From Promethearchaeota archaeon (GTDB taxonomy: Archaea; Asgardarchaeota; Lokiarchaeia; Sigyniarchaeales; SOKP01), in the NCBI GenBank assembly GCA_029838195.1, contig JALGVJ010000017.1, positions 96,001-160,000 on the forward strand: a stretch of 64,000 nucleotides of DNA, given 5' to 3'. Positions 1 to 64,000 of this stretch are shown here, piece after piece. The first letter of the stretch is position 1. The number at the start of each line of letters is the position of its first letter. A program made the position numbers and the translations under genes. The notes beneath the pieces are model-generated. The model saw only the letters and a list, made by a program, of their open reading frames with translations. It did not search any database and had not been told where the DNA came from.

Positions 1-83
1 ATTATGCTCCAAATTCTCCTGCTAGTAGAGCTATTCGGGAAATTTACACCAAATTAAAAGTAATATTGTGGAATAGCTCTTAG
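1..83 (+). CDS. C-terminal end of a gene entering from the window edge, probably a MinD/ParA-superfamily P-loop ATPase
   Basis: Frame from nt 3 reads YAPNSPASRAIREIYTKLKVILWNSS*; 'YAPxSPAS.AI' is typical of MinD/ParA C-termini. Confidence 0.5.
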   Translation, partial: YAPNSPASRAIREIYTKLKVILWNSS

Positions 84-118
84 AAAACACTTCCTTTATT
101 TTCTTTTTCTAATTTATT

Positions 119-1555
119 CTACTTTACGTGATTTGTACTTTCCTTCCTTGCTTTGGTTATCACGTGCTCCAAATCTTTTTTAATATCGGGATCTAAATAA
201 GGTTGTTCATATTGCTCTAAAAAGAGGGATTTCATTTCTGCGCATTCTTTTTCCACATCGAATCCACCTTTTTCTTTCCACGCGGGATAATCTTCTCTAT
301 TTAAGAGGTGTGGACTCCACAATTCTTTCCGATAATTTTTAAGTGTATGCATGGTTTCCAGGAAAGACCCTCTTGGACCTACTTTTTTAATCACATCGAG
401 AGCAAGGGAATTTTCATTAATTATCAAATCGCGGTCAAGGTTTTTCACGTAGGAAATTATTTCAGATTGTAAAAGGAGTATATCGAGGGAGGCTGCTTGA
501 TCCATGCCGCAGATTCCAAGATGGCCAAAAATATCCGCTTTGGCTAATAGACCCATGGAGAGAGTGATTCCAATTTCCAATCCAGCTTGGGCATCTACTC
601 TTTTAGAATCCGTTAGTCCCGCATTGATATAAACGGGAAATCCGTAGAATTTTCCCATTTCTGTCATTGCTACACTAAAAAGAGCTTGTTCGGGCCCTCC
701 AAATATGATTTGAACGGAACGCATGTCAAATGCATGGCAAATTCCCCCATAACAAATGGGCAAACCCGGTTTGATGAGTTGAGTGATGCAAATTCCCGAT
801 AAGATCTCAGCATTCTCTTGAGCTAAAGTTCCTGCAATTGTGCACGGAGCGGACATGCCCATTTGAGCCATGGGGCCTACTTGTACAGGCATGTTTAATT
901 TAGCAGTTTCAAATAACAAGTCAATCCCATTAAAAGGAAAGCTAAGCGGGCTCACGGGTTCGAATAATGGCTGAAATAATGGATATTTTCTTGCTTTTTC
1001 CTCATCACCTCGAAGCGTGATTAAAAAGTCCATTAAAAATTTGGTGGAAAGACGGTCAAAAAACCAAAAAGTAATGGGTTTTTCTGTATATTGAATCATT
1101 TCATTCGCAACCTCTATAGCTCTCCATTGAATGGGAATTTCTTGAGGATCAGCCATGGCACCCGGAATCGTGATTTGGTCCAAGATTTCTCCAAATTTAG
1201 CTGCTATGATGACATCGTTGAGAGTAGCATATCTTCTATCCTCGCCTATATTATCAAGCCAAAATGCTTGTCCGCTAGAAGTATTAAAATTTCTCCTTCC
1301 CGTTCCAAATTCGGCTTTTTTAGATAGATTTCGCCCATGCAGAAAAAATTTTTTTCCCGCTTTTGAAATTAACTCTTTGACAATTGCGGGTGGAATTTTC
1401 ACTAAGCGTTCCTTATTATCAACGATCGCACCAATATCAGCAAATCGAGATAACACTTTTTCATGTGGAACGTGAATGCCTATTCTTTCCAAAATCAATA
1501 AAGATGCTTCATGAATTTTTTCAATGTCATTTTTGGACAATAGAGAAATGTTCAT
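119..1555 (-). CDS. Trimethylamine methyltransferase (MttB superfamily), non-pyrrolysine type
   Basis: 478 aa; 'IEKIHEASLLILERIGI' N-terminus, 'SPL', 'APCTIAGTLAQENAEILSG', 'TDSKRVDAQAGLE'; no in-frame TAG. Confidence 0.9.
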   Translation of the reverse strand: MNISLLSKNDIEKIHEASLLILERIGIHVPHEKVLSRFADIGAIVDNKERLVKIPPAIVKELISKAGKKFFLHGRNLSKKAEFGTGRRNFNTSSGQAFWLDNIGEDRRYATLNDVIIAAKFGEILDQITIPGAMADPQEIPIQWRAIEVANEMIQYTEKPITFWFFDRLSTKFLMDFLITLRGDEEKARKYPLFQPLFEPVSPLSFPFNGIDLLFETAKLNMPVQVGPMAQMGMSAPCTIAGTLAQENAEILSGICITQLIKPGLPICYGGICHAFDMRSVQIIFGGPEQALFSVAMTEMGKFYGFPVYINAGLTDSKRVDAQAGLEIGITLSMGLLAKADIFGHLGICGMDQAASLDILLLQSEIISYVKNLDRDLIINENSLALDVIKKVGPRGSFLETMHTLKNYRKELWSPHLLNREDYPAWKEKGGFDVEKECAEMKSLFLEQYEQPYLDPDIKKDLEHVITKARKESTNHVK

Positions 1556-1845
1556 TCAAATCCCTCAAACTAACGGTTTTATTCCATAATTTAATCACAA
1601 ATTTAATTTTTTTAATGAAAAGAATTTCAAAAAATAGAATAATTAATAGATTATTTTAGTAAAGAATAAATTTTTCTTCTTTTCTATCATGATTTATAAT
1701 CTTATCATTTTAAAAGTATCTATCAATACCATTCATGGGAAAGTGAAGAAAATAATTGCAATGTGATATTTTATCTCGTATAGAATGAATAATGAAAATT
1801 ATGGTAGTAAAATAGAGGTGAATCATCATTCCCGTTACGAATTTC

Positions 1846-2316
1846 ATGGATCTCTACAAATATTTACCTAAAACGAATTGTAAAAAGTGCGGACAACCCA
1901 CGTGCATGGCCTTCGCTTTAGCCCTGCTTCAGGGGAAGGTAAAAGTAGATGATTGTACACCTTTAGTTGAAGAGGCAAAATATAAAAAGCAATATGATAT
2001 TTTAAAAGAGTTAATCGGTAAAGAAGAAGGACAAGAAAAGCAGTTACATATAGAAATCGATGAAGACAAGTGTGACGGCTGTGGAATTTGCGTAACGGCT
2101 TGTCCCGTGAACGCTCGTTATTGTCCACCCACTTTAAGCGGAAAGGCTCCTGATTATCCTCCGGATAAACATCAATTGTTCGAAGTAAAAAATGGTAAAT
2201 GTCAATTGTTAAATTTGGAACATTGTAGGCGTTTAGAGGCGGAAGGACGTGAAAGGGAATGTCACGTGTGCGAAATTTATTGTCCACGAGAAGCCATAAA
2301 AATTCTTTATATTTGA
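1846..2316 (+). CDS. Fe-S protein: N-terminal (Fe-S)-binding domain plus 4Fe-4S ferredoxin domain (FwdH/FwdG-like)
   Basis: LPKTNCKKCGQPTCMAFA...C motif, CDGCGICVTACP and ECHVCEIYCP; first gene of the fwd-like operon. Confidence 0.8.
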   Translation: MDLYKYLPKTNCKKCGQPTCMAFALALLQGKVKVDDCTPLVEEAKYKKQYDILKELIGKEEGQEKQLHIEIDEDKCDGCGICVTACPVNARYCPPTLSGKAPDYPPDKHQLFEVKNGKCQLLNLEHCRRLEAEGRERECHVCEIYCPREAIKILYI

Positions 2317-2360
2317 ATTTTTTTTTAATTAGAATGAATGGATTAATTTAAGGTATAAAA

Positions 2361-3668
2361 ATGAAGTATGTAGTTTGTTCTGGTTGTTCTTTACTCTGTT
2401 CTGATATTATAGTTAGAACCGGTGGTTTATTCATTGATGAGGTTTATGGGGCATGTGAACGAGGAAAAGAACGATTTGATTCAGTAACAGCAAAAAATCG
2501 AATTACACATCCTCAGATTAGAAAGAATGGAAAATTAGAAAAGGCAACTTGGGAAGAGGCTTTAAATAAAACGATTGAAATGATTCGCACTTCAAAAAAA
2601 CCCCTTCTTTATGGATTTTCCACGGTTACATGTGAGGCACAGCTAAAAGGAATGGAATTAGCTCAAAAAATAAACGGGTTTATTGATTCTAATTCAAGTA
2701 TTTGTCTAGGGAAGACTCTTAAAATTGCTCGTGATACAGGACTAACTTTTACGACTTTATCCGAGGCAATTAATAAAGCGGATTTATTGGTTTTTTGGGG
2801 ATTTAATCCGGCAGAATCCATCCCTCGTCTTTTGAATAAAGTAGTTTTTTCACGAGGTAGATTTAGAATGACGGGGAGAGAAATTAAAACGGTTGTCATC
2901 ATTGACCCCATAAAGATAGCTTCATTTGGAATTTTCCAAATAAGGGATATTAGCTTGCAAATCAAGCCCAACGCAGATGCAGAATTAATTAATACCATTA
3001 AAGCAGCTTTAGAAACCGGAGGTGAATTGCCACTTGAGGGTGCTGCGGGAATAGATAACGCCGAGCTCAAAAGGTTTTATCTCAATTTGACGGAAGCAGA
3101 AAATGGTATTATATTTATCGGGCAAGGCCTCTTAAATCCATTGGCAAAAATCAATTTGATTGAGGAATTGTTGAAACTAGTTAACATGTTAAATAAGAAC
3201 CAAAAAAGGGGAAGAATTTCTATAATTCCTGTAGGAGGGCATTATAACATGTTAGGATTTAACCATGTAGCATTGTCGTTTTCGGGCAAATCTCATTCGA
3301 TTAAATTTCAAGATAATAAAGCAACCGATGAGGAACCCACCCTTATTTCCACGATTCAAAAAGGAGATTTTGATTTCTCCTTGATTGTTGGAACAGACCC
3401 TATCTCTCATCTCCCTCATTCTCTTAGCTCTAAAATGGCAGCAAAACCTTTAGTAGTAATTGACAATAAATTTTCAGCAACGACTCATCTTGCCGATATT
3501 GTTCTTCCAAGTGCCATATCCGGCGTCGAGTCTGCCGGACTCGCATTCCGATTAGATAATGTTCCTATTGAATTAAAAAAAATAGTAAATCCTCCTTCTA
3601 ATGTAAGAAGTGATGTGGAAATATTGACAGATATTTTAACTAGATTAACTACTCCAGGAGGAAGGTGA
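2361..3668 (+). CDS. fwdB: Formylmethanofuran dehydrogenase subunit B-like (divergent)
   Basis: CSGCSLLCSDI...AC FeS motif, 'NKADLLVFWGFNPAES.PR', 'GHYN', 'GTDP..H', 'GVES.G.AFRLDNVP'. Confidence 0.85.
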   Translation: MKYVVCSGCSLLCSDIIVRTGGLFIDEVYGACERGKERFDSVTAKNRITHPQIRKNGKLEKATWEEALNKTIEMIRTSKKPLLYGFSTVTCEAQLKGMELAQKINGFIDSNSSICLGKTLKIARDTGLTFTTLSEAINKADLLVFWGFNPAESIPRLLNKVVFSRGRFRMTGREIKTVVIIDPIKIASFGIFQIRDISLQIKPNADAELINTIKAALETGGELPLEGAAGIDNAELKRFYLNLTEAENGIIFIGQGLLNPLAKINLIEELLKLVNMLNKNQKRGRISIIPVGGHYNMLGFNHVALSFSGKSHSIKFQDNKATDEEPTLISTIQKGDFDFSLIVGTDPISHLPHSLSSKMAAKPLVVIDNKFSATTHLADIVLPSAISGVESAGLAFRLDNVPIELKKIVNPPSNVRSDVEILTDILTRLTTPGGR

Positions 3669-3675
3669 ATCTTTC

Positions 3676-4062
3676 ATGGAAATGCTCGTAAATACAGCAA
3701 GATTAATCAGGCATGATCAAGCAACGGAGCATGCTTTTGGAGATTACGAAACATTAAAAAAAAAAGTAGCTATTGCATTCATGAATCCAAATACCATAAA
3801 GCAATTAAACGTGAAAAACCATTCTAACGTAAAAATTATTAGTGAACATGGCTCCGTCGTGCTAACAGCGAAAGAAGAGGATTCCATTCCTGAAGGAATC
3901 GTTACTATTCCCGTTTCCCTATGGGCTAATCAAATAACAGGAATTATTGAAGACGAGTTAATATATAAAAATCTTAAAGCTAAAATTGAGCCTACCACGG
4001 AACCCGTACCATCATTTGAAGATTTAATAAGTAAATTAAAAGGAGCGAAAGAAGAGGTGTAA
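3676..4062 (+). CDS. fwdD: Formylmethanofuran dehydrogenase subunit D-like (molybdopterin dinucleotide-binding domain)
   Basis: 128 aa; 'NTAR', 'MNP', 'SEHGSVV', 'IPEGIV.IP..LWAN'; lies between fwdB and fwdA. Confidence 0.8.
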   Translation: MEMLVNTARLIRHDQATEHAFGDYETLKKKVAIAFMNPNTIKQLNVKNHSNVKIISEHGSVVLTAKEEDSIPEGIVTIPVSLWANQITGIIEDELIYKNLKAKIEPTTEPVPSFEDLISKLKGAKEEV

Positions 4063-4067
4063 ATAAC

Positions 4068-5735
4068 TTGATACGACTGGAAATCAAGAATGGTCTCGTG
4101 TTTGATCCCATGAATAACATCGAAGGAGAAATAAAAGATATTCTCATCGAGAATGGAAAAATCGTAGAAAAATTTTCTGCTGAAACTGATGTGAAAATTC
4201 TAAATGCTAAGGGAAAAACGATCATTCCTTCTGCCGTTGAAATCCATTGTCATGTAGCATCGCAGCAAACAAATTGGACCCGGTTATTAGGCTCCAACAA
4301 CCCGAGTTTCATGAAGTATTGGCAAGGATTAACTCTCAAAAAAATTGCTCGTGATTACTTAAAACATGGCTACACTTTTATCACGGAAGCAAATGTTTTT
4401 CCTTCTTTAGCCAAGCAAACGTTATTTAATTTCCAACATATACCCGTTTTGGATAAAGCTTTTCTGTTAAATGTGAGCAATTTATGGCCCTTAGAGCTGG
4501 AATTTCAAAAAGGAAAAATTGAAGAGATGATTATTTTCCTCTCAGATCTTTTAGAAAAAACACGTGGATTTGGATTTAAGGCGTATAATCCGTTCGAAAA
4601 TGAAAATTGGAATTTTAATTTTCTACGAGAAGATTTATTGAAACAAGGACGATTATATAATTTCCGCCCAATAGAGGTTTATCTGAATCTTTTACAAGCA
4701 AATGAAAGACTGAACTTGCCTCATTCTCTTCACGTGCACGTGGAAGGATATGAAACTCTAACGGGCAAAAAAAATCTTAATGTACTGCTTGATCATGTTA
4801 AATCCTTAGCATTAGAGCGGAAAAATAATGAAAGTAATGAGCTTGCACGAGATCACCTTTTACATATTGCTCATGGCGCTCTTTACAATGTAGACGGCGA
4901 TAACTCTAATTTAATAAATGCCGTAAATCAATCTCAGGATTTAGATTTAGATTTGGGAATGATAGGTTTTAATGAAATTAATCCGGTAATGACTTCGGAT
5001 AGGCGATTAATAAACCTACTTGAAAAAGAAAACCAGATGCCCGTGATTAAATCTGCGGTTGAAGAAGAGGGAGATCAATTTTGTACTTTAAGAACTTTTT
5101 CAAAAACAACTGAACTTCACTCGATCTTCTTCGTGAATGCCATTGATTTAGCTCTCAACATTCAAAACAAATGGCAAGTTCAATTTTCTGTTAATTATCC
5201 TAATCACGGGGATGTTAATGATATTCCTACTTTAATAGGTATTCTCATGAGTGCGGATGTAAGAAAAAAATTCTTAGAAAAACTTCATCCAATTCTTAGC
5301 GAGGAAAAATTTAGCAATATACATGATAAAGAATTTAATTTCAATGAAATCGTTATCCTTACCCGCGCAAGCCCTGCAAAATCTCTTGGAATTGGAAAGA
5401 TAAAAGGAAATCTTGGTGTTGGAGCGGATGGAGATGTAAACATCTTAGATATTGATGTAAATGAACTCAATCTTCCAAAAGAGATTAATATTTTACAAAA
5501 AGCACTTTCAAGCGTGCATCAAGTAATCAAAGCAGGCATGATTGTTAAAGAGCAAGATAATTTTAATTTAACTCCCCAAGGACACATTTTTCACGCTCAT
5601 GGCGATCGCATAGAACTCAAGGATACGGAATTATTAATGAAGGCAAAAAAAGATTATTATAAGAAATATTCTTCCATTTTTTATGAATCTTTAACTTGTA
5701 CTTTAAATCCAAAGATACTAAGAAAAATCGGTTAG
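4068..5735 (+). CDS. fwdA: Formylmethanofuran dehydrogenase subunit A-like amidohydrolase (divergent)
   Basis: 'IKNGLVFDPMNNIEGE', HxH (HCH), 'GFKAYNP', 'LPHSLHVH', 'TRASPAKSLG..KGNLGVGADGDV'. Confidence 0.85.
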   Translation: MIRLEIKNGLVFDPMNNIEGEIKDILIENGKIVEKFSAETDVKILNAKGKTIIPSAVEIHCHVASQQTNWTRLLGSNNPSFMKYWQGLTLKKIARDYLKHGYTFITEANVFPSLAKQTLFNFQHIPVLDKAFLLNVSNLWPLELEFQKGKIEEMIIFLSDLLEKTRGFGFKAYNPFENENWNFNFLREDLLKQGRLYNFRPIEVYLNLLQANERLNLPHSLHVHVEGYETLTGKKNLNVLLDHVKSLALERKNNESNELARDHLLHIAHGALYNVDGDNSNLINAVNQSQDLDLDLGMIGFNEINPVMTSDRRLINLLEKENQMPVIKSAVEEEGDQFCTLRTFSKTTELHSIFFVNAIDLALNIQNKWQVQFSVNYPNHGDVNDIPTLIGILMSADVRKKFLEKLHPILSEEKFSNIHDKEFNFNEIVILTRASPAKSLGIGKIKGNLGVGADGDVNILDIDVNELNLPKEINILQKALSSVHQVIKAGMIVKEQDNFNLTPQGHIFHAHGDRIELKDTELLMKAKKDYYKKYSSIFYESLTCTLNPKILRKIG

Positions 5736-5739
5736 TCAT

Positions 5740-5910
5740 GTTTCCTTCTTTTTTTTTAAATTTTTCTCTTAATTCAAGAGCTTTTTTTAAAAAACACTCA
5801 ATTCCGTGAATAATTTCATTAATCATGGACTTTATTAGTTTAATAATTTTTTATTCTAATAAAATTGAAAAATGCTTCGAAGATTTACCTTGAGAAAAAA
5901 ATTTTCGAAA
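5740..5910. repeat. ~170-bp direct repeat, copy 1 (copy 2 at 7595-7770)
   Basis: Shared blocks such as 'cttaattcaagagctttttttaaaaaacactcaattccgtgaataattt' and 'cttcgaagatttacc.tgagaaaaaaa'. Confidence 0.9.
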
Positions 5911-6172
5911 CTATAAAATATGCCATGTCAAATTCAAATCCTTTTTTTCTTAACAAGGTTGAAATTGCCGTTACCTGGGAATGATCTCTTCCCGTGATTA
6001 GCACTAAAGGAACATTAGTGGTAAAAGAAACGTGATTGATGCTGGAATTAAATGCATTGAAAAAATTAGAGAGCGAAACAACATTATCCTCATCGAATTC
6101 GATAGAAAAATCATTTAAAGGATTATAATAAAGGGTGTTATCAATATCCAAAATAATTAATTTTTCTTTCAT
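5885..6172 (-). pseudogene. HAD-superfamily phosphatase, 3'-truncated by the repeat
   Basis: 'ILDIDNTL' (motif I) and 'LITGR' (motif II); the frame runs into repeat copy 1 and stops before motifs III/IV. Confidence 0.7.
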
Positions 6173-6436
6173 GGCAATATCCTCGAAATTTTATTGAAAT
6201 ATATGATTTAAATGAAAAAGTTCCCTCTTATAAATAATTTGGGAGAGGTAAATTAATAATTTCATCCATGGTACTAAAATTACAATATCTATAGCTTGAT
6301 TCTTCCACCTGAAGAAACTATACATAATCTCTTATTATTCCGGAGAAGTAGTTATCCTTGAAAATGGAGAATTCTGCGCTAAATTACCTACCTTGAAATT
6401 TTTAAAGAATGATAAAAATGCAAAAACACGCATGTT

Positions 6437-6859
6437 TTACTCCTTGATGATGGGAAAAATAGCATTACCCGGACAATTTTTAAAACACTTCAAACACTTG
6501 AAGCATTTCGACAAGGATTTAGCTCTAAACTTCACGTATTCTTGCCCCTTTTCATCTCTTTCAAGAAAAAATAATCCCTGGAAGCAAAAATCATCTTTTA
6601 AACATTTATAACATTTTAGACATCTCTCCTCATCGATGGTAAATCCTTCTAGCTTGCCTTCTTCAATAGAAATTACCTCAATGGCGCCATGTTCGCAAAC
6701 ATCAACACATTTCAAACATCCTTCACATTTCTCATAATTAACGTATCGCATTGAATTCTTAAAAAAAATTGCTTTAGGAGAACAGCTATACATGCAACGC
6801 TGACATCTCACGCATAAATTTGGATTAATGCTTATGGGAAATAGTTTTTCTGCTTTCAT
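6437..6859 (-). CDS. Polyferredoxin with four 4Fe-4S motifs
   Basis: CVRCQRCMYSC, CEGCLKCVDVC, CLKCYKC....FC, CFKCLKCFKNCP. Confidence 0.88.
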   Translation of the reverse strand: MKAEKLFPISINPNLCVRCQRCMYSCSPKAIFFKNSMRYVNYEKCEGCLKCVDVCEHGAIEVISIEEGKLEGFTIDEERCLKCYKCLKDDFCFQGLFFLERDEKGQEYVKFRAKSLSKCFKCLKCFKNCPGNAIFPIIKE

Positions 6860-7149
6860 GATGAATAATCCCTTGTTTAAAAGATTATACTTCTAATAAA
6901 AAGAATTAAGTAAATAAGAAAATTTTCTCTCTCATAAAATGTTATTTTTTATTTTTTTTATATATTTGAAACAAATTTATTATATTTTATTAGTACTTAA
7001 TAGTTATAAGTATTAAAATTAGAGATAAAAATTAAAAAAAATTTTATTTTTATTGAGTTATTTTTAAGATTTTCAATTAATTCTTTGGATCTTTTTGGGT
7101 GTTAAATCATAAAATTGCTGAAAAATTAATAAACCGAGAATCATTACTA

Positions 7150-7690
7150 TCATGGATATTACTGCTAAATGAGCGTGAATGCCCCATTCTATCAGAAGTG
7201 TCTTCGCGAGTATATTTTTTGCGAAAATAGCCAAATCCATAAAATCTTTCAAAATTTTTCTTTTTCTAATAATAAAAGGTGTTTATAATTACATTTCCAT
7301 CATGAAGATATCTAAAACCTCCGGCATTTTAGTTTATCTCGGGATAATAATCATTCAAGAATTTTGGATTTCCCTCGTCTTGCCTAACACGTAAATATCC
7401 AAAATTTGATGCCACTCCTACTATTCGATCATTTTCTATTAGGAACATGTGCTCATTAGGTATCGAAATTCATTCATTCACGGGTGAGATGGCTTTAGAA
7501 TCTTCAAATTGATTGCAAATATATCAATATCCCGGTAATCAAAATTTATCTTTAATCCATCTTCCAAAATAATCTGAACCATAATCATAATCAGGTTTCC
7601 TTCTTTTTTTTAAAATTTTCTTCTTAATTCAAGAGCTTTTTTTAAAAAACACTCAATTCCGTGAATAATTTTATTAATCATGGACTTCAT
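7150..7690 (-). pseudogene. Degraded 5' fragment of a large glycoside hydrolase/phosphorylase (GH94/GH36-like)
   Basis: Manual minus-strand translation: YGSDYFGRWIKDKF*LPGY*YICNQ, then IENDRIVGVASNFGYLRVRQDEGNPKFLNDY, then FERFYGFGYFRK, with stops and frameshifts; family from recall. Confidence 0.5.
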
Positions 7691-7770
7691 TACTTTTTTA
7701 ATAATACTTTTATTCGAATAAAATTGAAAAATACTTCGAAGATTTACCATGAGAAAAAAATTTTCGGAAA
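7595..7770. repeat. ~170-bp direct repeat, copy 2
   Basis: Covers the GH-pseudogene 5' end, the divergent intergenic region and the first codons of the BI-1 ORF. Confidence 0.9.
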
Positions 7771-8465
7771 TAAGAGAGAATTTCAGCTCCAGAACTAATA
7801 AAACCATGAATCGTGTTCTTCTAGGACTATTTTGGTCATTAGGGTGGATGGCAATAACCACATATGGCCTTGGCAAAATTTTAATTGGCTCTTGGCTTCC
7901 CGCTTATTCTCCCGTTTTTAAAGATATTTTTATTATTAATTGGTGGATTCCTATTTTGATCTTATTCCCCATCATCCTCGTTCTGGGTTTTGCGTGTCAT
8001 TTTTCTACTTCTACACATCCCATTGTTCAGATTATCCTACTAACGCTCTACTCCATTTTCAATGGCATGTTCATTAGCCCCATAACCGCCCTTGCCATGA
8101 CTTTAGGAATAAATATCGCAGTAGCATTAGGATTAACGGCAGGCATCTCTCTGATTGCCGGATTTATTGGATGGATAAAAAAAGACATGTCTTCTTGGAA
8201 AAATTGGCTATTGGGCATTTTAATTTGCGGAATTATTGCTTCCTTAATAAATCTTTTCATTCCCACCACCGGCTTTACTCTCCTCGTTTCTATTCTGGTA
8301 ATTATCATTTTTATTCCTCTAATCATGTATGATATCAATCAGATTAAATATAATTTAGAAGAAGATAAATGGATTCGTGGTGTCATTGAATTATTCCTCG
8401 ATTTCGTGAATATTTTCATTCGCATTCTTTATATTTTAATATTATTGGCACTCGGGGAAGATTGA
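7749..8465 (+). CDS. Bax inhibitor-1/YccA (TMBIM) family membrane protein
   Basis: ~7 TM; 'IMYDINQI' and 'LFLDFVNIF' di-Asp motifs. Confidence 0.88.
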   Translation: MRKKFSEIRENFSSRTNKTMNRVLLGLFWSLGWMAITTYGLGKILIGSWLPAYSPVFKDIFIINWWIPILILFPIILVLGFACHFSTSTHPIVQIILLTLYSIFNGMFISPITALAMTLGINIAVALGLTAGISLIAGFIGWIKKDMSSWKNWLLGILICGIIASLINLFIPTTGFTLLVSILVIIIFIPLIMYDINQIKYNLEEDKWIRGVIELFLDFVNIFIRILYILILLALGED

Positions 8466-8721
8466 TAATGCTCGGTGATATGGATTTCTATTAATGAGAG
8501 AATTATTTTTACATTTGATTCCTATCTTGATCTTACACCCTCTTTTTTTTTTATAAAGATTTTCTCAATATTCCATGACTGAAAAATTAAAAAGTTTAAA
8601 TCGTGGAAGATATTCTTAAAATATAAAAAATTAATCGTTATTTCTATTTTTAGTGCAAAAACTAAATTATCCTTCTTTAAATTTAAATAAAAGATTAATA
8701 AGTAAACGTGATTAATGTCTC

Positions 8722-9765
8722 ATGGGAAAACAAATCGAAATTACTAAACCAAGCAATCTTTTTAATGAAGATGGCTCCCTCGTCCAAACAGGCTGGGCAC
8801 GAAAACCCATCTTAAAATATAATAAAGAATGGATCGGTAAATCCTGGTGGCGTATCAAAGAATGGGATCATTATTCTGTATTAAACAAAGAATTTGGTTT
8901 TCAACTCACCATCGGTGATATTGGGTATTTGACGCAAATGAGCTATGTTTGGCTTGACTTCAAGAATAAAATGAGAGATGGAAAGGGGATTTTTAAATTC
9001 TTTACGAAATCAAAGCTATTACCTCTGAGCTCCCTGGAAGATAGCGTTATCGAGTTTCCTACTAAAAAATTCAAGGCAAAAATTGTCAAGGAAAAAAATA
9101 AACGGATTTTATCCATTGAAGATCCTACGTTCATGAAGGGGAAGGGCATCGAAGGTGCAATTACTCTTGAAGATAAACCAGAATGGGATAATACCGTTGT
9201 TGTTACGGGATATAATGAAGATCCCCGTTTGTTTTATTACAACCATAAAATCAACATGATGCCCGCGACGGGCACGCTTAAAATTGGTAAAGACATCTAT
9301 GAATTCACGCCCGATAGATCTTTCGGATTAATGGATTGGGGGCGAGGAATATGGCCATACAGGACGCATTGGCTTTGGGGTTCAGCGTGTGGAATGGTGG
9401 AAGGCGTTCCTTTAGCTTTTAACATCGGTTATGGTTTTGGTGCCGTGGGAAGTGAGCCAAATGCAACCCACACGGAAAACATCGTATTTTACAACGGTAA
9501 AGCGCATAAATTAGATGAAGTAACGTTTCATCATGAAAATAGGGATCCTACAAAACCTTGGAAATTTACAAGCAATGATAACAGGTTTACCATGACGTTA
9601 GAACCTCTCCTTCCTCATCGGGAGAAAATAAATTTTGGAATTATTTATTCGGATTCTTCTTTACTTCATGGGTTGTATTCAGGGGAAATCATTCTAGATG
9701 ATGGAAAGAAAATAGTAGTGAAAGATTTATTGGGTCATGCGGAAGATATTTACTGGCGATGGTAA
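8722..9765 (+). CDS. DUF2804 family protein
   Basis: 'GWARKP', 'RIKEWDHY', 'FYYNHK', 'DWGRG.WPY.T.W.W', 'TEN', 'HKL'. Confidence 0.85.
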   Translation: MGKQIEITKPSNLFNEDGSLVQTGWARKPILKYNKEWIGKSWWRIKEWDHYSVLNKEFGFQLTIGDIGYLTQMSYVWLDFKNKMRDGKGIFKFFTKSKLLPLSSLEDSVIEFPTKKFKAKIVKEKNKRILSIEDPTFMKGKGIEGAITLEDKPEWDNTVVVTGYNEDPRLFYYNHKINMMPATGTLKIGKDIYEFTPDRSFGLMDWGRGIWPYRTHWLWGSACGMVEGVPLAFNIGYGFGAVGSEPNATHTENIVFYNGKAHKLDEVTFHHENRDPTKPWKFTSNDNRFTMTLEPLLPHREKINFGIIYSDSSLLHGLYSGEIILDDGKKIVVKDLLGHAEDIYWRW

Positions 9766-10103
9766 TCAAATATAATTTTTTTCGTTTTTTTTACTTATCA
9801 TATCTCATCTCGTTCGCTTACTTTTAATTAGTGTGTATGCCCTGCTCGAGTACCATTTTAATTCATGCTTCAAAATTGATTAAAAAGTACAATTTTTATT
9901 AATTTACATCCTTCTCTTTTTCTTTTTTATTGCTCGAATAATACTCCTTTTATAAATAAAAATAAAAATAAAAATAATTTTGATAACTAGTCGGCGATTG
10001 ATAAATTTATCAAGAACTCCTTGTAATCACTATTTTAAAAAATAAACTAAAACAAGAACTGAAAAAAAAGGAGATTCTTTAATAGTAATCTAATTTTTTT
10101 AGC

Positions 10104-10841
10104 TCATGCTGCTTCTTTAACTATCAACTTAGCTAGTTTTGGAGGCATGGTCCACCCGATATAGAAGATAATCGAGGAGATTAGCAAGATTAACCGCGTG
10201 ATAAATAAGGTTAAGGCTATTAAAGAAATTACGGAATCTAGAATTGCTCCAATTCCGAAAAATAAGAATGCAAGTAAAATTAATTTTGCCTTCCATTGAA
10301 TGACTCGATTGGGAGATTGCATGGATTTTCTTATGAAAATAAGGATAGTAAGCAAGTTTATCGCGATGGTAATCAAGACATAAGAAGCAACGATAAGCTT
10401 AGTTTCACTATCAAATTTTGATACCCGAATGGCTAATAAAGAAGGATCTGTAACCAGGTAATAGAAAAAAATGATAATATACGCAATATTAAAGGCTAAA
10501 TAAATTAATAATATTTTCCATTTGGAATACGGGTATACTAAAAGCGCAAATGAATACATCCATAATAAAGAAGCGATTGGAATCAGACCAAAACTAATGA
10601 AAATGTAGAATGTATCTGATACGTCCACGTTAAAAACTAAAATGGTAATGAAAGCAATTGCTGAACCCCACCAAGGAGAAAATAGAAAAATTAACATTAG
10701 ACCTACCGTTACCAGTTCAATTTGCTTATATGAAAAATATTTCGATACAATTCGAAATCCCAACAAGAAATTTACCGTGAGGGTTAATAATTCAAATGTT
10801 CCGTAAAATAACTCAAGAGATGTAAAACTTTCAATTCCCAT
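10104..10841 (-). CDS. Stand-alone 7TM membrane protein (Loki-type family, paralog 1)
   Basis: 245 aa, seven hydrophobic segments; close paralog of 11485-12222. Confidence 0.85.
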   Translation of the reverse strand: MGIESFTSLELFYGTFELLTLTVNFLLGFRIVSKYFSYKQIELVTVGLMLIFLFSPWWGSAIAFITILVFNVDVSDTFYIFISFGLIPIASLLWMYSFALLVYPYSKWKILLIYLAFNIAYIIIFFYYLVTDPSLLAIRVSKFDSETKLIVASYVLITIAINLLTILIFIRKSMQSPNRVIQWKAKLILLAFLFFGIGAILDSVISLIALTLFITRLILLISSIIFYIGWTMPPKLAKLIVKEAA

Positions 10842-11135
10842 ATCCTAACCTCAATTTTATTAAACATGATTTCATGATATTTAAGATGTTTTAATGCAAA
10901 TTTAAATGTTTCTATCTAAATCGATGATAAAAATTAAAAAATCCTTTCTTTTCATTGGTTATTTTATATAAAAATGGAGTAGTCTTCAATTTATCATGCA
11001 AGGCAAAAGAGAACCCCTTATCCATGGCTTCAAGATTTACATGTAAGAGAACTTGGTTTCATGCATCTTACTTTGTAATTATAGGAATAAAAATTAAAAA
11101 AAATAAAAAACTGAAAGAAGAATGAATATACAAAA

Positions 11136-11156
11136 GATATCTATTGGCGATGGTAA
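11136..11156 (+). pseudogene. 21-nt remnant of the DUF2804 3' end (DIYWRW*)
   Basis: gatatctattggcgatggtaa vs gatatttactggcgatggtaa at 9745-9765; 19/21 identical, both differences synonymous. Confidence 0.7.
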
Positions 11157-11484
11157 TATTTTTTTAACCTTTTTTTCCTTTTCTTTTCATTTTTTCGTTC
11201 ATTTTTCTTTTGTTAATTCTTGCTCATGTTAATCTGAACTTGGGAAATATCTTGAATATCTTAATCCTTTTCTGGTTTTCATTTTTTAATGGTTAAAAAG
11301 ACTTCCGGTTCAGCTTTATAATAATAATAAAAAACCGTGCTTTCTTAATTTAAGTGCTTTTCCTTTTCTCAAACATTCTTTTAAACCCAATAAAGAAAAT
11401 AAGTTAAAGAATTATCCAAATTCACGACTTTCAAGCATGCATGGTGCTTATTTGAATGTTAACTGAAATTAATCGGATTTTTCT

Positions 11485-12222
11485 TCAAGCTTCCTCCTTA
11501 CTCAACAACTTGGCCACTCTTGGAGGCATGATCCATCCAATATAGGAAATGACGGAAGAAATCATCAAAATTAGTCGCGTGAAAAATAATGTAGGGGGTG
11601 TTAAAGAAACGACAGAATCAAGGACCGCTCCGATCACAAAAATGACAAGTGCGAGAAAAATTAATTTCCCTTTCCATTGGATTGTTTTGTCGGGGGAAAG
11701 CATGGATTTTCTCATGAAAATAAATGTTGTTATTAGAGAGATTGCTAACGTGATCATGACATACGATGTCACCACGAGTTCGGTTTCACTATCGATTTTC
11801 GATACTCGAATGACTAATAGAGAAGAATTCGTTATCAAGTAGTAGAAAAAAATAATGACATATGCGAAATTAAAAACCAAATAAATTAAGAAAAGTTTCC
11901 ACTTGGAATGGGGGTATACCAAAAGTGCAAACGAGTACATCCATAATAAAGAAGCGATTGGAATTAACCCATAACTTATGATGATGTAAAATGTATCTGA
12001 TACGTCCACGTTAAAAACTAAAATGGTAATGAATGAAATTGCTGAGCCCCACCATGCAGAATATAAAAAAATTAACATGAGCCCTACAGTTATCAATTCT
12101 TTTCTTTTAATGGTACGATATTTCAATATAATTCGAATCCCCAACAAGAAATTCACCGTTAACATTGCCAATCCAAAACCCCCTTGAAACAATTCAAAAG
12201 AAGTAAAACTCTCAACTCCCAT
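11485..12222 (-). CDS. Stand-alone 7TM membrane protein (paralog 2)
   Basis: 245 aa, collinear with paralog 1 ('WWGSAI.FITILVFNVDVSDTFY', 'LIPIASLLWMYSFALLVYP'). Confidence 0.85.
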   Translation of the reverse strand: MGVESFTSFELFQGGFGLAMLTVNFLLGIRIILKYRTIKRKELITVGLMLIFLYSAWWGSAISFITILVFNVDVSDTFYIIISYGLIPIASLLWMYSFALLVYPHSKWKLFLIYLVFNFAYVIIFFYYLITNSSLLVIRVSKIDSETELVVTSYVMITLAISLITTFIFMRKSMLSPDKTIQWKGKLIFLALVIFVIGAVLDSVVSLTPPTLFFTRLILMISSVISYIGWIMPPRVAKLLSKEEA

Positions 12223-12526
12223 TTTTTAACCCTTGTTAATTGTATTAGATATAATTTATATAGTAATCATCATGGGGACACGCTAATTTAAATATTACCA
12301 TCTAAATCCATTTAAAATTTTTAAATTTCTTTTTCTTTCCCCATTGTATTTATCATTAACTTAGAATTTCCAATCCACCATTCAAATCATGAAACAATTA
12401 TCGATCGATAAAACAAGACGCTTAACTCAAATGAGAGCGCTATTTCAAACTTTTTCCAAGTAATAAAAGAATAAAAGGTAAAAAATTAAGGATTAAAAAA
12501 AAATAAAGAAAATCATAAAGTATTAT

Positions 12527-13972
12527 CTAAAGATCTAAGCCCATTTCTTTCAATTTTCGCTTGTTTTCTTGAACTAATTCAGGCGTAATGTCATACCATT
12601 TCCAGAAAATAAAAATCGTCACGAGAACAATAAACGCCGGAATGAGAGCAGCATGCATGCGAATTCCAAGAAGTGCCAGCTCTGGAGTGGGACTCACGGC
12701 TACTAATTCTGAATAGCTCGATACGCCCTCCACGAACCCCGTTAAATTATGAATGACAGCAAATACAAGTGCCTGTGCAACCGTGCTCAAGCGAATGAAA
12801 AATGCATTAATGCCGTAATATATTGCCGGTTGACGCTTGCCCGTGCGAACACTTAGATCATCAATTACATCCGCCATGGCTGGCGGATCCACATACCACT
12901 GCCCTCCAAGACCAATGCCGAATAAGAATAACGCAATTATGAAAAATATGAAGCTATTGGCGAAGAAAATGGGCAAAAACGTTATGACCATGGCAAATCC
13001 CGCATAGATGGAAATTTTTTTGTTATTATTCATCTTCTGAGCGAAAAAATTCCAGAGTGGAACCGAAACAAAAGCACCAACTAGCATTAATGCCATTAAA
13101 ATGCTAAGCGCTGAAGCTTGTTCCTGAATAACGAATGTTACCATGTAGGGCGCTGAAGCCGACAAAAAGGCAACAGCACATTGATAACCGAAAAAGAAGA
13201 TCACTTTCGTCATAAAGCGCCGATCGGTAATGGATTGACGGGCAATACTGAAAAAATTTTCCATTTCACTTTTTTCTGCGAGTTGTTTTTGTTCTTCATA
13301 TCGTTTTCGCATTACTTTATTTTCCCACGTTCCGGGAATCATTAATACAAACAGGCACATGGCAACGGCAACGGAGAGCCAAGCAGAATACCGGTAAGAT
13401 TCAGGAACTCCCGTCGTTATGAACAAAGGGGCAAAAATAGAACCCGCAACAATACCTGCCATGCCAATAATCGTTCCAATCCCTGTGCACGTTCTTCTTT
13501 CCTCTAAAGTAGTGAATTTATCCGGGTAGATGGCGACAGCATTAATATTCCAGAGCGTGAATAAAGTATCATATAGGCAAATCATGATGAGGAGCCACAA
13601 AAAGACAAGCCATTGATCATCGACGGGATCCCATTCAAGAGGGACAAGAAATACAGCCAAATAGGAAAAGAGCCAGGGAATGGCACCAAATAAGATCCAA
13701 GGAAATCTTCGCCCTAATTTTCGTTCCCACGGCATGTGAATTCGTTCTAGGATGTATCCAATCAAGGGATCATTAATAGCATTCCATACGGAGAAAATGA
13801 TAAAGGCCAAGGCAACAAGTCCGACATTTAATCCGATTTCTGCTTCATAAAAGAAAAACGTGAAGAGTCCGAAGGGTCCCGTGATGAATTGGCTAAAGAA
13901 TTGGAAGGTTTGATAGCTTGCCATGATCCATTTTGAATTTTGAGGCGTTGGTTGAATCGCTTTTTCCGTCAT
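12527..13972 (-). CDS. MFS transporter, GPH/MelB family
   Basis: 'WNAINDPLIG', 'GRRFPWIL', 'ADVIDD...G.R..AIYYG'; likely start MTEK at 13972 (ORF track starts at 14023). Confidence 0.9.
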   Translation of the reverse strand: MTEKAIQPTPQNSKWIMASYQTFQFFSQFITGPFGLFTFFFYEAEIGLNVGLVALAFIIFSVWNAINDPLIGYILERIHMPWERKLGRRFPWILFGAIPWLFSYLAVFLVPLEWDPVDDQWLVFLWLLIMICLYDTLFTLWNINAVAIYPDKFTTLEERRTCTGIGTIIGMAGIVAGSIFAPLFITTGVPESYRYSAWLSVAVAMCLFVLMIPGTWENKVMRKRYEEQKQLAEKSEMENFFSIARQSITDRRFMTKVIFFFGYQCAVAFLSASAPYMVTFVIQEQASALSILMALMLVGAFVSVPLWNFFAQKMNNNKKISIYAGFAMVITFLPIFFANSFIFFIIALFLFGIGLGGQWYVDPPAMADVIDDLSVRTGKRQPAIYYGINAFFIRLSTVAQALVFAVIHNLTGFVEGVSSYSELVAVSPTPELALLGIRMHAALIPAFIVLVTIFIFWKWYDITPELVQENKRKLKEMGLDL

Positions 13973-14195
13973 TTTTAATACACTTTTAATTGAGAATAGT
14001 TTAATTATTCCTTTAATTTTCAATTTTTATTTCAAAAAAAAAACCATGTTCCAAAAAGATAAATTTTAATATTTCATTTCGTTTGAGAAATTAACCATTA
14101 TAAAAAAAGGATATAGATTTTTAGAAATCTAAAAGTTACTAACAAAGATGATGAGTAAATAGTAGGGCAACTTTCGAAAATAAAGGAGGTGAATC

Positions 14196-14654
14196 ATGGT
14201 AAGGGAAGAAAACACGATTGTAAAAATAAAATTAAAAAATGGCTTCATTTTTTCGAGTGAATTGAATCATGAGCAGGTAAAACAGCTTGTTATTGATGAA
14301 ACCATTGAAAAGGAAGGCAGAGCGCGAGGCCCGGATGCTGCAGAATTATTGGGGCTCGCTATTTTATCTTGTTTGAGCGCCAGTTTTTTATTTTGTTTAC
14401 AGAAAAAAAATCTCACCGTGGACGATTTAGAAACAACAGCAGAAATATCGTTTAAGAAAAATGAGAAAGGATATGTAAGAGTAAAGGCAATTGATGTTAA
14501 ATTAATTCCTAAAAGTACAGATCCGTCCGTATTGCGCAGAATAGAGCAATGCAAGAGAGAAGTGAAAAGTGGACACATGTTTTTTGAAGAAACGTGCATT
14601 ATCACCTCCTCGGTAAGAGAAGGAATAAAGGTGACCGTGGACATGGGTTCATGA
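14196..14654 (+). CDS. OsmC-like family protein
   Basis: 'DE......GP.AAELL..A...C' and 'ETCIITSS'; SD aaggaggtg upstream. Confidence 0.85.
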   Translation: MVREENTIVKIKLKNGFIFSSELNHEQVKQLVIDETIEKEGRARGPDAAELLGLAILSCLSASFLFCLQKKNLTVDDLETTAEISFKKNEKGYVRVKAIDVKLIPKSTDPSVLRRIEQCKREVKSGHMFFEETCIITSSVREGIKVTVDMGS

Positions 14655-14753
14655 AACCTTACATTTTTAAGAAAAAATTTTCATTAAAATGCATGACTCA
14701 AGTCATTTGAGATGGATTCATACTCATATAAGAATAAAATAGATAATATAAAA
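14501..14753. repeat. 253-bp direct repeat, left copy (osmC 3' end plus downstream intergenic DNA)
   Basis: Ungapped match to 30001-30253; 18 mismatches by hand count (~93%). Confidence 0.95.
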
Positions 14754-16059
14754 CGGGCCAACGGGTTATATTTTCAAGAATCCGGAATCAAGATATTCAG
14801 ATTATAAATCCTCTCAAAATCCAAATGATATTAGAGATTATGGTGCCGTTAATGCCTATTATGATAGTGATATACTCACTCAAGAAATTATCGGAGAAAA
14901 TACTGAAGCTATTAATAAAGCTATACAGCGAGGAAGCTTGTTGGGGAAGGTTGTCTTGATTCCCGAAGGAGATTACGTTTGCGGAACAATTAAGCTTCAG
15001 GGCAATCTAATTTTAAAGATTAAAGGAAATCTGATTGGAAGTCGTGATAGGAACGATTATTCTCCGAAGAATTTTCTTATTGGTGAAAATATCAGCAATC
15101 TCGTTATTGAAGGAGAAGGAGGTAAGATAATGGGCGAAGGAGAGTATTTCTGGAACAATCCTATACTAAAGCCTCTCGAATCAAATCCAGAAATTTCTGA
15201 TATTAGAATGCTTCAATTAAACCACTTTCTAGCAAAACGGGAAAAAAAAGATAACAGACCCTCTCCCTTTATTAGAATCACTGGAAGTAAAGACATTTTG
15301 ATCAGAAATCTAATAATAGAAAACTCCCCTGGCTGGACTTTAAGCTTTGAATTATTTAACAATGGTAAAATAAGAGACCTAATAATTCACAATAACATCC
15401 GAGGGGGTAATGTGAATGGCATAGATATCGTCGGAACCAGTAATGTAAATATTAATAATGTATTGGTTTCCACGGCAGATGATGGTATAGTGCTTAAAAA
15501 TCCCACCTCTGTTCCTATGAGTAACATTAAGATTAGAAATGCCAGGATCTCCACAACAGCTAACGGATTTAAGATAATGACTGAAACGTATTCAGATATT
15601 AACGACGTGTCCTTCACGGATAGTGAGATAATTACAACCGAATTTTTCCCCGGGGCGATTTCTGGTGTTGCTATTGAATCGGTTGATGGAAGTCATGTGA
15701 GTAATATTAAAGTGGACAATATCATAATGAATGGAGTTCTGGGCCCATTATTCATTCGCTTAGGGAATCGCAATAAATATGATACTAAGGATTTAATGAG
15801 TAGAATCGATAATATAAGAATAAGTAATATTTATTGCTATAATTGTCAATTACCAAGTATAATTAGTGGAGTTATGGACAAAGACTCGGAACTCACGATA
15901 ACCAATGTCCTTATAAACAATTTTGATATGCAATATCTCGATAATAAAGAATTTCTCATACTTCTCCCATCGGTTCCTGAAAATCCAGCGGTTTATCAAA
16001 AGGTCAATATTATTCCAAGGGCGGTCAATACCCGTGAAATGATTGTTATAGAAGGATGA
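14752..16059 (+). pseudogene. GH28/pectin-lyase-fold glycoside hydrolase, truncated at both ends
   Basis: Frame is open from 14752 (the repeat edge) with no ATG; contains DIRDYGA, 'AI.KAI', 'NSPGWT', 'TADDGIVLK', 'FIRLGNR'; C-terminus after PENPAVY runs into unrelated DNA. Confidence 0.75.
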
Positions 16060-16123
16060 ATAAATTTCCAAATCTTTCAAATCCTGTGAGGGATATTTCA
16101 TCAAATAGAACCTTGATGTTCAT
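15995..16123 (-). pseudogene. DUF5615 PIN-like toxin 5' remnant
   Basis: MNIKVLFDE-I-P-like start overlapping the DUF433 stop, then frameshift. Confidence 0.45.
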
Positions 16124-16357
16124 TGGAACCATAGATTACAATCTCTCCAGATATCATATCTTGTGCATATGAAATTATCTCTTTTATATTCTCTCTGGAT
16201 ATGGTGGAAAGATTTTAAAGAATTTCCTTAAAGTCTTTTCCTTCTTTATCCAATCCAAAATATCCATAACTAGAACCCTAATTCCCTTAATAACTGGAGC
16301 TCCACCACATACCTCTGGGTCCCTAATAATACTTACATATTTACCTAATTTAATCAC
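16101..16357 (-). pseudogene. DUF433 antitoxin, frameshifted
   Basis: 'IIRDPEVCGGAPVIKGIRVLVMDIL'; second half 'PTISRENIKEIISYAQD' is in another frame. Confidence 0.75.
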
Positions 16358-16438
16358 ACTGACTTTATATTTTAAAGATTGTTGAATTTTAAATCCACTA
16401 ATTGCTAGATGTATTATTAATAAAAAAAAGGTATCCAA

Positions 16439-17120
16439 TCAGAGAATTGCCGAAACTGAGAGAAATATCCCGGCACCATTGACTAGAAAATGGCATACAA
16501 TTCCAGGCCAGATATTTTTCAATTTCTGAGCAACATGGGGTATAATTTGGCATGTAATTAACATGAAGGGAATGGCATACCATTTAAACATGTGAAAGCA
16601 AGCCCATAAACAACCATGGAGCAATCAAATAAATCTTCCAAAAGCCACTTCTTGACGTGGTAAGATATATGACCGCCACCATAATTCTTCTCCAAAAATG
16701 TTTAAGGATAAAGTTACCAATGTCATCCATAATATAGGTTCCTCATCCGTATACAACTCAGGTAGAGGGAAATTAGTTATCTCATATAACAATCCCGCTA
16801 TAAAATTAAAAAGTAGAGATAGAATCCCAAAAATTAATGCCGCAATAATAGTTATTATCCAACCTTTAGCAGAAAGGTTCGAGAGGCGCATGCGCTTACA
16901 GAAGTTACTCCAAGCCCAAAGATTTCCTTCTCACTTATATCCTACAATAGCAGCAACAAATAAGCCTCCAGTGAGAAGGGATACTGAAAAAGAATATAAA
17001 CCATAATCCGAAAATCCTGCATTCCGTAATATTGGCCATAACCACCAATTACTCCACATGGCAACTAACATTGGAATTCCAAATAAAAGAAGAGAACTTA
17101 ATAATCCTATTGGTTTGAGC
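16439..17120 (-). pseudogene. CPBP (CAAX/Abi) intramembrane metalloprotease, disrupted
   Basis: EELWWR, 'LWACFH', 'HFLVN' motifs; in-frame TGA at 16625-16627 and further breaks upstream. Confidence 0.8.
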
Positions 17121-17249
17121 TCTCTTTATTGATTAATTTGTAATATTTATTGAGTCATATTTTATAGTGGATCTGAAAGATTCTTATATAATTTGGAGAC
17201 CAATTTTTTAAGCTCATAGATGACTTTCCTTAAGGAACGATATTTAAAG

Positions 17250-19070
17250 TTAGAAAGATATTTTAAGTTTTTGAATGTCCTTATAGATATCAGGTGTGAG
17301 GGCTTCATAATTATCTCTTTCTGGTAAGAGTACAAATAAAGGATCTTCATGAATATATAAATCGAAACTATCTTTTTTAAGAGAAGATTTCTTGAGTTTA
17401 AAAGTAGATGTGATTTCCAAATCCTTTCTAAATCTTAAGAATAAGGGAATTGCATAACTTGCGAGGTTTTTATTCAAGTGTTCCTTAAAATGATTAAAAT
17501 CAAATTCTTCAAGGTCCGTTTTTAAAACTAAAGTTGCCATTCCTGCTCGTCCATCTGTACCTGGAATTTTCACTCCATATACGCATGAAAATAATACCTC
17601 ATCACATGCATTAAGAATCCCCTCTACTTCAGTAGTAGAAATATTGTGTCCCTTCCAGCGAAAGGTATCTCCTATACGATCCACGAATAAGACGTGATTA
17701 CATCCTTGATCAAGAACAATATCTCCCGTATTTACATACGCATCTCCTTTCTTAAAAGCATTGCGTATGAGTTTACTTTCAGTGTCTTTTTTATTTAGAT
17801 AACCTAAAAATGCAAGCTTATCTGCTTTTGCATTGAATAACAATAGACCCGGTTCATCTTTATCGACCTTTACCAAGAATCCTTCTTCGTCCCTGATAAG
17901 CTCATCATTTTCTGTATCATATTTAACCAATACATAAGGTTTATTACAATATCCAGAGGTTTTATCAAAATTAAAAAAATTGAAGAATCCTCCTCCCAAT
18001 TCGGTGGCAGCATAGTACTCTCCTATAGTTTCAATGGCAAATCTGTCCTTGAATTCATTCCAGATCTCGGGACGTAATCCATTTCCTAAGACAACTCGCA
18101 CTTGATTATCCTTATCCTCTGGGGTTTGCGGAGCATTTACTAAATAACGACATACCTCTCCCACGTAGTTGAAACAAGTAGCCTCATACTTGCGGATATC
18201 ATTCCAAAAATTAATAATGCTAAATCGCCTAGCAAGGGCAAAAGTACAACCTATATTAAGAGGAGGAGCCCAACCACTTATAAGAGGATTAGAATGAAAC
18301 AATGGAAGGGGACAATATAATGTATCTTCTGGTTCTAAATTTGCTATTAACTTTCCAAACAATAGTCCTCCACAGACTATTCTCTGATGAGGGATGGGGA
18401 CTGCTTTTGGTAAACCCGTGGTGCCCGAGGTAAACACATAAGCAAACGTATCAAAAGTCTTGATATTTGCTGTCGTTGGTGGATTTTCCGCTGGGAATGG
18501 CTCCACTTTTTTCATAAGATCTATAAATCCTTCTGGTAATGGAACTTTTCCCTGATCTCTTACAAACAATAAAATTTGTTCCTTGGTCAATCCCATGCTT
18601 GGTTTAACCGCTTCGAATGCTTCATAACAGGTTTCGTCAATTATTATAATTTTTGAAGGAGAAATCGTAAGAGAGTGTATTAGCGCTTCTCCCTGAAAAT
18701 CAGAATTGATAAGGGAAGAAATGACACCGATTTTCGCAAGAGCACTCAAAATAAATAGCAGTTCAAGACGATTTTTCATTAATACCACAGCAACATCCTT
18801 CTTTTTAAGCCCGATGGAGATAAAATAATGAGCATAACGATTAACGCATTCATTGAATTCCTTATAGGTTAATTTTTCATCCTCAAACTTCACTGCAATT
18901 ATGTCTGAAAATTCTCTAGCATTTCTTTCTATTAACGTTCCAATGGACATCTTATTTTCCTTCATTCTAGTCATTATTTCTCGAAGGATGTAGTCATTTT
19001 CAGCATAAAAGTTCCTTAATTTTCTTCGAAATGTTTTCCTGTCAATCTTTAGTTTTATCGATTCTGACAT
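17250..19070 (-). CDS. Long-chain acyl-CoA synthetase, FATP/SLC27 (FadD6-like) family
   Basis: YVFTSGTTGLPKA, 'YVGEVCRYL', 'GNGLRP', 'DRIGDTFRWKG.N.STTEVE', 'DGRAGMA'. Confidence 0.93.
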   Translation of the reverse strand: MSESIKLKIDRKTFRRKLRNFYAENDYILREIMTRMKENKMSIGTLIERNAREFSDIIAVKFEDEKLTYKEFNECVNRYAHYFISIGLKKKDVAVVLMKNRLELLFILSALAKIGVISSLINSDFQGEALIHSLTISPSKIIIIDETCYEAFEAVKPSMGLTKEQILLFVRDQGKVPLPEGFIDLMKKVEPFPAENPPTTANIKTFDTFAYVFTSGTTGLPKAVPIPHQRIVCGGLLFGKLIANLEPEDTLYCPLPLFHSNPLISGWAPPLNIGCTFALARRFSIINFWNDIRKYEATCFNYVGEVCRYLVNAPQTPEDKDNQVRVVLGNGLRPEIWNEFKDRFAIETIGEYYAATELGGGFFNFFNFDKTSGYCNKPYVLVKYDTENDELIRDEEGFLVKVDKDEPGLLLFNAKADKLAFLGYLNKKDTESKLIRNAFKKGDAYVNTGDIVLDQGCNHVLFVDRIGDTFRWKGHNISTTEVEGILNACDEVLFSCVYGVKIPGTDGRAGMATLVLKTDLEEFDFNHFKEHLNKNLASYAIPLFLRFRKDLEITSTFKLKKSSLKKDSFDLYIHEDPLFVLLPERDNYEALTPDIYKDIQKLKISF

Positions 19071-19109
19071 AATTTAGTAATTTAAGACATTCTTAAAAAA
19101 TCTTGCTCA

Positions 19110-19129
19110 GTGGTTATCACTGGTGACAA
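19110..19129. promoter_or_regulatory. Candidate operator between FATP and regulator 1
   Basis: gtggttatcac (reverse complement GTGATAACCAC), extending into ttatcactggtgacaa. Confidence 0.6.
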
Positions 19130-19199
19130 TAACTTTAAATGATGTGGCAGATAATAATTAAGTATTGATTCTTATAAGAATTATTAACAATTAGAGAAG

Positions 19200-19898
19200 A
19201 TGGCTAGTAAAAAATCTTATAAGAAACTTAAACCCGAGGAATGGAAAAATGAAATCCTTGAATTTTTAGAGAATAATCCATCGGGATTTACTATCACCGA
19301 CATTGCTGAAGAGATAAATTCTACACGTACTACTGTTTCAAAATATCTTTCCTTACTGGAGCAAGAGAAAAAAGTATTATCCAAGGAAATTGGCGTTTAT
19401 AAACTCTATTTCAGTGCGGAACGGAGATTTATGGCATTAAATCTTTTTCAAGCTTACTATAAATCACTATTAATGGGCATAAAGGATAAGTTTTCAGATA
19501 AACAAGATTTTAAAGAAATCGGGTATCAAATTTGCGACAACCTTTTTGATTTCTTCTATAACCAATTTCCAAAGAGTATAAGAGATCAAATAAAGAGCTT
19601 TAAAGATTTCTTAAAATTCTTTGGAAAAGTCTATCCCGAATTGGACTTCATTTATTCGGATAATTTGACCATACAAGAAAATGTTAATCTTGAAAATGAA
19701 GAGGCCATTTACCAGTTTAAGAACATTGGAATTTTAGACTTTCCACTTGATTTGGAATACCATTTTTATATCATTTCGGGAATGATTGAGAGAAGTCTAA
19801 CAAAAATCTTTAAAAAAGGGGGAAAAAGAATATATTCTGACATTCAATCCATCGACAAAAAGAATAAAATAGTCACTCTTACAATACAACGTAAGTAG
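19200..19898 (+). CDS. Transcriptional regulator, winged HTH plus V4R-like C-terminal domain (paralog 1)
   Basis: 'ILEFL..NPSG.TITDIA..I.STR.TVSKYL..L...K.IG.YKLY'; 'FKEIG', 'HFYIISG'. Confidence 0.8.
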   Translation: MASKKSYKKLKPEEWKNEILEFLENNPSGFTITDIAEEINSTRTTVSKYLSLLEQEKKVLSKEIGVYKLYFSAERRFMALNLFQAYYKSLLMGIKDKFSDKQDFKEIGYQICDNLFDFFYNQFPKSIRDQIKSFKDFLKFFGKVYPELDFIYSDNLTIQENVNLENEEAIYQFKNIGILDFPLDLEYHFYIISGMIERSLTKIFKKGGKRIYSDIQSIDKKNKIVTLTIQRK

Positions 19899-20029
19899 GT
19901 TATATAATTTTATTTAATTTTAAAGAACCTATCAAGTGTATTTCATAAATACATCTTTATATATCTTCTTTTATTCTACCAAATATAGGATTAGGTAAAA
20001 ACATTAAAATATACTTTTTTGCTTCAATC

Positions 20030-20970
20030 ATCAAACCAAGATACTAAAAGATTGTAGATTCTGAAAATAAAATCAATTCTAGGCTTGATGTAATTAAATC
20101 TACGGAATCATCCCCTAAACGCTTTGATATTCCGCTAGAAGCCCTTTCTTATTTCGAACGAGGTTTTAAGCCATCCTTTTTTAATAAAAAAGTACTGCCT
20201 TATACAATGCGTAGCATGAGAGAGATTAGAAAATCCTTTAAATCAATTAAAAAAACCCTTTAAATCCAAAAACTTCCGTTAATCCAGAATTTATTAGATC
20301 ATTTGAAGAATTTTGTTATAGAATTGGAGCTAGTGCAATCGGATATACCAAAATTCCTCCTGAATTTTTGTTTAAAGACAAGGGAGTAATCTTTGATAAT
20401 GCTATTGTATTTGCTATGGAAATGGATAAAGATAAAATCGCAAAGGCATCCGGTTTAGATGCATTAATCGAAGTTCAAAAAACATATCGAGATTTAGGGA
20501 GGATTGTAAATTCTGCAGCAGAATTTTTACGTAATTGCGGTTATGCCGCTCAAGCCAGTCGTCCTTTGGGAGGAGTTATATTGTATCCCCGATTGGCAAG
20601 ATTGGCAAATCTAGGCTGGCAAGGAAGCCATGGCATGTTGATTACACCTCAATATGGTCCTAGAGTTCGTTTAGCAGCGGTTTTCACGAGCATCTCAAAT
20701 ATACATCTCTCTAGAAACAATACACATGCCTGGATCGAGTCGTATTGTAAAATATGTGGCATTTATATAAAAAAATGTCCTGTAAATGCCATATATTCAG
20801 AACCAATTAAAAAAGATAACGGAGTTATTACACATATAGATGTAAATAAGTGCTTTCCCTATTTCCTGAAAATTATGGATGTTCTGTTTGCATGGATCGT
20901 TGTCAATTCAACCGAATTGGTTATAACAAATTAAAGGCACGCATGATGGAAATAAATAAAAAAAATTAAA
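20030..20970 (+). pseudogene. QueG/reductive-dehalogenase-family 4Fe-4S protein, frameshifted
   Basis: 'LARLANLGWQGSHGMLITPQYGPRVRLAAVFT', CKICGIYIKKCP (one Cys lost); second motif GCSVCMDRC in another frame; 5' part broken near 20260 and 20325. Confidence 0.8.
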
Positions 20971-21156
20971 TTTTTTTTTATTATGATCATTAAGATCAGT
21001 TTAAATCTTCTTCTTTTAATAAAGATTATAAGTAAAAATTCAAATTACAATTATTCAAAAAAATGAAATTTTAACAAATAAAAAACTTTATTCTGATTTG
21101 AAATAATACCAATTTTATTCTATTAGATAAAAAAATAAGGGAAAGTAACGATATAT

Positions 21157-22674
21157 TTAGGTCAAGGCTATTCTTTTCGGATATATGCTCTGGGCTTGAA
21201 GATTCTCGTGGAGTAGACGTTCAATCATTTGATTACGTAATTTCGGTTTAGATTCCCATAAATTCTGTAATTCATTAGGATCATCTTTTCTATCAAACAA
21301 ATCTCCATAACCATTTAATCCCGCATAGACAGTTAATTTATGTTTTTCAGTGATTAAATGCCTTAAACGCACATTTATACCAAAATTAAACAATTCTTCA
21401 TCATGTTCAACCAAACATGCTTCCCTAATAGTTTCTTGTGAATCTTGTAAAATCGGTGTCATATCACGCCCTTGCATTCCATAAGGCTGTTCTTTTCGCT
21501 TAATTCCCACCAGCTCCAAAATAGTTTTTGGAATGTCGATTGAGCTAACTAAAGAATCCGTGTGAGTTCCCTTAGTCATTCCGGGCACTTTCCATATTAA
21601 AGGAACTCTTAAAATTCCATCAAAAGGACAAGGTCCTTTTAAAATTAATCCATGGTCACCCATCATGTCCCCATGATCACTGGTATAAATTACCATAGTG
21701 TTTTTATCCAATCCAAATTTTTCCAATGCCGCTAAGATCTGACCCACTCCATAATCCACCATTGCAACTGATCCATAAGTTCTAGCTATGAATTCCTTAA
21801 CCACCTTCTCCGGCTCAGTCCGTAATACCATTCCCCGAAAAAAGGCATTGTCCAAAAGATCTCCCAAAAAAGGATGATTTTTTAAATTTTCTTGATCCTT
21901 ATAACTTTCGGGAAGTTCAATCTTATTTGGGTCATACATATCCCAGTACTTGCCAGGCGGACTGACAGGGTGATGCGGATCTGGAAAAGAACAATGGAGA
22001 TAAAATGGTTTGTCTCCATGCTCACCGTTGACGTGATCTTTCAGATAGGATATAGTTCGTTCGGTTATATAGGTTGTAGGATATAGTTCCTCCGGTATGG
22101 GTGATTCACAATGCGTTTTGTTAAAAAATGCTTTTGCTCTTTTCCTAATAATGGGTAAATATTGTGGTGCCCTTTCTTCTAGCCAATCAAGATAATGCCC
22201 ACAACAAACATCTCCATGGCCCAAAACCATCTCAACATCTTCAAACCCATAATAAGGACGGGGAAGATTCTTGTCCATTTTATATCGCCATTTTTCGGAG
22301 AACCAATGATTAACGCTCTCGTAAGAATAGGCGGATTTTTCAAATTTTTGAGCCCAAAATTGTAAGTGCATCTTTCCAATAGCATGAGTATGATATCCAT
22401 TATTATATAAAATTTGTGAAATAGTAGGCACGTTCTCCGGCAAGTTAATGCCATTACTCCTTACGCCGTGCATGTTTGGATATAATCCTGTTAGCAAGCT
22501 TGCTCTGTTTGGAGAGCATATAGGATTAGCACAATAAGCTGAAGTAAAATGCACTCCTTGATCTGCTAATTTGTCCAGATTGGGAGTCTTCAAGACAGAA
22601 TTTCCCGCACAACTCATGTGGTCAGCTCGATGCTGATCCGTCATGATAAATAACACGTTCATTTTCTCGCTCAT
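21157..22674 (-). CDS. Formylglycine-dependent sulfatase (S1), paralog 1
   Basis: 'NVLFIMTDQHR', CSPNRASLLTG, GKMH, 'DPHHP', 'TSDHG'. Confidence 0.93.
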   Translation of the reverse strand: MSEKMNVLFIMTDQHRADHMSCAGNSVLKTPNLDKLADQGVHFTSAYCANPICSPNRASLLTGLYPNMHGVRSNGINLPENVPTISQILYNNGYHTHAIGKMHLQFWAQKFEKSAYSYESVNHWFSEKWRYKMDKNLPRPYYGFEDVEMVLGHGDVCCGHYLDWLEERAPQYLPIIRKRAKAFFNKTHCESPIPEELYPTTYITERTISYLKDHVNGEHGDKPFYLHCSFPDPHHPVSPPGKYWDMYDPNKIELPESYKDQENLKNHPFLGDLLDNAFFRGMVLRTEPEKVVKEFIARTYGSVAMVDYGVGQILAALEKFGLDKNTMVIYTSDHGDMMGDHGLILKGPCPFDGILRVPLIWKVPGMTKGTHTDSLVSSIDIPKTILELVGIKRKEQPYGMQGRDMTPILQDSQETIREACLVEHDEELFNFGINVRLRHLITEKHKLTVYAGLNGYGDLFDRKDDPNELQNLWESKPKLRNQMIERLLHENLQAQSIYPKRIALT

Positions 22675-22694
22675 TTTTAGTTAAGCACCTTTTT

Positions 22695-23798
22695 TCAATT
22701 CCGCTTTCTTTTTTTTAAACCACGTTTATAGTTATAATCATACAATCGCATGTGTTTCGGATCCATAGATTGAAACACTTTTTCTGCTTCCTCAGGAGGT
22801 AAAATTAATATTTCTCCATTTTCTTTTTGAATTACGCAGCCAGAGTTCGTTAGGATTTTATAATTTTTAGCCGTTTCTTTGGGATCTCCAAAGCAAATAT
22901 TACTGCAGTTTCCACATGAGATTTGAATATCATAACCAAGATCAACTGATACGTTAAATCCTTTGGAGCCATCGGGAATCTGTGGCCATTTTCCTTTTGT
23001 CATAGAAGAATGTACTAACAATCGAGTTACCTCATCCTCATCTTCGGGATATTCAAATCTGCCGGGACTCCACGTAGAAAACTTTCCGCTGTGATGCAAG
23101 CCAGTTAATCCCATACATCCAATGATACACCTTCTAATATCAATGCGTTTCGCATAAGAATATTCACGTCCTCCCATCTTAAAGGTAAAAGCCTCTTTAT
23201 CAGAAAACATTTTCAGAGGACAGACCCGTGCGCATAATTTGCAATCATTACAAAATGATTCTTCTTCGGGGATGGGGTCCGACGGTTCCAGTACCGCATC
23301 TGTCACCACTGCTCCTAATAGAATAGTAGTACCATAGTCTTTAATTCCGACATTGCCACTCCATCCAAATGAGCCGACACCAGATGCCACGGCCACATAA
23401 CGGAGGCATAATTCTGGTACAACTTTTAATCTCCAACCCGGAATATCTTCCCTAAATTTATTATTCGGGAAGAATGCCGCCCCTTTAAACCCCTTTTTTT
23501 GTAGCAATACAACCAATTCTTTTTCTATTCTCCAAATCCGTATATATAGGTCAAACATATGTTTTTCAAAATTAGACCTACCATTCGGTAATTTCTTAGC
23601 TAAATAAGCTCTAATGAGTTTTTTGTCTAAAGGCATGGCGAAGCTAATAGCTGATTTAGCTTCGGGCAGCTTATAGGTTATATCCGTGATATCCGGAACT
23701 CCCGCAAGAGTTTGCTGATTAGCAAAACCAACTCTAATTGCACCTCTTTCACGTAAAAATTGTTCTATTTCCTTGTTTAAACTAATGGTTCTCACCAA
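22695..23798 (-). CDS. QueG/RdhA-superfamily cobalamin/4Fe-4S reductase, paralog A
   Basis: 'GA..VGFA', 'LPEAKSAISF', 'AVASGVGSFGWSGN', CNDCKLCARVCP, C...C, CGNCSNIC; no Tat signal. Confidence 0.85.
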   Translation of the reverse strand: MVRTISLNKEIEQFLRERGAIRVGFANQQTLAGVPDITDITYKLPEAKSAISFAMPLDKKLIRAYLAKKLPNGRSNFEKHMFDLYIRIWRIEKELVVLLQKKGFKGAAFFPNNKFREDIPGWRLKVVPELCLRYVAVASGVGSFGWSGNVGIKDYGTTILLGAVVTDAVLEPSDPIPEEESFCNDCKLCARVCPLKMFSDKEAFTFKMGGREYSYAKRIDIRRCIIGCMGLTGLHHSGKFSTWSPGRFEYPEDEDEVTRLLVHSSMTKGKWPQIPDGSKGFNVSVDLGYDIQISCGNCSNICFGDPKETAKNYKILTNSGCVIQKENGEILILPPEEAEKVFQSMDPKHMRLYDYNYKRGLKKRKRN

Positions 23799-23891
23799 TT
23801 CTATAATTTTACCTTGAAGTTTAAATTAAAGATTATTATTATAGAGATTAAATATATATAGGAATCGAATCTATTTATAAATTAATGTTTG

Positions 23892-23911
23892 GAGATTATC
23901 ACCAGTGAATA
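23892..23911. promoter_or_regulatory. Candidate operator between the two divergent QueG/RdhA-like genes
   Basis: gagattatcac (reverse complement GTGATAATCTC), extending into ttatcaccagtgaata. Confidence 0.6.
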
Positions 23912-23930
23912 AGGAAATATAGAATTTAAA

Positions 23931-25079
23931 ATGACTGAAAATAACTCTATTTCATTAGAAGATCAAATCAAGAGTTTAGCACTAAAAGAAGGAGCAGATT
24001 TAGTTGGAATTTGTGAAGCTGCTCCGCTAAGCAATAAGATTTTTTCAGATGCGAGTTTTTTACTAAAAGATGCTCAATCTATTATAAGCATCGCGATATC
24101 TCAAGACCAAAAAAGCATTGAAAAATATCTTTCAAAGCAAGATCGAGCAGATTTTTGCATTAAGGCTGATGAGATTACACAAAAATTACGAGCGATTGGT
24201 GAGAAAATTAAGATCTTATTAGAACAAGAAGGATTTAATGCTTTTAACTGCAATATTAACTTCGATTATAGAAATGCCAATCGCAATCCGACAACCTATA
24301 AAGCATTGGATACCCTTGTTTCCCTCATAGACAAGGAAAAATCGGGTGCGGAATTATCTCATAGTGAGAAGAAAACCTTGAGTGCATTAAAGAAGATGCT
24401 TAAAATCGGGATAAGAAAAAATCCCATTGATTTTGTTCCTGAATTCTCTCACCGTTGTGCTGCTGAAGCTGCAGGATTAGGAAGAATAGGGTGGAGCGGA
24501 AATTTGATAACGGAAAAATATGGGGCACGAGTCATGCTGACTTCCGTGATAACGAATGCCACACTCATGCCGGATAAACCCTTAGAAAAAAATCCTTGTC
24601 TAATGTGCAAATTATGCGAAAAAGCATGTCAAGGAGGTTTTTTTGATAAAAAGGAAGAAGAGTGCATTCAAATTGCTAATATGGAAGAGAAAATTGGTAA
24701 AAGAAAATCTTATTCATATTGTGCGGTGATTTGTGGGGGATTTATTGGTCAAAATCGATTTAAAGAGTGGAGCACCTGGAGCCCTTATCGATTTAAAAGT
24801 TATGGTCTTGAAACCATCGATCAATTACCCAATGATGATTCTGTCGATGATATTTACTTGGATATTATGGAAAGGGCGATTCTAGAAGGTGGTAGGAAAG
24901 CTCAAAATGTCTTGAAATTAAATAGAACAATTCTGGTAGGATTACATAACAAGCCAAAAGAAGATTGGATCCCTACGTGTGCCAATTGCCAAATCATCTG
25001 CGGTCCCACCATGCAAGAAAAGAAGAAAAGCCTTAATTTACTCATAAATGGGGGCAATATTGAAGATGGAGATATATGA
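23931..25079 (+). CDS. QueG/RdhA-superfamily cobalamin/4Fe-4S reductase, paralog B
   Basis: 'GADLVGI', 'FSHRCAAEAAGLGRIGWSGNLITEKYGARV', CLMCKLCEKAC, CANCQIIC. Confidence 0.85.
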   Translation: MTENNSISLEDQIKSLALKEGADLVGICEAAPLSNKIFSDASFLLKDAQSIISIAISQDQKSIEKYLSKQDRADFCIKADEITQKLRAIGEKIKILLEQEGFNAFNCNINFDYRNANRNPTTYKALDTLVSLIDKEKSGAELSHSEKKTLSALKKMLKIGIRKNPIDFVPEFSHRCAAEAAGLGRIGWSGNLITEKYGARVMLTSVITNATLMPDKPLEKNPCLMCKLCEKACQGGFFDKKEEECIQIANMEEKIGKRKSYSYCAVICGGFIGQNRFKEWSTWSPYRFKSYGLETIDQLPNDDSVDDIYLDIMERAILEGGRKAQNVLKLNRTILVGLHNKPKEDWIPTCANCQIICGPTMQEKKKSLNLLINGGNIEDGDI

Positions 25080-25206
25080 TTTAATTTATAGCGTAATCTT
25101 GAAGTTAATCATAAAATCACATGTCGCTATTCCCTGGTTGGTATCTATTCGAAAAATTTAAAAATTATTTATTAGTAATAATCTTTAAAAATTAAAAAGT
25201 GATCAA

Positions 25207-26499
25207 ATGTCAGGGCGAGAAGGCAGTTCAAAAAAATTGACAAGGTCTTATTTTCTTTATATGGTATTTATTCTAATTCTGGTCCAGGTTTTAGATTCCT
25301 ATACTACTTCCTTTCCTACACTCATTCCCTCTCGTATCATAGAAGAATTTTTATCCGGATATCCTGAAAACATTGCTTTATCCTTATTTACACTCAGTAC
25401 GGGGATAGGTACTATGGGCATGTACATTTGTGCATTGAACACGTATTTTTCTGATAAATTTGGAAGGAAAGTGATGCTAGTTGTAACGATTTTCGGAATG
25501 GCTGGAATCCTTTTTTTAATGAATTTCAGTACCAGCATTATAGATTTCACGATATATTTATTTTTTCTATGGTTCTTCACACGGTCGGATATATGGATGA
25601 TTTTTATCAGTGAAGAGGCCCCGAAAGAGAAGCGAGCTTTCTGGATGCAAGTTATTTTAATTGGAGGAACCGTGGGTGCTATCCTTGGTCCTATATTGCG
25701 TTCTGTATACATAACTGAGACGTCCTCAAATTGGAGAGGTCTTACCTATTTTCCGATTGTCTTTGGAGTCATTTTAGGAGTAATCGCTTTACTGACGCTA
25801 AAAGAACCGAAAATCTTTCAAGAAGATGTGGGAAACAAGTTATCCGGCGGAACTTCAATTTCTTTAAGAAAAAATGTGAAATCCTTGCTAAAAGCCCCGA
25901 ATAAAAAAGAATTAATTGCCCTCTTAATAATGAGTTTTGTTTTAGGAACTAATTCCATCTTTAGAAATTTAATGGAGCCTTATATCTTTGGGGAAGGAAT
26001 TTTAAATGAAGTACAAATTAGTTTAGTAATTCTCGGAGCCACTCTTGCTGTTTATATAGCATTTCTCTTGATTGGTGTCCTTGCAGACAGAATTGGCAGG
26101 ATTCCGCTTCTATATCTTGGTTCAGTTTTAGTACCCATTTCACAAGTTTTATTTGTTATCGGGAGCACGATCCCTGAAATTGCTTTATTTAGCGGATTAT
26201 TGTTCGGAGGACTTTCAGCCTTAGGGTATTGGTTGTCATGGATTGTAGTTTCCATGGTGATTCTGGAAGTCGTCCCCACGGACTCCAGAGGGACAGGAGC
26301 GGGCCTAAAATCTCTTTTCGGGGCAGCAGGAATAACTTTAGGTTTCTTTTTTACGAGCTTGTTTACCTATTTATTTGGACTAGGTTTGGCCGTTATCATC
26401 ATTAGCTTATCTGTTGGTTTAAACATTCCGTTAATTTATTTCTACGTAAAAGAAACTAAAGGAACGGATCTAAGAGATGTTTATGGACTAAAATTTTAA
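25207..26499 (+). CDS. MFS transporter
   Basis: 12 TM; 'SDKFGRK', 'ADRIGR', 'SEEAP.EKR', 'EVVPTDSRG', 'KETKG'. Confidence 0.9.
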   Translation: MSGREGSSKKLTRSYFLYMVFILILVQVLDSYTTSFPTLIPSRIIEEFLSGYPENIALSLFTLSTGIGTMGMYICALNTYFSDKFGRKVMLVVTIFGMAGILFLMNFSTSIIDFTIYLFFLWFFTRSDIWMIFISEEAPKEKRAFWMQVILIGGTVGAILGPILRSVYITETSSNWRGLTYFPIVFGVILGVIALLTLKEPKIFQEDVGNKLSGGTSISLRKNVKSLLKAPNKKELIALLIMSFVLGTNSIFRNLMEPYIFGEGILNEVQISLVILGATLAVYIAFLLIGVLADRIGRIPLLYLGSVLVPISQVLFVIGSTIPEIALFSGLLFGGLSALGYWLSWIVVSMVILEVVPTDSRGTGAGLKSLFGAAGITLGFFFTSLFTYLFGLGLAVIIISLSVGLNIPLIYFYVKETKGTDLRDVYGLKF

Positions 26500-26557
26500 T
26501 TATAAAAATTTTTTTTTTAATTGAGAAATGGGAGTCTATTTTTAATTGACGGATAAA

Positions 26558-26800
26558 TTACATTTTTAAAAATATTGATACAATATCACCGTCCGTTAAA
26601 GGCTGGTCCCCATCTCTAAATTTCTGACCAGGATGTTTTGCCGTATCTCCCCATATCATTGCGAAACGGAATTGATTTATAAAATCCTTGTGCAAGCGCT
26701 TGCAAAGCGATTTGAGAGTGTCTCCCTCACGCATTATAATTGGCTCTTTCATATCAGCTTCCTCTTTGGGTGGTTTTAAATACATTTTTATTAAGTTCAG
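26558..26800 (-). pseudogene. Isolated C-terminal TGS domain of a DRG/OBG-family GTPase
   Basis: 'LNLIKMYLKPP....EP.I...G.T...C..LHKDF..QFRFA.IWG..AKHPGQ...L.DGDIV'; no G-domain upstream. Confidence 0.75.
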
Positions 26801-26872
26801 TTTAGGTCCAAATCAACAACCCATCCCCGCAACTGTTAAAGAAGTTAAAGAAGTTGTAGTATTAGATTTTTC
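26800..26872 (+). pseudogene. Possible internal fragment of an FKBP/SlyD-type PPIase
   Basis: GPNQQPIPATVKEVKEVVVLDF resembles the SlyD segment before NHPLAG, which is absent here. Confidence 0.4.
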
Positions 26873-26945
26873 AAAAGGGATATTCTTATTAGTTTTATAA
26901 AGTAAGAATAAATGTTAATTAATCGCATTTTCAGTGAATCTTAAA

Positions 26946-28451
26946 TTAGTTATAAGCACAGCGTTCTGGGTATTTAGGTTGAAGTTTAATGATTTCTCTA
27001 AGAAGTTGGTTGGTTAATTGGTTTTTTAATTCTTTATTCTCCCCCCATAAATTATTAACTTCTTGGGGTTCATTTTCATAGTCATAGATATCTCCAAAAG
27101 TATCCAAACCATCATATATGGACAAACGATGTTGTTCGGTTATCAAGGTTCGAACCCGGAATCTTTTGTCCTTCCAAATCTCTTCATCGTGTTCTATTAA
27201 TACCTTGTCCCGCACCTTTTTATTCGGATTTTTTAAGATTGATGAAACATCCTCTCCTTGCATTCGTTTGAGGTATTTTTTCTTACCTAATCCTAATAGG
27301 TTCAAGATGGTAACTGGTAAGTCCACGGTACTTATTAGGGAATTAGAAATTCCCGTGTGGGTTAACCCGGGTATTTTCCATAATAAAGGCATATTAATCA
27401 CGCTCCGATAATGAGCAGGACCCTTTAAAACTAAACCATGATCGCCACAATAATCTCCATGATCGCTTGTATAAATTACCATCGTGTTTTTTGAAAGCCC
27501 TGTTTTTTCCAAGGCGTTTAAAATTTTTCCTACCGCATCATCAATCATGGCAATGGAACCATAAGTATAGGCCGTAAATTTTTTTGCTGTTTGCTCATCC
27601 ACTTTCTGAGGAAGAAGATGGACAAACCGAGAATCTTTTAAATGTTCTCCTAAAAAGGGATGATTTAACAAGTTCTCAGCATCTTCAAAATTATCTGGAA
27701 GCTTAATATCTTCGGGATTGTACAAGATCCTATACTTGCCGGGAGGACAAACGGGATGATGTGGGTCATTAAAAGAGCAATGCAAAAAGAAAGGTTTATC
27801 CCCATTATTGCCCTCAGCATATCCTTCGAGGTATTCAACCGTCCGATCGGCAATATAAGAAGTCGGATATAATTCTTCTGATAGGTCTGTATCATATGTC
27901 AAATCATTTATTACTCGTATATTTTTTTTCAACCATTCGACAAATTGAGGATCTCTCTCTTTTATCCATTCAATATAATGACCAGTACAAACCACTCCAT
28001 GCCCCGTGGTAAGCGCAGAACACTCTTCAAATCCATAATATGGATTCGGAAAATTTTTAGAATTTAATGTACCGTACAACCATTCAAAAAGATTTTCATA
28101 TGATATAACCCCTTTCTTTTGAGGATTTGCATAAAAATTAAAATGCATTTTCCCCACACTACAAGTGTGATATCCGTTTTCTCTTAAGATTTCCGAGAGA
28201 GTTGGAATGGTTGGATCCAAATTAATTCCATTTGAGCGTGTTTTGTGAACACTTGGATACATCCCGGTAAAGAAACTCGCTCTATTAGGCATGCAAATAG
28301 GAGTGGCACTAAAATATTTAGTAAAAATCATACCATCCTTGGCAATACTGTCAATATTTGGCGTCTTTAAAAAAGAGTGCCCTCTGCAACTTAAATGATC
28401 AGCACGCTGCTGGTCTGTTATTATGAATAACACGTTCATTTTCTCGCTCAT
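26946..28451 (-). CDS. Formylglycine-dependent sulfatase (S1), paralog 2
   Basis: 'NVLFIITDQQR', CMPNRASFFTG, GKMH, 'DPHHP', 'TSDHG'; same N-terminus MSEKMNVLFI as paralog 1. Confidence 0.93.
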   Translation of the reverse strand: MSEKMNVLFIITDQQRADHLSCRGHSFLKTPNIDSIAKDGMIFTKYFSATPICMPNRASFFTGMYPSVHKTRSNGINLDPTIPTLSEILRENGYHTCSVGKMHFNFYANPQKKGVISYENLFEWLYGTLNSKNFPNPYYGFEECSALTTGHGVVCTGHYIEWIKERDPQFVEWLKKNIRVINDLTYDTDLSEELYPTSYIADRTVEYLEGYAEGNNGDKPFFLHCSFNDPHHPVCPPGKYRILYNPEDIKLPDNFEDAENLLNHPFLGEHLKDSRFVHLLPQKVDEQTAKKFTAYTYGSIAMIDDAVGKILNALEKTGLSKNTMVIYTSDHGDYCGDHGLVLKGPAHYRSVINMPLLWKIPGLTHTGISNSLISTVDLPVTILNLLGLGKKKYLKRMQGEDVSSILKNPNKKVRDKVLIEHDEEIWKDKRFRVRTLITEQHRLSIYDGLDTFGDIYDYENEPQEVNNLWGENKELKNQLTNQLLREIIKLQPKYPERCAYN

Positions 28452-28552
28452 TTTTATTAGGAAAATTGTTTTCTATTCTTTTTACATTTAAAGGAGAATA
28501 TGAAATTCTTGTCAATTAGAAAACTTCATAATTAATAAGTTTTTATACGGTA

Positions 28553-28619
28553 GTGATAATCATCATTAGCATAACACGAAAAATATGATGGTTAAGACTC
28601 TATTATATGTGATAATCAC
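28553..28619. promoter_or_regulatory. Two candidate operators between sulfatase 2 and regulator 2
   Basis: GTGATAATCAT at 28553-28563 and perfect GTGAT-A-ATCAC at 28609-28619. Confidence 0.6.
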
Positions 28620-28680
28620 CATTATTTTTTAGAAATAGAAGATCTCCATATAAATGGAATTGTACTAAATAGGTATTATC

Positions 28681-29370
28681 TTGACTAGTTCAACAGAAAA
28701 AAAAGGGAAAGGAACCAATTGGAAAAAAGAAATCCTTGAATTTCTTAACAAGAATCCTTCAGGATATACCATCACAGATATTGCAAAAGGAATTAAATCC
28801 ACCCGGATTACTGTCTCGAAGTATCTTTCCTTGCTGAAGAATGAGAAAAAGGTGATCTCCAAAGATATTGGCGTATACAAACTTTATTTTAGCAAAGATA
28901 GAAAGTTTATCGACTTGGGATTGGTTCGGTCTTTCTACAAAGCTTTTTTAAGCGGAATAAAATCTAAAATAACTCGTGTACAAGAATATAAGGAGTTAGG
29001 CCATTTTATTTCTGATTCCATGTTTAAATACATCATTGAAGTGTATCCCGAAAGTTTGAGAAAACAAATCACATCGTTCAAGGATTTCTTGCAATTCTTT
29101 AGCAAAATGTATCCATATCATGACTTTCTTTATACTAATGACCTGATTATAGAGGAGAATTTGGACCTTGCGAATGAAAAGGGTGTTTACAAGTTAAGTA
29201 ATGTTGAAATTCTCGATATATCGGACAATTTCAAACTTCATTTTTACATATTATCAGGAATTTTTGAACACACGCTTTCCAAGATTTTTAGACGGAAACC
29301 AATTGTCTGTAATATTGAAAAGATTGATAAAAAAAAGAAAGAAGTCGTGATCTCGCTACAACGAAAGTAA
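28681..29370 (+). CDS. Transcriptional regulator, winged HTH plus V4R-like domain (paralog 2)
   Basis: Collinear with 19200-19898; near-identical HTH (STRITVSKYLSLL vs STRTTVSKYLSLL); TTG start. Confidence 0.8.
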   Translation: MTSSTEKKGKGTNWKKEILEFLNKNPSGYTITDIAKGIKSTRITVSKYLSLLKNEKKVISKDIGVYKLYFSKDRKFIDLGLVRSFYKAFLSGIKSKITRVQEYKELGHFISDSMFKYIIEVYPESLRKQITSFKDFLQFFSKMYPYHDFLYTNDLIIEENLDLANEKGVYKLSNVEILDISDNFKLHFYILSGIFEHTLSKIFRRKPIVCNIEKIDKKKKEVVISLQRK

Positions 29371-30000
29371 TTAATTTCTAATTAAATCAAAAAGAATCTT
29401 AATGGTAAGTTTTAGCCCTAAATTTATTATATTATAAAAAAAGATTCCACATCCTTTTTATAATGAAGGCTGGAACTCTGTCCTATAATATCTGATATTT
29501 GGACATTATCTCCTTCTAAAAGGCTAAGGAGCAATAAGAATTATAATGTTTGGAATCCAATATATTTTCTTTTTAAAAAATCTTTTTTTAGTCTATTTCA
29601 ATTTTGAATATGGAAAAATCATAGTTTTTCTAAAATTCCCATTATGAACATCACTACTTCTTTTGTCTGTCAATAAAATTTCGGTTTTTAATCTTTTACA
29701 TAATGATTACAGAGAAAAAAACTTAAATAAAATTTTCTTACAAGAAGCGAAATGCTTATCAGAATTCCCATAATACTGGAAATGAAAAAAGGAATTAAAG
29801 AAAAAATTCCTTGCGAACTAAAGTTCGCTTCTAATCACTAAAATTTTTTCCTTTAATTATAAGATGGATTATATCAAGGGAAAAAAAAAATAAAAAATAA
29901 AATTTATTTGGTGATTGAAGCTTAAATTAGATTATAAAATTATATTCACTCTAGATCTTCTAACTCCTCTTGCATGAGTCCAAGAACTTCTCCAAAGGCA

Positions 30001-30253
30001 ATTAATTCCTAAAAGTACAGATCCGTCCGTATTGCGAAGAATAGAGCAATGAAAAAGAGAAATGAAAAAGAGACACATGTTTTTTGAAGAAACGTGCATT
30101 ATTACCTCTTCGGTAAGAGAAGGAATAAAGTTGAACGTGGACATGGGTTCATGAAACCTTACATTTTTAAGAAAAAATTTTCATTAAAATACATGACTCA
30201 TGTCATTTGAGATAAGTTCATGCTCATATAAGAATTAAATAGATAATATAAAA
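30001..30253. repeat. 253-bp direct repeat, right copy (osmC 3' pseudogene fragment)
   Basis: Offset exactly 15,500 nt from the left copy; Cys codon TGC changed to TGA at 30050-30052. Confidence 0.95.
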
Positions 30254-30271
30254 ACATGCCGAAGAGGATTC

Positions 30272-30859
30272 ATGTCGGAATATAACGGAGAAAATACTTT
30301 TATTGAATGCCTCTGGATATTAGATAGCCGTTCGGGAATCTGTATCTTTGAGCAAAATTATGTTGATATCACGAAAGATAACGTGTCGGTCGATATCATT
30401 TCAAGTTTTTTTTCTGCCATCTTAAGCATAGCAAGAGAATCGTTTGTCGACCAGATTCAATATATCAAGTTTTCAAAACGAAAAATTTTCTTCAAATTTC
30501 ATGAAGATCTTTTATTCATTATTTCGGTAAAAGATACACCACGAGGTAATGACTTTTGGGTTCAAAAAACCATTCAACAGATAGCTGAACAATTTATCGC
30601 AAAATACAAACCTCAATTAATGAATTTTGATGGAAATATCTCCCAATTTAATGGGTTTTCAGACGATTTGGAAAAAATCGTGAGAGAAAAACCCTTACCC
30701 TTGAGAATCCTGCAAGTAGAGCAACTAAAAGAAGGTTTCAAGAAGTTCATTTCCTTTCAAATTAAATTATATAAAAAACGAAAAAAGGCTTTCGAGAAAA
30801 TCATCGAGCAAATTAAAAAGGATTTCATGGATAATTATCGGTATTTAAATAAACTATAA
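30272..30859 (+). CDS. Longin-like domain protein (Asgard eukaryotic-signature type) with basic C-terminal helix
   Basis: 'LWILDSRSGICIFEQNY', 'IISSFFSAI.S.ARE', 'I...F...Y......FDGNISQF..F...L' pattern. Confidence 0.7.
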   Translation: MSEYNGENTFIECLWILDSRSGICIFEQNYVDITKDNVSVDIISSFFSAILSIARESFVDQIQYIKFSKRKIFFKFHEDLLFIISVKDTPRGNDFWVQKTIQQIAEQFIAKYKPQLMNFDGNISQFNGFSDDLEKIVREKPLPLRILQVEQLKEGFKKFISFQIKLYKKRKKAFEKIIEQIKKDFMDNYRYLNKL

Positions 30860-31025
30860 ATTATGCCTTAATTTCGCTTTTTTCCTTTTTTTTCTTTGAA
30901 TGAGCCCAACCTTCTTTATTTATTAATACATGGTAATGAGTTAACTATATTAAGAATCACATCACGTTTAATAATTATATGTGCTTTTTGTATCTAATAC
31001 AATTATAAAAATAAATGAAAAAATC

Positions 31026-32501
31026 ATGGCAGAAGATAAAGAATTAAAACGTGGGCTGAACTTGCCCATGGCTATTTTCATAATCATTGGAATGGTGATA
31101 GGTTCAAGCATCTGGATTTCTCCTGCAGCATGGCTGTCGAGAACCGGACCTGCTATTTTTATCTCTTATCTTATCGCCGTCATTCCTGCAATATTCGTGG
31201 CATACATCGCTGCATATATTGGGGCGGCGCTACCGGTTGCGGGGGGTACCTACATGATTAACTCACGCTTATTCAAGAGTAGTTTCCTGGGATTTTTAAG
31301 CGTTTGGTTAGTTATTTTAGCAGTAAGTGCTGCTTTAGCCTTTTTATCCGCGACTTTCGCTGTATTTCTCTCAGAAATCCTTCTAATTGCCGAGGAATCT
31401 AAAATGGCATTCGTGATTGGAGTAGGAGTTATTGTGTTGGTTGCTTTTTACATTCTGAACTTTTTTAAAGTGGAAATCACCGGGCTCGTGGAAATGATCA
31501 TCACGATTTTTGGAGATATCTTGGTAATGTTGATTTTTATTTTTGCTGCCATCCCTGCGTTTAAAGTCAAGAATTTTCAACCGCTCATGCCCTTAGGATT
31601 TAGTCCTGTATTGTTTGCCGCTTTAACTTTTTATTTTTCGTACACTGGTTTCACTCTTATCATCGACGTAGCCGGGGAGGTAAAAAAACCTCAGAGAAAC
31701 ATTCCTTTAGCTCTTTTAATAAGCATACCTCTCTTGACTATTCTTTATACCTTGCAAGCCCTGATGGTAGCGGGACTGCAGCCTTATGATCAACCGGTAG
31801 GAACGGTGACGGAAATCATCTTAACGGGAGGATTACTTCCTCAAGGCACCATTATTTTCATTACGATTCTTATTGCCATTGCAATCGCCTCGACCTTGCA
31901 TCCCTTATATTTGGCATTCTCCCGTGATCTCTTAATGGCAGGAAGAGATCAGTTATTTCCGGCTAAATTAGCTAAAGTACATGAAAGATTCAAAACACCC
32001 ATACCAGCGCTTACCGTTCTTTTCATTTTTGGACTTGCTTTTCTCCTTACGTTCATTCCAATATTCGGTCCTATTTATGGAATTGAAACAGCCGCCGTTC
32101 TCCTCAGCGCAATCACAGGAGTCACAGTTTTAATATTACAAATTCCTATTTGCTTCGGAGCAGTTAAATTCAAGCAGAATTATCCTGAATTGCATGAAAA
32201 ATCAAGATTTAAACCCAGTGAGAAAAAAATAAAAATCATGGGCTGGGCAGGAGGGATATCTTCCTTGGTTTTTGTATTATTGTTATTCACGGACCCTGAT
32301 GCAGGCACCATCGTATCATTAATTCTGTTTCCTTTTGCTGGGGTAGGTGTAATTTTATACTTTATTAGGAAACTCATGCTGAAAAAACGGGGAATAGAAA
32401 TCGCCACTATTGTAAAGACTTTTCCGGAGCAAGTTTCATTCGAAGAAGAAATTCCTCCTAAAAGTAAAATTGAGCGCTTAGCGGATGAGAAAGAACAATA
32501 A
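31026..32501 (+). CDS. APC-family amino acid permease
   Basis: 'LKRGL', 'GMVIGSSIW', 'PVAGGTY', 'AGEVKKPQRNIP', 'SR.L.....D.LFP'; likely start MAEDK. Confidence 0.92.
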   Translation: MAEDKELKRGLNLPMAIFIIIGMVIGSSIWISPAAWLSRTGPAIFISYLIAVIPAIFVAYIAAYIGAALPVAGGTYMINSRLFKSSFLGFLSVWLVILAVSAALAFLSATFAVFLSEILLIAEESKMAFVIGVGVIVLVAFYILNFFKVEITGLVEMIITIFGDILVMLIFIFAAIPAFKVKNFQPLMPLGFSPVLFAALTFYFSYTGFTLIIDVAGEVKKPQRNIPLALLISIPLLTILYTLQALMVAGLQPYDQPVGTVTEIILTGGLLPQGTIIFITILIAIAIASTLHPLYLAFSRDLLMAGRDQLFPAKLAKVHERFKTPIPALTVLFIFGLAFLLTFIPIFGPIYGIETAAVLLSAITGVTVLILQIPICFGAVKFKQNYPELHEKSRFKPSEKKIKIMGWAGGISSLVFVLLLFTDPDAGTIVSLILFPFAGVGVILYFIRKLMLKKRGIEIATIVKTFPEQVSFEEEIPPKSKIERLADEKEQ

Positions 32502-32980
32502 GAAAACACTTGAAACATGAACATGCCTTCAATACGTTTTTAATAATTTTTTTATTTTATTTGCATTTTTCTTTTAAAAGTTTTACTTTTGCTGAAGTAT
32601 AGATGATTCATTTCATTTTGTTTTATCTTCACTCGTCATTTATTTACTCATTCACCTCATTCTCGTGTTTTACTATTATCATTCCTCTTTTGAAACTTTC
32701 CATCTCATTTTCCTTTTTGCTTTTTTCAATTTAGAAGGATTATATAGCATTAATTCTTTCATTAGGCCGAAATTGAGAGAAGCCACGCTATTATCATGCG
32801 GGAAATGTCAAGTATTCTTATTATTAAGTATCAATAAACTATTTTTTTCTAATACAATTTTCTCACTTAATTTCATGGGTATTCTAAATTAAAATCAAGA
32901 ATTTAAAATGAGGAAAAAGAAAGCATGGAAAAAAAAAAGCTTTCCATGTTTCATTCATGAAATATATCAAGGTGCATAAA

Positions 32981-34603
32981 ATGGAATATGATATAATCAT
33001 AAAAAATGGGAAGATAATAGATGGCGCAGGCAATCCATGGTATCGAGGGGAAATCGGAATCAAAAATGGAAAAATCATGAAAATAAGGACTAAAATCAAT
33101 GAGCCTGCTGCGAAGATAGTTGATGCGAGGGGATTGATAGTATCTCCCGGCTTCATTGATATTCATTCTCATTCTGATCTCGTTTTGCCGATTTCAAGGA
33201 CGTTGGAATCCACGCTCCATCAAGGCATTACAACGAGCGTGGTTGGAATGTGCGGGGACGGCATGGCGCCAATTCCCCCCGGGAAAGAAGAGGAATTCAA
33301 AAAAATAGTAGCAACCATGGATCCTGCGCTTGCTGAAATGGAGTATCCTTATCACACTTTTGCGGAATATCTGGATTTTTTACAGAGAAAAAAAATTTCG
33401 GCAAATCTGGCATTTTTAGTTGGATATGGGAATATTCGCTTTGCTGGGGGTCAAGGGGGTGAAAATAGGGATGCAACCCCGGAAGAGATGGAAGCCATGA
33501 AGGGGTACTTGCGAGAGGCAATGGAGGCAGGAGCTTTTGGCATGAGCACGGGTTTAATTTATGCTCCTCAAATTTTTGCGAAGACGGAAGAAATCATTGA
33601 ATTAATGAAAATAGTCGCAGAATATAATGGATATTATTTTTCTCACATTCGCGGGGAGGGAGAAAATGTAATTAATGCCGTTAAGGAAGTCATTGAGATC
33701 GTGGAAAAATCGGGCTGCGCTGGGGGGCAGATTGCTCATCATAAGATATCAGGAAAAGCATTTTGGGGGAGGAGTAAGGAAACGCTTCGCTTGATAGAAG
33801 AAGCAAATGAAAGAGGAATAAGCGTGACATGTGATCAGTATCCATATAATCGGGGCATGTCCGATTTACCAACAGCCTTGCCGGGTTGGGCACGAGAAGG
33901 GACAAAAACGGAGATCTTGGAACGCATAAGGAATCCCGAAATCCAAGCAAGAATTCGAAAAGAAGTGGAAGAGGGTCTTTTGCAAGGGGAAAATTGGATC
34001 AAGGATGAAAGATTTGAAAACATTTATATTTCGTCGGTGAGCAAGAAGGAATGGGAGGATGTTATGGGAAAATCCATATCAGAAATAACTAAGATGAAAA
34101 ATTTTAAAGATGACTGGGAAACATTTTTTAAACTCATCATTGAAAATGAATTGGCGGTAATGGTCACGATTGAGTCCATGGGAGAGGAAGACATTCGAAG
34201 AATCATGACCAGTCGGTATCAGATGGTTGGAACGGATGGATTTGGCATTCCAGTAGCTTTTAGCAGGGGGGCATTTCATCCTCGTTGTTTTGGCACGTAT
34301 CCTCGGGTGTTAGGTAAATATGTCCGGGAAGAAAAGCTTTTAACGTTAGAGCAAGCTATTCGTAAGATGACGTCCTTTCCTGCTCAGAGGATTGGGATAC
34401 AAGATAGGGGATTATTAATAGAAAATAGTTGGGCAGATATCGTAATTTTTAATCCGGATACAATAAGAGATAGAGCAACCTATGAACGCCCGTATCAAAC
34501 TCCAGAAGGTATATCGCATGTCCTTGTAAATGGTGTAGTGATGATAAAAGATGGTAAGCAGAGTAAGAAAAAACCCGGCATGATAATAAGAAGGCCTACA
34601 TGA
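32981..34603 (+). CDS. N-acyl-D-amino-acid deacylase (D-aminoacylase) family amidohydrolase
   Basis: PGFIDIHSHSD, 'QGITT.V.G.CG', 'SHIRGE', 'AHHK', 'DQYPY', 'HPR.FGTYPRVLG'. Confidence 0.92.
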   Translation: MEYDIIIKNGKIIDGAGNPWYRGEIGIKNGKIMKIRTKINEPAAKIVDARGLIVSPGFIDIHSHSDLVLPISRTLESTLHQGITTSVVGMCGDGMAPIPPGKEEEFKKIVATMDPALAEMEYPYHTFAEYLDFLQRKKISANLAFLVGYGNIRFAGGQGGENRDATPEEMEAMKGYLREAMEAGAFGMSTGLIYAPQIFAKTEEIIELMKIVAEYNGYYFSHIRGEGENVINAVKEVIEIVEKSGCAGGQIAHHKISGKAFWGRSKETLRLIEEANERGISVTCDQYPYNRGMSDLPTALPGWAREGTKTEILERIRNPEIQARIRKEVEEGLLQGENWIKDERFENIYISSVSKKEWEDVMGKSISEITKMKNFKDDWETFFKLIIENELAVMVTIESMGEEDIRRIMTSRYQMVGTDGFGIPVAFSRGAFHPRCFGTYPRVLGKYVREEKLLTLEQAIRKMTSFPAQRIGIQDRGLLIENSWADIVIFNPDTIRDRATYERPYQTPEGISHVLVNGVVMIKDGKQSKKKPGMIIRRPT

Positions 34604-35039
34604 GCCCTTTCACGCTATCTTAAATGAATGTCGAAGAATCTTTTGGGGGATTATTTTAATTATTTCTTTTTTTTAAATTTTTTTCCCTATTGTGATGGGA
34701 TACGAAAGACTCTTATTTTCTAATATTTTCTAAAAATTACATTTTATCAGGCCATGAGGCCAGTCCTCCTCCACCATCTTCAAAATTAGAAGGTACCATG
34801 AAAGGATATTGTACATTAACCGCCCCCCTAAGAACAATGGGGTCATGTTCATTGTCAGGTGCCATGGATTTACCTGTATCCATTTGAAATCACGTATTTC
34901 CCTTCCAATTAGATTTTTATACACGTAATATTAAGTTATAAGTAAGGCTTAATTTTATTGTAATTAAATTGATTGCTGAAAAAATACAAAATAAATAAAA
35001 TAAATTCTTGTTTAACCTTAAAAACTATCTTGACTAATC

Positions 35040-36128
35040 ATGAAGCAACCAATAGCTATTTTGGGGGGTGGAAATGGAGGTCATCAAATGGCGATTGATT
35101 TAGCTTTGCGAGGACAAGATGTTATACTCTGCGAACACCCTCAATTTAAAGATAAGTTTGAAAACACGTTAAAGACAAGGACAATTGAATGCACGGGAAT
35201 GCTAGAGGCAAAAACGGAGATTTACAAGACCACCATTGATTTTAAAATGGCTTTAAGAGAAGCCGATCTGATATATCTCGTGGTTCCGGCAATTGCTCAT
35301 GAAACTTTTTTTGATCTCATGATACCACACCTCAAGGATGGGCACATTATCGTGATTTGGGCAGGTGATGCGGGAGCACTTCGATTAGCTAAGCGCTTGA
35401 GAGAAGAGGCTCCAAAATTGCGGGTAAAAATTGCAGAAACTAATACACTTCCCTATGGTACGAGACTAATTGGGCCTTCAAAATTGGATCTTTTTGTAAC
35501 GGCAAAAAAAATATTGTTCTCGGCCTTTCCTGCTTCAGACACCGAGGAAATTTTAGAAAGAGTAAAGGACACGTTTCCTGTGTTAGAACCCATTGATAAT
35601 GTTCTTTCCGTATCCTTTAGTAATCCCAATCCCACGGTTCATCCAGCTCCAAGCTTGTTGAATACGGGAAGGATTCAATATTCGAAAGGAGAATTTTACC
35701 TTTATCGTGAAGGGATTACGGAAGCCACTGGCAGGGTCATTAAAAAAGTATACGATGAAACCTTGGCAATTGCCAGAGCATTTGGGTTTAGAATGCGGGA
35801 ATTTGAAGATGAAGAGTTTAGAAATCCTTGCAGCATAATGTGCGTGGATTTCTGGGCACCTTTTGATAAAGCGGGGATTGTCTCTAACATGAAAGGGCCC
35901 TCCACGATCTATAATCGATATATCATTGAGGATTTACCATATGGATTAGTCCATCGTTCCCAACTGGGAGACGTCGTGAAGATCTCTACTCCCATAATAG
36001 ATTCGATTGTGAATTTAGGAGAAGCGGTATGTAATATGAAATTCTGGGAGGATAGAACTCTTGCTCACTTAGGATTGGATGGAAAGAACAAGGCAGAAAT
36101 CATGCAATACGTTCAAGAAGGGCATTAA
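35040..36128 (+). CDS. NAD/NADP octopine/nopaline (opine) dehydrogenase family
   Basis: GGGNGG, 'ETNTLPY', 'N.NP.VHP', 'FYLYREG', 'RYI.EDLPYGL'. Confidence 0.9.
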   Translation: MKQPIAILGGGNGGHQMAIDLALRGQDVILCEHPQFKDKFENTLKTRTIECTGMLEAKTEIYKTTIDFKMALREADLIYLVVPAIAHETFFDLMIPHLKDGHIIVIWAGDAGALRLAKRLREEAPKLRVKIAETNTLPYGTRLIGPSKLDLFVTAKKILFSAFPASDTEEILERVKDTFPVLEPIDNVLSVSFSNPNPTVHPAPSLLNTGRIQYSKGEFYLYREGITEATGRVIKKVYDETLAIARAFGFRMREFEDEEFRNPCSIMCVDFWAPFDKAGIVSNMKGPSTIYNRYIIEDLPYGLVHRSQLGDVVKISTPIIDSIVNLGEAVCNMKFWEDRTLAHLGLDGKNKAEIMQYVQEGH

Positions 36129-36971
36129 TACATGCTGCCCTTTTTATGGTTAATATCTAACTTTTTTTATTTATTTTCTAACATGTACCGAATTTTTAAA
36201 CATTCTCATTACATTCATTTATCAATGAAATCGAAAAAATTCAATAAAATTATTCGCTTACATGAATGAATTAGAACAGGATCTTAACACGTGATGAAAA
36301 CCTAAAATGATAATAAAAAATTAATGACGTTTAAATTCATTATCCGTCTCTTGAAAGATGTAGCTTTGCGGCTTTCGTTGCGACTTTTTTTATCGCTTGA
36401 ATAAACGAGTTCATGAATTCTATCCCCAAATTCTTTTTTCTTTCCAATCAAGATTTTTAAATTGATCTAATTCGTGTTTCCAATCAATTCTTTTGAAAAT
36501 TAAATCACTGCGCATTCTTTATTCTCCACTTTTTTGATTTTATCCGTAATCGTGCAGGTACGTTTTTCCTTGAAAAAAACCTTTAAAACTTCAAAAGCGT
36601 CATGATAATTCTTTTGTTTTTTAATCTCCTTCTTCATTATTCTTGGTGTTCCCTTTTAATTAAAAGATTTATTATGAGGATAGAATAATTAAAAAAATTT
36701 AAACATAAATTCTTAAGGAAAACTTTTACAAATCATCATTTTCTCGTTTTATTTTATATTGCCGTGAGAAGGAAGAATCGGAAAGTGTAATCAATAAATT
36801 TAAGTCTTTTCTAATTATTAATGCTCTTTTATGGGCAGATGAAACAACAACAATAAAATTTTTAAACTTAGCAAAGATTTATTTTAGCATTGGGTTTCTA
36901 CTTGATATTTTTTACTTAAATTAATAAAATAATATAGATTATAATTAAAAGAAAGATTAAAATGTGATTAT

Positions 36972-37979
36972 ATGGCCGTTAAAAATAAAGAATCCATAAT
37001 GGAAGTGGCAAAGATCAATCCGAAATTAGCGGAATTGCTCGAAGAAGATGCGAAGCTAAGTGAAATGGCAGCAGCCCAATTTGCGAAAATGAAAGGAATA
37101 TCCGTGGAGGATGCGATCAATAGAAGAGGAGATTGGGGCATTATATTAGAGTTAACCCGCTTTATATCCGATTATTTAGCCAAGGAAAATAATAAAAGAT
37201 TACCAAAGGATATTAAATTTGAACGAGTAGATGCTGGCGGCATTCCGGCAGAATGGATCTTAAATCCAAACGCTACGGATGAGGGAATTCTATTTCATTT
37301 ATTTGGAGGAGGATACATCATGGGAAGTTTGGAAACGAGAAGAACGAATCCCTCGATGATAGCACGAGCGGCTAATATACGTTGCTTAAACGTTCAGTAT
37401 CGCCTCGCACCTGAATATCCTTTCCCGGCAGCCGTAGAAGATTCGATTCAAGCATATAGATGGTTATTGTCGACAGGTATAAATTCAAAAAAAATAATTA
37501 TTGAAGGAGAATCAGCTGGAGGAGGTCTTTCAGTTGCCACCTTGCTTAAAATAAAAGAATTATCTTTACCCATGCCGGCAGGTGCCATTTTATTGTCTCC
37601 TTGGGTTGATTTGACTTGTAAAGGAAAATCCATTAAAACAAATGCGAAGTATGAACCTGAACTAGCATCTTCCGTGAGAGCCTTGGCAAGCCTTTATTTA
37701 AATGGCGCTAATCGAAAGAATCCGCTTGCTTCTCCACTTCATGGGGATTTGTCGGGATTACCCCCATTATTAATACAAGTTGGAGAAATAGAAGTATTAC
37801 GTGATGAATGCGTGGCTTTAGCAGAAAAGGCACGAGATGCTGGTGTAGATGTCACGCTTGAAGTATGGAAAGGCATGACTCATGTTTTTCAGAGTTTTGG
37901 TGATGCGCTTCCAGAAAGTAAAAAAGCCATTGAAAGCATAAAAGAGTTTATTCATCGAGTCCTCAACATTAAAAAATAG
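36972..37979 (+). CDS. HSL-family alpha/beta hydrolase (esterase)
   Basis: FGGGY, YRLAPEYPFPAA, GESAGG, 'LSPWVD', 'EVLRDE', 'GMTHVF'. Confidence 0.92.
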   Translation: MAVKNKESIMEVAKINPKLAELLEEDAKLSEMAAAQFAKMKGISVEDAINRRGDWGIILELTRFISDYLAKENNKRLPKDIKFERVDAGGIPAEWILNPNATDEGILFHLFGGGYIMGSLETRRTNPSMIARAANIRCLNVQYRLAPEYPFPAAVEDSIQAYRWLLSTGINSKKIIIEGESAGGGLSVATLLKIKELSLPMPAGAILLSPWVDLTCKGKSIKTNAKYEPELASSVRALASLYLNGANRKNPLASPLHGDLSGLPPLLIQVGEIEVLRDECVALAEKARDAGVDVTLEVWKGMTHVFQSFGDALPESKKAIESIKEFIHRVLNIKK

Positions 37980-38472
37980 AAATTCAGAATGGTGCCAAGG
38001 GGTTATTAATAATGCAGCATGAGCTTTACATGCCCTATTTTCATGTATCTTTTTTATTTGGAAAGAAATCGTGTCCATTTCTCCGAAACACTATCGAAGA
38101 AGATAAAATAATGGGGTCCATGATCCAGCAAATCTCTTCCTCTATTCTGCTTATCCAAAAGACGACATACTCCTTGATTTTTAGCACTATTAATACCTAA
38201 TTTCTTGAAGATATTTAAATCTCGTTAAGTCCATTTGGCTTCCAAATCAAGAATAGAATTAGTCATTTCTAATACTCATTTTTTTACATGATTGCGTTAA
38301 TTCTTTAAAAGCGAGATTAAATAATTAATAGTTTCATAGAGGTTTCAACTTACTGGATGACCTTTTTAAAAATATTATTTGGGACGTGAAAAAAGTACGT
38401 GAAACCCTCCTTTCACGATCATTCAAGTTAATTTCAATAAAAATAAAAATTAGAGTTAAAAAAAGAAATGAA

Positions 38473-38886
38473 TTAAGATTTGAGTTTCGAGAGAACTCGG
38501 TCTAATTCCTCATTAGTAGCACTCGTTTTAGGGAGGGATAATCTAATTTTCATGTCTCCGAACGTTCTTGGGATGATGTGTACGTGCGAGTGATTTATTT
38601 CTTGGCCAGCAGCTTTAAAATTATTTTGAACAACATTATATCCATCGATGTTTAATTTCTCATGAAGCAACATTGCAATTTTTTTGACTACTTGAAATAA
38701 CTTAGAAAGCTCATCGTCCGGAAGATCTTCTAACGTGTTATAATGCTTTTTTGGAATTACTATAGCATGTCCTTCCGAGATGGGATTGATGTCTAAAAAT
38801 GCCATGTTATCTTCATTTTCAAAAATAATTTTTGATGGAATTTCTTTTTGCACGATTTTACAAAAAATACACGTTTCATCACTCAT
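38473..38886 (-). CDS. HIT family protein
   Basis: CIFCKI, 'FLDINP...GH', 'AGQ...HSHVHIIPR'. Confidence 0.95.
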   Translation of the reverse strand: MSDETCIFCKIVQKEIPSKIIFENEDNMAFLDINPISEGHAIVIPKKHYNTLEDLPDDELSKLFQVVKKIAMLLHEKLNIDGYNVVQNNFKAAGQEINHSHVHIIPRTFGDMKIRLSLPKTSATNEELDRVLSKLKS

Positions 38887-39045
38887 TTTGAATGGCCCAT
38901 TTTCTTTTTCTGGTAGATTAAAATGAATAGAAATCTATTTTGAATAGGTTTTAGTGCTTTAAAAGTTTTAAGCTAAAAGCCTTTCTCTCAATGAAAGATA
39001 GCACCGTTCCTAATATTTTTTAAATATAAATACCTTTTAAATTGC

Positions 39046-40203
39046 ATGCCTTTAACAAAACGAAATCGCGTGTTTAAAACTTTAGAGCTCGATGGAGAAC
39101 CTGACATGGTTCCAATTCATACTTTAGGCTTTGAACAAACGGGCACGGCGTTCCAAGTCTTTTTGAAATCTAAAGAAAGAGAAAAATATCATGGACGGGT
39201 ACAATCAACTACTTCGAACGTGAAATATTACATTACTGAACAGAGATTCTGGAATGTAGATTTATATGCCATGGACCCTTGGCCCGCAAAACTGAAAGAA
39301 CGATCAAAAAAAGCCCCGCCGAAATATCCCGATTGTAGGATAAATCTAATTAATGGCAAGCTTTATAAAATCGTCAAACAAATAGAAACGGGTATAGATT
39401 ATTCGTGGTATATGGGAGGTTTTTATACCGATCCTGAAATAGTTCATTCTTATTGGGAACAATACGGCCGTCCTACAGAATTAATTAATGATAGGGTGAA
39501 TTACTCCCCTAAAGTTTGGGAAGGATTTGTTGAAGCCTTAGCCCCTTATTTTTATCCCGCGGCAATGCTACCGTTAGCCCCCAATGAATCTTTATTTGAA
39601 GGCATGACAATAGCAAAAGTGGCTTATTACATGAGAAAAAATCCTCAATTCATTCATGAAGTCATGAGTGAATATACTAATGTAAATTTAGAAATCATCA
39701 AGCGTTTTTCTGAAGCAGGAGTGGATTTAGCTTGGTTGTTTGATGATTTAGGCTATAAGGGTAAATCTATTTTTTCAATAGATGATTTCAAAAAATTCAT
39801 TCTTCCCTATTATAAAAAAATTTATGATGCTTGTCACAAACACGGCATGCTAATTATTCAGCATTCTTGTGGATACATTGATAAACTCTTGCCTTACATG
39901 GCTGATGCCGGACTGGATGCAATTCAGGCACTTGAACCTGCCGCTGGAGTAGATTTAAAAGCATTAAAAGAGAATTTAGGGGATAAAATATGTTTTATCG
40001 GAGGAATGGATTCTTCACGGGTTCTAAATTTTGGAACTCCTAAAGAAGTAGAGGAAGACGTAAAAAAATGCATTAAAGCCGCAGCTCCCGGAGGAGGGTA
40101 TTTTGCCGGGCCCTCCCACAATATCCTAAACGTTCCTTGGGAAAATATATTAGCGTTGAGAGATGCAATAGAGAAATATCGAAAATATCCTTTACGATTT
40201 TAA
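39046..40203 (+). CDS. Uroporphyrinogen decarboxylase / MtaA-CmuA (MT2) methyltransferase family
   Basis: 'FDDLG', HSCG, 'GGMD', 'GTPKEV', 'GGGY...PSH'. Confidence 0.85.
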   Translation: MPLTKRNRVFKTLELDGEPDMVPIHTLGFEQTGTAFQVFLKSKEREKYHGRVQSTTSNVKYYITEQRFWNVDLYAMDPWPAKLKERSKKAPPKYPDCRINLINGKLYKIVKQIETGIDYSWYMGGFYTDPEIVHSYWEQYGRPTELINDRVNYSPKVWEGFVEALAPYFYPAAMLPLAPNESLFEGMTIAKVAYYMRKNPQFIHEVMSEYTNVNLEIIKRFSEAGVDLAWLFDDLGYKGKSIFSIDDFKKFILPYYKKIYDACHKHGMLIIQHSCGYIDKLLPYMADAGLDAIQALEPAAGVDLKALKENLGDKICFIGGMDSSRVLNFGTPKEVEEDVKKCIKAAAPGGGYFAGPSHNILNVPWENILALRDAIEKYRKYPLRF

Positions 40204-40692
40204 TTTTTACTTTCTATATTATTTATGATTGTAGTAGATTTATAGTGGAATTATTATTAATCATCTTTATCGTTCATTTTTTTCAGAAGTAGGCATGTTG
40301 TAATGTAATGAATTACCCAAGATAATGATATTTTTTTCCTCTATCATTTAACATGATGATATCATAATCTTTTAATAGAATGATAAAGCACGGTAAATAT
40401 TGTCCAATAATCATTTTTATACTTGCATTCTAATAAGAGGGCTTAATTGAAAAAAATTAATTTTAATTCTGCTTAATGAGTTTAATTTAAGAAAATGGTT
40501 TTTAAAACCCATATATGTTCATGTACTTTTTGTAATATGAAATTCAAATCATCTTTTAGAAATAAAAGGCGCTCTTTTATATTAAATTAAAAATGATTTC
40601 ATTTTTAAATAAATAAATCTCTTTTTATATGGTAGAATACTTATTTTATTTATTAAAATTAATTTAATACTAAATATAGAAAAAGATTAAAA

Positions 40693-42111
40693 ATGAGTCA
40701 ATTGAAAAGCCAAAATGAAGCTTCTAATGAGAGTTATACCCTTAAGGATCGAATTTTTTTCGGAATAAGTGCCATTCCTGATCAGTTAACCTATCAATCC
40801 TTTACTCTTCTTGTATTCACTTATTATTTTGCTGTTATAGGCTTGGACGTCTTACTCGTAATGACTTGCTATATCATCTGGGGTGTTTGGAATGCGGTAA
40901 ACGATCCCGTCCTTGGGGCCCTCTCAGATCGGACGAGATTTAAAAAAAGATTCGGGAAGCGCAAGTTTTACTTTATTATCTCAATCATACCTCTAAGTTT
41001 GATCATGGTATTGTTATTCTCAGTACCTATTACTAATTCGTTTATTGAATTTATTTATTTTATTATAGTAATTTTAACTTTCGAGCTCGTATATACAATG
41101 TATAGTGTCAATGTGAATGCAATTTTTCCGGAAATGTTTCCTACGGAAAATGAAAGAGCAAAAACAAATATATTTATCAAAGGATTTACAGTTATTGCCG
41201 TTATTTGTGCCAGTCTTCTTCCAACAATTATCATTTCGCCCATGGTTCCGGTTGAACAAAACCCCTCTGTGGAAACAATTCTACATTTTCGATCAATGTA
41301 TATCATAGCAGGATTAATTCTTGGTGTTATTATACTTTTAACAGGAATTCTATTCATATCTAAAGGAGTGAGAGAAAAAGAAGAACATTTGGAAGATTTT
41401 GAAAATCGTCCGAAATTTTTTGAATCGCTGAAATTCTGTCTAAAAAACAAGACATTTTTAAAATTTACTGTTGCAAACATGTGTATATGGTATTGCTTTA
41501 CAACTTTATTGACGATATTCCCCTTATATTGTACGTGGGTTCTTGGTTATAAAGAAGAATCAATGCTTATCGGTATTGCTTTGATGCTTGCTTTAATTGT
41601 TGCGGCATTAGTCTTACCAATGTATAAAAAAATTGGTCAAAAAATTGGAATGAGGAATGGTTTAATCCTTGCTGAAGTATTATGGATTGGCTTATTATTC
41701 CCTTTTATTCTTCTTAATAATGATCCAAATATTAGAATGTTTGGTATTCTTGTTACAGCTTCTCAAGGATTGGCTTTAGGGGGGGCATTGTTTTATGTGG
41801 ATATTTTAATCGGCGATGTCATAGATGCAGATGAGGTTCAATTTGGAATGAAGAGATCAGCAAGTTATTATGGAGTTAATGCTTTTATTCATAGATTCTC
41901 TCAAATTTTTTCAATGATTACAATAGGACTTATTTTTTCAGGAACGGGGTGGTCACAATATCAACCTAATCCAGGTGCTAATATATTATTGGGTTTAAAA
42001 TCGATAATTTTTCTTTTTCCGGCAATTGCACTGATAATTTCAATATTGTGTTTAAAATCTTTTGAATTACATGGCCAAAAATTGAAAGAAATGAGAGAAA
42101 AAAAACAATAA
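40693..42111 (+). CDS. MFS transporter, GPH/MelB family
   Basis: 'WNAVNDPVLGALSDRT', 'FPEMF', 'GDVIDADE..G.KR...YYG'. Confidence 0.9.
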   Translation: MSQLKSQNEASNESYTLKDRIFFGISAIPDQLTYQSFTLLVFTYYFAVIGLDVLLVMTCYIIWGVWNAVNDPVLGALSDRTRFKKRFGKRKFYFIISIIPLSLIMVLLFSVPITNSFIEFIYFIIVILTFELVYTMYSVNVNAIFPEMFPTENERAKTNIFIKGFTVIAVICASLLPTIIISPMVPVEQNPSVETILHFRSMYIIAGLILGVIILLTGILFISKGVREKEEHLEDFENRPKFFESLKFCLKNKTFLKFTVANMCIWYCFTTLLTIFPLYCTWVLGYKEESMLIGIALMLALIVAALVLPMYKKIGQKIGMRNGLILAEVLWIGLLFPFILLNNDPNIRMFGILVTASQGLALGGALFYVDILIGDVIDADEVQFGMKRSASYYGVNAFIHRFSQIFSMITIGLIFSGTGWSQYQPNPGANILLGLKSIIFLFPAIALIISILCLKSFELHGQKLKEMREKKQ

Positions 42112-42490
42112 AATAATTTGACATCGATTATTTTTTTTTAACTCATCTTCTTTTTTTTAAATAATTTTTCAATTCAATTCTCAATATCAAACATTATTTA
42201 AAATTATATTTAGGGTAAGATATACACTTTTAAAAAGCATGAAGTTCTTTTGTAAAAACCTATAATTACATCATTAAAAACTTTAAAAATGATAATGAAC
42301 TACCTGATAAACGCTTTTTTAAAGAACTTTTTCTCATTATTCAATGCGTGAAATAATGGAAAAAGGAATTGTCGTTCTTTCTAATAATAAAATAATCGAA
42401 TTGTTTTAATATTTTTCTCAATATCAAAAAAGATATGAAAATTGGAAATTTAAAATAAAATATTGCATTTGAACTGCTTTTTACTGCTTT

Positions 42491-43096
42491 TTAAACTCTA
42501 ACATTTAATTCTCGTAATTTTTCCCTAATATCCGTATCGGGTTTTACCCAAATTACTTTCATTCCCAAATTTTTAGCGGGTGTGAGAAACCCTTTAATAT
42601 CATCCAAAAAAACCGATTGCCGTGGATTAATATTAAAAGTTTCAATAAGAGCTTTATAAATTCGAATATCCGGCTTGATAACTTTAATTTCCCATGAAAG
42701 TATTTTTCCATCAAAAAAAGTAAAAAAATCATAGATGCGTTTTACATGCTCATAAGCTTCTTTAATAAAATTAGATACAATATATAATTTATACCCATTT
42801 TGCTTTAAATCTTTTAAAACTTGAATGTTCTTCTCAATTGGTTTTAAAATATCCATCCAATTGGCTAAAAAAGGAATTAATAAATCTGTTTCTTCCGGAT
42901 ACGTGTTAATAAAATAGTTTTCCGCTTCTCTCATGGTAATTAATCCTTGATCTAATTTCCACCATGTTTGACTTCGCGTTATCTTATTTAAAAAGGTATT
43001 AATTCGGGCCGTATCTCGTGTATATTGTTTTAAATAATTTTCTGGCTTGAAAGATAATAATACATTTCCTAAATCGAAAATGATGTTTTTTATCAT
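42491..43096 (-). CDS. HAD-family phosphatase (YihX-like)
   Basis: FDLGNVL, 'SN', 'KPD..IY', 'FLDD'. Confidence 0.92.
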   Translation of the reverse strand: MIKNIIFDLGNVLLSFKPENYLKQYTRDTARINTFLNKITRSQTWWKLDQGLITMREAENYFINTYPEETDLLIPFLANWMDILKPIEKNIQVLKDLKQNGYKLYIVSNFIKEAYEHVKRIYDFFTFFDGKILSWEIKVIKPDIRIYKALIETFNINPRQSVFLDDIKGFLTPAKNLGMKVIWVKPDTDIREKLRELNVRV

Positions 43097-43392
43097 TCAT
43101 GCTCTCCTGGAATGATTAAATGAAATTATTAACAAGAAAAATGAATGCCCTCAAAAGAATTTTTTATTAATTATCGATATTCTTCTTAAATTTTTATTTA
43201 TACAATTTTATCACAATAATCAGTAATTATTCGTTTAAAGGATTAGAAATTATCATTTTTCCTCGTCTAAAGAGGTAATAAATTTCTATTCTATTAAAAT
43301 GAGGATAAATGCTACATTTATTTTTACCTTTAAAAGTCGAAAGAATTTTAAAAAGAAAAATTCATTATTAAATTGTTAATTAATAATAAGGG

Positions 43393-44130
43393 GTGATTAC
43401 AATAATAGAATTTACACCATTAGAACTCTTACAAGGGAGTTTAACTCTTGGTTTTGTAGTGATTTCCACATTTTTGGGGTTATTAATAATGATAAAATAT
43501 CGTAAAATTAAATTAAAAGTGCTTTTATTTGTCGGGATTTCATGGATTTTGCTCATGAGTCCTTATTGGCCTGATGCGATTAATTTTATCATGGGATTAT
43601 CGATTGGAGAATTATTAAATCATCAAACTTACTTCTTCTTAGCAAATGGATTAATCCCAATTGTACACGTGACATGGCTTTTTGCCTTTACTGAGTTATT
43701 ATATAAAAACAAGCAGCGATTAATCGTGCTAATTTTTACTATTGAAGCCATCATGTTCGAAATTTTCTTTTTGTATTTTCTATTTACGATTCCTGAACAA
43801 ATTGGAACTCAAATGGCTCCATTTTACGTGGAATGGACGGATTTTATCGTATTTTACTTGCTCTTCTCTATTATCGTATTTTTAGCCACCGGATTATTAT
43901 TTGCCGGAAAAAGTATTAGGTCAGAGAACGAGGAAGTACGATTGAAAGGGAAATTCCTTTTGATAGCTTTCGTTTCTTTTGCCATTGGAACATTTATAGA
44001 CGCCATTGGAGGCTTAACTGAAATCACATTAGTTCTTGCAAGAACTTTCGTTACAATCGGAGCCATCATGTTTTATATTGGTTTTATACTGCCACGATTT
44101 GTTAAAAACGTATTCATACGAGAAGAATAA
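43393..44130 (+). CDS. Stand-alone 7TM membrane protein (paralog 3)
   Basis: 245 aa; 'FT.LEL..G', 'KY', 'SPYW', 'LIPI', 'KS..S....V..KGK.L..AF..F.IG..ID', 'FYIG..LP'. Confidence 0.85.
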   Translation: MITIIEFTPLELLQGSLTLGFVVISTFLGLLIMIKYRKIKLKVLLFVGISWILLMSPYWPDAINFIMGLSIGELLNHQTYFFLANGLIPIVHVTWLFAFTELLYKNKQRLIVLIFTIEAIMFEIFFLYFLFTIPEQIGTQMAPFYVEWTDFIVFYLLFSIIVFLATGLLFAGKSIRSENEEVRLKGKFLLIAFVSFAIGTFIDAIGGLTEITLVLARTFVTIGAIMFYIGFILPRFVKNVFIREE

Positions 44131-44383
44131 AGGGAATAAACTATAGCAATAATAAAAATATTTTCTCTTTTTCCTAAAAAAATATTTTTTGAGGATTTTT
44201 AAAGTGCTGTATAAATTAGAATATTTATTTTTTTTATTATATCTTCTTCATTTTCACCTTATTCGTTTATTTAACATTTAAATTCTGCTAATTCGGAGAA
44301 AAAAATAATTTTCTATGCAAGAATCTTCTTTGTGATGTTTACCACAAAAATTTAAGTAGCTTTTAAGTCCACTATTTATTAAC

Positions 44384-44780
44384 ATGGCAGATAATTTTTG
44401 CGTTTTGGTTCGGATTGATAAGAAAATTCGCAAATCATTTTCTAGTTGATGATAAAACCGTTTCGCATGCTTTTAGCATTTGCACAAATGTTAACCCTCC
44501 AGAATTGAATGAAGTAGAATGGACTCCTGAAAACGTGAAAAAATATAAACGGGAGATAGGGGATTGATGTGTATTATATTCGGGTCAATTTCCCGATTAT
44601 CATGAATTGTTGTATGATAGAAGAATCAATGAAAATCTATCTAACAGAACCTCTGAAGTGCATTTTATACATCGAATTTCCGCCTTTATTTACATAAAAC
44701 CCAATAATTATACAAAGTATTTCATTAAGGATGAGCAAGCTCCTAATTCCACGGGATATATGTTCAATACTCTAATTATA
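44384..44780 (+). pseudogene. Fragment of a conserved hypothetical protein with an in-frame stop
   Basis: ...WTPENVKKYKREIGD*CVLYSGQFPDYHELLYDRRINENLSNRTSEVHFIHR...; protein-like composition; ends at the GC-rich element. Confidence 0.55.
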
Positions 44781-44794
44781 AATTTAAACAAACA

Positions 44795-44925
44795 GTCCTA
44801 TCATCCCGTCGTTAGAGGAAACGGGAAAGATCGATGATGCATCACGGCGGCGAGAGGCCACCGCATGCGAGATGATCTTGAAGTAATAACGCCGAGAGGC
44901 GGGCGGAATTCGAGTTTATCCAAAA
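44795..44925 (+). ncRNA. Candidate structured non-coding RNA, family not recognised
   Basis: GC-rich island with stems TCCCGT/ACGGGA, AAGAT..CATC/GATG-ATCTT, CGGCGGC-GAGAG-GCCACCG and CGCC-GAGA-GGCG (GNRA loop); TATA-like ttataaatttaaa just upstream. Confidence 0.55.
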
Positions 44926-45007
44926 AGCTGAAAAGAAATAAGAAAAATAAAAAAAAGTCCGAATTAAAGGGAAATTAGCATGATTATTTTTTTTCTAACC
45001 AATTTTT

Positions 45008-45922
45008 TCATTCGAGTTCTTTGATCAATTTGAAATAGATAAACATCATCCATCCAATCAAGCCAACGTGCAAAATATCATTAGCATTGAACCATATCCC
45101 ATGTGACCACAAAATAGAGGCCACACCGGAGAAGTAATAAGCGAAATACACTGACATCACGATTGCCAGAAAAATCCATATCCTTATTAAAGATAATTCT
45201 ACCTTAGCTTTTGTTTTCCGGTATTCTACAATATTTTGAATGAATAATAAAATAAAACTACTTAATTGAAACACCACCATCATTTCGAAGGAAATTAAAA
45301 ACCGATTCACTAAAACCATACCGAAAGATAAGATTAGAAAATATGAGCAAAGATTGACGCCGGCATAAACTTTCATGGTTTTTTGAACCTTTTCGGATTG
45401 ACGCAAAAATGATTGAGCCAATACCATCCCGTTTATGCTGATTACGGTTAAAGCTAAGTATCCGATCTCCCACCAAGTGGTCCACAAGCAGTATTCTTGT
45501 CCACGACATTTTAATTCATAAAAAAATGCTTGATAACTGGTTCCCGCAAATAATGTGCCGATACCCCATATAATCAGAGAAATTCCCCACATTTCAACAA
45601 ATTTTATTTTATCTTTACCATTTGTACGCAATTTTCGAGTTTTTGAAGATTTCGATAAGAGAACGACGCCAATTATAATAGTGATTAGCCCTAATCCGTA
45701 AACGAAGATGGTGGAACTGGGTTCCGACCAAATAAAGGATAAGGTTCCCCAGTTCACTTCAATATATGGGTGAGTTGCTAAATACTCCACCGGTTTCATG
45801 TTAGGTTCTTGTAATAAGAGGGCTAGGTTGTTAAAGGTGATCAATACCACCAGAAAGATGAAAAAAGCTAGTAAATTAAAGATAATTAAAATTATATCCC
45901 ATCTAGATTTTTTTCCTTGCAT
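45008..45922 (-). CDS. Polytopic membrane protein (DUF6962-like)
   Basis: ~8 TM; 'EPSST', 'AGTSYQAF', 'WFNANDILH'; ATG at 45922 (ORF track starts at 45934). Confidence 0.6.
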   Translation of the reverse strand: MQGKKSRWDIILIIFNLLAFFIFLVVLITFNNLALLLQEPNMKPVEYLATHPYIEVNWGTLSFIWSEPSSTIFVYGLGLITIIIGVVLLSKSSKTRKLRTNGKDKIKFVEMWGISLIIWGIGTLFAGTSYQAFFYELKCRGQEYCLWTTWWEIGYLALTVISINGMVLAQSFLRQSEKVQKTMKVYAGVNLCSYFLILSFGMVLVNRFLISFEMMVVFQLSSFILLFIQNIVEYRKTKAKVELSLIRIWIFLAIVMSVYFAYYFSGVASILWSHGIWFNANDILHVGLIGWMMFIYFKLIKELE

Positions 45923-46110
45923 ACTAATATGCAAGTAATTCCTTTTTTAAAAATAATACCGTCAATACTTATTTAAAAACATTAAAGCTCTGCGTTTAAC
46001 AAACTAAGAAATTTTTAAAGAAAAAAGCAAAAAACAAGGCTATTTAAAGGAATTTCGTTTCTTAAAATTTTTCATTAATAATATCGAGGAGCGTATCTTG
46101 ACCAAAAATC

Positions 46111-47349
46111 CTAATAGTTAAAACCCTTTAACTGCTGTACCGTGGTGTACATGTCTTTACCACCTTTTCTTAAATAGTCCATGGCTTCCTCAATTCCTTC
46201 AATAGTTAAATTAAACATTGGAATTATTGAAGATATAACTTTTCTCGTCCAAGGCATCCACTCAAACCGAATGATCTCAGGATTTAACCATACCACGTTG
46301 TTTTTAAAATGATTCGCAATTTCTTTTAGATAATAAATACCGGGTAGTTCATTACGGTGATAATAATAAATTGAGCCGTACTTTTCAGTCAACTCATAAG
46401 AAGCCATTGCGGCATCCCCAACAATGCAAACTTTATAGGAGCTGTTATATTTTTTGAGAAAATCCTCGAATGAAATGGACTCATCGGGATTTCTCTGAGC
46501 GTTAAAATACAACGATTCATAAATGCAGTTGTGAAAATAATAGTATTTAAAATCTTTCCAATGGGACATGTTATGGGCAGCTGAGAATAAGAGATTTACC
46601 AAATGAGCGTATGGTGTCATGGATCCCCCGACATCCATCAATAATATGAGTTTCACCTCATTCTTGCGTCGTTTGTCAAATACAATTTCAATATCTCCGC
46701 CATTTTTGGCCGTTTTGTCTATCGTTTTATCAATGTTTAATTCATTTCTTTTTCCAATTTCCTCCAATTTTCTAAGCCGTTTAAGAGCAACTTTTATTTG
46801 TCGGGTATCTAAAACAATATCTTTTCGGTAATCTTGAAAAATGCGTTTTTGAGCTATTTGAATCGCCATGCGCATGCCCGAATTACCCCCTACTCGCATT
46901 CCCATGGGGTTTTGTCCCATGTTTCCAAATTGAGAATCTCCTTGCGTTCCAATCCAATGATGACCAAAATTATGTTCTTCATCTTGTTTCTTCATTAATT
47001 CTTCAAAATGCTTCTGTAATTCTTCAATATTAAAGTCGTACATCATGTCCTTAAACATTTGAGACATTTCTTCTAATTCGGCAGAATCGAACTTCTTCTC
47101 CAGCCAATCCCAAATTTGCTTTTTTATATCTTCGGGAAAAGAAAGGCGTGCATCACGAAAATAGTTCGCAAAAGCGATATCATACACGTCATATTGGTGC
47201 TCATTTTTACAGAGAATCGAACGAGAAGTATAATAAAATTCTACCATGTTATGAACAAGACCTTTATCCAAAGCTTCCATGAGAGTCATGTACTCATGGA
47301 TGGAAACGGGCAATCTCTCCTTCAAGTAATAAAAAAAATCAATGAACAT
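46111..47349 (-). CDS. VWA domain protein, CoxE-like (MoxR partner)
   Basis: 'MFIDFFY.L', 'WIGT.G.S.FG', 'LLMDVGGSM', 'YFHNC.Y', 'VGDA.M...EL', 'WLNP'. Confidence 0.9.
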   Translation of the reverse strand: MFIDFFYYLKERLPVSIHEYMTLMEALDKGLVHNMVEFYYTSRSILCKNEHQYDVYDIAFANYFRDARLSFPEDIKKQIWDWLEKKFDSAELEEMSQMFKDMMYDFNIEELQKHFEELMKKQDEEHNFGHHWIGTQGDSQFGNMGQNPMGMRVGGNSGMRMAIQIAQKRIFQDYRKDIVLDTRQIKVALKRLRKLEEIGKRNELNIDKTIDKTAKNGGDIEIVFDKRRKNEVKLILLMDVGGSMTPYAHLVNLLFSAAHNMSHWKDFKYYYFHNCIYESLYFNAQRNPDESISFEDFLKKYNSSYKVCIVGDAAMASYELTEKYGSIYYYHRNELPGIYYLKEIANHFKNNVVWLNPEIIRFEWMPWTRKVISSIIPMFNLTIEGIEEAMDYLRKGGKDMYTTVQQLKGFNY

Positions 47350-47558
47350 AATAATACATGAATCATTATTTTTTATTCGTTTTTACATGTTATAAAAATG
47401 ATAATCTTACAAAATAACAATGGCATTTTTTGCCTAAAATTTTTATTATTTTCACAAATTCATACCTCGTGAAAAAATAAACATAAATCAAAAAAAGTCT
47501 TTTTGTCAACTATTTTTATTTATTTTGTCTTGCATGCACAAATTTAAGTTATCATTTT

Positions 47559-47912
47559 TCAATAGATTCGATTTTTTTTTTTAATTTTTTCTTTATATTC
47601 TTGAATGTTAAATTTTTTAACACGATTAATTCCGATGTCCGCATCTTCTTCTGTTAGATCCAATTGAATATTATTTTTTCTACAATATTCGATGAATTCC
47701 CATAGAGTTATTCCGGCTAATTCTGCTGCTTTTCCTAAAGATAATTTTCTTTTTCTATATTCATTTAGCATTGTTTCAATTTTTACTTCTCGAATTGATT
47801 TATTTAGTAAATACCTTATGAGATTACTTCTATCCATATTGAGCAAGTTTTGTAAATTGTTAATTTCTTCATTCATTTTTTTTGGTATGATAATAGTTAT
47901 TCTTTTACTCAT
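47559..47912 (-). CDS. UPF0175-family antitoxin-like protein
   Basis: RHH-like N-terminus and 'LSLGKAAELAGITLWEF'; likely start MSKR. Confidence 0.8.
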   Translation of the reverse strand: MSKRITIIIPKKMNEEINNLQNLLNMDRSNLIRYLLNKSIREVKIETMLNEYRKRKLSLGKAAELAGITLWEFIEYCRKNNIQLDLTEEDADIGINRVKKFNIQEYKEKIKKKNRIY

Positions 47913-47929
47913 AATTTTTCCCCTCATTT

Positions 47930-48240
47930 TAATATTTTTGATAAACCAATGCTCCTAACCAACCATCTGAAGAATATCTTGCAAGATTTATAACATATTC
48001 CTCCGTATTTATAATATCATTTTTTAATAAAAGTAATAAAGTATCGGTTGTTGTTAAAAACTTAATTTTGTGTTATTCTGCTAAAATCCTTGCTTTTTTT
48101 TCATCTATTATGAGAATACAATCAAAATATTTTGCTAATTGAATAGATTCTGATTCTCCGGGATGTAAATAATTCGTTAATAATGAATCAGGATTTTATA
48201 CATGAATTATTTTTATTTTATTATCAAATTATAATTCGTT
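47930..48240 (-). pseudogene. DUF3368-type PIN-domain toxin, 5'-truncated with internal stops
   Basis: Manual translation: V*NPDSLLTNYLHPGESESIQLAKYFDCILIIDEKKARILAE*HKIKF... Confidence 0.75.
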
Positions 48241-48384
48241 AAAAATTATAAAAACTTAAATTGGAAATCTTACCTTATCCAAAACAAAAAAAATCAATGA
48301 AAATGATATTTTTGCTGCATTATTTTTATTCGTTTGAACTATAATTTAAAAAGAATTTAATTTAACAAGAAAATATTAATTCTT

Positions 48385-49236
48385 TTAGATGGGAAATTTA
48401 ACTTTATCCAAAACGATCTCAAGATCTTTTTCCTTTTTAATTAAAACGCCGAGGAAAGGAATGTGATGCTTCATTTCATCCACTGTTATTCCACTTTTCA
48501 AGAGAACACCAATCCAATCAAGAAGTTCTGAAGTAGAAGGCATTTTTCTAAGTTGAGTAATGGTTCTTAACATGTAGAAATGCTTCAAACATTGATTTAA
48601 TAAATTTTCTTTTAAGTTTGGATAATGTAGCTTACAAATTTCTGCCATGAATTCCTTAGAGGGAAATTCAATATAATGAAATACACAGCGACGCAAAAAG
48701 GCATCAGGAAGCTCTTTTTCATTATTTGATGTGATGATGACGATGGGCCTGGTTTTTGCTTTTATGAATTCCCGAGTTTCTTTTATATAAAATTCCATGA
48801 CATCTAATTCTTGAAGTAAATCATTTGGAAATTCTATATCTGCTTTATCAATCTCATCTATTAGTAATACACATTGCTCTTCAGATACAAAAGCCTCCCC
48901 AAGGGGGCCAAGCGTGATGTAATCATGTATGTTATTCACATCCCTTTCATCGCTTCCAAATCTGCTGTCATTTAACCTCTGAACGGTATCGTACATGTAA
49001 CAACCGTCAATAGCCTCAGTGGTGCTTTTAATGTTCCAAATGATTAATCGCTTTCCTAGGGCTTCTGCTATGGCGTGAGCCAAGAGAGTTTTTCCCGTAC
49101 CAGGCTCTCCTTTTACGAGAAGCGGACGGCCCAGCGCAATAGATACATTTACTATATTTCTGAGTTGGGGATCTGCGATGTATTTAATCCTGTCAGTATT
49201 GACGTCTCCCTTAAATTGATTAAAGGATTGACTCAT
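48385..49236 (-). CDS. MoxR-family AAA+ ATPase
   Basis: GEPGTGKT, LLIDEIDKAD.EFPNDLL, 'TSN.EKELPDAFLRRC'. Confidence 0.95.
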   Translation of the reverse strand: MSQSFNQFKGDVNTDRIKYIADPQLRNIVNVSIALGRPLLVKGEPGTGKTLLAHAIAEALGKRLIIWNIKSTTEAIDGCYMYDTVQRLNDSRFGSDERDVNNIHDYITLGPLGEAFVSEEQCVLLIDEIDKADIEFPNDLLQELDVMEFYIKETREFIKAKTRPIVIITSNNEKELPDAFLRRCVFHYIEFPSKEFMAEICKLHYPNLKENLLNQCLKHFYMLRTITQLRKMPSTSELLDWIGVLLKSGITVDEMKHHIPFLGVLIKKEKDLEIVLDKVKFPI

Positions 49237-49395
49237 GCTTGAGTAAATTTTCTGAAAGATAAAAGTTTTTTGTTTAAATTAGAGAAGATAAAAAAATTAA
49301 AGGAATGAGAATATATAGAAAATAATTGAAATTCATGATGTTCTTTATTGAATACATGAATTTTTATTAAATCGTAATAAAGCACCAAGTGATTC

Positions 49396-50292
49396 ATGAT
49401 GGAAATAATACGCACGCCCGATGAGAGATTTGAAAATCTCGCGGGATATGATTTTAGACCTAATTATCTTCACGTTAATGGGCTTAGGCTTCATTACGTC
49501 GATGAAGGAACAGTAGCAAGCGAAACCATTCTATTAATGCATGGAGAACCGTCTTGGGCATTTTTATATCGGCACATGATACCTCCTTTGGTAGAATCCG
49601 GATTCAGAGTAATCGCGCCCGATTTAATCGGATTTGGCCGTTCGGATAAACCCATGAAACAAGCGGATCATTCTTATCAAAAACACGTGGAATGGATTGC
49701 AAGTTGGATGAAAACCATTAATCTTAAGAACATCACGATGTTCTGCCAAGATTGGGGTTCACTTATTGGGTTAAGGGTTGCTATAGAAAATAAAGAAAGA
49801 TTTAAACGGATCATTCTTGCAAATGGCGGGCTACCGACCGGCGAGCAACGCATGAATGAAGCTTTTTTAAGATGGAGAGAATTTTCCCGAAATTCTCGGC
49901 AATTTAAAATTGAAAGAATAATTCAAGGAGGAACCGTTACAAAATTAACTAAAAAGGTTTTACAAGGCTATGCAGCCCCCTTTCCAGACGATTCTTACAT
50001 GGCAGGGGCTCGCATCATGCCTTCTTTAGTTCCAATTAGCACGGATGACCCCGAGCATGAGGCTAACAAGAGAGCGATTGAAGAATATAAAAAATGGGAT
50101 ATTCCTTTCTTGACGGCATTTTCCGATAAGGACCCTATTACTCGAGGTGGAGAAAAATTTTGGCAAGAAAATGTTCCGGGAGCAAGAAATCAAGATCATA
50201 TTATCATTAAAAATGCGGGACATTTTTTACAAGAAGATAAAGGGTCCGAAATAGCGGAAGTTATCATTAAATTTATTGAAAAAAATCCTTGA
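49396..50292 (+). CDS. Haloalkane dehalogenase (HLD-I, DhmA-like)
   Basis: 'RTPDERF', MHGEPSW, 'PDLIGFGRSDKP', QDWG nucleophile, 'FSD.DPIT', HFLQED. Confidence 0.92.
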   Translation: MMEIIRTPDERFENLAGYDFRPNYLHVNGLRLHYVDEGTVASETILLMHGEPSWAFLYRHMIPPLVESGFRVIAPDLIGFGRSDKPMKQADHSYQKHVEWIASWMKTINLKNITMFCQDWGSLIGLRVAIENKERFKRIILANGGLPTGEQRMNEAFLRWREFSRNSRQFKIERIIQGGTVTKLTKKVLQGYAAPFPDDSYMAGARIMPSLVPISTDDPEHEANKRAIEEYKKWDIPFLTAFSDKDPITRGGEKFWQENVPGARNQDHIIIKNAGHFLQEDKGSEIAEVIIKFIEKNP

Positions 50293-50847
50293 TGAATTGT
50301 TTTTTCTTTCCTATTAAACAAACTACATGCGATTTTCCGATATCCAACCTTATATTTTTATTATTTATTAATTTTTTAATTTGTTTAAAATATTACATGT
50401 TTTTAGTGGTTGATCCGATATACCATTTTTATATAAAATTTACTTTTTTCATGGAAAAAATTCAATATTCTTGGGCGTTCATGTCCTTAGCTCCAATAAA
50501 TTATTTAGCTTTTTACTATCCATTTATTAGGGTCATTGTTTTAATTTCCATGAAAAGTTCTCATGTTTTTACTTTTTAAAAGATTAAAAATTTTTTTAAT
50601 GCATTTATTTATTCTCTATTTTATTTTTGTAGCTACATGTTCTCATGAACTTAAATTAAAATTATTTAATTAATCGTAATAGATTTCGGAACTATTATAA
50701 ACAATTTATTGACTTTCAATTTAACATATTACATTAAAGAGTATTCTCTTAATTATTTTTATTAAAGAGAATCTCTTCCATAAAATATAGCGCAATGTTT
50801 TTTTACCTTTATTTATCCTAAAATAGGATATAATTCCGTGAATAGAT

Positions 50848-51579
50848 ATGAAAAAATTTCTAACTGTTTTTGGAATCGTGCATTGGGGGCTTATTGGGTT
50901 TTTGATTTATTATTCCATTTTCGTTTTAAAAATAAATTGGAGCTGGATTTTATTTGGCTTTCTCGTTTACTTGGTATTTTTTTTCTTAGTAATTGTTCGA
51001 ATTATTCGCCATTACTATCATTTCCCCATTCCTTCTATCATGACTCAAGTTATTGATAATCCCTTGCGGAGGAAATTCATTCAAAATCCTGAAATTATTG
51101 CGGATAGAATGCAACTTGAACCCGGAATGAACATTGTAGAGATCGGCCCAGGTAAAGGACATTATACAATTGCCGTGGCAAAACGTATTTTACCCGATGG
51201 AAAAGTATACGCAGTAGATATTTCAGAAAAAGTTATTAACCTTTTGAAAAGAAAGATAGAAAAAGAAAGAATTACTAACATCATTCCTCAAATAGAAAAT
51301 GCACATGCTTTTTCTTTTTCTAATGAAAGCATAGACCGAGTATTTGCAATTGCTTGCTTACCAGAAATTCCTGAACCGGTAAAAGTATTGAAAGAATGTT
51401 ATAGAATCTTAAAGCCAATGGGATTAGTAAGCCTTTGCGAATTATTTATCGATCCAGATTATCCTCGCAGAAAAACAGAAATGAAATGGGCAAGAAAAGC
51501 GGGATTCGAATTGGAGCAAGGATTCGGAAATTGGTTTGCCTATCAATTAAATTTTCGTAAAAAGTTCAATAAATTTTGA
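50848..51579 (+). CDS. Class I SAM-dependent methyltransferase with two N-terminal TM helices
   Basis: 'VEIGPGKG', 'YAVDI', 'SID.VF', 'RILKP.G'. Confidence 0.85.
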   Translation: MKKFLTVFGIVHWGLIGFLIYYSIFVLKINWSWILFGFLVYLVFFFLVIVRIIRHYYHFPIPSIMTQVIDNPLRRKFIQNPEIIADRMQLEPGMNIVEIGPGKGHYTIAVAKRILPDGKVYAVDISEKVINLLKRKIEKERITNIIPQIENAHAFSFSNESIDRVFAIACLPEIPEPVKVLKECYRILKPMGLVSLCELFIDPDYPRRKTEMKWARKAGFELEQGFGNWFAYQLNFRKKFNKF

Positions 51580-51591
51580 GTTAGACACGAA

Positions 51592-52283
51592 TCAAATAAA
51601 AGATTTTAAAGCATGCTCTCCCTCTTTGAGTGCTAAATCAAGTATAGCTTCTACCTGAATTTCTACCGTATTAAGTAAAGGAATGGTCGTCATGTATTGA
51701 GTTATAATTAAATGAAGTTCCGTGCACCCTAAAATCACGCCATCAATATCTTTTACTTTTATAAGCGAGAGCATGTTATTACAGCTTTGTTCCTAAGTGA
51801 CACCTATAACTAAATCGTTAAATTTTATTTTATCAATAATGTTTTGATTCTCCAAACTCGGAGTAATCACTGCGATTCCATATTGTTTAAACCCATCCTG
51901 ATAAAATGAAAACTGCATGGTTATTTATTCCTAATATTAATACTTTTTTCATCTCTTTTTCTCTTACTTTTCAAGTTCATGAAAAACTAATAGAGGAGAA
52001 TTAGCAACCACAAGGATTAATTCCGCTCCAGCAGCTTGTAATGAGGAAATTCCTTTTAAAAGACATGCTAAAGGATTTGATTTATCAATCGCATTTTTAA
52101 AATCGGTAAATTTCTGAAAATTCACACTGAAAATGATGATTCTTGAGTAATAATAATCATGAAAACGCTTGAAATAATTGTAGTGTATCAAATCGTAATA
52201 CATTAGAGTTGATTTATAACTCATTCCTCCTAATATTCCAATCCTTTTTTTCCTTTTTCCAGAAATCCTTCAATTTCCAACAT
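51592..52283 (-). pseudogene. Aspartate/glutamate racemase, multiply frameshifted
   Basis: 'RIGILGGMS..ST..YY', 'AGAE....ANSP', 'ILGCTEL' spread over different frames. Confidence 0.85.
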
Positions 52284-52399
52284 GAAAATGAATTAATTGA
52301 CCGAAGGACTCTATTGTTTAAAAAATATTATTTAATCGATTCATAAAAAAATTAAAAAAAAATGAGAGGTATTTTTCCTTCTTTATCTCCTATAATTTA

Positions 52400-53128
52400 T
52401 TATCCTCGTATTAATCCAAAATAAAAAAGCCAAAAGCTACTTAAATATCCAATCCGAATAAAAACAATAGCAATTCCGGGCACCGTTACCCCTTCGAACA
52501 ATCCAAAAATACAAAATGAAAACGACCCCAAGGATAATAATAGGAATTTTTTCCTCATGGTTCCCGAGGACTGCCATGCTTTCCTCAAGAAACCAATTCC
52601 TAGAAAAAACACGAGAGAGAAGAGTAAAATAGCCATCAAGATTCCCGCTACTGAGTATAAATTAATGTTATAATCAATTAAAACTTCTGGCGATTCCATG
52701 TTAACAGGGTATACAAAATTAAAAGAATCTAAAGGATTAAGGAATATTATAACTTCGAAAAGAATGCTTAAAATGATAAAAATGGAAAGAATGAGCCAAT
52801 TATTTTTCTCTAATAATAACTCCACGCCAATATAAATCGATACGATTATTACCGGCGCATACCAAACATAACTTAAAAGCCCCACCAAGCCATGATCATT
52901 GGGAAGATTCTGTCCCACCAAAAGAACGGAAAGAAAATCTAAAAACACTCCCAAAAACATGAGTCCGGCAAACATTGAAGCAGCTCCTAAATAAATCAAC
53001 AGTTTCGCATTAAGTTTTTTCGCTCTATAAATGAAAAAACTCCCAAATATTATCCCAAAAATCACCACGAAAGAAGAAGTTATCCCATCTATCCATCCAA
53101 AGGTATTTAACACGATTTTAACCTCCAT
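52400..53128 (-). CDS. Stand-alone 7TM membrane protein (paralog 4, more divergent)
   Basis: 242 aa, seven TM; 'RKA.QS.G..RKKF.LL', TM6 'FEG', TM7 'IRIGY'. Confidence 0.75.
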   Translation of the reverse strand: MEVKIVLNTFGWIDGITSSFVVIFGIIFGSFFIYRAKKLNAKLLIYLGAASMFAGLMFLGVFLDFLSVLLVGQNLPNDHGLVGLLSYVWYAPVIIVSIYIGVELLLEKNNWLILSIFIILSILFEVIIFLNPLDSFNFVYPVNMESPEVLIDYNINLYSVAGILMAILLFSLVFFLGIGFLRKAWQSSGTMRKKFLLLSLGSFSFCIFGLFEGVTVPGIAIVFIRIGYLSSFWLFYFGLIRG

Positions 53129-53393
53129 GAGTTTAATTTAAAATAATACCATTTGATCATAAATAGAATGCATATTTATTCTTTTGGTAATTTTTTCTAT
53201 AAACGTGATCATGGTTTAAAAATTAAAGACAATGCTTATGCCAGTAAGAACCAAAATAACAAGAAATTCAAAATTATAAGGGTTTAAAATAAAAAAATAT
53301 TTTTTTTAATTATTTATTTTGAATATGCCATTATCTTGTTTAAGAAGCGCGGCAACATCATGATTGCTAATCGGATGCTTCAGATCTCATTTA

Positions 53394-54581
53394 TCATTTA
53401 TTTTGGGCAAGAATTGTAACTGAAGCTACTGAGAATGCACCCCCTAAGTTATGACAGAGCCCTATTCTTGCGTCAGGAACTTGCCTGCCTTCTGCTCTTC
53501 CTTGCAATTGCTTGGTGATTTCCTGAAGCATTCGACAGCCTGTAGAACCAATGGGGTGGCCAAAAGATTTTAGTCCACCTGAAGGGTTTACTGCTGTTTC
53601 TCCATCCCAATTGAAGGTACCATTTTTTAACTCCTCTGCCGCTTTTCCTCGATCGCAGAATTGTAAATCCTGGCAGTTGATTAATTCGGTAATTGTAAAA
53701 CAATCGTGAACTTCAGCACAATTAATTTCTTTTCGTGGATTAGTTATGCCGGCTTCCTTATAGGCCATTTCAGCAGCTTTTACTGTTGACGGAAATGAAG
53801 TAAAATCCCAACCGGGACCTGGTGGCGGAATGTACCATGGAAAATTTGTTCTGCATGATATTGCGTTTGCTTTTATTACCACGAAATCATCGCCATGAGC
53901 ATAGCTTGGCGCCAGTTCCGGACGTGTTAATATTAACGCAGCTGCACCATCCGACATGGCACAACAATCAAATCTCCCTAAGGGATCCGCAATCATGGGG
54001 GCGCGCATGGCAGTTTCAATCGTAATTTTCGACCGAAAATGAGCTTTTGGATGATAACTACCATTATCATGATTTTTAACGGCCACACGTGCTAAATCTT
54101 CTTTTGTCCAACCAAATTCGTGGAAACAGCGAGTAGCTGCCATGGAAAACATTGCAGGTGCAGAGGGTAAAGGTAATACAGGGTGGCCAAAAATTTTGAA
54201 GCCCGGAAGGCCGCTAGAACCTTCATCCATTAATTTTTCTACGCCACATGCCATGACCACGTCATAGGTACCTGAAGCCACGCCAAAACATGCGTTTCTA
54301 AAAGCGTCCATTCCGCTCGCACAATAATTCTCTATACGCGTGATGGGAATGCCATCGAGTCTCAAGATATCCTCTACCGTTGCTCCGGACATTCCCGTAA
54401 AGTAATAATAGATTCCCACCCATACGGCTTCCACTTCTTCTTTTTTCATGCCCGCATCTTTGAACGCCCCTTGAGCCGCATCAAATAAGAGATCGTACTG
54501 ATTCTTATCCCATCTTTCGCCATATTTTGTTGCATCAGCTCCAATAATAGCTACTTTATCTCGAATTCCTTTTATACCCAT
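53394..54581 (-). CDS. Thiolase, SCP2/archaeal type
   Basis: ENYCASG, 'DGAAA', EVHDCF, GHPIGSTG, HNLGG. Confidence 0.92.
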   Translation of the reverse strand: MGIKGIRDKVAIIGADATKYGERWDKNQYDLLFDAAQGAFKDAGMKKEEVEAVWVGIYYYFTGMSGATVEDILRLDGIPITRIENYCASGMDAFRNACFGVASGTYDVVMACGVEKLMDEGSSGLPGFKIFGHPVLPLPSAPAMFSMAATRCFHEFGWTKEDLARVAVKNHDNGSYHPKAHFRSKITIETAMRAPMIADPLGRFDCCAMSDGAAALILTRPELAPSYAHGDDFVVIKANAISCRTNFPWYIPPPGPGWDFTSFPSTVKAAEMAYKEAGITNPRKEINCAEVHDCFTITELINCQDLQFCDRGKAAEELKNGTFNWDGETAVNPSGGLKSFGHPIGSTGCRMLQEITKQLQGRAEGRQVPDARIGLCHNLGGAFSVASVTILAQNK

Positions 54582-54615
54582 TTTTCACTTACCTCCTTTA
54601 ATTTTTTATAATTAA

Positions 54616-56055
54616 TTAAGGTCGACCTCTTACGGGACGACACTTCCAATAATAATTTTTAAATTCTGCTCCTTCATGGACTTTTCTGAAGGTCATTTCT
54701 ACTTCCATGCCGATTTTCACGTTTTCTTCGGGTTTCTCGATTTCTGTCATGTCCAAGAGCACTCTGCCTCCATTCTCTAAATCAATAACGCATCGTGGAA
54801 CGGGCGTGTCATAATAATTTCCTCCAACGAGGTGATCGAGTGTGAACGTGAAGATCTTGCCTTTATAAGCTAATTGAACTTCTTCAAATTGTTGATCCGC
54901 TCGACATACGGAACATGCTTGTCCCATTATAGGATATTGTACAGCACCACACTTCAAGCATTTTCGTCCATGCCATTTATATACGGAGGAAGTATCTCGC
55001 CAGAGGGTAACGGCAGAACTTTTTCGAGTATACCTATCTTTCAGTAAGAGCTCCTTGTTTTCAATGTAAACATTATAGTTTTTCAAAACGATCATTGATT
55101 TTTGATGCCCCGTAACACCCATACGGGTTTTGGAAAGTCCTCGCAAAGCTTTCTTATCACTTACTTGCATTAAAATTGCATCAGCACCATCGCCATATCC
55201 TGCCATGATTATTTTTGCATCTTCTTTTGGCCTGCGCAAGGCAGAAATCAATAACATGAAAGGCATGGGGGTTCCCGTATCGCCTACTTGAAAGAATAAG
55301 CCATTTTGAGCCACTCCTTGAGGAAATTTCATCATTTTAGCAATTCTCCCTTGAAGGCGTGGATTATTATAATAGTAAGCTGCGACTCCGATATCTTCAG
55401 GATTCAAATTATTTCTTTTCATTATCCCTGCCATAGCTTTCGTAACACTGTTAATGTAAAACTGCGTGTCCATTTTCACTTCAAAGGTTCGAATGAACGA
55501 GTCTTTTTCTGCTCTTTTCCAAGGACCTGTAACGTTGGCCGCTACGGAATAATGATCTAAAATGGCTAATGGAATCGGATCTTCATCTGCGACTAATAGT
55601 GCTGCTGCTCCATCACCAAATCCATACTCCCACATGGTTGAAGGTTCGGGTTTTCTCATATCTGCAGCCACAATTAAAATACTATGAATGTCATCATTAG
55701 CCTTAATGGTATCTACGGCACGGGCTAAGGCCGTCGTTCCGGCTTTTGTTGAATCCGTAAAATCGGCAGTTATAATATCCTCTCGAAAATCTAAAACGGT
55801 GGCTATTAAGGAGGCAGAATCTTTTTCCGTATATACTTGCGAAGTCGAGGCAAAAAATAATCCATCTACTTTTTTTGGATCCAATCCCATCATGCAATCT
55901 AAAGATGCCTCCACCGCCATTGTAAGACTATCCTCATCGGCGTTAGCCACTGCTTTCGTGCCCGGCACTGCGGGAAAATCCCAAGCTTTAGCAATCAATT
56001 CACGAGGAAGGAGATATCGGGGTAAGTACGCCCCATAGCTTTTAATTCCAATCAT
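54616..56055 (-). CDS. HMG-CoA-synthase-like domain fused to DUF35 (Zn-ribbon plus OB-fold)
   Basis: 'GI.SYGAYLP', 'DEDSLTMAVEA', 'GDGAAA'; C-terminal CLKC...CSVC and 'IGM.VEMTFR'. Confidence 0.88.
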   Translation of the reverse strand: MIGIKSYGAYLPRYLLPRELIAKAWDFPAVPGTKAVANADEDSLTMAVEASLDCMMGLDPKKVDGLFFASTSQVYTEKDSASLIATVLDFREDIITADFTDSTKAGTTALARAVDTIKANDDIHSILIVAADMRKPEPSTMWEYGFGDGAAALLVADEDPIPLAILDHYSVAANVTGPWKRAEKDSFIRTFEVKMDTQFYINSVTKAMAGIMKRNNLNPEDIGVAAYYYNNPRLQGRIAKMMKFPQGVAQNGLFFQVGDTGTPMPFMLLISALRRPKEDAKIIMAGYGDGADAILMQVSDKKALRGLSKTRMGVTGHQKSMIVLKNYNVYIENKELLLKDRYTRKSSAVTLWRDTSSVYKWHGRKCLKCGAVQYPIMGQACSVCRADQQFEEVQLAYKGKIFTFTLDHLVGGNYYDTPVPRCVIDLENGGRVLLDMTEIEKPEENVKIGMEVEMTFRKVHEGAEFKNYYWKCRPVRGRP

Positions 56056-56175
56056 TTTTTTTTTCTCTTAGTATAACTTTTTATAATATATTAAAAATGA
56101 ATCTTATTTTGAATTTAACACTTATTAATTTTTCTTTTCTTGAAAATAAAGTCAACAAATCCTTGACAATTGAAC

Positions 56176-56234
56176 CCTTCAGAATTGAGGGGCTTCCTTC
56201 TGCTCAGAAAGCTCGTGAACATGTCCTCTGAAGG
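56176..56234 (+). ncRNA. Candidate kink-turn-containing hairpin RNA in a divergent intergenic region
   Basis: CCTTCAGA/TCTGAAGG basal stem, TGAG/TGAA tandem GA core, GGGCT/AGCTC and TTCT/AGAA upper stems. Confidence 0.35.
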
Positions 56235-56384
56235 AATAAATGGAAAAAATTGACGCAAATTTCTTGACTCTTACTACTTTCTCCCACTACTTGAACTAGG
56301 TAAATTTTTATACGTGAGAAAGTTTAAAAAAATATTATTTAACAATTTTAATAGCAGGGATTTAATTAAAGAAGTGTTTGATAA

Positions 56385-57365
56385 ATGAAAAAAGACCATG
56401 CCATAATATATAATCCAAAGGCCGGGAAAAAAAAGAAAACTCAGCGTGATATAGAATATATGATAAAATGCTTGAATGATATAGGTATTTCTTATAAATT
56501 ATTTGAAACACGATACCCGGGACATGCCATCGAGCTTGCAGAACAATGTGCAAAGGATGGATATCGAGTGATCGGGGCAGGTGGGGATGGAACGTGCAAT
56601 GAAGTCATGAATGGCGTAATTAATTCCGGAACAGGCGAGCTCGTGGGATTTATCCCTATGGGTACAGGCAATGATATTCCCGGCGCAATCGGAATCTTAC
56701 CGGACATAAAACGGGCGTGCGAGATTATACATGAAGGCCATAGTTCCAAGTCGGATATAGGCTTAGCAATAACGGATGCTGGTGTGAAACGTTATTTTTT
56801 GGGAATCGGTTCGCAAGGCTTTGATGCAGAAGTAACTAAACGAACTAATGAGATGCGAAAGATCTTCAAGGGAACCAAAAACTATATCGTGCAAGTATTA
56901 AAGACAATAATTATATGGAAAAATAAGGAGATAAGAGTCATGATGGATGGAGATATTCATGAAGGTCCGGCTAACTTGATAGCGGTTGCAAATGGCCCGA
57001 GCTATGGCGGGTGGATGTATATTTGCCAAAAAGCCCGGGTCAATGACGGAATTTTCCACGTGAACGTTGTCAACATGAAAAAAATACGCTTATTAAAAGA
57101 TTTCAACAAGATGTACAAAGCAAAAGTCCTTCCTCATCCTGATATATACGAGTACACGAGTGAAAAAGTAAGAATTGAGATGTTAAATGCCGAAGCGGAT
57201 GAGCATTATTTCTGCCAAGTAGACGGAGAAGTATTGGGACACGTGCCGGTTAATTACGAATGCATTCCCGATGGATATGAATTTCTTAGACCAGAAATTG
57301 ATGAAGTAGCCGAAGCATTCAAGCAAAAGCATGGACGATATTTTTGGGAATGTGATTATGAATGA
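56385..57365 (+). CDS. Diacylglycerol/lipid kinase family (YegS/DagK)
   Basis: NPKAG, GGDGT.NEV, P.GTGND, 'GFDA', 'N...YGG', 'QVDGE'. Confidence 0.92.
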   Translation: MKKDHAIIYNPKAGKKKKTQRDIEYMIKCLNDIGISYKLFETRYPGHAIELAEQCAKDGYRVIGAGGDGTCNEVMNGVINSGTGELVGFIPMGTGNDIPGAIGILPDIKRACEIIHEGHSSKSDIGLAITDAGVKRYFLGIGSQGFDAEVTKRTNEMRKIFKGTKNYIVQVLKTIIIWKNKEIRVMMDGDIHEGPANLIAVANGPSYGGWMYICQKARVNDGIFHVNVVNMKKIRLLKDFNKMYKAKVLPHPDIYEYTSEKVRIEMLNAEADEHYFCQVDGEVLGHVPVNYECIPDGYEFLRPEIDEVAEAFKQKHGRYFWECDYE

Positions 57366-57923
57366 GGAATGAAAAGTAATAAATAATTCTTATTTGAAGT
57401 TATGTTCATTTTTCTTAATAATAAATTAAGTGAAATTATTCTTAAAATTAGAAAACGAATTCACCTTATCATCCTATAATTTATAGCATATTATTATTCA
57501 ATAAGATAAAAAAATACTTCAAAAAATTTGGAATGAATTGGGGCCCCAATGTAAGGAGATTTCCATTTTAAAATGAAATAATACGATGATTTATCATTAT
57601 TAATAACTTGTTATTAAAAGTGCTCATCTAACCTCAAAAATAATAATTTCATTCTTGAAAGCTTGCTCAAAACCTAATCAAATATCGTCACCGCCGATTC
57701 AGCAAAATAAATCTATGGCCCTACATGTTCTTTTTTTTTCTCGATTTTGAAACGTTTATTACTTATCATCATCATCATCGGATACTAATATTCTAGCATT
57801 TTTCCTTGAAACATGAAAGTGAATTATTCGAAAATATTAATATTCTATTCATTAGAAAATATTAATATTCTATTCATTAATATTATAAATTGGAAACACG
57901 AATTTAAAATTCAAGTGATATCC

Positions 57924-59720
57924 ATGCAAGTAGAAAATGAAGATGAAGTAAAGCGTTATTGGGATAAGAATTGGCCTGAAGAAGTACCCAAGTCTATTGA
58001 TTATGAAGAAATTTCTTTGGGACAAATGCTTCGGAACGCTGCCACCCAATATCCTGATTCGCAAGCCATTTATTTTGAAGGATGGCGCTGCACGTATCAA
58101 GAATTAGATGCGTTGGTAGATCAATTTGCCACGGCTTTAACACGCATGGGAATAAAAAAGGGCGATGTCGTACTCATCGATCTTCCTAACGTGCCTCAAT
58201 TCATCATTAGTTATTATGGTATTGTAAGAATAGGGGCCGTTGCGAATCCCATTATTCCCCTAAACCGATACACGGAAATCATCCATCAAGTTAATGATTC
58301 TAAGGGAAAAATGCTCATCAGCCTCGACGTGCTTTTCGAAGAACACCTCTATGGTAAGGACTTGAGCAAAATGCCTACTTTAAAGGATATCATCCTCACG
58401 GGTATATCAGAATACTTGCCTCCTATTAAGGCTAAATTAGGAAAACTCCTTGGAAAAGTTCCGATGATGAAAAAATGGCCATCAGGAAAAGTTAACGGTG
58501 TTACTTACCATGCTTTTCAAGATATTCTCCAAAAAGGTCTTCCCGTTGAAGTTCCGGCTGTCAAAATAGATCCTAAAAAAGATGTTTCTACTTTAATTTA
58601 TACCGGTGGTACAACGGGATTACCTAAAGGCTGTCAAATATCTCATTATAATCTAGTGGTTAACGCTCAACAAGGAAACGTGTGGGCTCAATCTCAATTA
58701 CCTCAACTGAAAGAAACCATGGGAAAAGGAGGCATGTTTATTGTTCTGCCACTCGCTCATGAATTTGCTCTTTCAGTCGGCATGAACATCGCCATTAGCA
58801 ATGGATATAAAATGATCTTATTTCCAAAGCCACCAGAAAAAATTTCCAAAATTTTAGAGATAATTAAAAAAGAGGGGGCAACTTTTGGCCCCGGCGTGCC
58901 CACGCTATGGAATGCATTAGCGAATTCTAAAGAAGCGCCAAAATATAAGGGAAAATTAGATTCCTTGGTAGCTTGCTTGAGCGGAGCTTCGGCATTACCC
59001 TTAGAAGTGAAGAAAAAATTTGAGGAGATTACAGGAGCTCTCATCGTGGAAGGTTTTGGCATGAGCGAGACCAGCCCCATTCTCACGGTAACACCTTTTC
59101 ACAAATACAAGGAAAACACCGTAGGATTTCCCGTTTCAGATACACTAATTAAAATTGTTGATATTGAAACGGGAACGAAAATTTTGCCTCAATGTCCTAA
59201 TGAAAGTTGCGATAACTGTGGAGCTGAAGAGGCAGAAAAGTATATTGGTGAAATTTGTGGGTGCGGCCCCCAAGTATTTCTTGGATACTTAAACCGACCA
59301 GAAGCAACGGAATATGCATTAAGAAAGGATTCTAAAGGGCGAACGTGGTATTATACGACCGATATAGGGTGCATCGATAAAGATGGGTATCTTCATATAA
59401 AAGATCGCAAGCGAGACATGATAAAATATAAAGGACATAGCGTATTTCCACGAGAAGTAGAGGACCTCATGTATCAACATCCTGCTATTAATGAAGTAGG
59501 TGTTGTCGGCGTTCCCGACCCAGAAGTGGGCGAGAATATTAAAGCTTACGTGTCTTTAAAGCCGGAATACGTGGGCAAAGTATCGGAAGAAGATTTAAAG
59601 AAATGGTGTATGGAAAATATCAGTGCTTATAAATATCCGCGAATCATCGAAATCATTCCAGAAATGCCAAAATCCGTAGTGGGAAAAATCTTAAGAAGAG
59701 AATTGCGAGTTAAAGAATGA
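57924..59720 (+). CDS. Long-chain fatty acid-CoA ligase
   Basis: YTGGTTGLPKG, EGFGMSETSP, 'DRKRDMI', 'PREVE', 'GKILRR'; likely start MQVEN (ORF track starts at 57813). Confidence 0.93.
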   Translation: MQVENEDEVKRYWDKNWPEEVPKSIDYEEISLGQMLRNAATQYPDSQAIYFEGWRCTYQELDALVDQFATALTRMGIKKGDVVLIDLPNVPQFIISYYGIVRIGAVANPIIPLNRYTEIIHQVNDSKGKMLISLDVLFEEHLYGKDLSKMPTLKDIILTGISEYLPPIKAKLGKLLGKVPMMKKWPSGKVNGVTYHAFQDILQKGLPVEVPAVKIDPKKDVSTLIYTGGTTGLPKGCQISHYNLVVNAQQGNVWAQSQLPQLKETMGKGGMFIVLPLAHEFALSVGMNIAISNGYKMILFPKPPEKISKILEIIKKEGATFGPGVPTLWNALANSKEAPKYKGKLDSLVACLSGASALPLEVKKKFEEITGALIVEGFGMSETSPILTVTPFHKYKENTVGFPVSDTLIKIVDIETGTKILPQCPNESCDNCGAEEAEKYIGEICGCGPQVFLGYLNRPEATEYALRKDSKGRTWYYTTDIGCIDKDGYLHIKDRKRDMIKYKGHSVFPREVEDLMYQHPAINEVGVVGVPDPEVGENIKAYVSLKPEYVGKVSEEDLKKWCMENISAYKYPRIIEIIPEMPKSVVGKILRRELRVKE

Positions 59721-59879
59721 ATCAATAATACACGTTTTATTTTTTTTCAATTTATTCGTTTTTTTAAATCTAACTCCTGAACTTTTTAAAAATCTTTAAA
59801 TTATGATCCATTCTTTTGAGTGACTTAACAATACATAACATGATGTAAACGAATAAAATTTAAATGGGTTAAAAAGAGA

Positions 59880-61259
59880 ATGGAACAGCAAGGATTGACC
59901 ATGAAACAAAAAGTGGGATATGCTTTCGGCGCTATTCCCGCAGCGATACTTCTTTATCTGTTTTACTTGTATTATATCGAATTTTTTTATGATGATTTGA
60001 AACTGATGCCCTTTTTATTCATAATTGGTCAAGGAATTTTTGCTACAATCAACGCCGTTAATGATCCGCTTATGGGACAGCTTTCAGACAAGACAAATAG
60101 AGAAAAATGGGGTGGTCGTAGAATTCCTTTTATAAAATACGGTGCTCCGATTTGGGCAATTACCTATGCTCTTACATGGTTTCCGTGGAGTTATGACAAT
60201 CAAATTCTCATATTTCTGCAGTTCGTGACATTTACGTGTGCGTATGATACTATGATGACGTTAGTCATCTTGTGTTGGATGGCCCTTCTTCCTGAAATGA
60301 CTTCAGATATTCAAGAACGAAATCAAGTGAATTTTATCGTGGGCATACTGGGTCTTGTAGGATTACTTCCTTTTATTATTTTAGCACCTATATATAAGAG
60401 TGCGGGGTTGCTTTCTTTTCAGATTTTTAACATCGTGGTGGCGATTATATCCGCAACATGCTTTATAATCGTAGCAAGAGTAAGCAAAGAACGTCCAGAG
60501 TTTCAACATGAAGAGGTATTTCCTATTGGAAAATCGCTTAAAGAGACGTTAAAAATGAAGTCCTTCAGGTTTTTTGTACTTTATAATTTCTTTGTAACTC
60601 TTAATTCTTCGATTGGCTTATCCTATTTATTTGCATACGTGTTCATTTTAGGAGGCGATTTTGTTTCCGCATTTATTTTATATTTTTTGATATTCATTTT
60701 GGTTGGCTATAGTTCTAATTTTTTTTGCATAAAACTAGCTCCAAAATTTGGAATGTGGAACATTACGATACGGTTTGGGCTTATTTTAGTGGCCTTGAGA
60801 ATTATCTTTTTCTTTATTGTTTTGAATCCCGCCTTAGAAAATCTTATCTGGCTTGGACTTGTACTAATGACTATATTTGGAGGACATGGTGTTTTTAACA
60901 CTAATTATCTTTATTTATGTATGGACGAGGATGAAATTAATCAAGGAATTCGTCGTGAAGGAATGTTTCTTGGCACGAATGCGTTAATCACCAAACCTGC
61001 TCAGAGTTTAGGACCCATCATTGCGACGGTAATTTTCACTTACTTTAGCTTCGTTCAAGATGCCCCCGTACAATCTGCTCAAGCGATTTTAGGGATTAAA
61101 ATTCTATTCTTTCTCGTTCCAGCATTTTCAAGCTTGATTGGTTTGTTATTTTTCTATTTCTATCCCCTTCATGGAGAAAGATTAGAGGGATTAAAAAAGG
61201 AATTAGAAGATCTACATGTTAAAAAACGAATGAAATTAAACACTTTATCAAACGAATAG
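59880..61259 (+). CDS. MFS transporter, GPH/MelB family
   Basis: 'NAVNDPLMGQLSDKT', 'GRRIPF', 'LPEMT', 'DEDE...G.RREG'. Confidence 0.9.
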   Translation: MEQQGLTMKQKVGYAFGAIPAAILLYLFYLYYIEFFYDDLKLMPFLFIIGQGIFATINAVNDPLMGQLSDKTNREKWGGRRIPFIKYGAPIWAITYALTWFPWSYDNQILIFLQFVTFTCAYDTMMTLVILCWMALLPEMTSDIQERNQVNFIVGILGLVGLLPFIILAPIYKSAGLLSFQIFNIVVAIISATCFIIVARVSKERPEFQHEEVFPIGKSLKETLKMKSFRFFVLYNFFVTLNSSIGLSYLFAYVFILGGDFVSAFILYFLIFILVGYSSNFFCIKLAPKFGMWNITIRFGLILVALRIIFFFIVLNPALENLIWLGLVLMTIFGGHGVFNTNYLYLCMDEDEINQGIRREGMFLGTNALITKPAQSLGPIIATVIFTYFSFVQDAPVQSAQAILGIKILFFLVPAFSSLIGLLFFYFYPLHGERLEGLKKELEDLHVKKRMKLNTLSNE

Positions 61260-61336
61260 GAGTAAGAAAAGAAGCTTAGAAGAGATCTCAAGAATAAGTA
61301 AAAAGAAAAAGCAAGCAAAGAGGTAAGGATAAAGAA

Positions 61337-62830
61337 ATGATCGTATTAAATACGAAAAAAGGAAAAATAAAAGGAATTCAAGAGGCAAATTATCAAGCAT
61401 TTTTGGGAATTCCTTATGCTAAAGCACCAACAGGAAAATTAAGGTTTCAAGAGCCTCAGCCCATGGAACCATGGGAGATTATTCGGGATTGCACGAAATT
61501 TGGACCAATAGCGCCTCAACATCAAGCTGACATGCCCCCCATCAATCAACCAGAGAGCGAAGATTGTCTTTATTTAAACGTGTGGACGCCTAAAGCTGAT
61601 GATCAATTAAGGCCTGTAATGGCATGGATTCACGGTGGGGCATTTTTAATTGGAGCGGGTTCTCGACCCCGGTTAAATGGAGCACGATTAGCTTCTTTTG
61701 GAGATGTTGTGGTGGTAACTTTTAATTATCGCTTGGGCAGCTTGGGTTTTCTTAATCTTCCTTGGATCCCTCCAAATTTAGGCATTCAAGATCAAATAGC
61801 TGCGCTTAAGTGGATTAAAGAAAATATTAAGGTATTTGGTGGAGATCCGAATAACATCACTATTTTTGGAGAGTCGGCGGGAGGAGGATCCGTTTCAATC
61901 TTGCTTGCAATACCTCCTGCAAGGGGATTATTTCACCGTGCCATCATGGAAAGTGGTGTTGCCTCTCCATTAGATTATGAACCCGAATCAGCGAAGAAGG
62001 GTGCTGAAAAATTCATTTCGAAATTAGGATTTTCGGGAGAAAATATTGAGGAATTGCAAGCTATTCAGCTGAAAAAGATCATTAGAACTCAGAAAAAAAT
62101 AGCGGGATTAATAGGGCTTTCTTTTAGTAATCCATTCCGACCATGTGTAGATGGTAAAATAATTCCGGAACATCCCTTAGAATTAATTAGAAAAGGAAAA
62201 GCAAGTAAAGTTCCGATCATCATTGGAACAAATCTCAACGAAGCCAGCTTTATTAATGCCTTTTTTACCATGGCAACTGATGATAGCAAGACTAAAAATT
62301 TAAATGCCACGCTAAAAGATGGAATCAAAGCACTTGGGCTTAAAGAAAAAGCTATAGACAAGCTAATTGCTATTTATGAAAAAACAGCTCGAGAAAAATA
62401 TCCCTCTAAACCATTCAAGTATTGGGAAATGCTGATCACGGATTTAATGTTTCGTATTCCTTCTATTCGGCAATTAGAAGCATTTATTCAGCACCATCCG
62501 GATGCCTATTGTTATTTATTCACGATGGGAGCTTCCAAGGATGGGAATGCTTTTCATACCGTTGAAATTCCTTTTGTTTTTGGAAACCTCGATTCAAAGG
62601 ATATGAACGAAAATTTCGTGGGTACTGGAGAAAGTGCCAAAAAATTATCTGAAATCATAATGAGAACTTGGACCTCATTTGCACGAAAGGGGAACCCCAA
62701 TCATGAAGAATTACCTAAATGGCCTTCTTATGACCTTCAAGATCGTGCGACCATGATTTTTGATGCTTCTCCTCGGGTGGAGAATGCTCCCTTGGATGAA
62801 TTAAGAAAGGTGTGGGATGGGATACTATAG
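61337..62830 (+). CDS. Type-B carboxylesterase (PnbA-like)
   Basis: 'FLGIPYA', SEDCLYLNVW, HGGAF, FGESAG, catalytic E (NE) and H (AFH..E). Confidence 0.93.
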   Translation: MIVLNTKKGKIKGIQEANYQAFLGIPYAKAPTGKLRFQEPQPMEPWEIIRDCTKFGPIAPQHQADMPPINQPESEDCLYLNVWTPKADDQLRPVMAWIHGGAFLIGAGSRPRLNGARLASFGDVVVVTFNYRLGSLGFLNLPWIPPNLGIQDQIAALKWIKENIKVFGGDPNNITIFGESAGGGSVSILLAIPPARGLFHRAIMESGVASPLDYEPESAKKGAEKFISKLGFSGENIEELQAIQLKKIIRTQKKIAGLIGLSFSNPFRPCVDGKIIPEHPLELIRKGKASKVPIIIGTNLNEASFINAFFTMATDDSKTKNLNATLKDGIKALGLKEKAIDKLIAIYEKTAREKYPSKPFKYWEMLITDLMFRIPSIRQLEAFIQHHPDAYCYLFTMGASKDGNAFHTVEIPFVFGNLDSKDMNENFVGTGESAKKLSEIIMRTWTSFARKGNPNHEELPKWPSYDLQDRATMIFDASPRVENAPLDELRKVWDGIL

Positions 62831-62981
62831 TTTCCTTTTTCCTTCACTTGTTTTTTTATTTTTCATGTTTATTTGCTTGAAATATAGCAAAATGAAATAT
62901 ATTTATTTTTTATCAAATAATTACCACCTAATTTTATAGTTTCTCTTAACTCATATTAAAAGAAAGGAAGGGATTAAAGAA

Positions 62982-64000
62982 TTAAGCAAGTAGCAGATTC
63001 CAATCTAATGCCTTGTCAAGAATGTCCAATATCAAGTTTATTTCCTTTTCTTGAATACTGGGTTTTATTCTCATGAGATTTCTCATGGTCGTATACGTAT
63101 CAGAAGGCGAAAGAATTATGGGAATACCTCGTTCATTAGCCGCAGTTATAACTTTAATGTCTGGCTGGATAAAACCAGTTAAAATTAAACAAGAAATATC
63201 TTCATTAATAGCAGCTAAAATAAGATCTGAGCGATCTCCACCAGTTATGAATGCTGCTCGCTTGACTTGTCTTAGATATTTCAAAGCACTTTGAGTATTC
63301 ATCGCTCCTATTATGTATGTTTCAACTAAATCATCTAAGCTTTCTGAAGTGATTTCATTAATTAATTCTCCTCCGATTGCTTCCATTATTTCTAAAACTC
63401 TTGGAGAAAATAACTCTAAGCTTTTTTCTATAATTCCAATAATAGGAATGTTATATTTTTTAATATGGTTAATTTCTAATTCTTTAATGCGAGCAATGTA
63501 ATCATGGTCAATTTTATTAAAAATAATCCCTTTAATACCAATTTTTCGATAATCAAAATATTTTTTGGTAAAAAACAAGTTGTCTATACATTTGTCGCTT
63601 GATTCCGTTTCCACGTATATAACCTCTTGCAAGTCAAGAGATTGAGCTATCGTGATGTCATCTAGGCCTACTCTAATGAATTTTTTAATGGTCGGTGCTC
63701 CTTCAATTATAACGTAATCTACATCTTTTGAAATGGTATTATAAGCTTGTTTGATAAGTTCTAAATATTCTATTTTTTTTCTTTGATCTACTAAATCTAT
63801 ATAATAACAATCAGGAATTGAAACGGGAGAATGAAGATCATAAGGAAATCTAGATTGATCTATACATGTTTTTTGGATAAAACCAACATCTCTATCAGCT
63901 TTAGCAGAATAGGCGCTTGCGGGAATCCCAATTGGTTTAAAATAAATCGCCTTTTTGTTTTCCATTTTCAATTTTTGTAAAATGCCAATTGACAGAAAAC
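62982..64000 (-). CDS. Phosphotransacetylase N-terminal (BioD-like/DRTGG) family protein, 5' end outside the window
   Basis: 'YFKPIG', 'VIIEG', 'IGAM', 'ITGGDRSD', 'ILTG'; frame open to the edge. Confidence 0.85.
   Translation of the reverse strand, partial: FLSIGILQKLKMENKKAIYFKPIGIPASAYSAKADRDVGFIQKTCIDQSRFPYDLHSPVSIPDCYYIDLVDQRKKIEYLELIKQAYNTISKDVDYVIIEGAPTIKKFIRVGLDDITIAQSLDLQEVIYVETESSDKCIDNLFFTKKYFDYRKIGIKGIIFNKIDHDYIARIKELEINHIKKYNIPIIGIIEKSLELFSPRVLEIMEAIGGELINEITSESLDDLVETYIIGAMNTQSALKYLRQVKRAAFITGGDRSDLILAAINEDISCLILTGFIQPDIKVITAANERGIPIILSPSDTYTTMRNLMRIKPSIQEKEINLILDILDKALDWNLLLA

Follow-up and report, generated by a model that had tools for sequence, protein, structure and literature searches.

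A gene island of about 12 kb (17250-29370) in an uncultured Asgard archaeon encodes two predicted cytoplasmic hydrolases of sulfate esters together with two proteins from an unstudied branch of the B12/iron-sulfur reductase superfamily; this pairing is found again in many Asgard genomes and suggests an undescribed use of natural organosulfates. Positions are those of the window, the whole 64,000-nt stretch of Promethearchaeota archaeon contig JALGVJ010000017.1 that was analysed; the host genome comprises 4.5 Mb and is 96.6% complete. The list of open reading frames and family profile searches place all nine genes (Table 1) where an earlier sequence-only reading had put them. The three divergent gene pairs that it described are also present, with intergenic regions at 19071-19199, 23799-23930 and 28452-28680, and its figure of 20 nt between reductase A (RedA), whose stop codon ends at 22695, and the start of sulfatase 1 at 22674 is correct. 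The island is probably self-regulated.

Table 1. Genes and candidate operator sites of the island, with positions in the 64,000-nt window
Feature	Position	Strand	Description
FATP/FadD6-type long-chain acyl-CoA synthetase	17250..19070	-	NF006134; PF00501, PF13193; divergent from regulator 1
Candidate operator GTGGTTATCACTGGTGA	19110..19126	.	FATP ligase/regulator 1 intergenic region
Regulator 1	19200..19898	+	N-terminal winged HTH (HTH_11/HTH_IclR) and C-terminal Bet3/H-NOX (V4R-type) fold
RedC, decayed RdhA-like reductase remnant	20254..20934	+	tblastn to C84 paralog; TIGR02486 47.6 bits
Sulfatase 1	21157..22674	-	PF00884 183 bits; CSPNR; Cys-type S1, arylsulfatase/PMH-like group, predicted cytoplasmic
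Reductase A (RedA)	22695..23798	-	RdhA/QueG corrinoid/Fe-S superfamily, uncharacterised clade; 20 nt upstream of sulfatase 1
Candidate operator GAGATTATCACCAGTGA	23892..23908	.	RedA/RedB intergenic region
Reductase B (RedB)	23931..25079	+	Distant RedA paralog, same clade
MFS transporter	25207..26499	+	PF07690 86 bits; 127 nt after RedB
Sulfatase 2	26946..28451	-	PF00884 170 bits; CMPNR; sulfatase 1 paralog
Two GTGATAATCA(C/T) core copies	28553..28619	.	Sulfatase 2/regulator 2 intergenic region
Regulator 2	28681..29370	+	Regulator 1 paralog

RedA and RedB belong to the RdhA/QueG superfamily by fold. The structure model of RedA (pLDDT 89) matched this superfamily in Foldseek with probability 1.0 and E 9e-9, and structure comparison gave VIA Z scores of 15.9 to PceA, 15.7 to NpRdhA and 15.5 to QueG, with lower values to MMACHC (9.6) and nitroreductases (about 6). 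RedB is 26% identical to RedA (E 2e-32). The two 4Fe-4S motifs, CxxCxxCxxxC and CxxCxxxC, are invariant and their pattern is kept in RedB; the ten invariant cysteines of RedA, which include C183/186/189/193, C295/298/302 and C224/C228, are two more than the eight required by two clusters. Judging from fold and homology, both enzymes would use cobalamin; CobS is encoded in the host genome. Their N-termini have no twin-arginine motif of a Tat leader, the fold beginning directly. Their earlier assignment as cytoplasmic members of the superfamily is supported by the fold matches. In the phylogeny that the sequence-only reading had proposed as a check, RedA and RedB fall outside both the QueG and the RdhA clades and form a clade of their own (SH-aLRT 98), in which the RedB subclade is nested with a support of 100. 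At 50% identity, RedA-type relatives fall into 112 clusters when E <= 1e-30 is required and into 478 when E <= 1e-10 is. Several paralogs per genome are found, and some proteins of about 770 aa consist of two RED units fused in tandem.

The curated equivalog cut-off for RdhA (TIGR02486, 160 bits) is not reached by RedA (36.1 bits), RedB (29.4 bits) or RedC (47.6 bits), and none of the three matches PF13486 in the profile search. Like RdhA (PceA 4uqu/8q4h, NpRdhA 4ras, BhbA), which it fits with Z of 15.7-15.9 over about 210-240 aligned residues, RedA has a conserved core segment adjoining the CxxCxxCxxxC motif, and its second cluster motif is split; this core segment aligns to QueG and PceA. 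With NpRdhA and BhbA in particular, RedA and RedB share a predicted soluble state without Tat signal or RdhB anchor (no small membrane ORF adjoins either gene) and a catabolic gene context. Unlike RdhA, they have no fused reductase domain and carry a long insert with an invariant CxxxC and an S-T-W-S-P segment, and the partners of RedA-clade genes are sulfatases, DUF169, flavodoxin and a wHTH-ferredoxin protein. The third, decayed reductase of the earlier reading is confirmed as well. By tblastn, RedC (20254-20871) matches an intact paralog of 308 aa from contig C84 with 40% identity over residues 69-275. A start codon is missing where the homologous N-terminus would begin, Tyr takes the place of one Cys in the first cluster motif (CKICGIYIKKCP), and the second motif has been lost. 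In the tree it belongs to an RdhA-like clade different from that of RedA and RedB, and its intact relatives (the C84 paralog and those at loci L008 and L014) are sister to RdhA with a support of 95.

The two sulfatases, 50% identical to each other, look active and cytoplasmic from their sequences. No signal peptide was found in either; both exceed the PF00884 cut-off and carry the C-x-P-x-R motif and the catalytic Asp/Lys/His of S1 formylglycine sulfatases, and the catalytic set D13, C53, P55, R57, K101, H103, D333, H334 and K346 is invariant among 22 aligned sequences. An anSME that could serve as their maturase is encoded in the host genome, and a search for FGE found none. The best PDB relatives of sulfatase 1 are the arylsulfatase SpAS1 (4upi) and SpAS2. 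PF00884, CxPxR and complete catalytic residues are shared with SpAS1, RlPMH (2vqr) and choline sulfatase (6fny). The island enzymes differ from this arylsulfatase/PMH group in that they score only about 180 bits to 4upi and stay under all NCBIfam equivalog cut-offs, and their Asgard subfamily is strictly leaderless and often adjoins RdhA/QueG-like genes or, among relatives of the island sulfatases, TauE/SafE exporters.

A neighbourhood survey, also suggested by the sequence-only reading, found the sulfatase-reductase pairing in many other genomes, so the linkage is not absent from all of them, which that reading had named as evidence against itself. Of the 42 archaeal loci with a RedA-clade gene, 15 have an S1 sulfatase no more than 5 kb away, versus about 1.5 expected. 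This adjacency, roughly ten times the expected level, recurs in several Asgard lineages and a few bacteria. Co-oriented RedA-sulfatase-RedB triads with gaps of 46-77 nt occur at three loci (L025, L029 and L030) and in similar form at L008; at all four a RedB ortholog follows the sulfatase. Sulfatase-adjoining members are present in four clades of the superfamily. The coupling is facultative. Most RedA-clade genes have no sulfatase nearby: within 5 kb it is absent from 27 of the 42 archaeal loci and from 34 of the 38 others. Most sulfatases of the subfamily lack a neighbouring reductase (one within 1.5 kb for only 4 of the 29 others). Within the organism's family, 20 of 25 genomes contain the sulfatase subfamily and only 6 of 25 the RedA clade. 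Near RedA-clade genes we also found flavodoxin (9 loci), a wHTH protein with 2x[4Fe-4S] (15 loci) and DUF169 (15 loci); no flavodoxin, DUF169 or ferredoxin-domain protein is encoded within the window.

The two regulators are 54% identical. In the structure model of regulator 1 (pLDDT 82), the sensor domain matched TRAPPC3/Bet3 6aq3 in Foldseek (E 2e-5, TM 0.66 on target), followed by many Bet3 and H-NOX chains and Thorarchaeota TRAPPC3 7yh3. V4R domains share the Bet3/H-NOX fold, and Bet3/TRAPPC3 is palmitate-binding. The nearest language-model neighbours include ArsR-V4R families (0.90-0.91), and the island proteins resemble such archaeal regulators in joining an N-terminal winged HTH to a C-terminal alpha/beta domain that matches Bet3/TRAPPC3 and H-NOX. 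Unlike V4R regulators, they have no match to the Pfam V4R model PF02830, either as whole proteins at E 0.01 or as isolated C-terminal domains at E 10. Thus, of their earlier description as wHTH-V4R proteins, the winged HTH and a fold of V4R/Bet3 type are upheld, but the Pfam domain is not. Common regulation, likewise claimed before, agrees with a rare motif common to the divergent promoter regions, which provides candidate operators. ATCACYRGTGA occurs four times in all 4.5 Mb of the genome, and the sole two intergenic sites lie in the FATP/regulator 1 region and at 23898. The third intergenic region, between sulfatase 2 and regulator 2, agrees with the motif in the core alone, of which it has two copies, and a single orthologous locus (L031) conserves it; across the whole window, 6 matches with at most one mismatch were counted versus 0.93 expected.

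The acyl-CoA synthetase scores 676.9 bits with NF006134 (cut-off 625) over residues 9-604. Since the MFS gene begins 127 nt after RedB, their joint transcript is only putative. At other loci generic, distant AMP-ligases recur, but the FATP-type enzyme is not conserved there. Moreover, the host genome contains a second paralogous module on contig C26, with a RED-like gene, an MFS gene, two sulfatases, an AMP-ligase and an enoyl-CoA hydratase, and a third regulator paralog heads an alkylsulfatase cluster. The earlier idea of an inducible catabolic module is partly sustained: the recurrent linkage, the promoter motif and the C26 module speak for it, whereas the FATP-type ligase does not recur elsewhere.

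We propose an accessory catabolic island, probably ligand-induced, for imported sulfate esters of natural products that are hydrophobic or aromatic and bear a carboxylate, and we give the whole stepwise proposal an even chance. The MFS-type transporter would import the substrate, and its sulfate would be stripped in the cytoplasm by the two S1 sulfatases, formylglycine enzymes of the Cys type that would depend on the only anSME of the genome for maturation. RedA and RedB, probably acting as a pair, would next cleave off a further group, either a halide or an oxygen function, from the same substrate family by two-electron reduction, with a low-potential donor, for example flavodoxin or ferredoxin, supplying the electrons. 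The acyl-CoA synthetase would then channel the product to CoA-dependent breakdown, and the two paralogous regulators would bind the inverted-repeat operator in the divergent promoters and sense a hydrophobic ligand. We infer the step order, the reaction type, the induction and every substrate; chlorosulfolipids and halophenyl sulfates, named in the sequence-only reading, are guesses. The RED-RED fusions speak for the pairing of the two reductases. Against the proposal weigh the facultative coupling, the lack of flavodoxin, DUF169 and ferredoxin-domain genes in the window, the FATP-type ligase that other loci do not conserve, the core-only match and narrow conservation of the motif in the third intergenic region, and the two surplus invariant cysteines. 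It is also possible, if on the unlikely side, that the RedA/RedB clade adds a third function, with its own chemistry, to the corrinoid/Fe-S RdhA/QueG superfamily, and that a flavodoxin-fed RedA-RedB pair with cytoplasmic sulfatases constitutes an undescribed marine organosulfate route in Asgard archaea and some anaerobic bacteria. Such chemistry might be the reductive cleavage of C-O bonds, or a dehydroxylation, in phenolic or lipid compounds, sulfate possibly being the leaving group.

RedA and RedB might instead be redox partners of the sulfatases, which generate, repair or re-activate formylglycine or otherwise switch the enzyme on. The 20-nt operon junction and the conserved arrangement in which two reductase genes enclose a sulfatase gene fit this role; profile searches found no maturase gene inside the island, and the host genome has 21 sulfatase matches versus one anSME. 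However, that anSME is canonical and over its curated cut-off (TIGR03942, 413 bits vs 349, at C9:25206-26276), RedA-clade genes mostly have no sulfatase nearby, above all in bacteria, and most subfamily sulfatases have no neighbouring reductase. Furthermore, formylglycine formation is an oxidation, whereas the fold and the flavodoxin/ferredoxin neighbours indicate reduction, and we consider this role improbable.

Another explanation, to which we assign a low probability, is that RedA and RedB reductively cleave the sulfate ester or act on a substrate that still bears its sulfate, in a corrinoid-dependent C-O cleavage from which sulfate departs much like a halide, and that the sulfatases take other esters or residual substrate. 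QueG performs reductive C-O cleavage with the same fold and RdhA expels anionic leaving groups, both of which favour it, as do the separation of the RedA/RedB clade from these two and its repeated ties to sulfate-ester genes, among them type III alkylsulfatase clusters governed by the same family of regulators. But we know of no precedent for reductive sulfate-ester cleavage, the operon itself encodes a hydrolytic sulfatase that would vie for the substrate, and many clade members are in loci without any sulfate-related gene.

There is also a slim chance that the co-location is incidental, the island being a mosaic of independently acting accessory genes that recombination brought together, with the reductases serving some unrelated function in the cell. 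In fact, 254-nt direct repeats flank a 15.5-kb stretch that holds the cluster, two gene remnants lie inside it, and the RedA clade is patchy (9 of 151 genomes). Against this stand the adjacency excess, which extends over different reductase clades, the second module with the same parts on C26, and the motif common to the promoter regions.

RedA shares with QueG (5d08, 5d6s, 5t8y) the fold (Z 14.8-15.5), a length of about 370 aa, a cytoplasmic location and two Fe-S motifs, and its best sequence-level PDB match is QueG 5d6s (E 2.8e-5 across 63 residues). It differs in its operon partner, which is a sulfatase and not a tRNA-modification gene, and in its several paralogs per genome. The TIGR00276 cut-off for QueG (200 bits) is not reached by RedA (30.3 bits), RedB (36.6 bits), RedC (32.3 bits) or any locus anywhere in the host genome. 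RedA and RedB lie outside the clade formed by the five QueG references (support 100). A search for QueA (PF02547), whose product is the substrate of QueG, gave no hit in the 96.6%-complete genome but matched in 9 bacterial controls. Because of the tree, the curated scores and the QueA result, the reductases are not QueG, as the sequence-only reading had maintained; archaea use archaeosine rather than queuosine, and there is next to no chance that RedA and RedB are true epoxyqueuosine reductases, although they have the fold in common and JGI and NCBI label many homologs 'epoxyqueuosine reductase QueG'.

The QueG annotation of RedA-type proteins in Asgard genomes is thus almost certainly wrong, and its correction removes a false tRNA-modification call and reveals a large uncharacterised enzyme clade. 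To our knowledge, only two reaction types are known for the RdhA/QueG fold; a third, if true, would be of real interest to B12 chemistry and bioremediation. The physiology of Asgard archaea is known from very few cultures, and a conserved, regulated organosulfate module would give a concrete substrate class for their enrichment and cultivation. Sulfate esters are abundant in sediments, and such a module would tie Asgard archaea to sediment sulfur and carbon cycling.

An accessory, ligand-induced island for the cytoplasmic breakdown of imported sulfate esters is the best-supported reading of this locus, which lies in an Asgard archaeal MAG (4.5 Mb, 96.6% complete, GC about 33%). The window spans positions 96001-160000 of contig C35, and the top database matches of its proteins are to Promethearchaeota, Hodarchaeota and Lokiarchaeia MAGs. 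Open reading frames and family matches bore out, with small corrections, the nine genes located by the sequence-only reading, and the start of sulfatase 1 just 20 nt past the stop codon of reductase RedA was confirmed on coordinates. The island contains three divergent gene pairs, with spacers of 129, 132 and 229 nt at 19071-19199, 23799-23930 and 28452-28680. RedC, the third reductase, had been called decayed; alignment to an intact paralog in the same genome agrees, as the remnant lacks a start codon and the second cluster motif and has tyrosine in place of one cluster cysteine. A 75-aa ORF resembles, by eye, the TGS/beta-grasp domain at the C-terminus of DRG/Obg-type GTPases; judged from its sequence, it probably represents a gene fragment and, after RedC, another trace of decay within the island. 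Two copies of a direct repeat enclose 15.5 kb, comprising a GH28-like gene and the entire sulfatase-reductase cluster. No integrase was found among the annotated ORFs.

Features of the island, its surroundings and related loci (window positions unless a contig or locus is named)
Feature	Position (strand)	Description
Tandem paralogs (c28)	10104-10841 and 11485-12222 (-)	245 aa
osmC	14196-14654	
Direct repeat	14500-14753 and 30000-30253	254 nt, 93% identical; osmC 3' end plus about 100 nt downstream
Acyl-CoA synthetase		Long-chain, FATP/FadD6-type; NF006134, 677 bits (cut-off 625)
Regulator 1	19200-19898 (+)	230 aa, winged HTH; paralog of regulator 2
RedC remnant	20254-20934	20254-20871 aligns to residues 69-275 of the intact 308-aa paralog on contig C84
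Sulfatase 1	21157-22674 (-)	Leaderless Cys-type S1, CSPNR; 50% identical to sulfatase 2
RedA	22695-23798 (-)	Fe-S protein, 367 aa; 26% identical to RedB (E 2e-32)
RedB	23931-25079 (+)	Fe-S protein, 382 aa
MFS transporter		Island gene
75-aa ORF	26558-26785 (-)	Downstream of sulfatase 2
Sulfatase 2	26946-28451 (-)	Leaderless Cys-type S1, CMPNR
Regulator 2	28681-29370 (+)	230 aa, winged HTH
Homolog of c28	L008:16358-17074	At the end of a large sulfatase-reductase cluster
Second module	C26:20000-36000 (L098)	Same MAG
Alkylsulfatase cluster	C34:44000-56000 (L100)	Same MAG

In the proposed pathway, an imported sulfate ester would be desulfated in the cytoplasm, the RedA/RedB pair would carry out a corrinoid/Fe-S reductive cleavage and the product would be activated with CoA; we infer the cobamide, the order of the steps, the reaction and the substrate. 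CobS was found in the genome. The catalytic residues are invariant across 22 members of the sulfatase subfamily, and every Asgard member is without a signal peptide. Their nearest solved structures are the arylsulfatases SpAS1 (4UPI, identified from PMC5870055) and SpAS2 and the phosphonate-monoester-hydrolase group. Given these arylsulfatase-like relatives, the AMP-ligases, the enoyl-CoA hydratase and the aromatic amino-acid lyases, both sulfated phenolic acids and sulfated lipids are compatible as substrates, with neither favoured. In related genomes, a TauE/SafE-type anion exporter directly adjoins leaderless sulfatases of the same subfamily (L120, L123, L129, L140), an adjacency that fits export of cytoplasmically freed sulfate.

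A rival to this division of labour is that the reductases cleave the sulfate ester itself. Alternatively, RedA and RedB may service the sulfatases as maturases. The genome has 21 sulfatase matches and no FGE was found in it, but one canonical anSME is present at C9:25206-26276 and many RedA loci lack a sulfatase, which weighs against such a role. A complex prediction for sulfatase 1 with RedA scored 0.00 and counts neither for nor against binding.

That the island is a chance mosaic is a further rival. Absence of the sulfatase-reductase linkage from all other genomes had been set beforehand as an outcome that would refute the catabolic-module reading. We surveyed GTDB species genomes (80 loci with flanks up to 10 kb, counting within 5 kb of a RedA-clade gene) and found the linkage clearly present: 15 of the 42 archaeal loci have an S1 sulfatase, against about 1.5 expected at own-genome density, as do 4 of the 38 other loci (about 1.2 expected). 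A second superfamily member was found in 13 of the 42 archaeal and 11 of the 38 other loci. L025, L029 and L030 have RedA, sulfatase and RedB genes in co-oriented triads, about 46-77 nt apart, and the arrangement in L008 is similar; regulators of the same family are divergent from RedA in L007, L008 and L011 and adjoin the module in L001 and L031. Four clades of the superfamily have sulfatase-adjacent members. The link is facultative. Elsewhere, only 4 of 29 subfamily sulfatases have a reductase within 1.5 kb, and some of the others adjoin a TauE/SafE anion exporter, an SDR or an NMO-type reductase. The sulfatase subfamily is present in 22 of 151 phylum genomes, among them 20 of the 25 from the organism's family, and the RedA clade in 9 of the 151 and 6 of the 25. 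The patchiness of the RedA clade fits an acquired or mobile island.

As for the reductases, the sequence match of RedA to QueG and PceA is confined to a core of about 65 residues and the first CxxCxxCxxxC motif, with scores of 30-37 bits, where the curated cut-offs stand at 200 (QueG) and 160 (RdhA). We compared an AlphaFold model of RedA (alignment of 38 homologs, pLDDT 89) to known structures by Foldseek and VIA-align. It matches PceA (Z 15.9), NpRdhA and the RDH complex (15.7) and QueG (15.5), then the B12 chaperone MMACHC (9.6) and nitroreductases (about 6). The predicted fold firmly places RedA in the RdhA/QueG superfamily, equidistant from the characterised branches. The IQ-TREE phylogeny (LG+C20, 45 rows), with five annotated QueG, two respiratory-type RdhA, BhbA and one NpRdhA-type protein as references, recovers QueG (support 100) and RdhA (95) as clades and RedA and RedB with their relatives as a third (98); true RdhA has the intact relatives of RedC as its sister group (95). 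A FastTree check with 132 rows agrees. The view that RedA and RedB are true QueG, which the sequence-only reading had argued against, fails on their place outside the QueG clade, on scores under the cut-off and on QueA, which was not found in the 96.6%-complete genome; without QueA, epoxyqueuosine would not be made in this organism. The name "QueG" that public pipelines give to many RedA-type proteins is unsupported.

Ten cysteines are invariant in the RedA clade (CxxCxxCxxxC, CxxxC, CxxCxxxC and one more), and neither a Tat leader nor an RdhB-like neighbour was found in it. No superfamily paralog in this genome reaches the QueG or RdhA cut-off. A RedA-profile search of 1.84 billion cluster representatives returned 112 clusters at a threshold of E <= 1e-30, rising to 478 at E <= 1e-10. 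Among its hits, tandem fusions of two RedA-type modules, about 760-800 aa and some with three modules, were found in P0185, P0194, P0201, P0205 and about 25 others, which suggests that RedA and RedB may operate as a pair. Five bacterial MAGs with RedA homologs (L041, L046, L052, L061, L064) have no protein past either cut-off and carry 5-13 divergent superfamily paralogs each (L081-L096); by sequence, the superfamily appears to have radiated widely in anaerobes, in a so far unexplored way.

The regulators had been read as wHTH-V4R proteins. In the model of regulator 1 (pLDDT 82) the N-terminus folds as a winged helix, and fold search matches the C-terminal domain to Bet3/TRAPPC3, the top match being palmitate-bound, and to H-NOX, the fold class to which we take V4R to belong. 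Language-model neighbours of the regulators include ArsR-V4R families. Thus the winged HTH and a V4R-class fold stand in the model, whereas the Pfam V4R model matches neither regulator. The sensor domains also match the Thorarchaeota TRAPPC3 structure 7yh3, with eukaryotic TRAPPC3/Bet3 matching best, and such wHTH-fused Bet3-fold proteins could pass wrongly as eukaryotic signature proteins in Asgard surveys. Sites like GTGATAATCAC number 6 in the window against 0.93 expected, and four of them fall in the three spacers. The extended form ATCACYRGTGA has only four sites in the genome; just two of them are intergenic, one in the FATP/regulator 1 spacer and one in the RedA/RedB spacer. The third spacer carries no more than the core. 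At orthologous loci the operator is clear in L031 only and partial in L007 and L008, with no match at L001, L011 or the C34 locus. A candidate operator common to the island's spacers is likely from these sites.

Recurrent neighbours of RedA-clade genes include a protein of 370 aa that joins a winged HTH to a 2x[4Fe-4S] ferredoxin domain, DUF169 (for which we found no functional account in the literature), flavodoxin, alpha/beta and MBL-fold hydrolases, AMP-ligases and aldehyde:ferredoxin oxidoreductase. Tryptophanase/tyrosine-phenol-lyase occurs at four loci, and TetR regulators recur in bacterial ones. The adjacency of low-potential electron carriers speaks for the reductases being truly reductive enzymes. 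Another homolog of the 245-aa paralogs lies near the L033 cluster. The second module repeats the island's set of components, with enoyl-CoA hydratase, a 313-aa RedA-like protein that falls in a fourth clade, an MFS_2 transporter, a 307-aa protein, an AMP-ligase and two sulfatases that share 48-50% identity with sulfatase 1. Pfam and NCBIfam gave no match for this 307-aa protein or for neighbour clusters c21 (240 aa), c14 (108 aa), c18 (152 aa) and c28. On C34, a third regulator paralog (40% identical) heads a type III alkylsulfatase (MBL and Alkyl_sulf_dimr domains) cluster with the wHTH+2x[4Fe-4S] protein, an MBL hydrolase and an alpha/beta hydrolase, and with no reductase; its families adjoin RedA-clade genes in other genomes. 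These contexts tie the regulator family to two unrelated classes of sulfate-ester enzymes.

In the literature searched, a linkage of sulfatases with RdhA/QueG proteins in Asgard archaea is not described. The RDases that Manoharan et al. 2019 described contain PF13486 and form a family separate from RedA and RedB. The RedA clade is an uncharacterised branch of a known superfamily, and its association with sulfatases is conserved yet undescribed.
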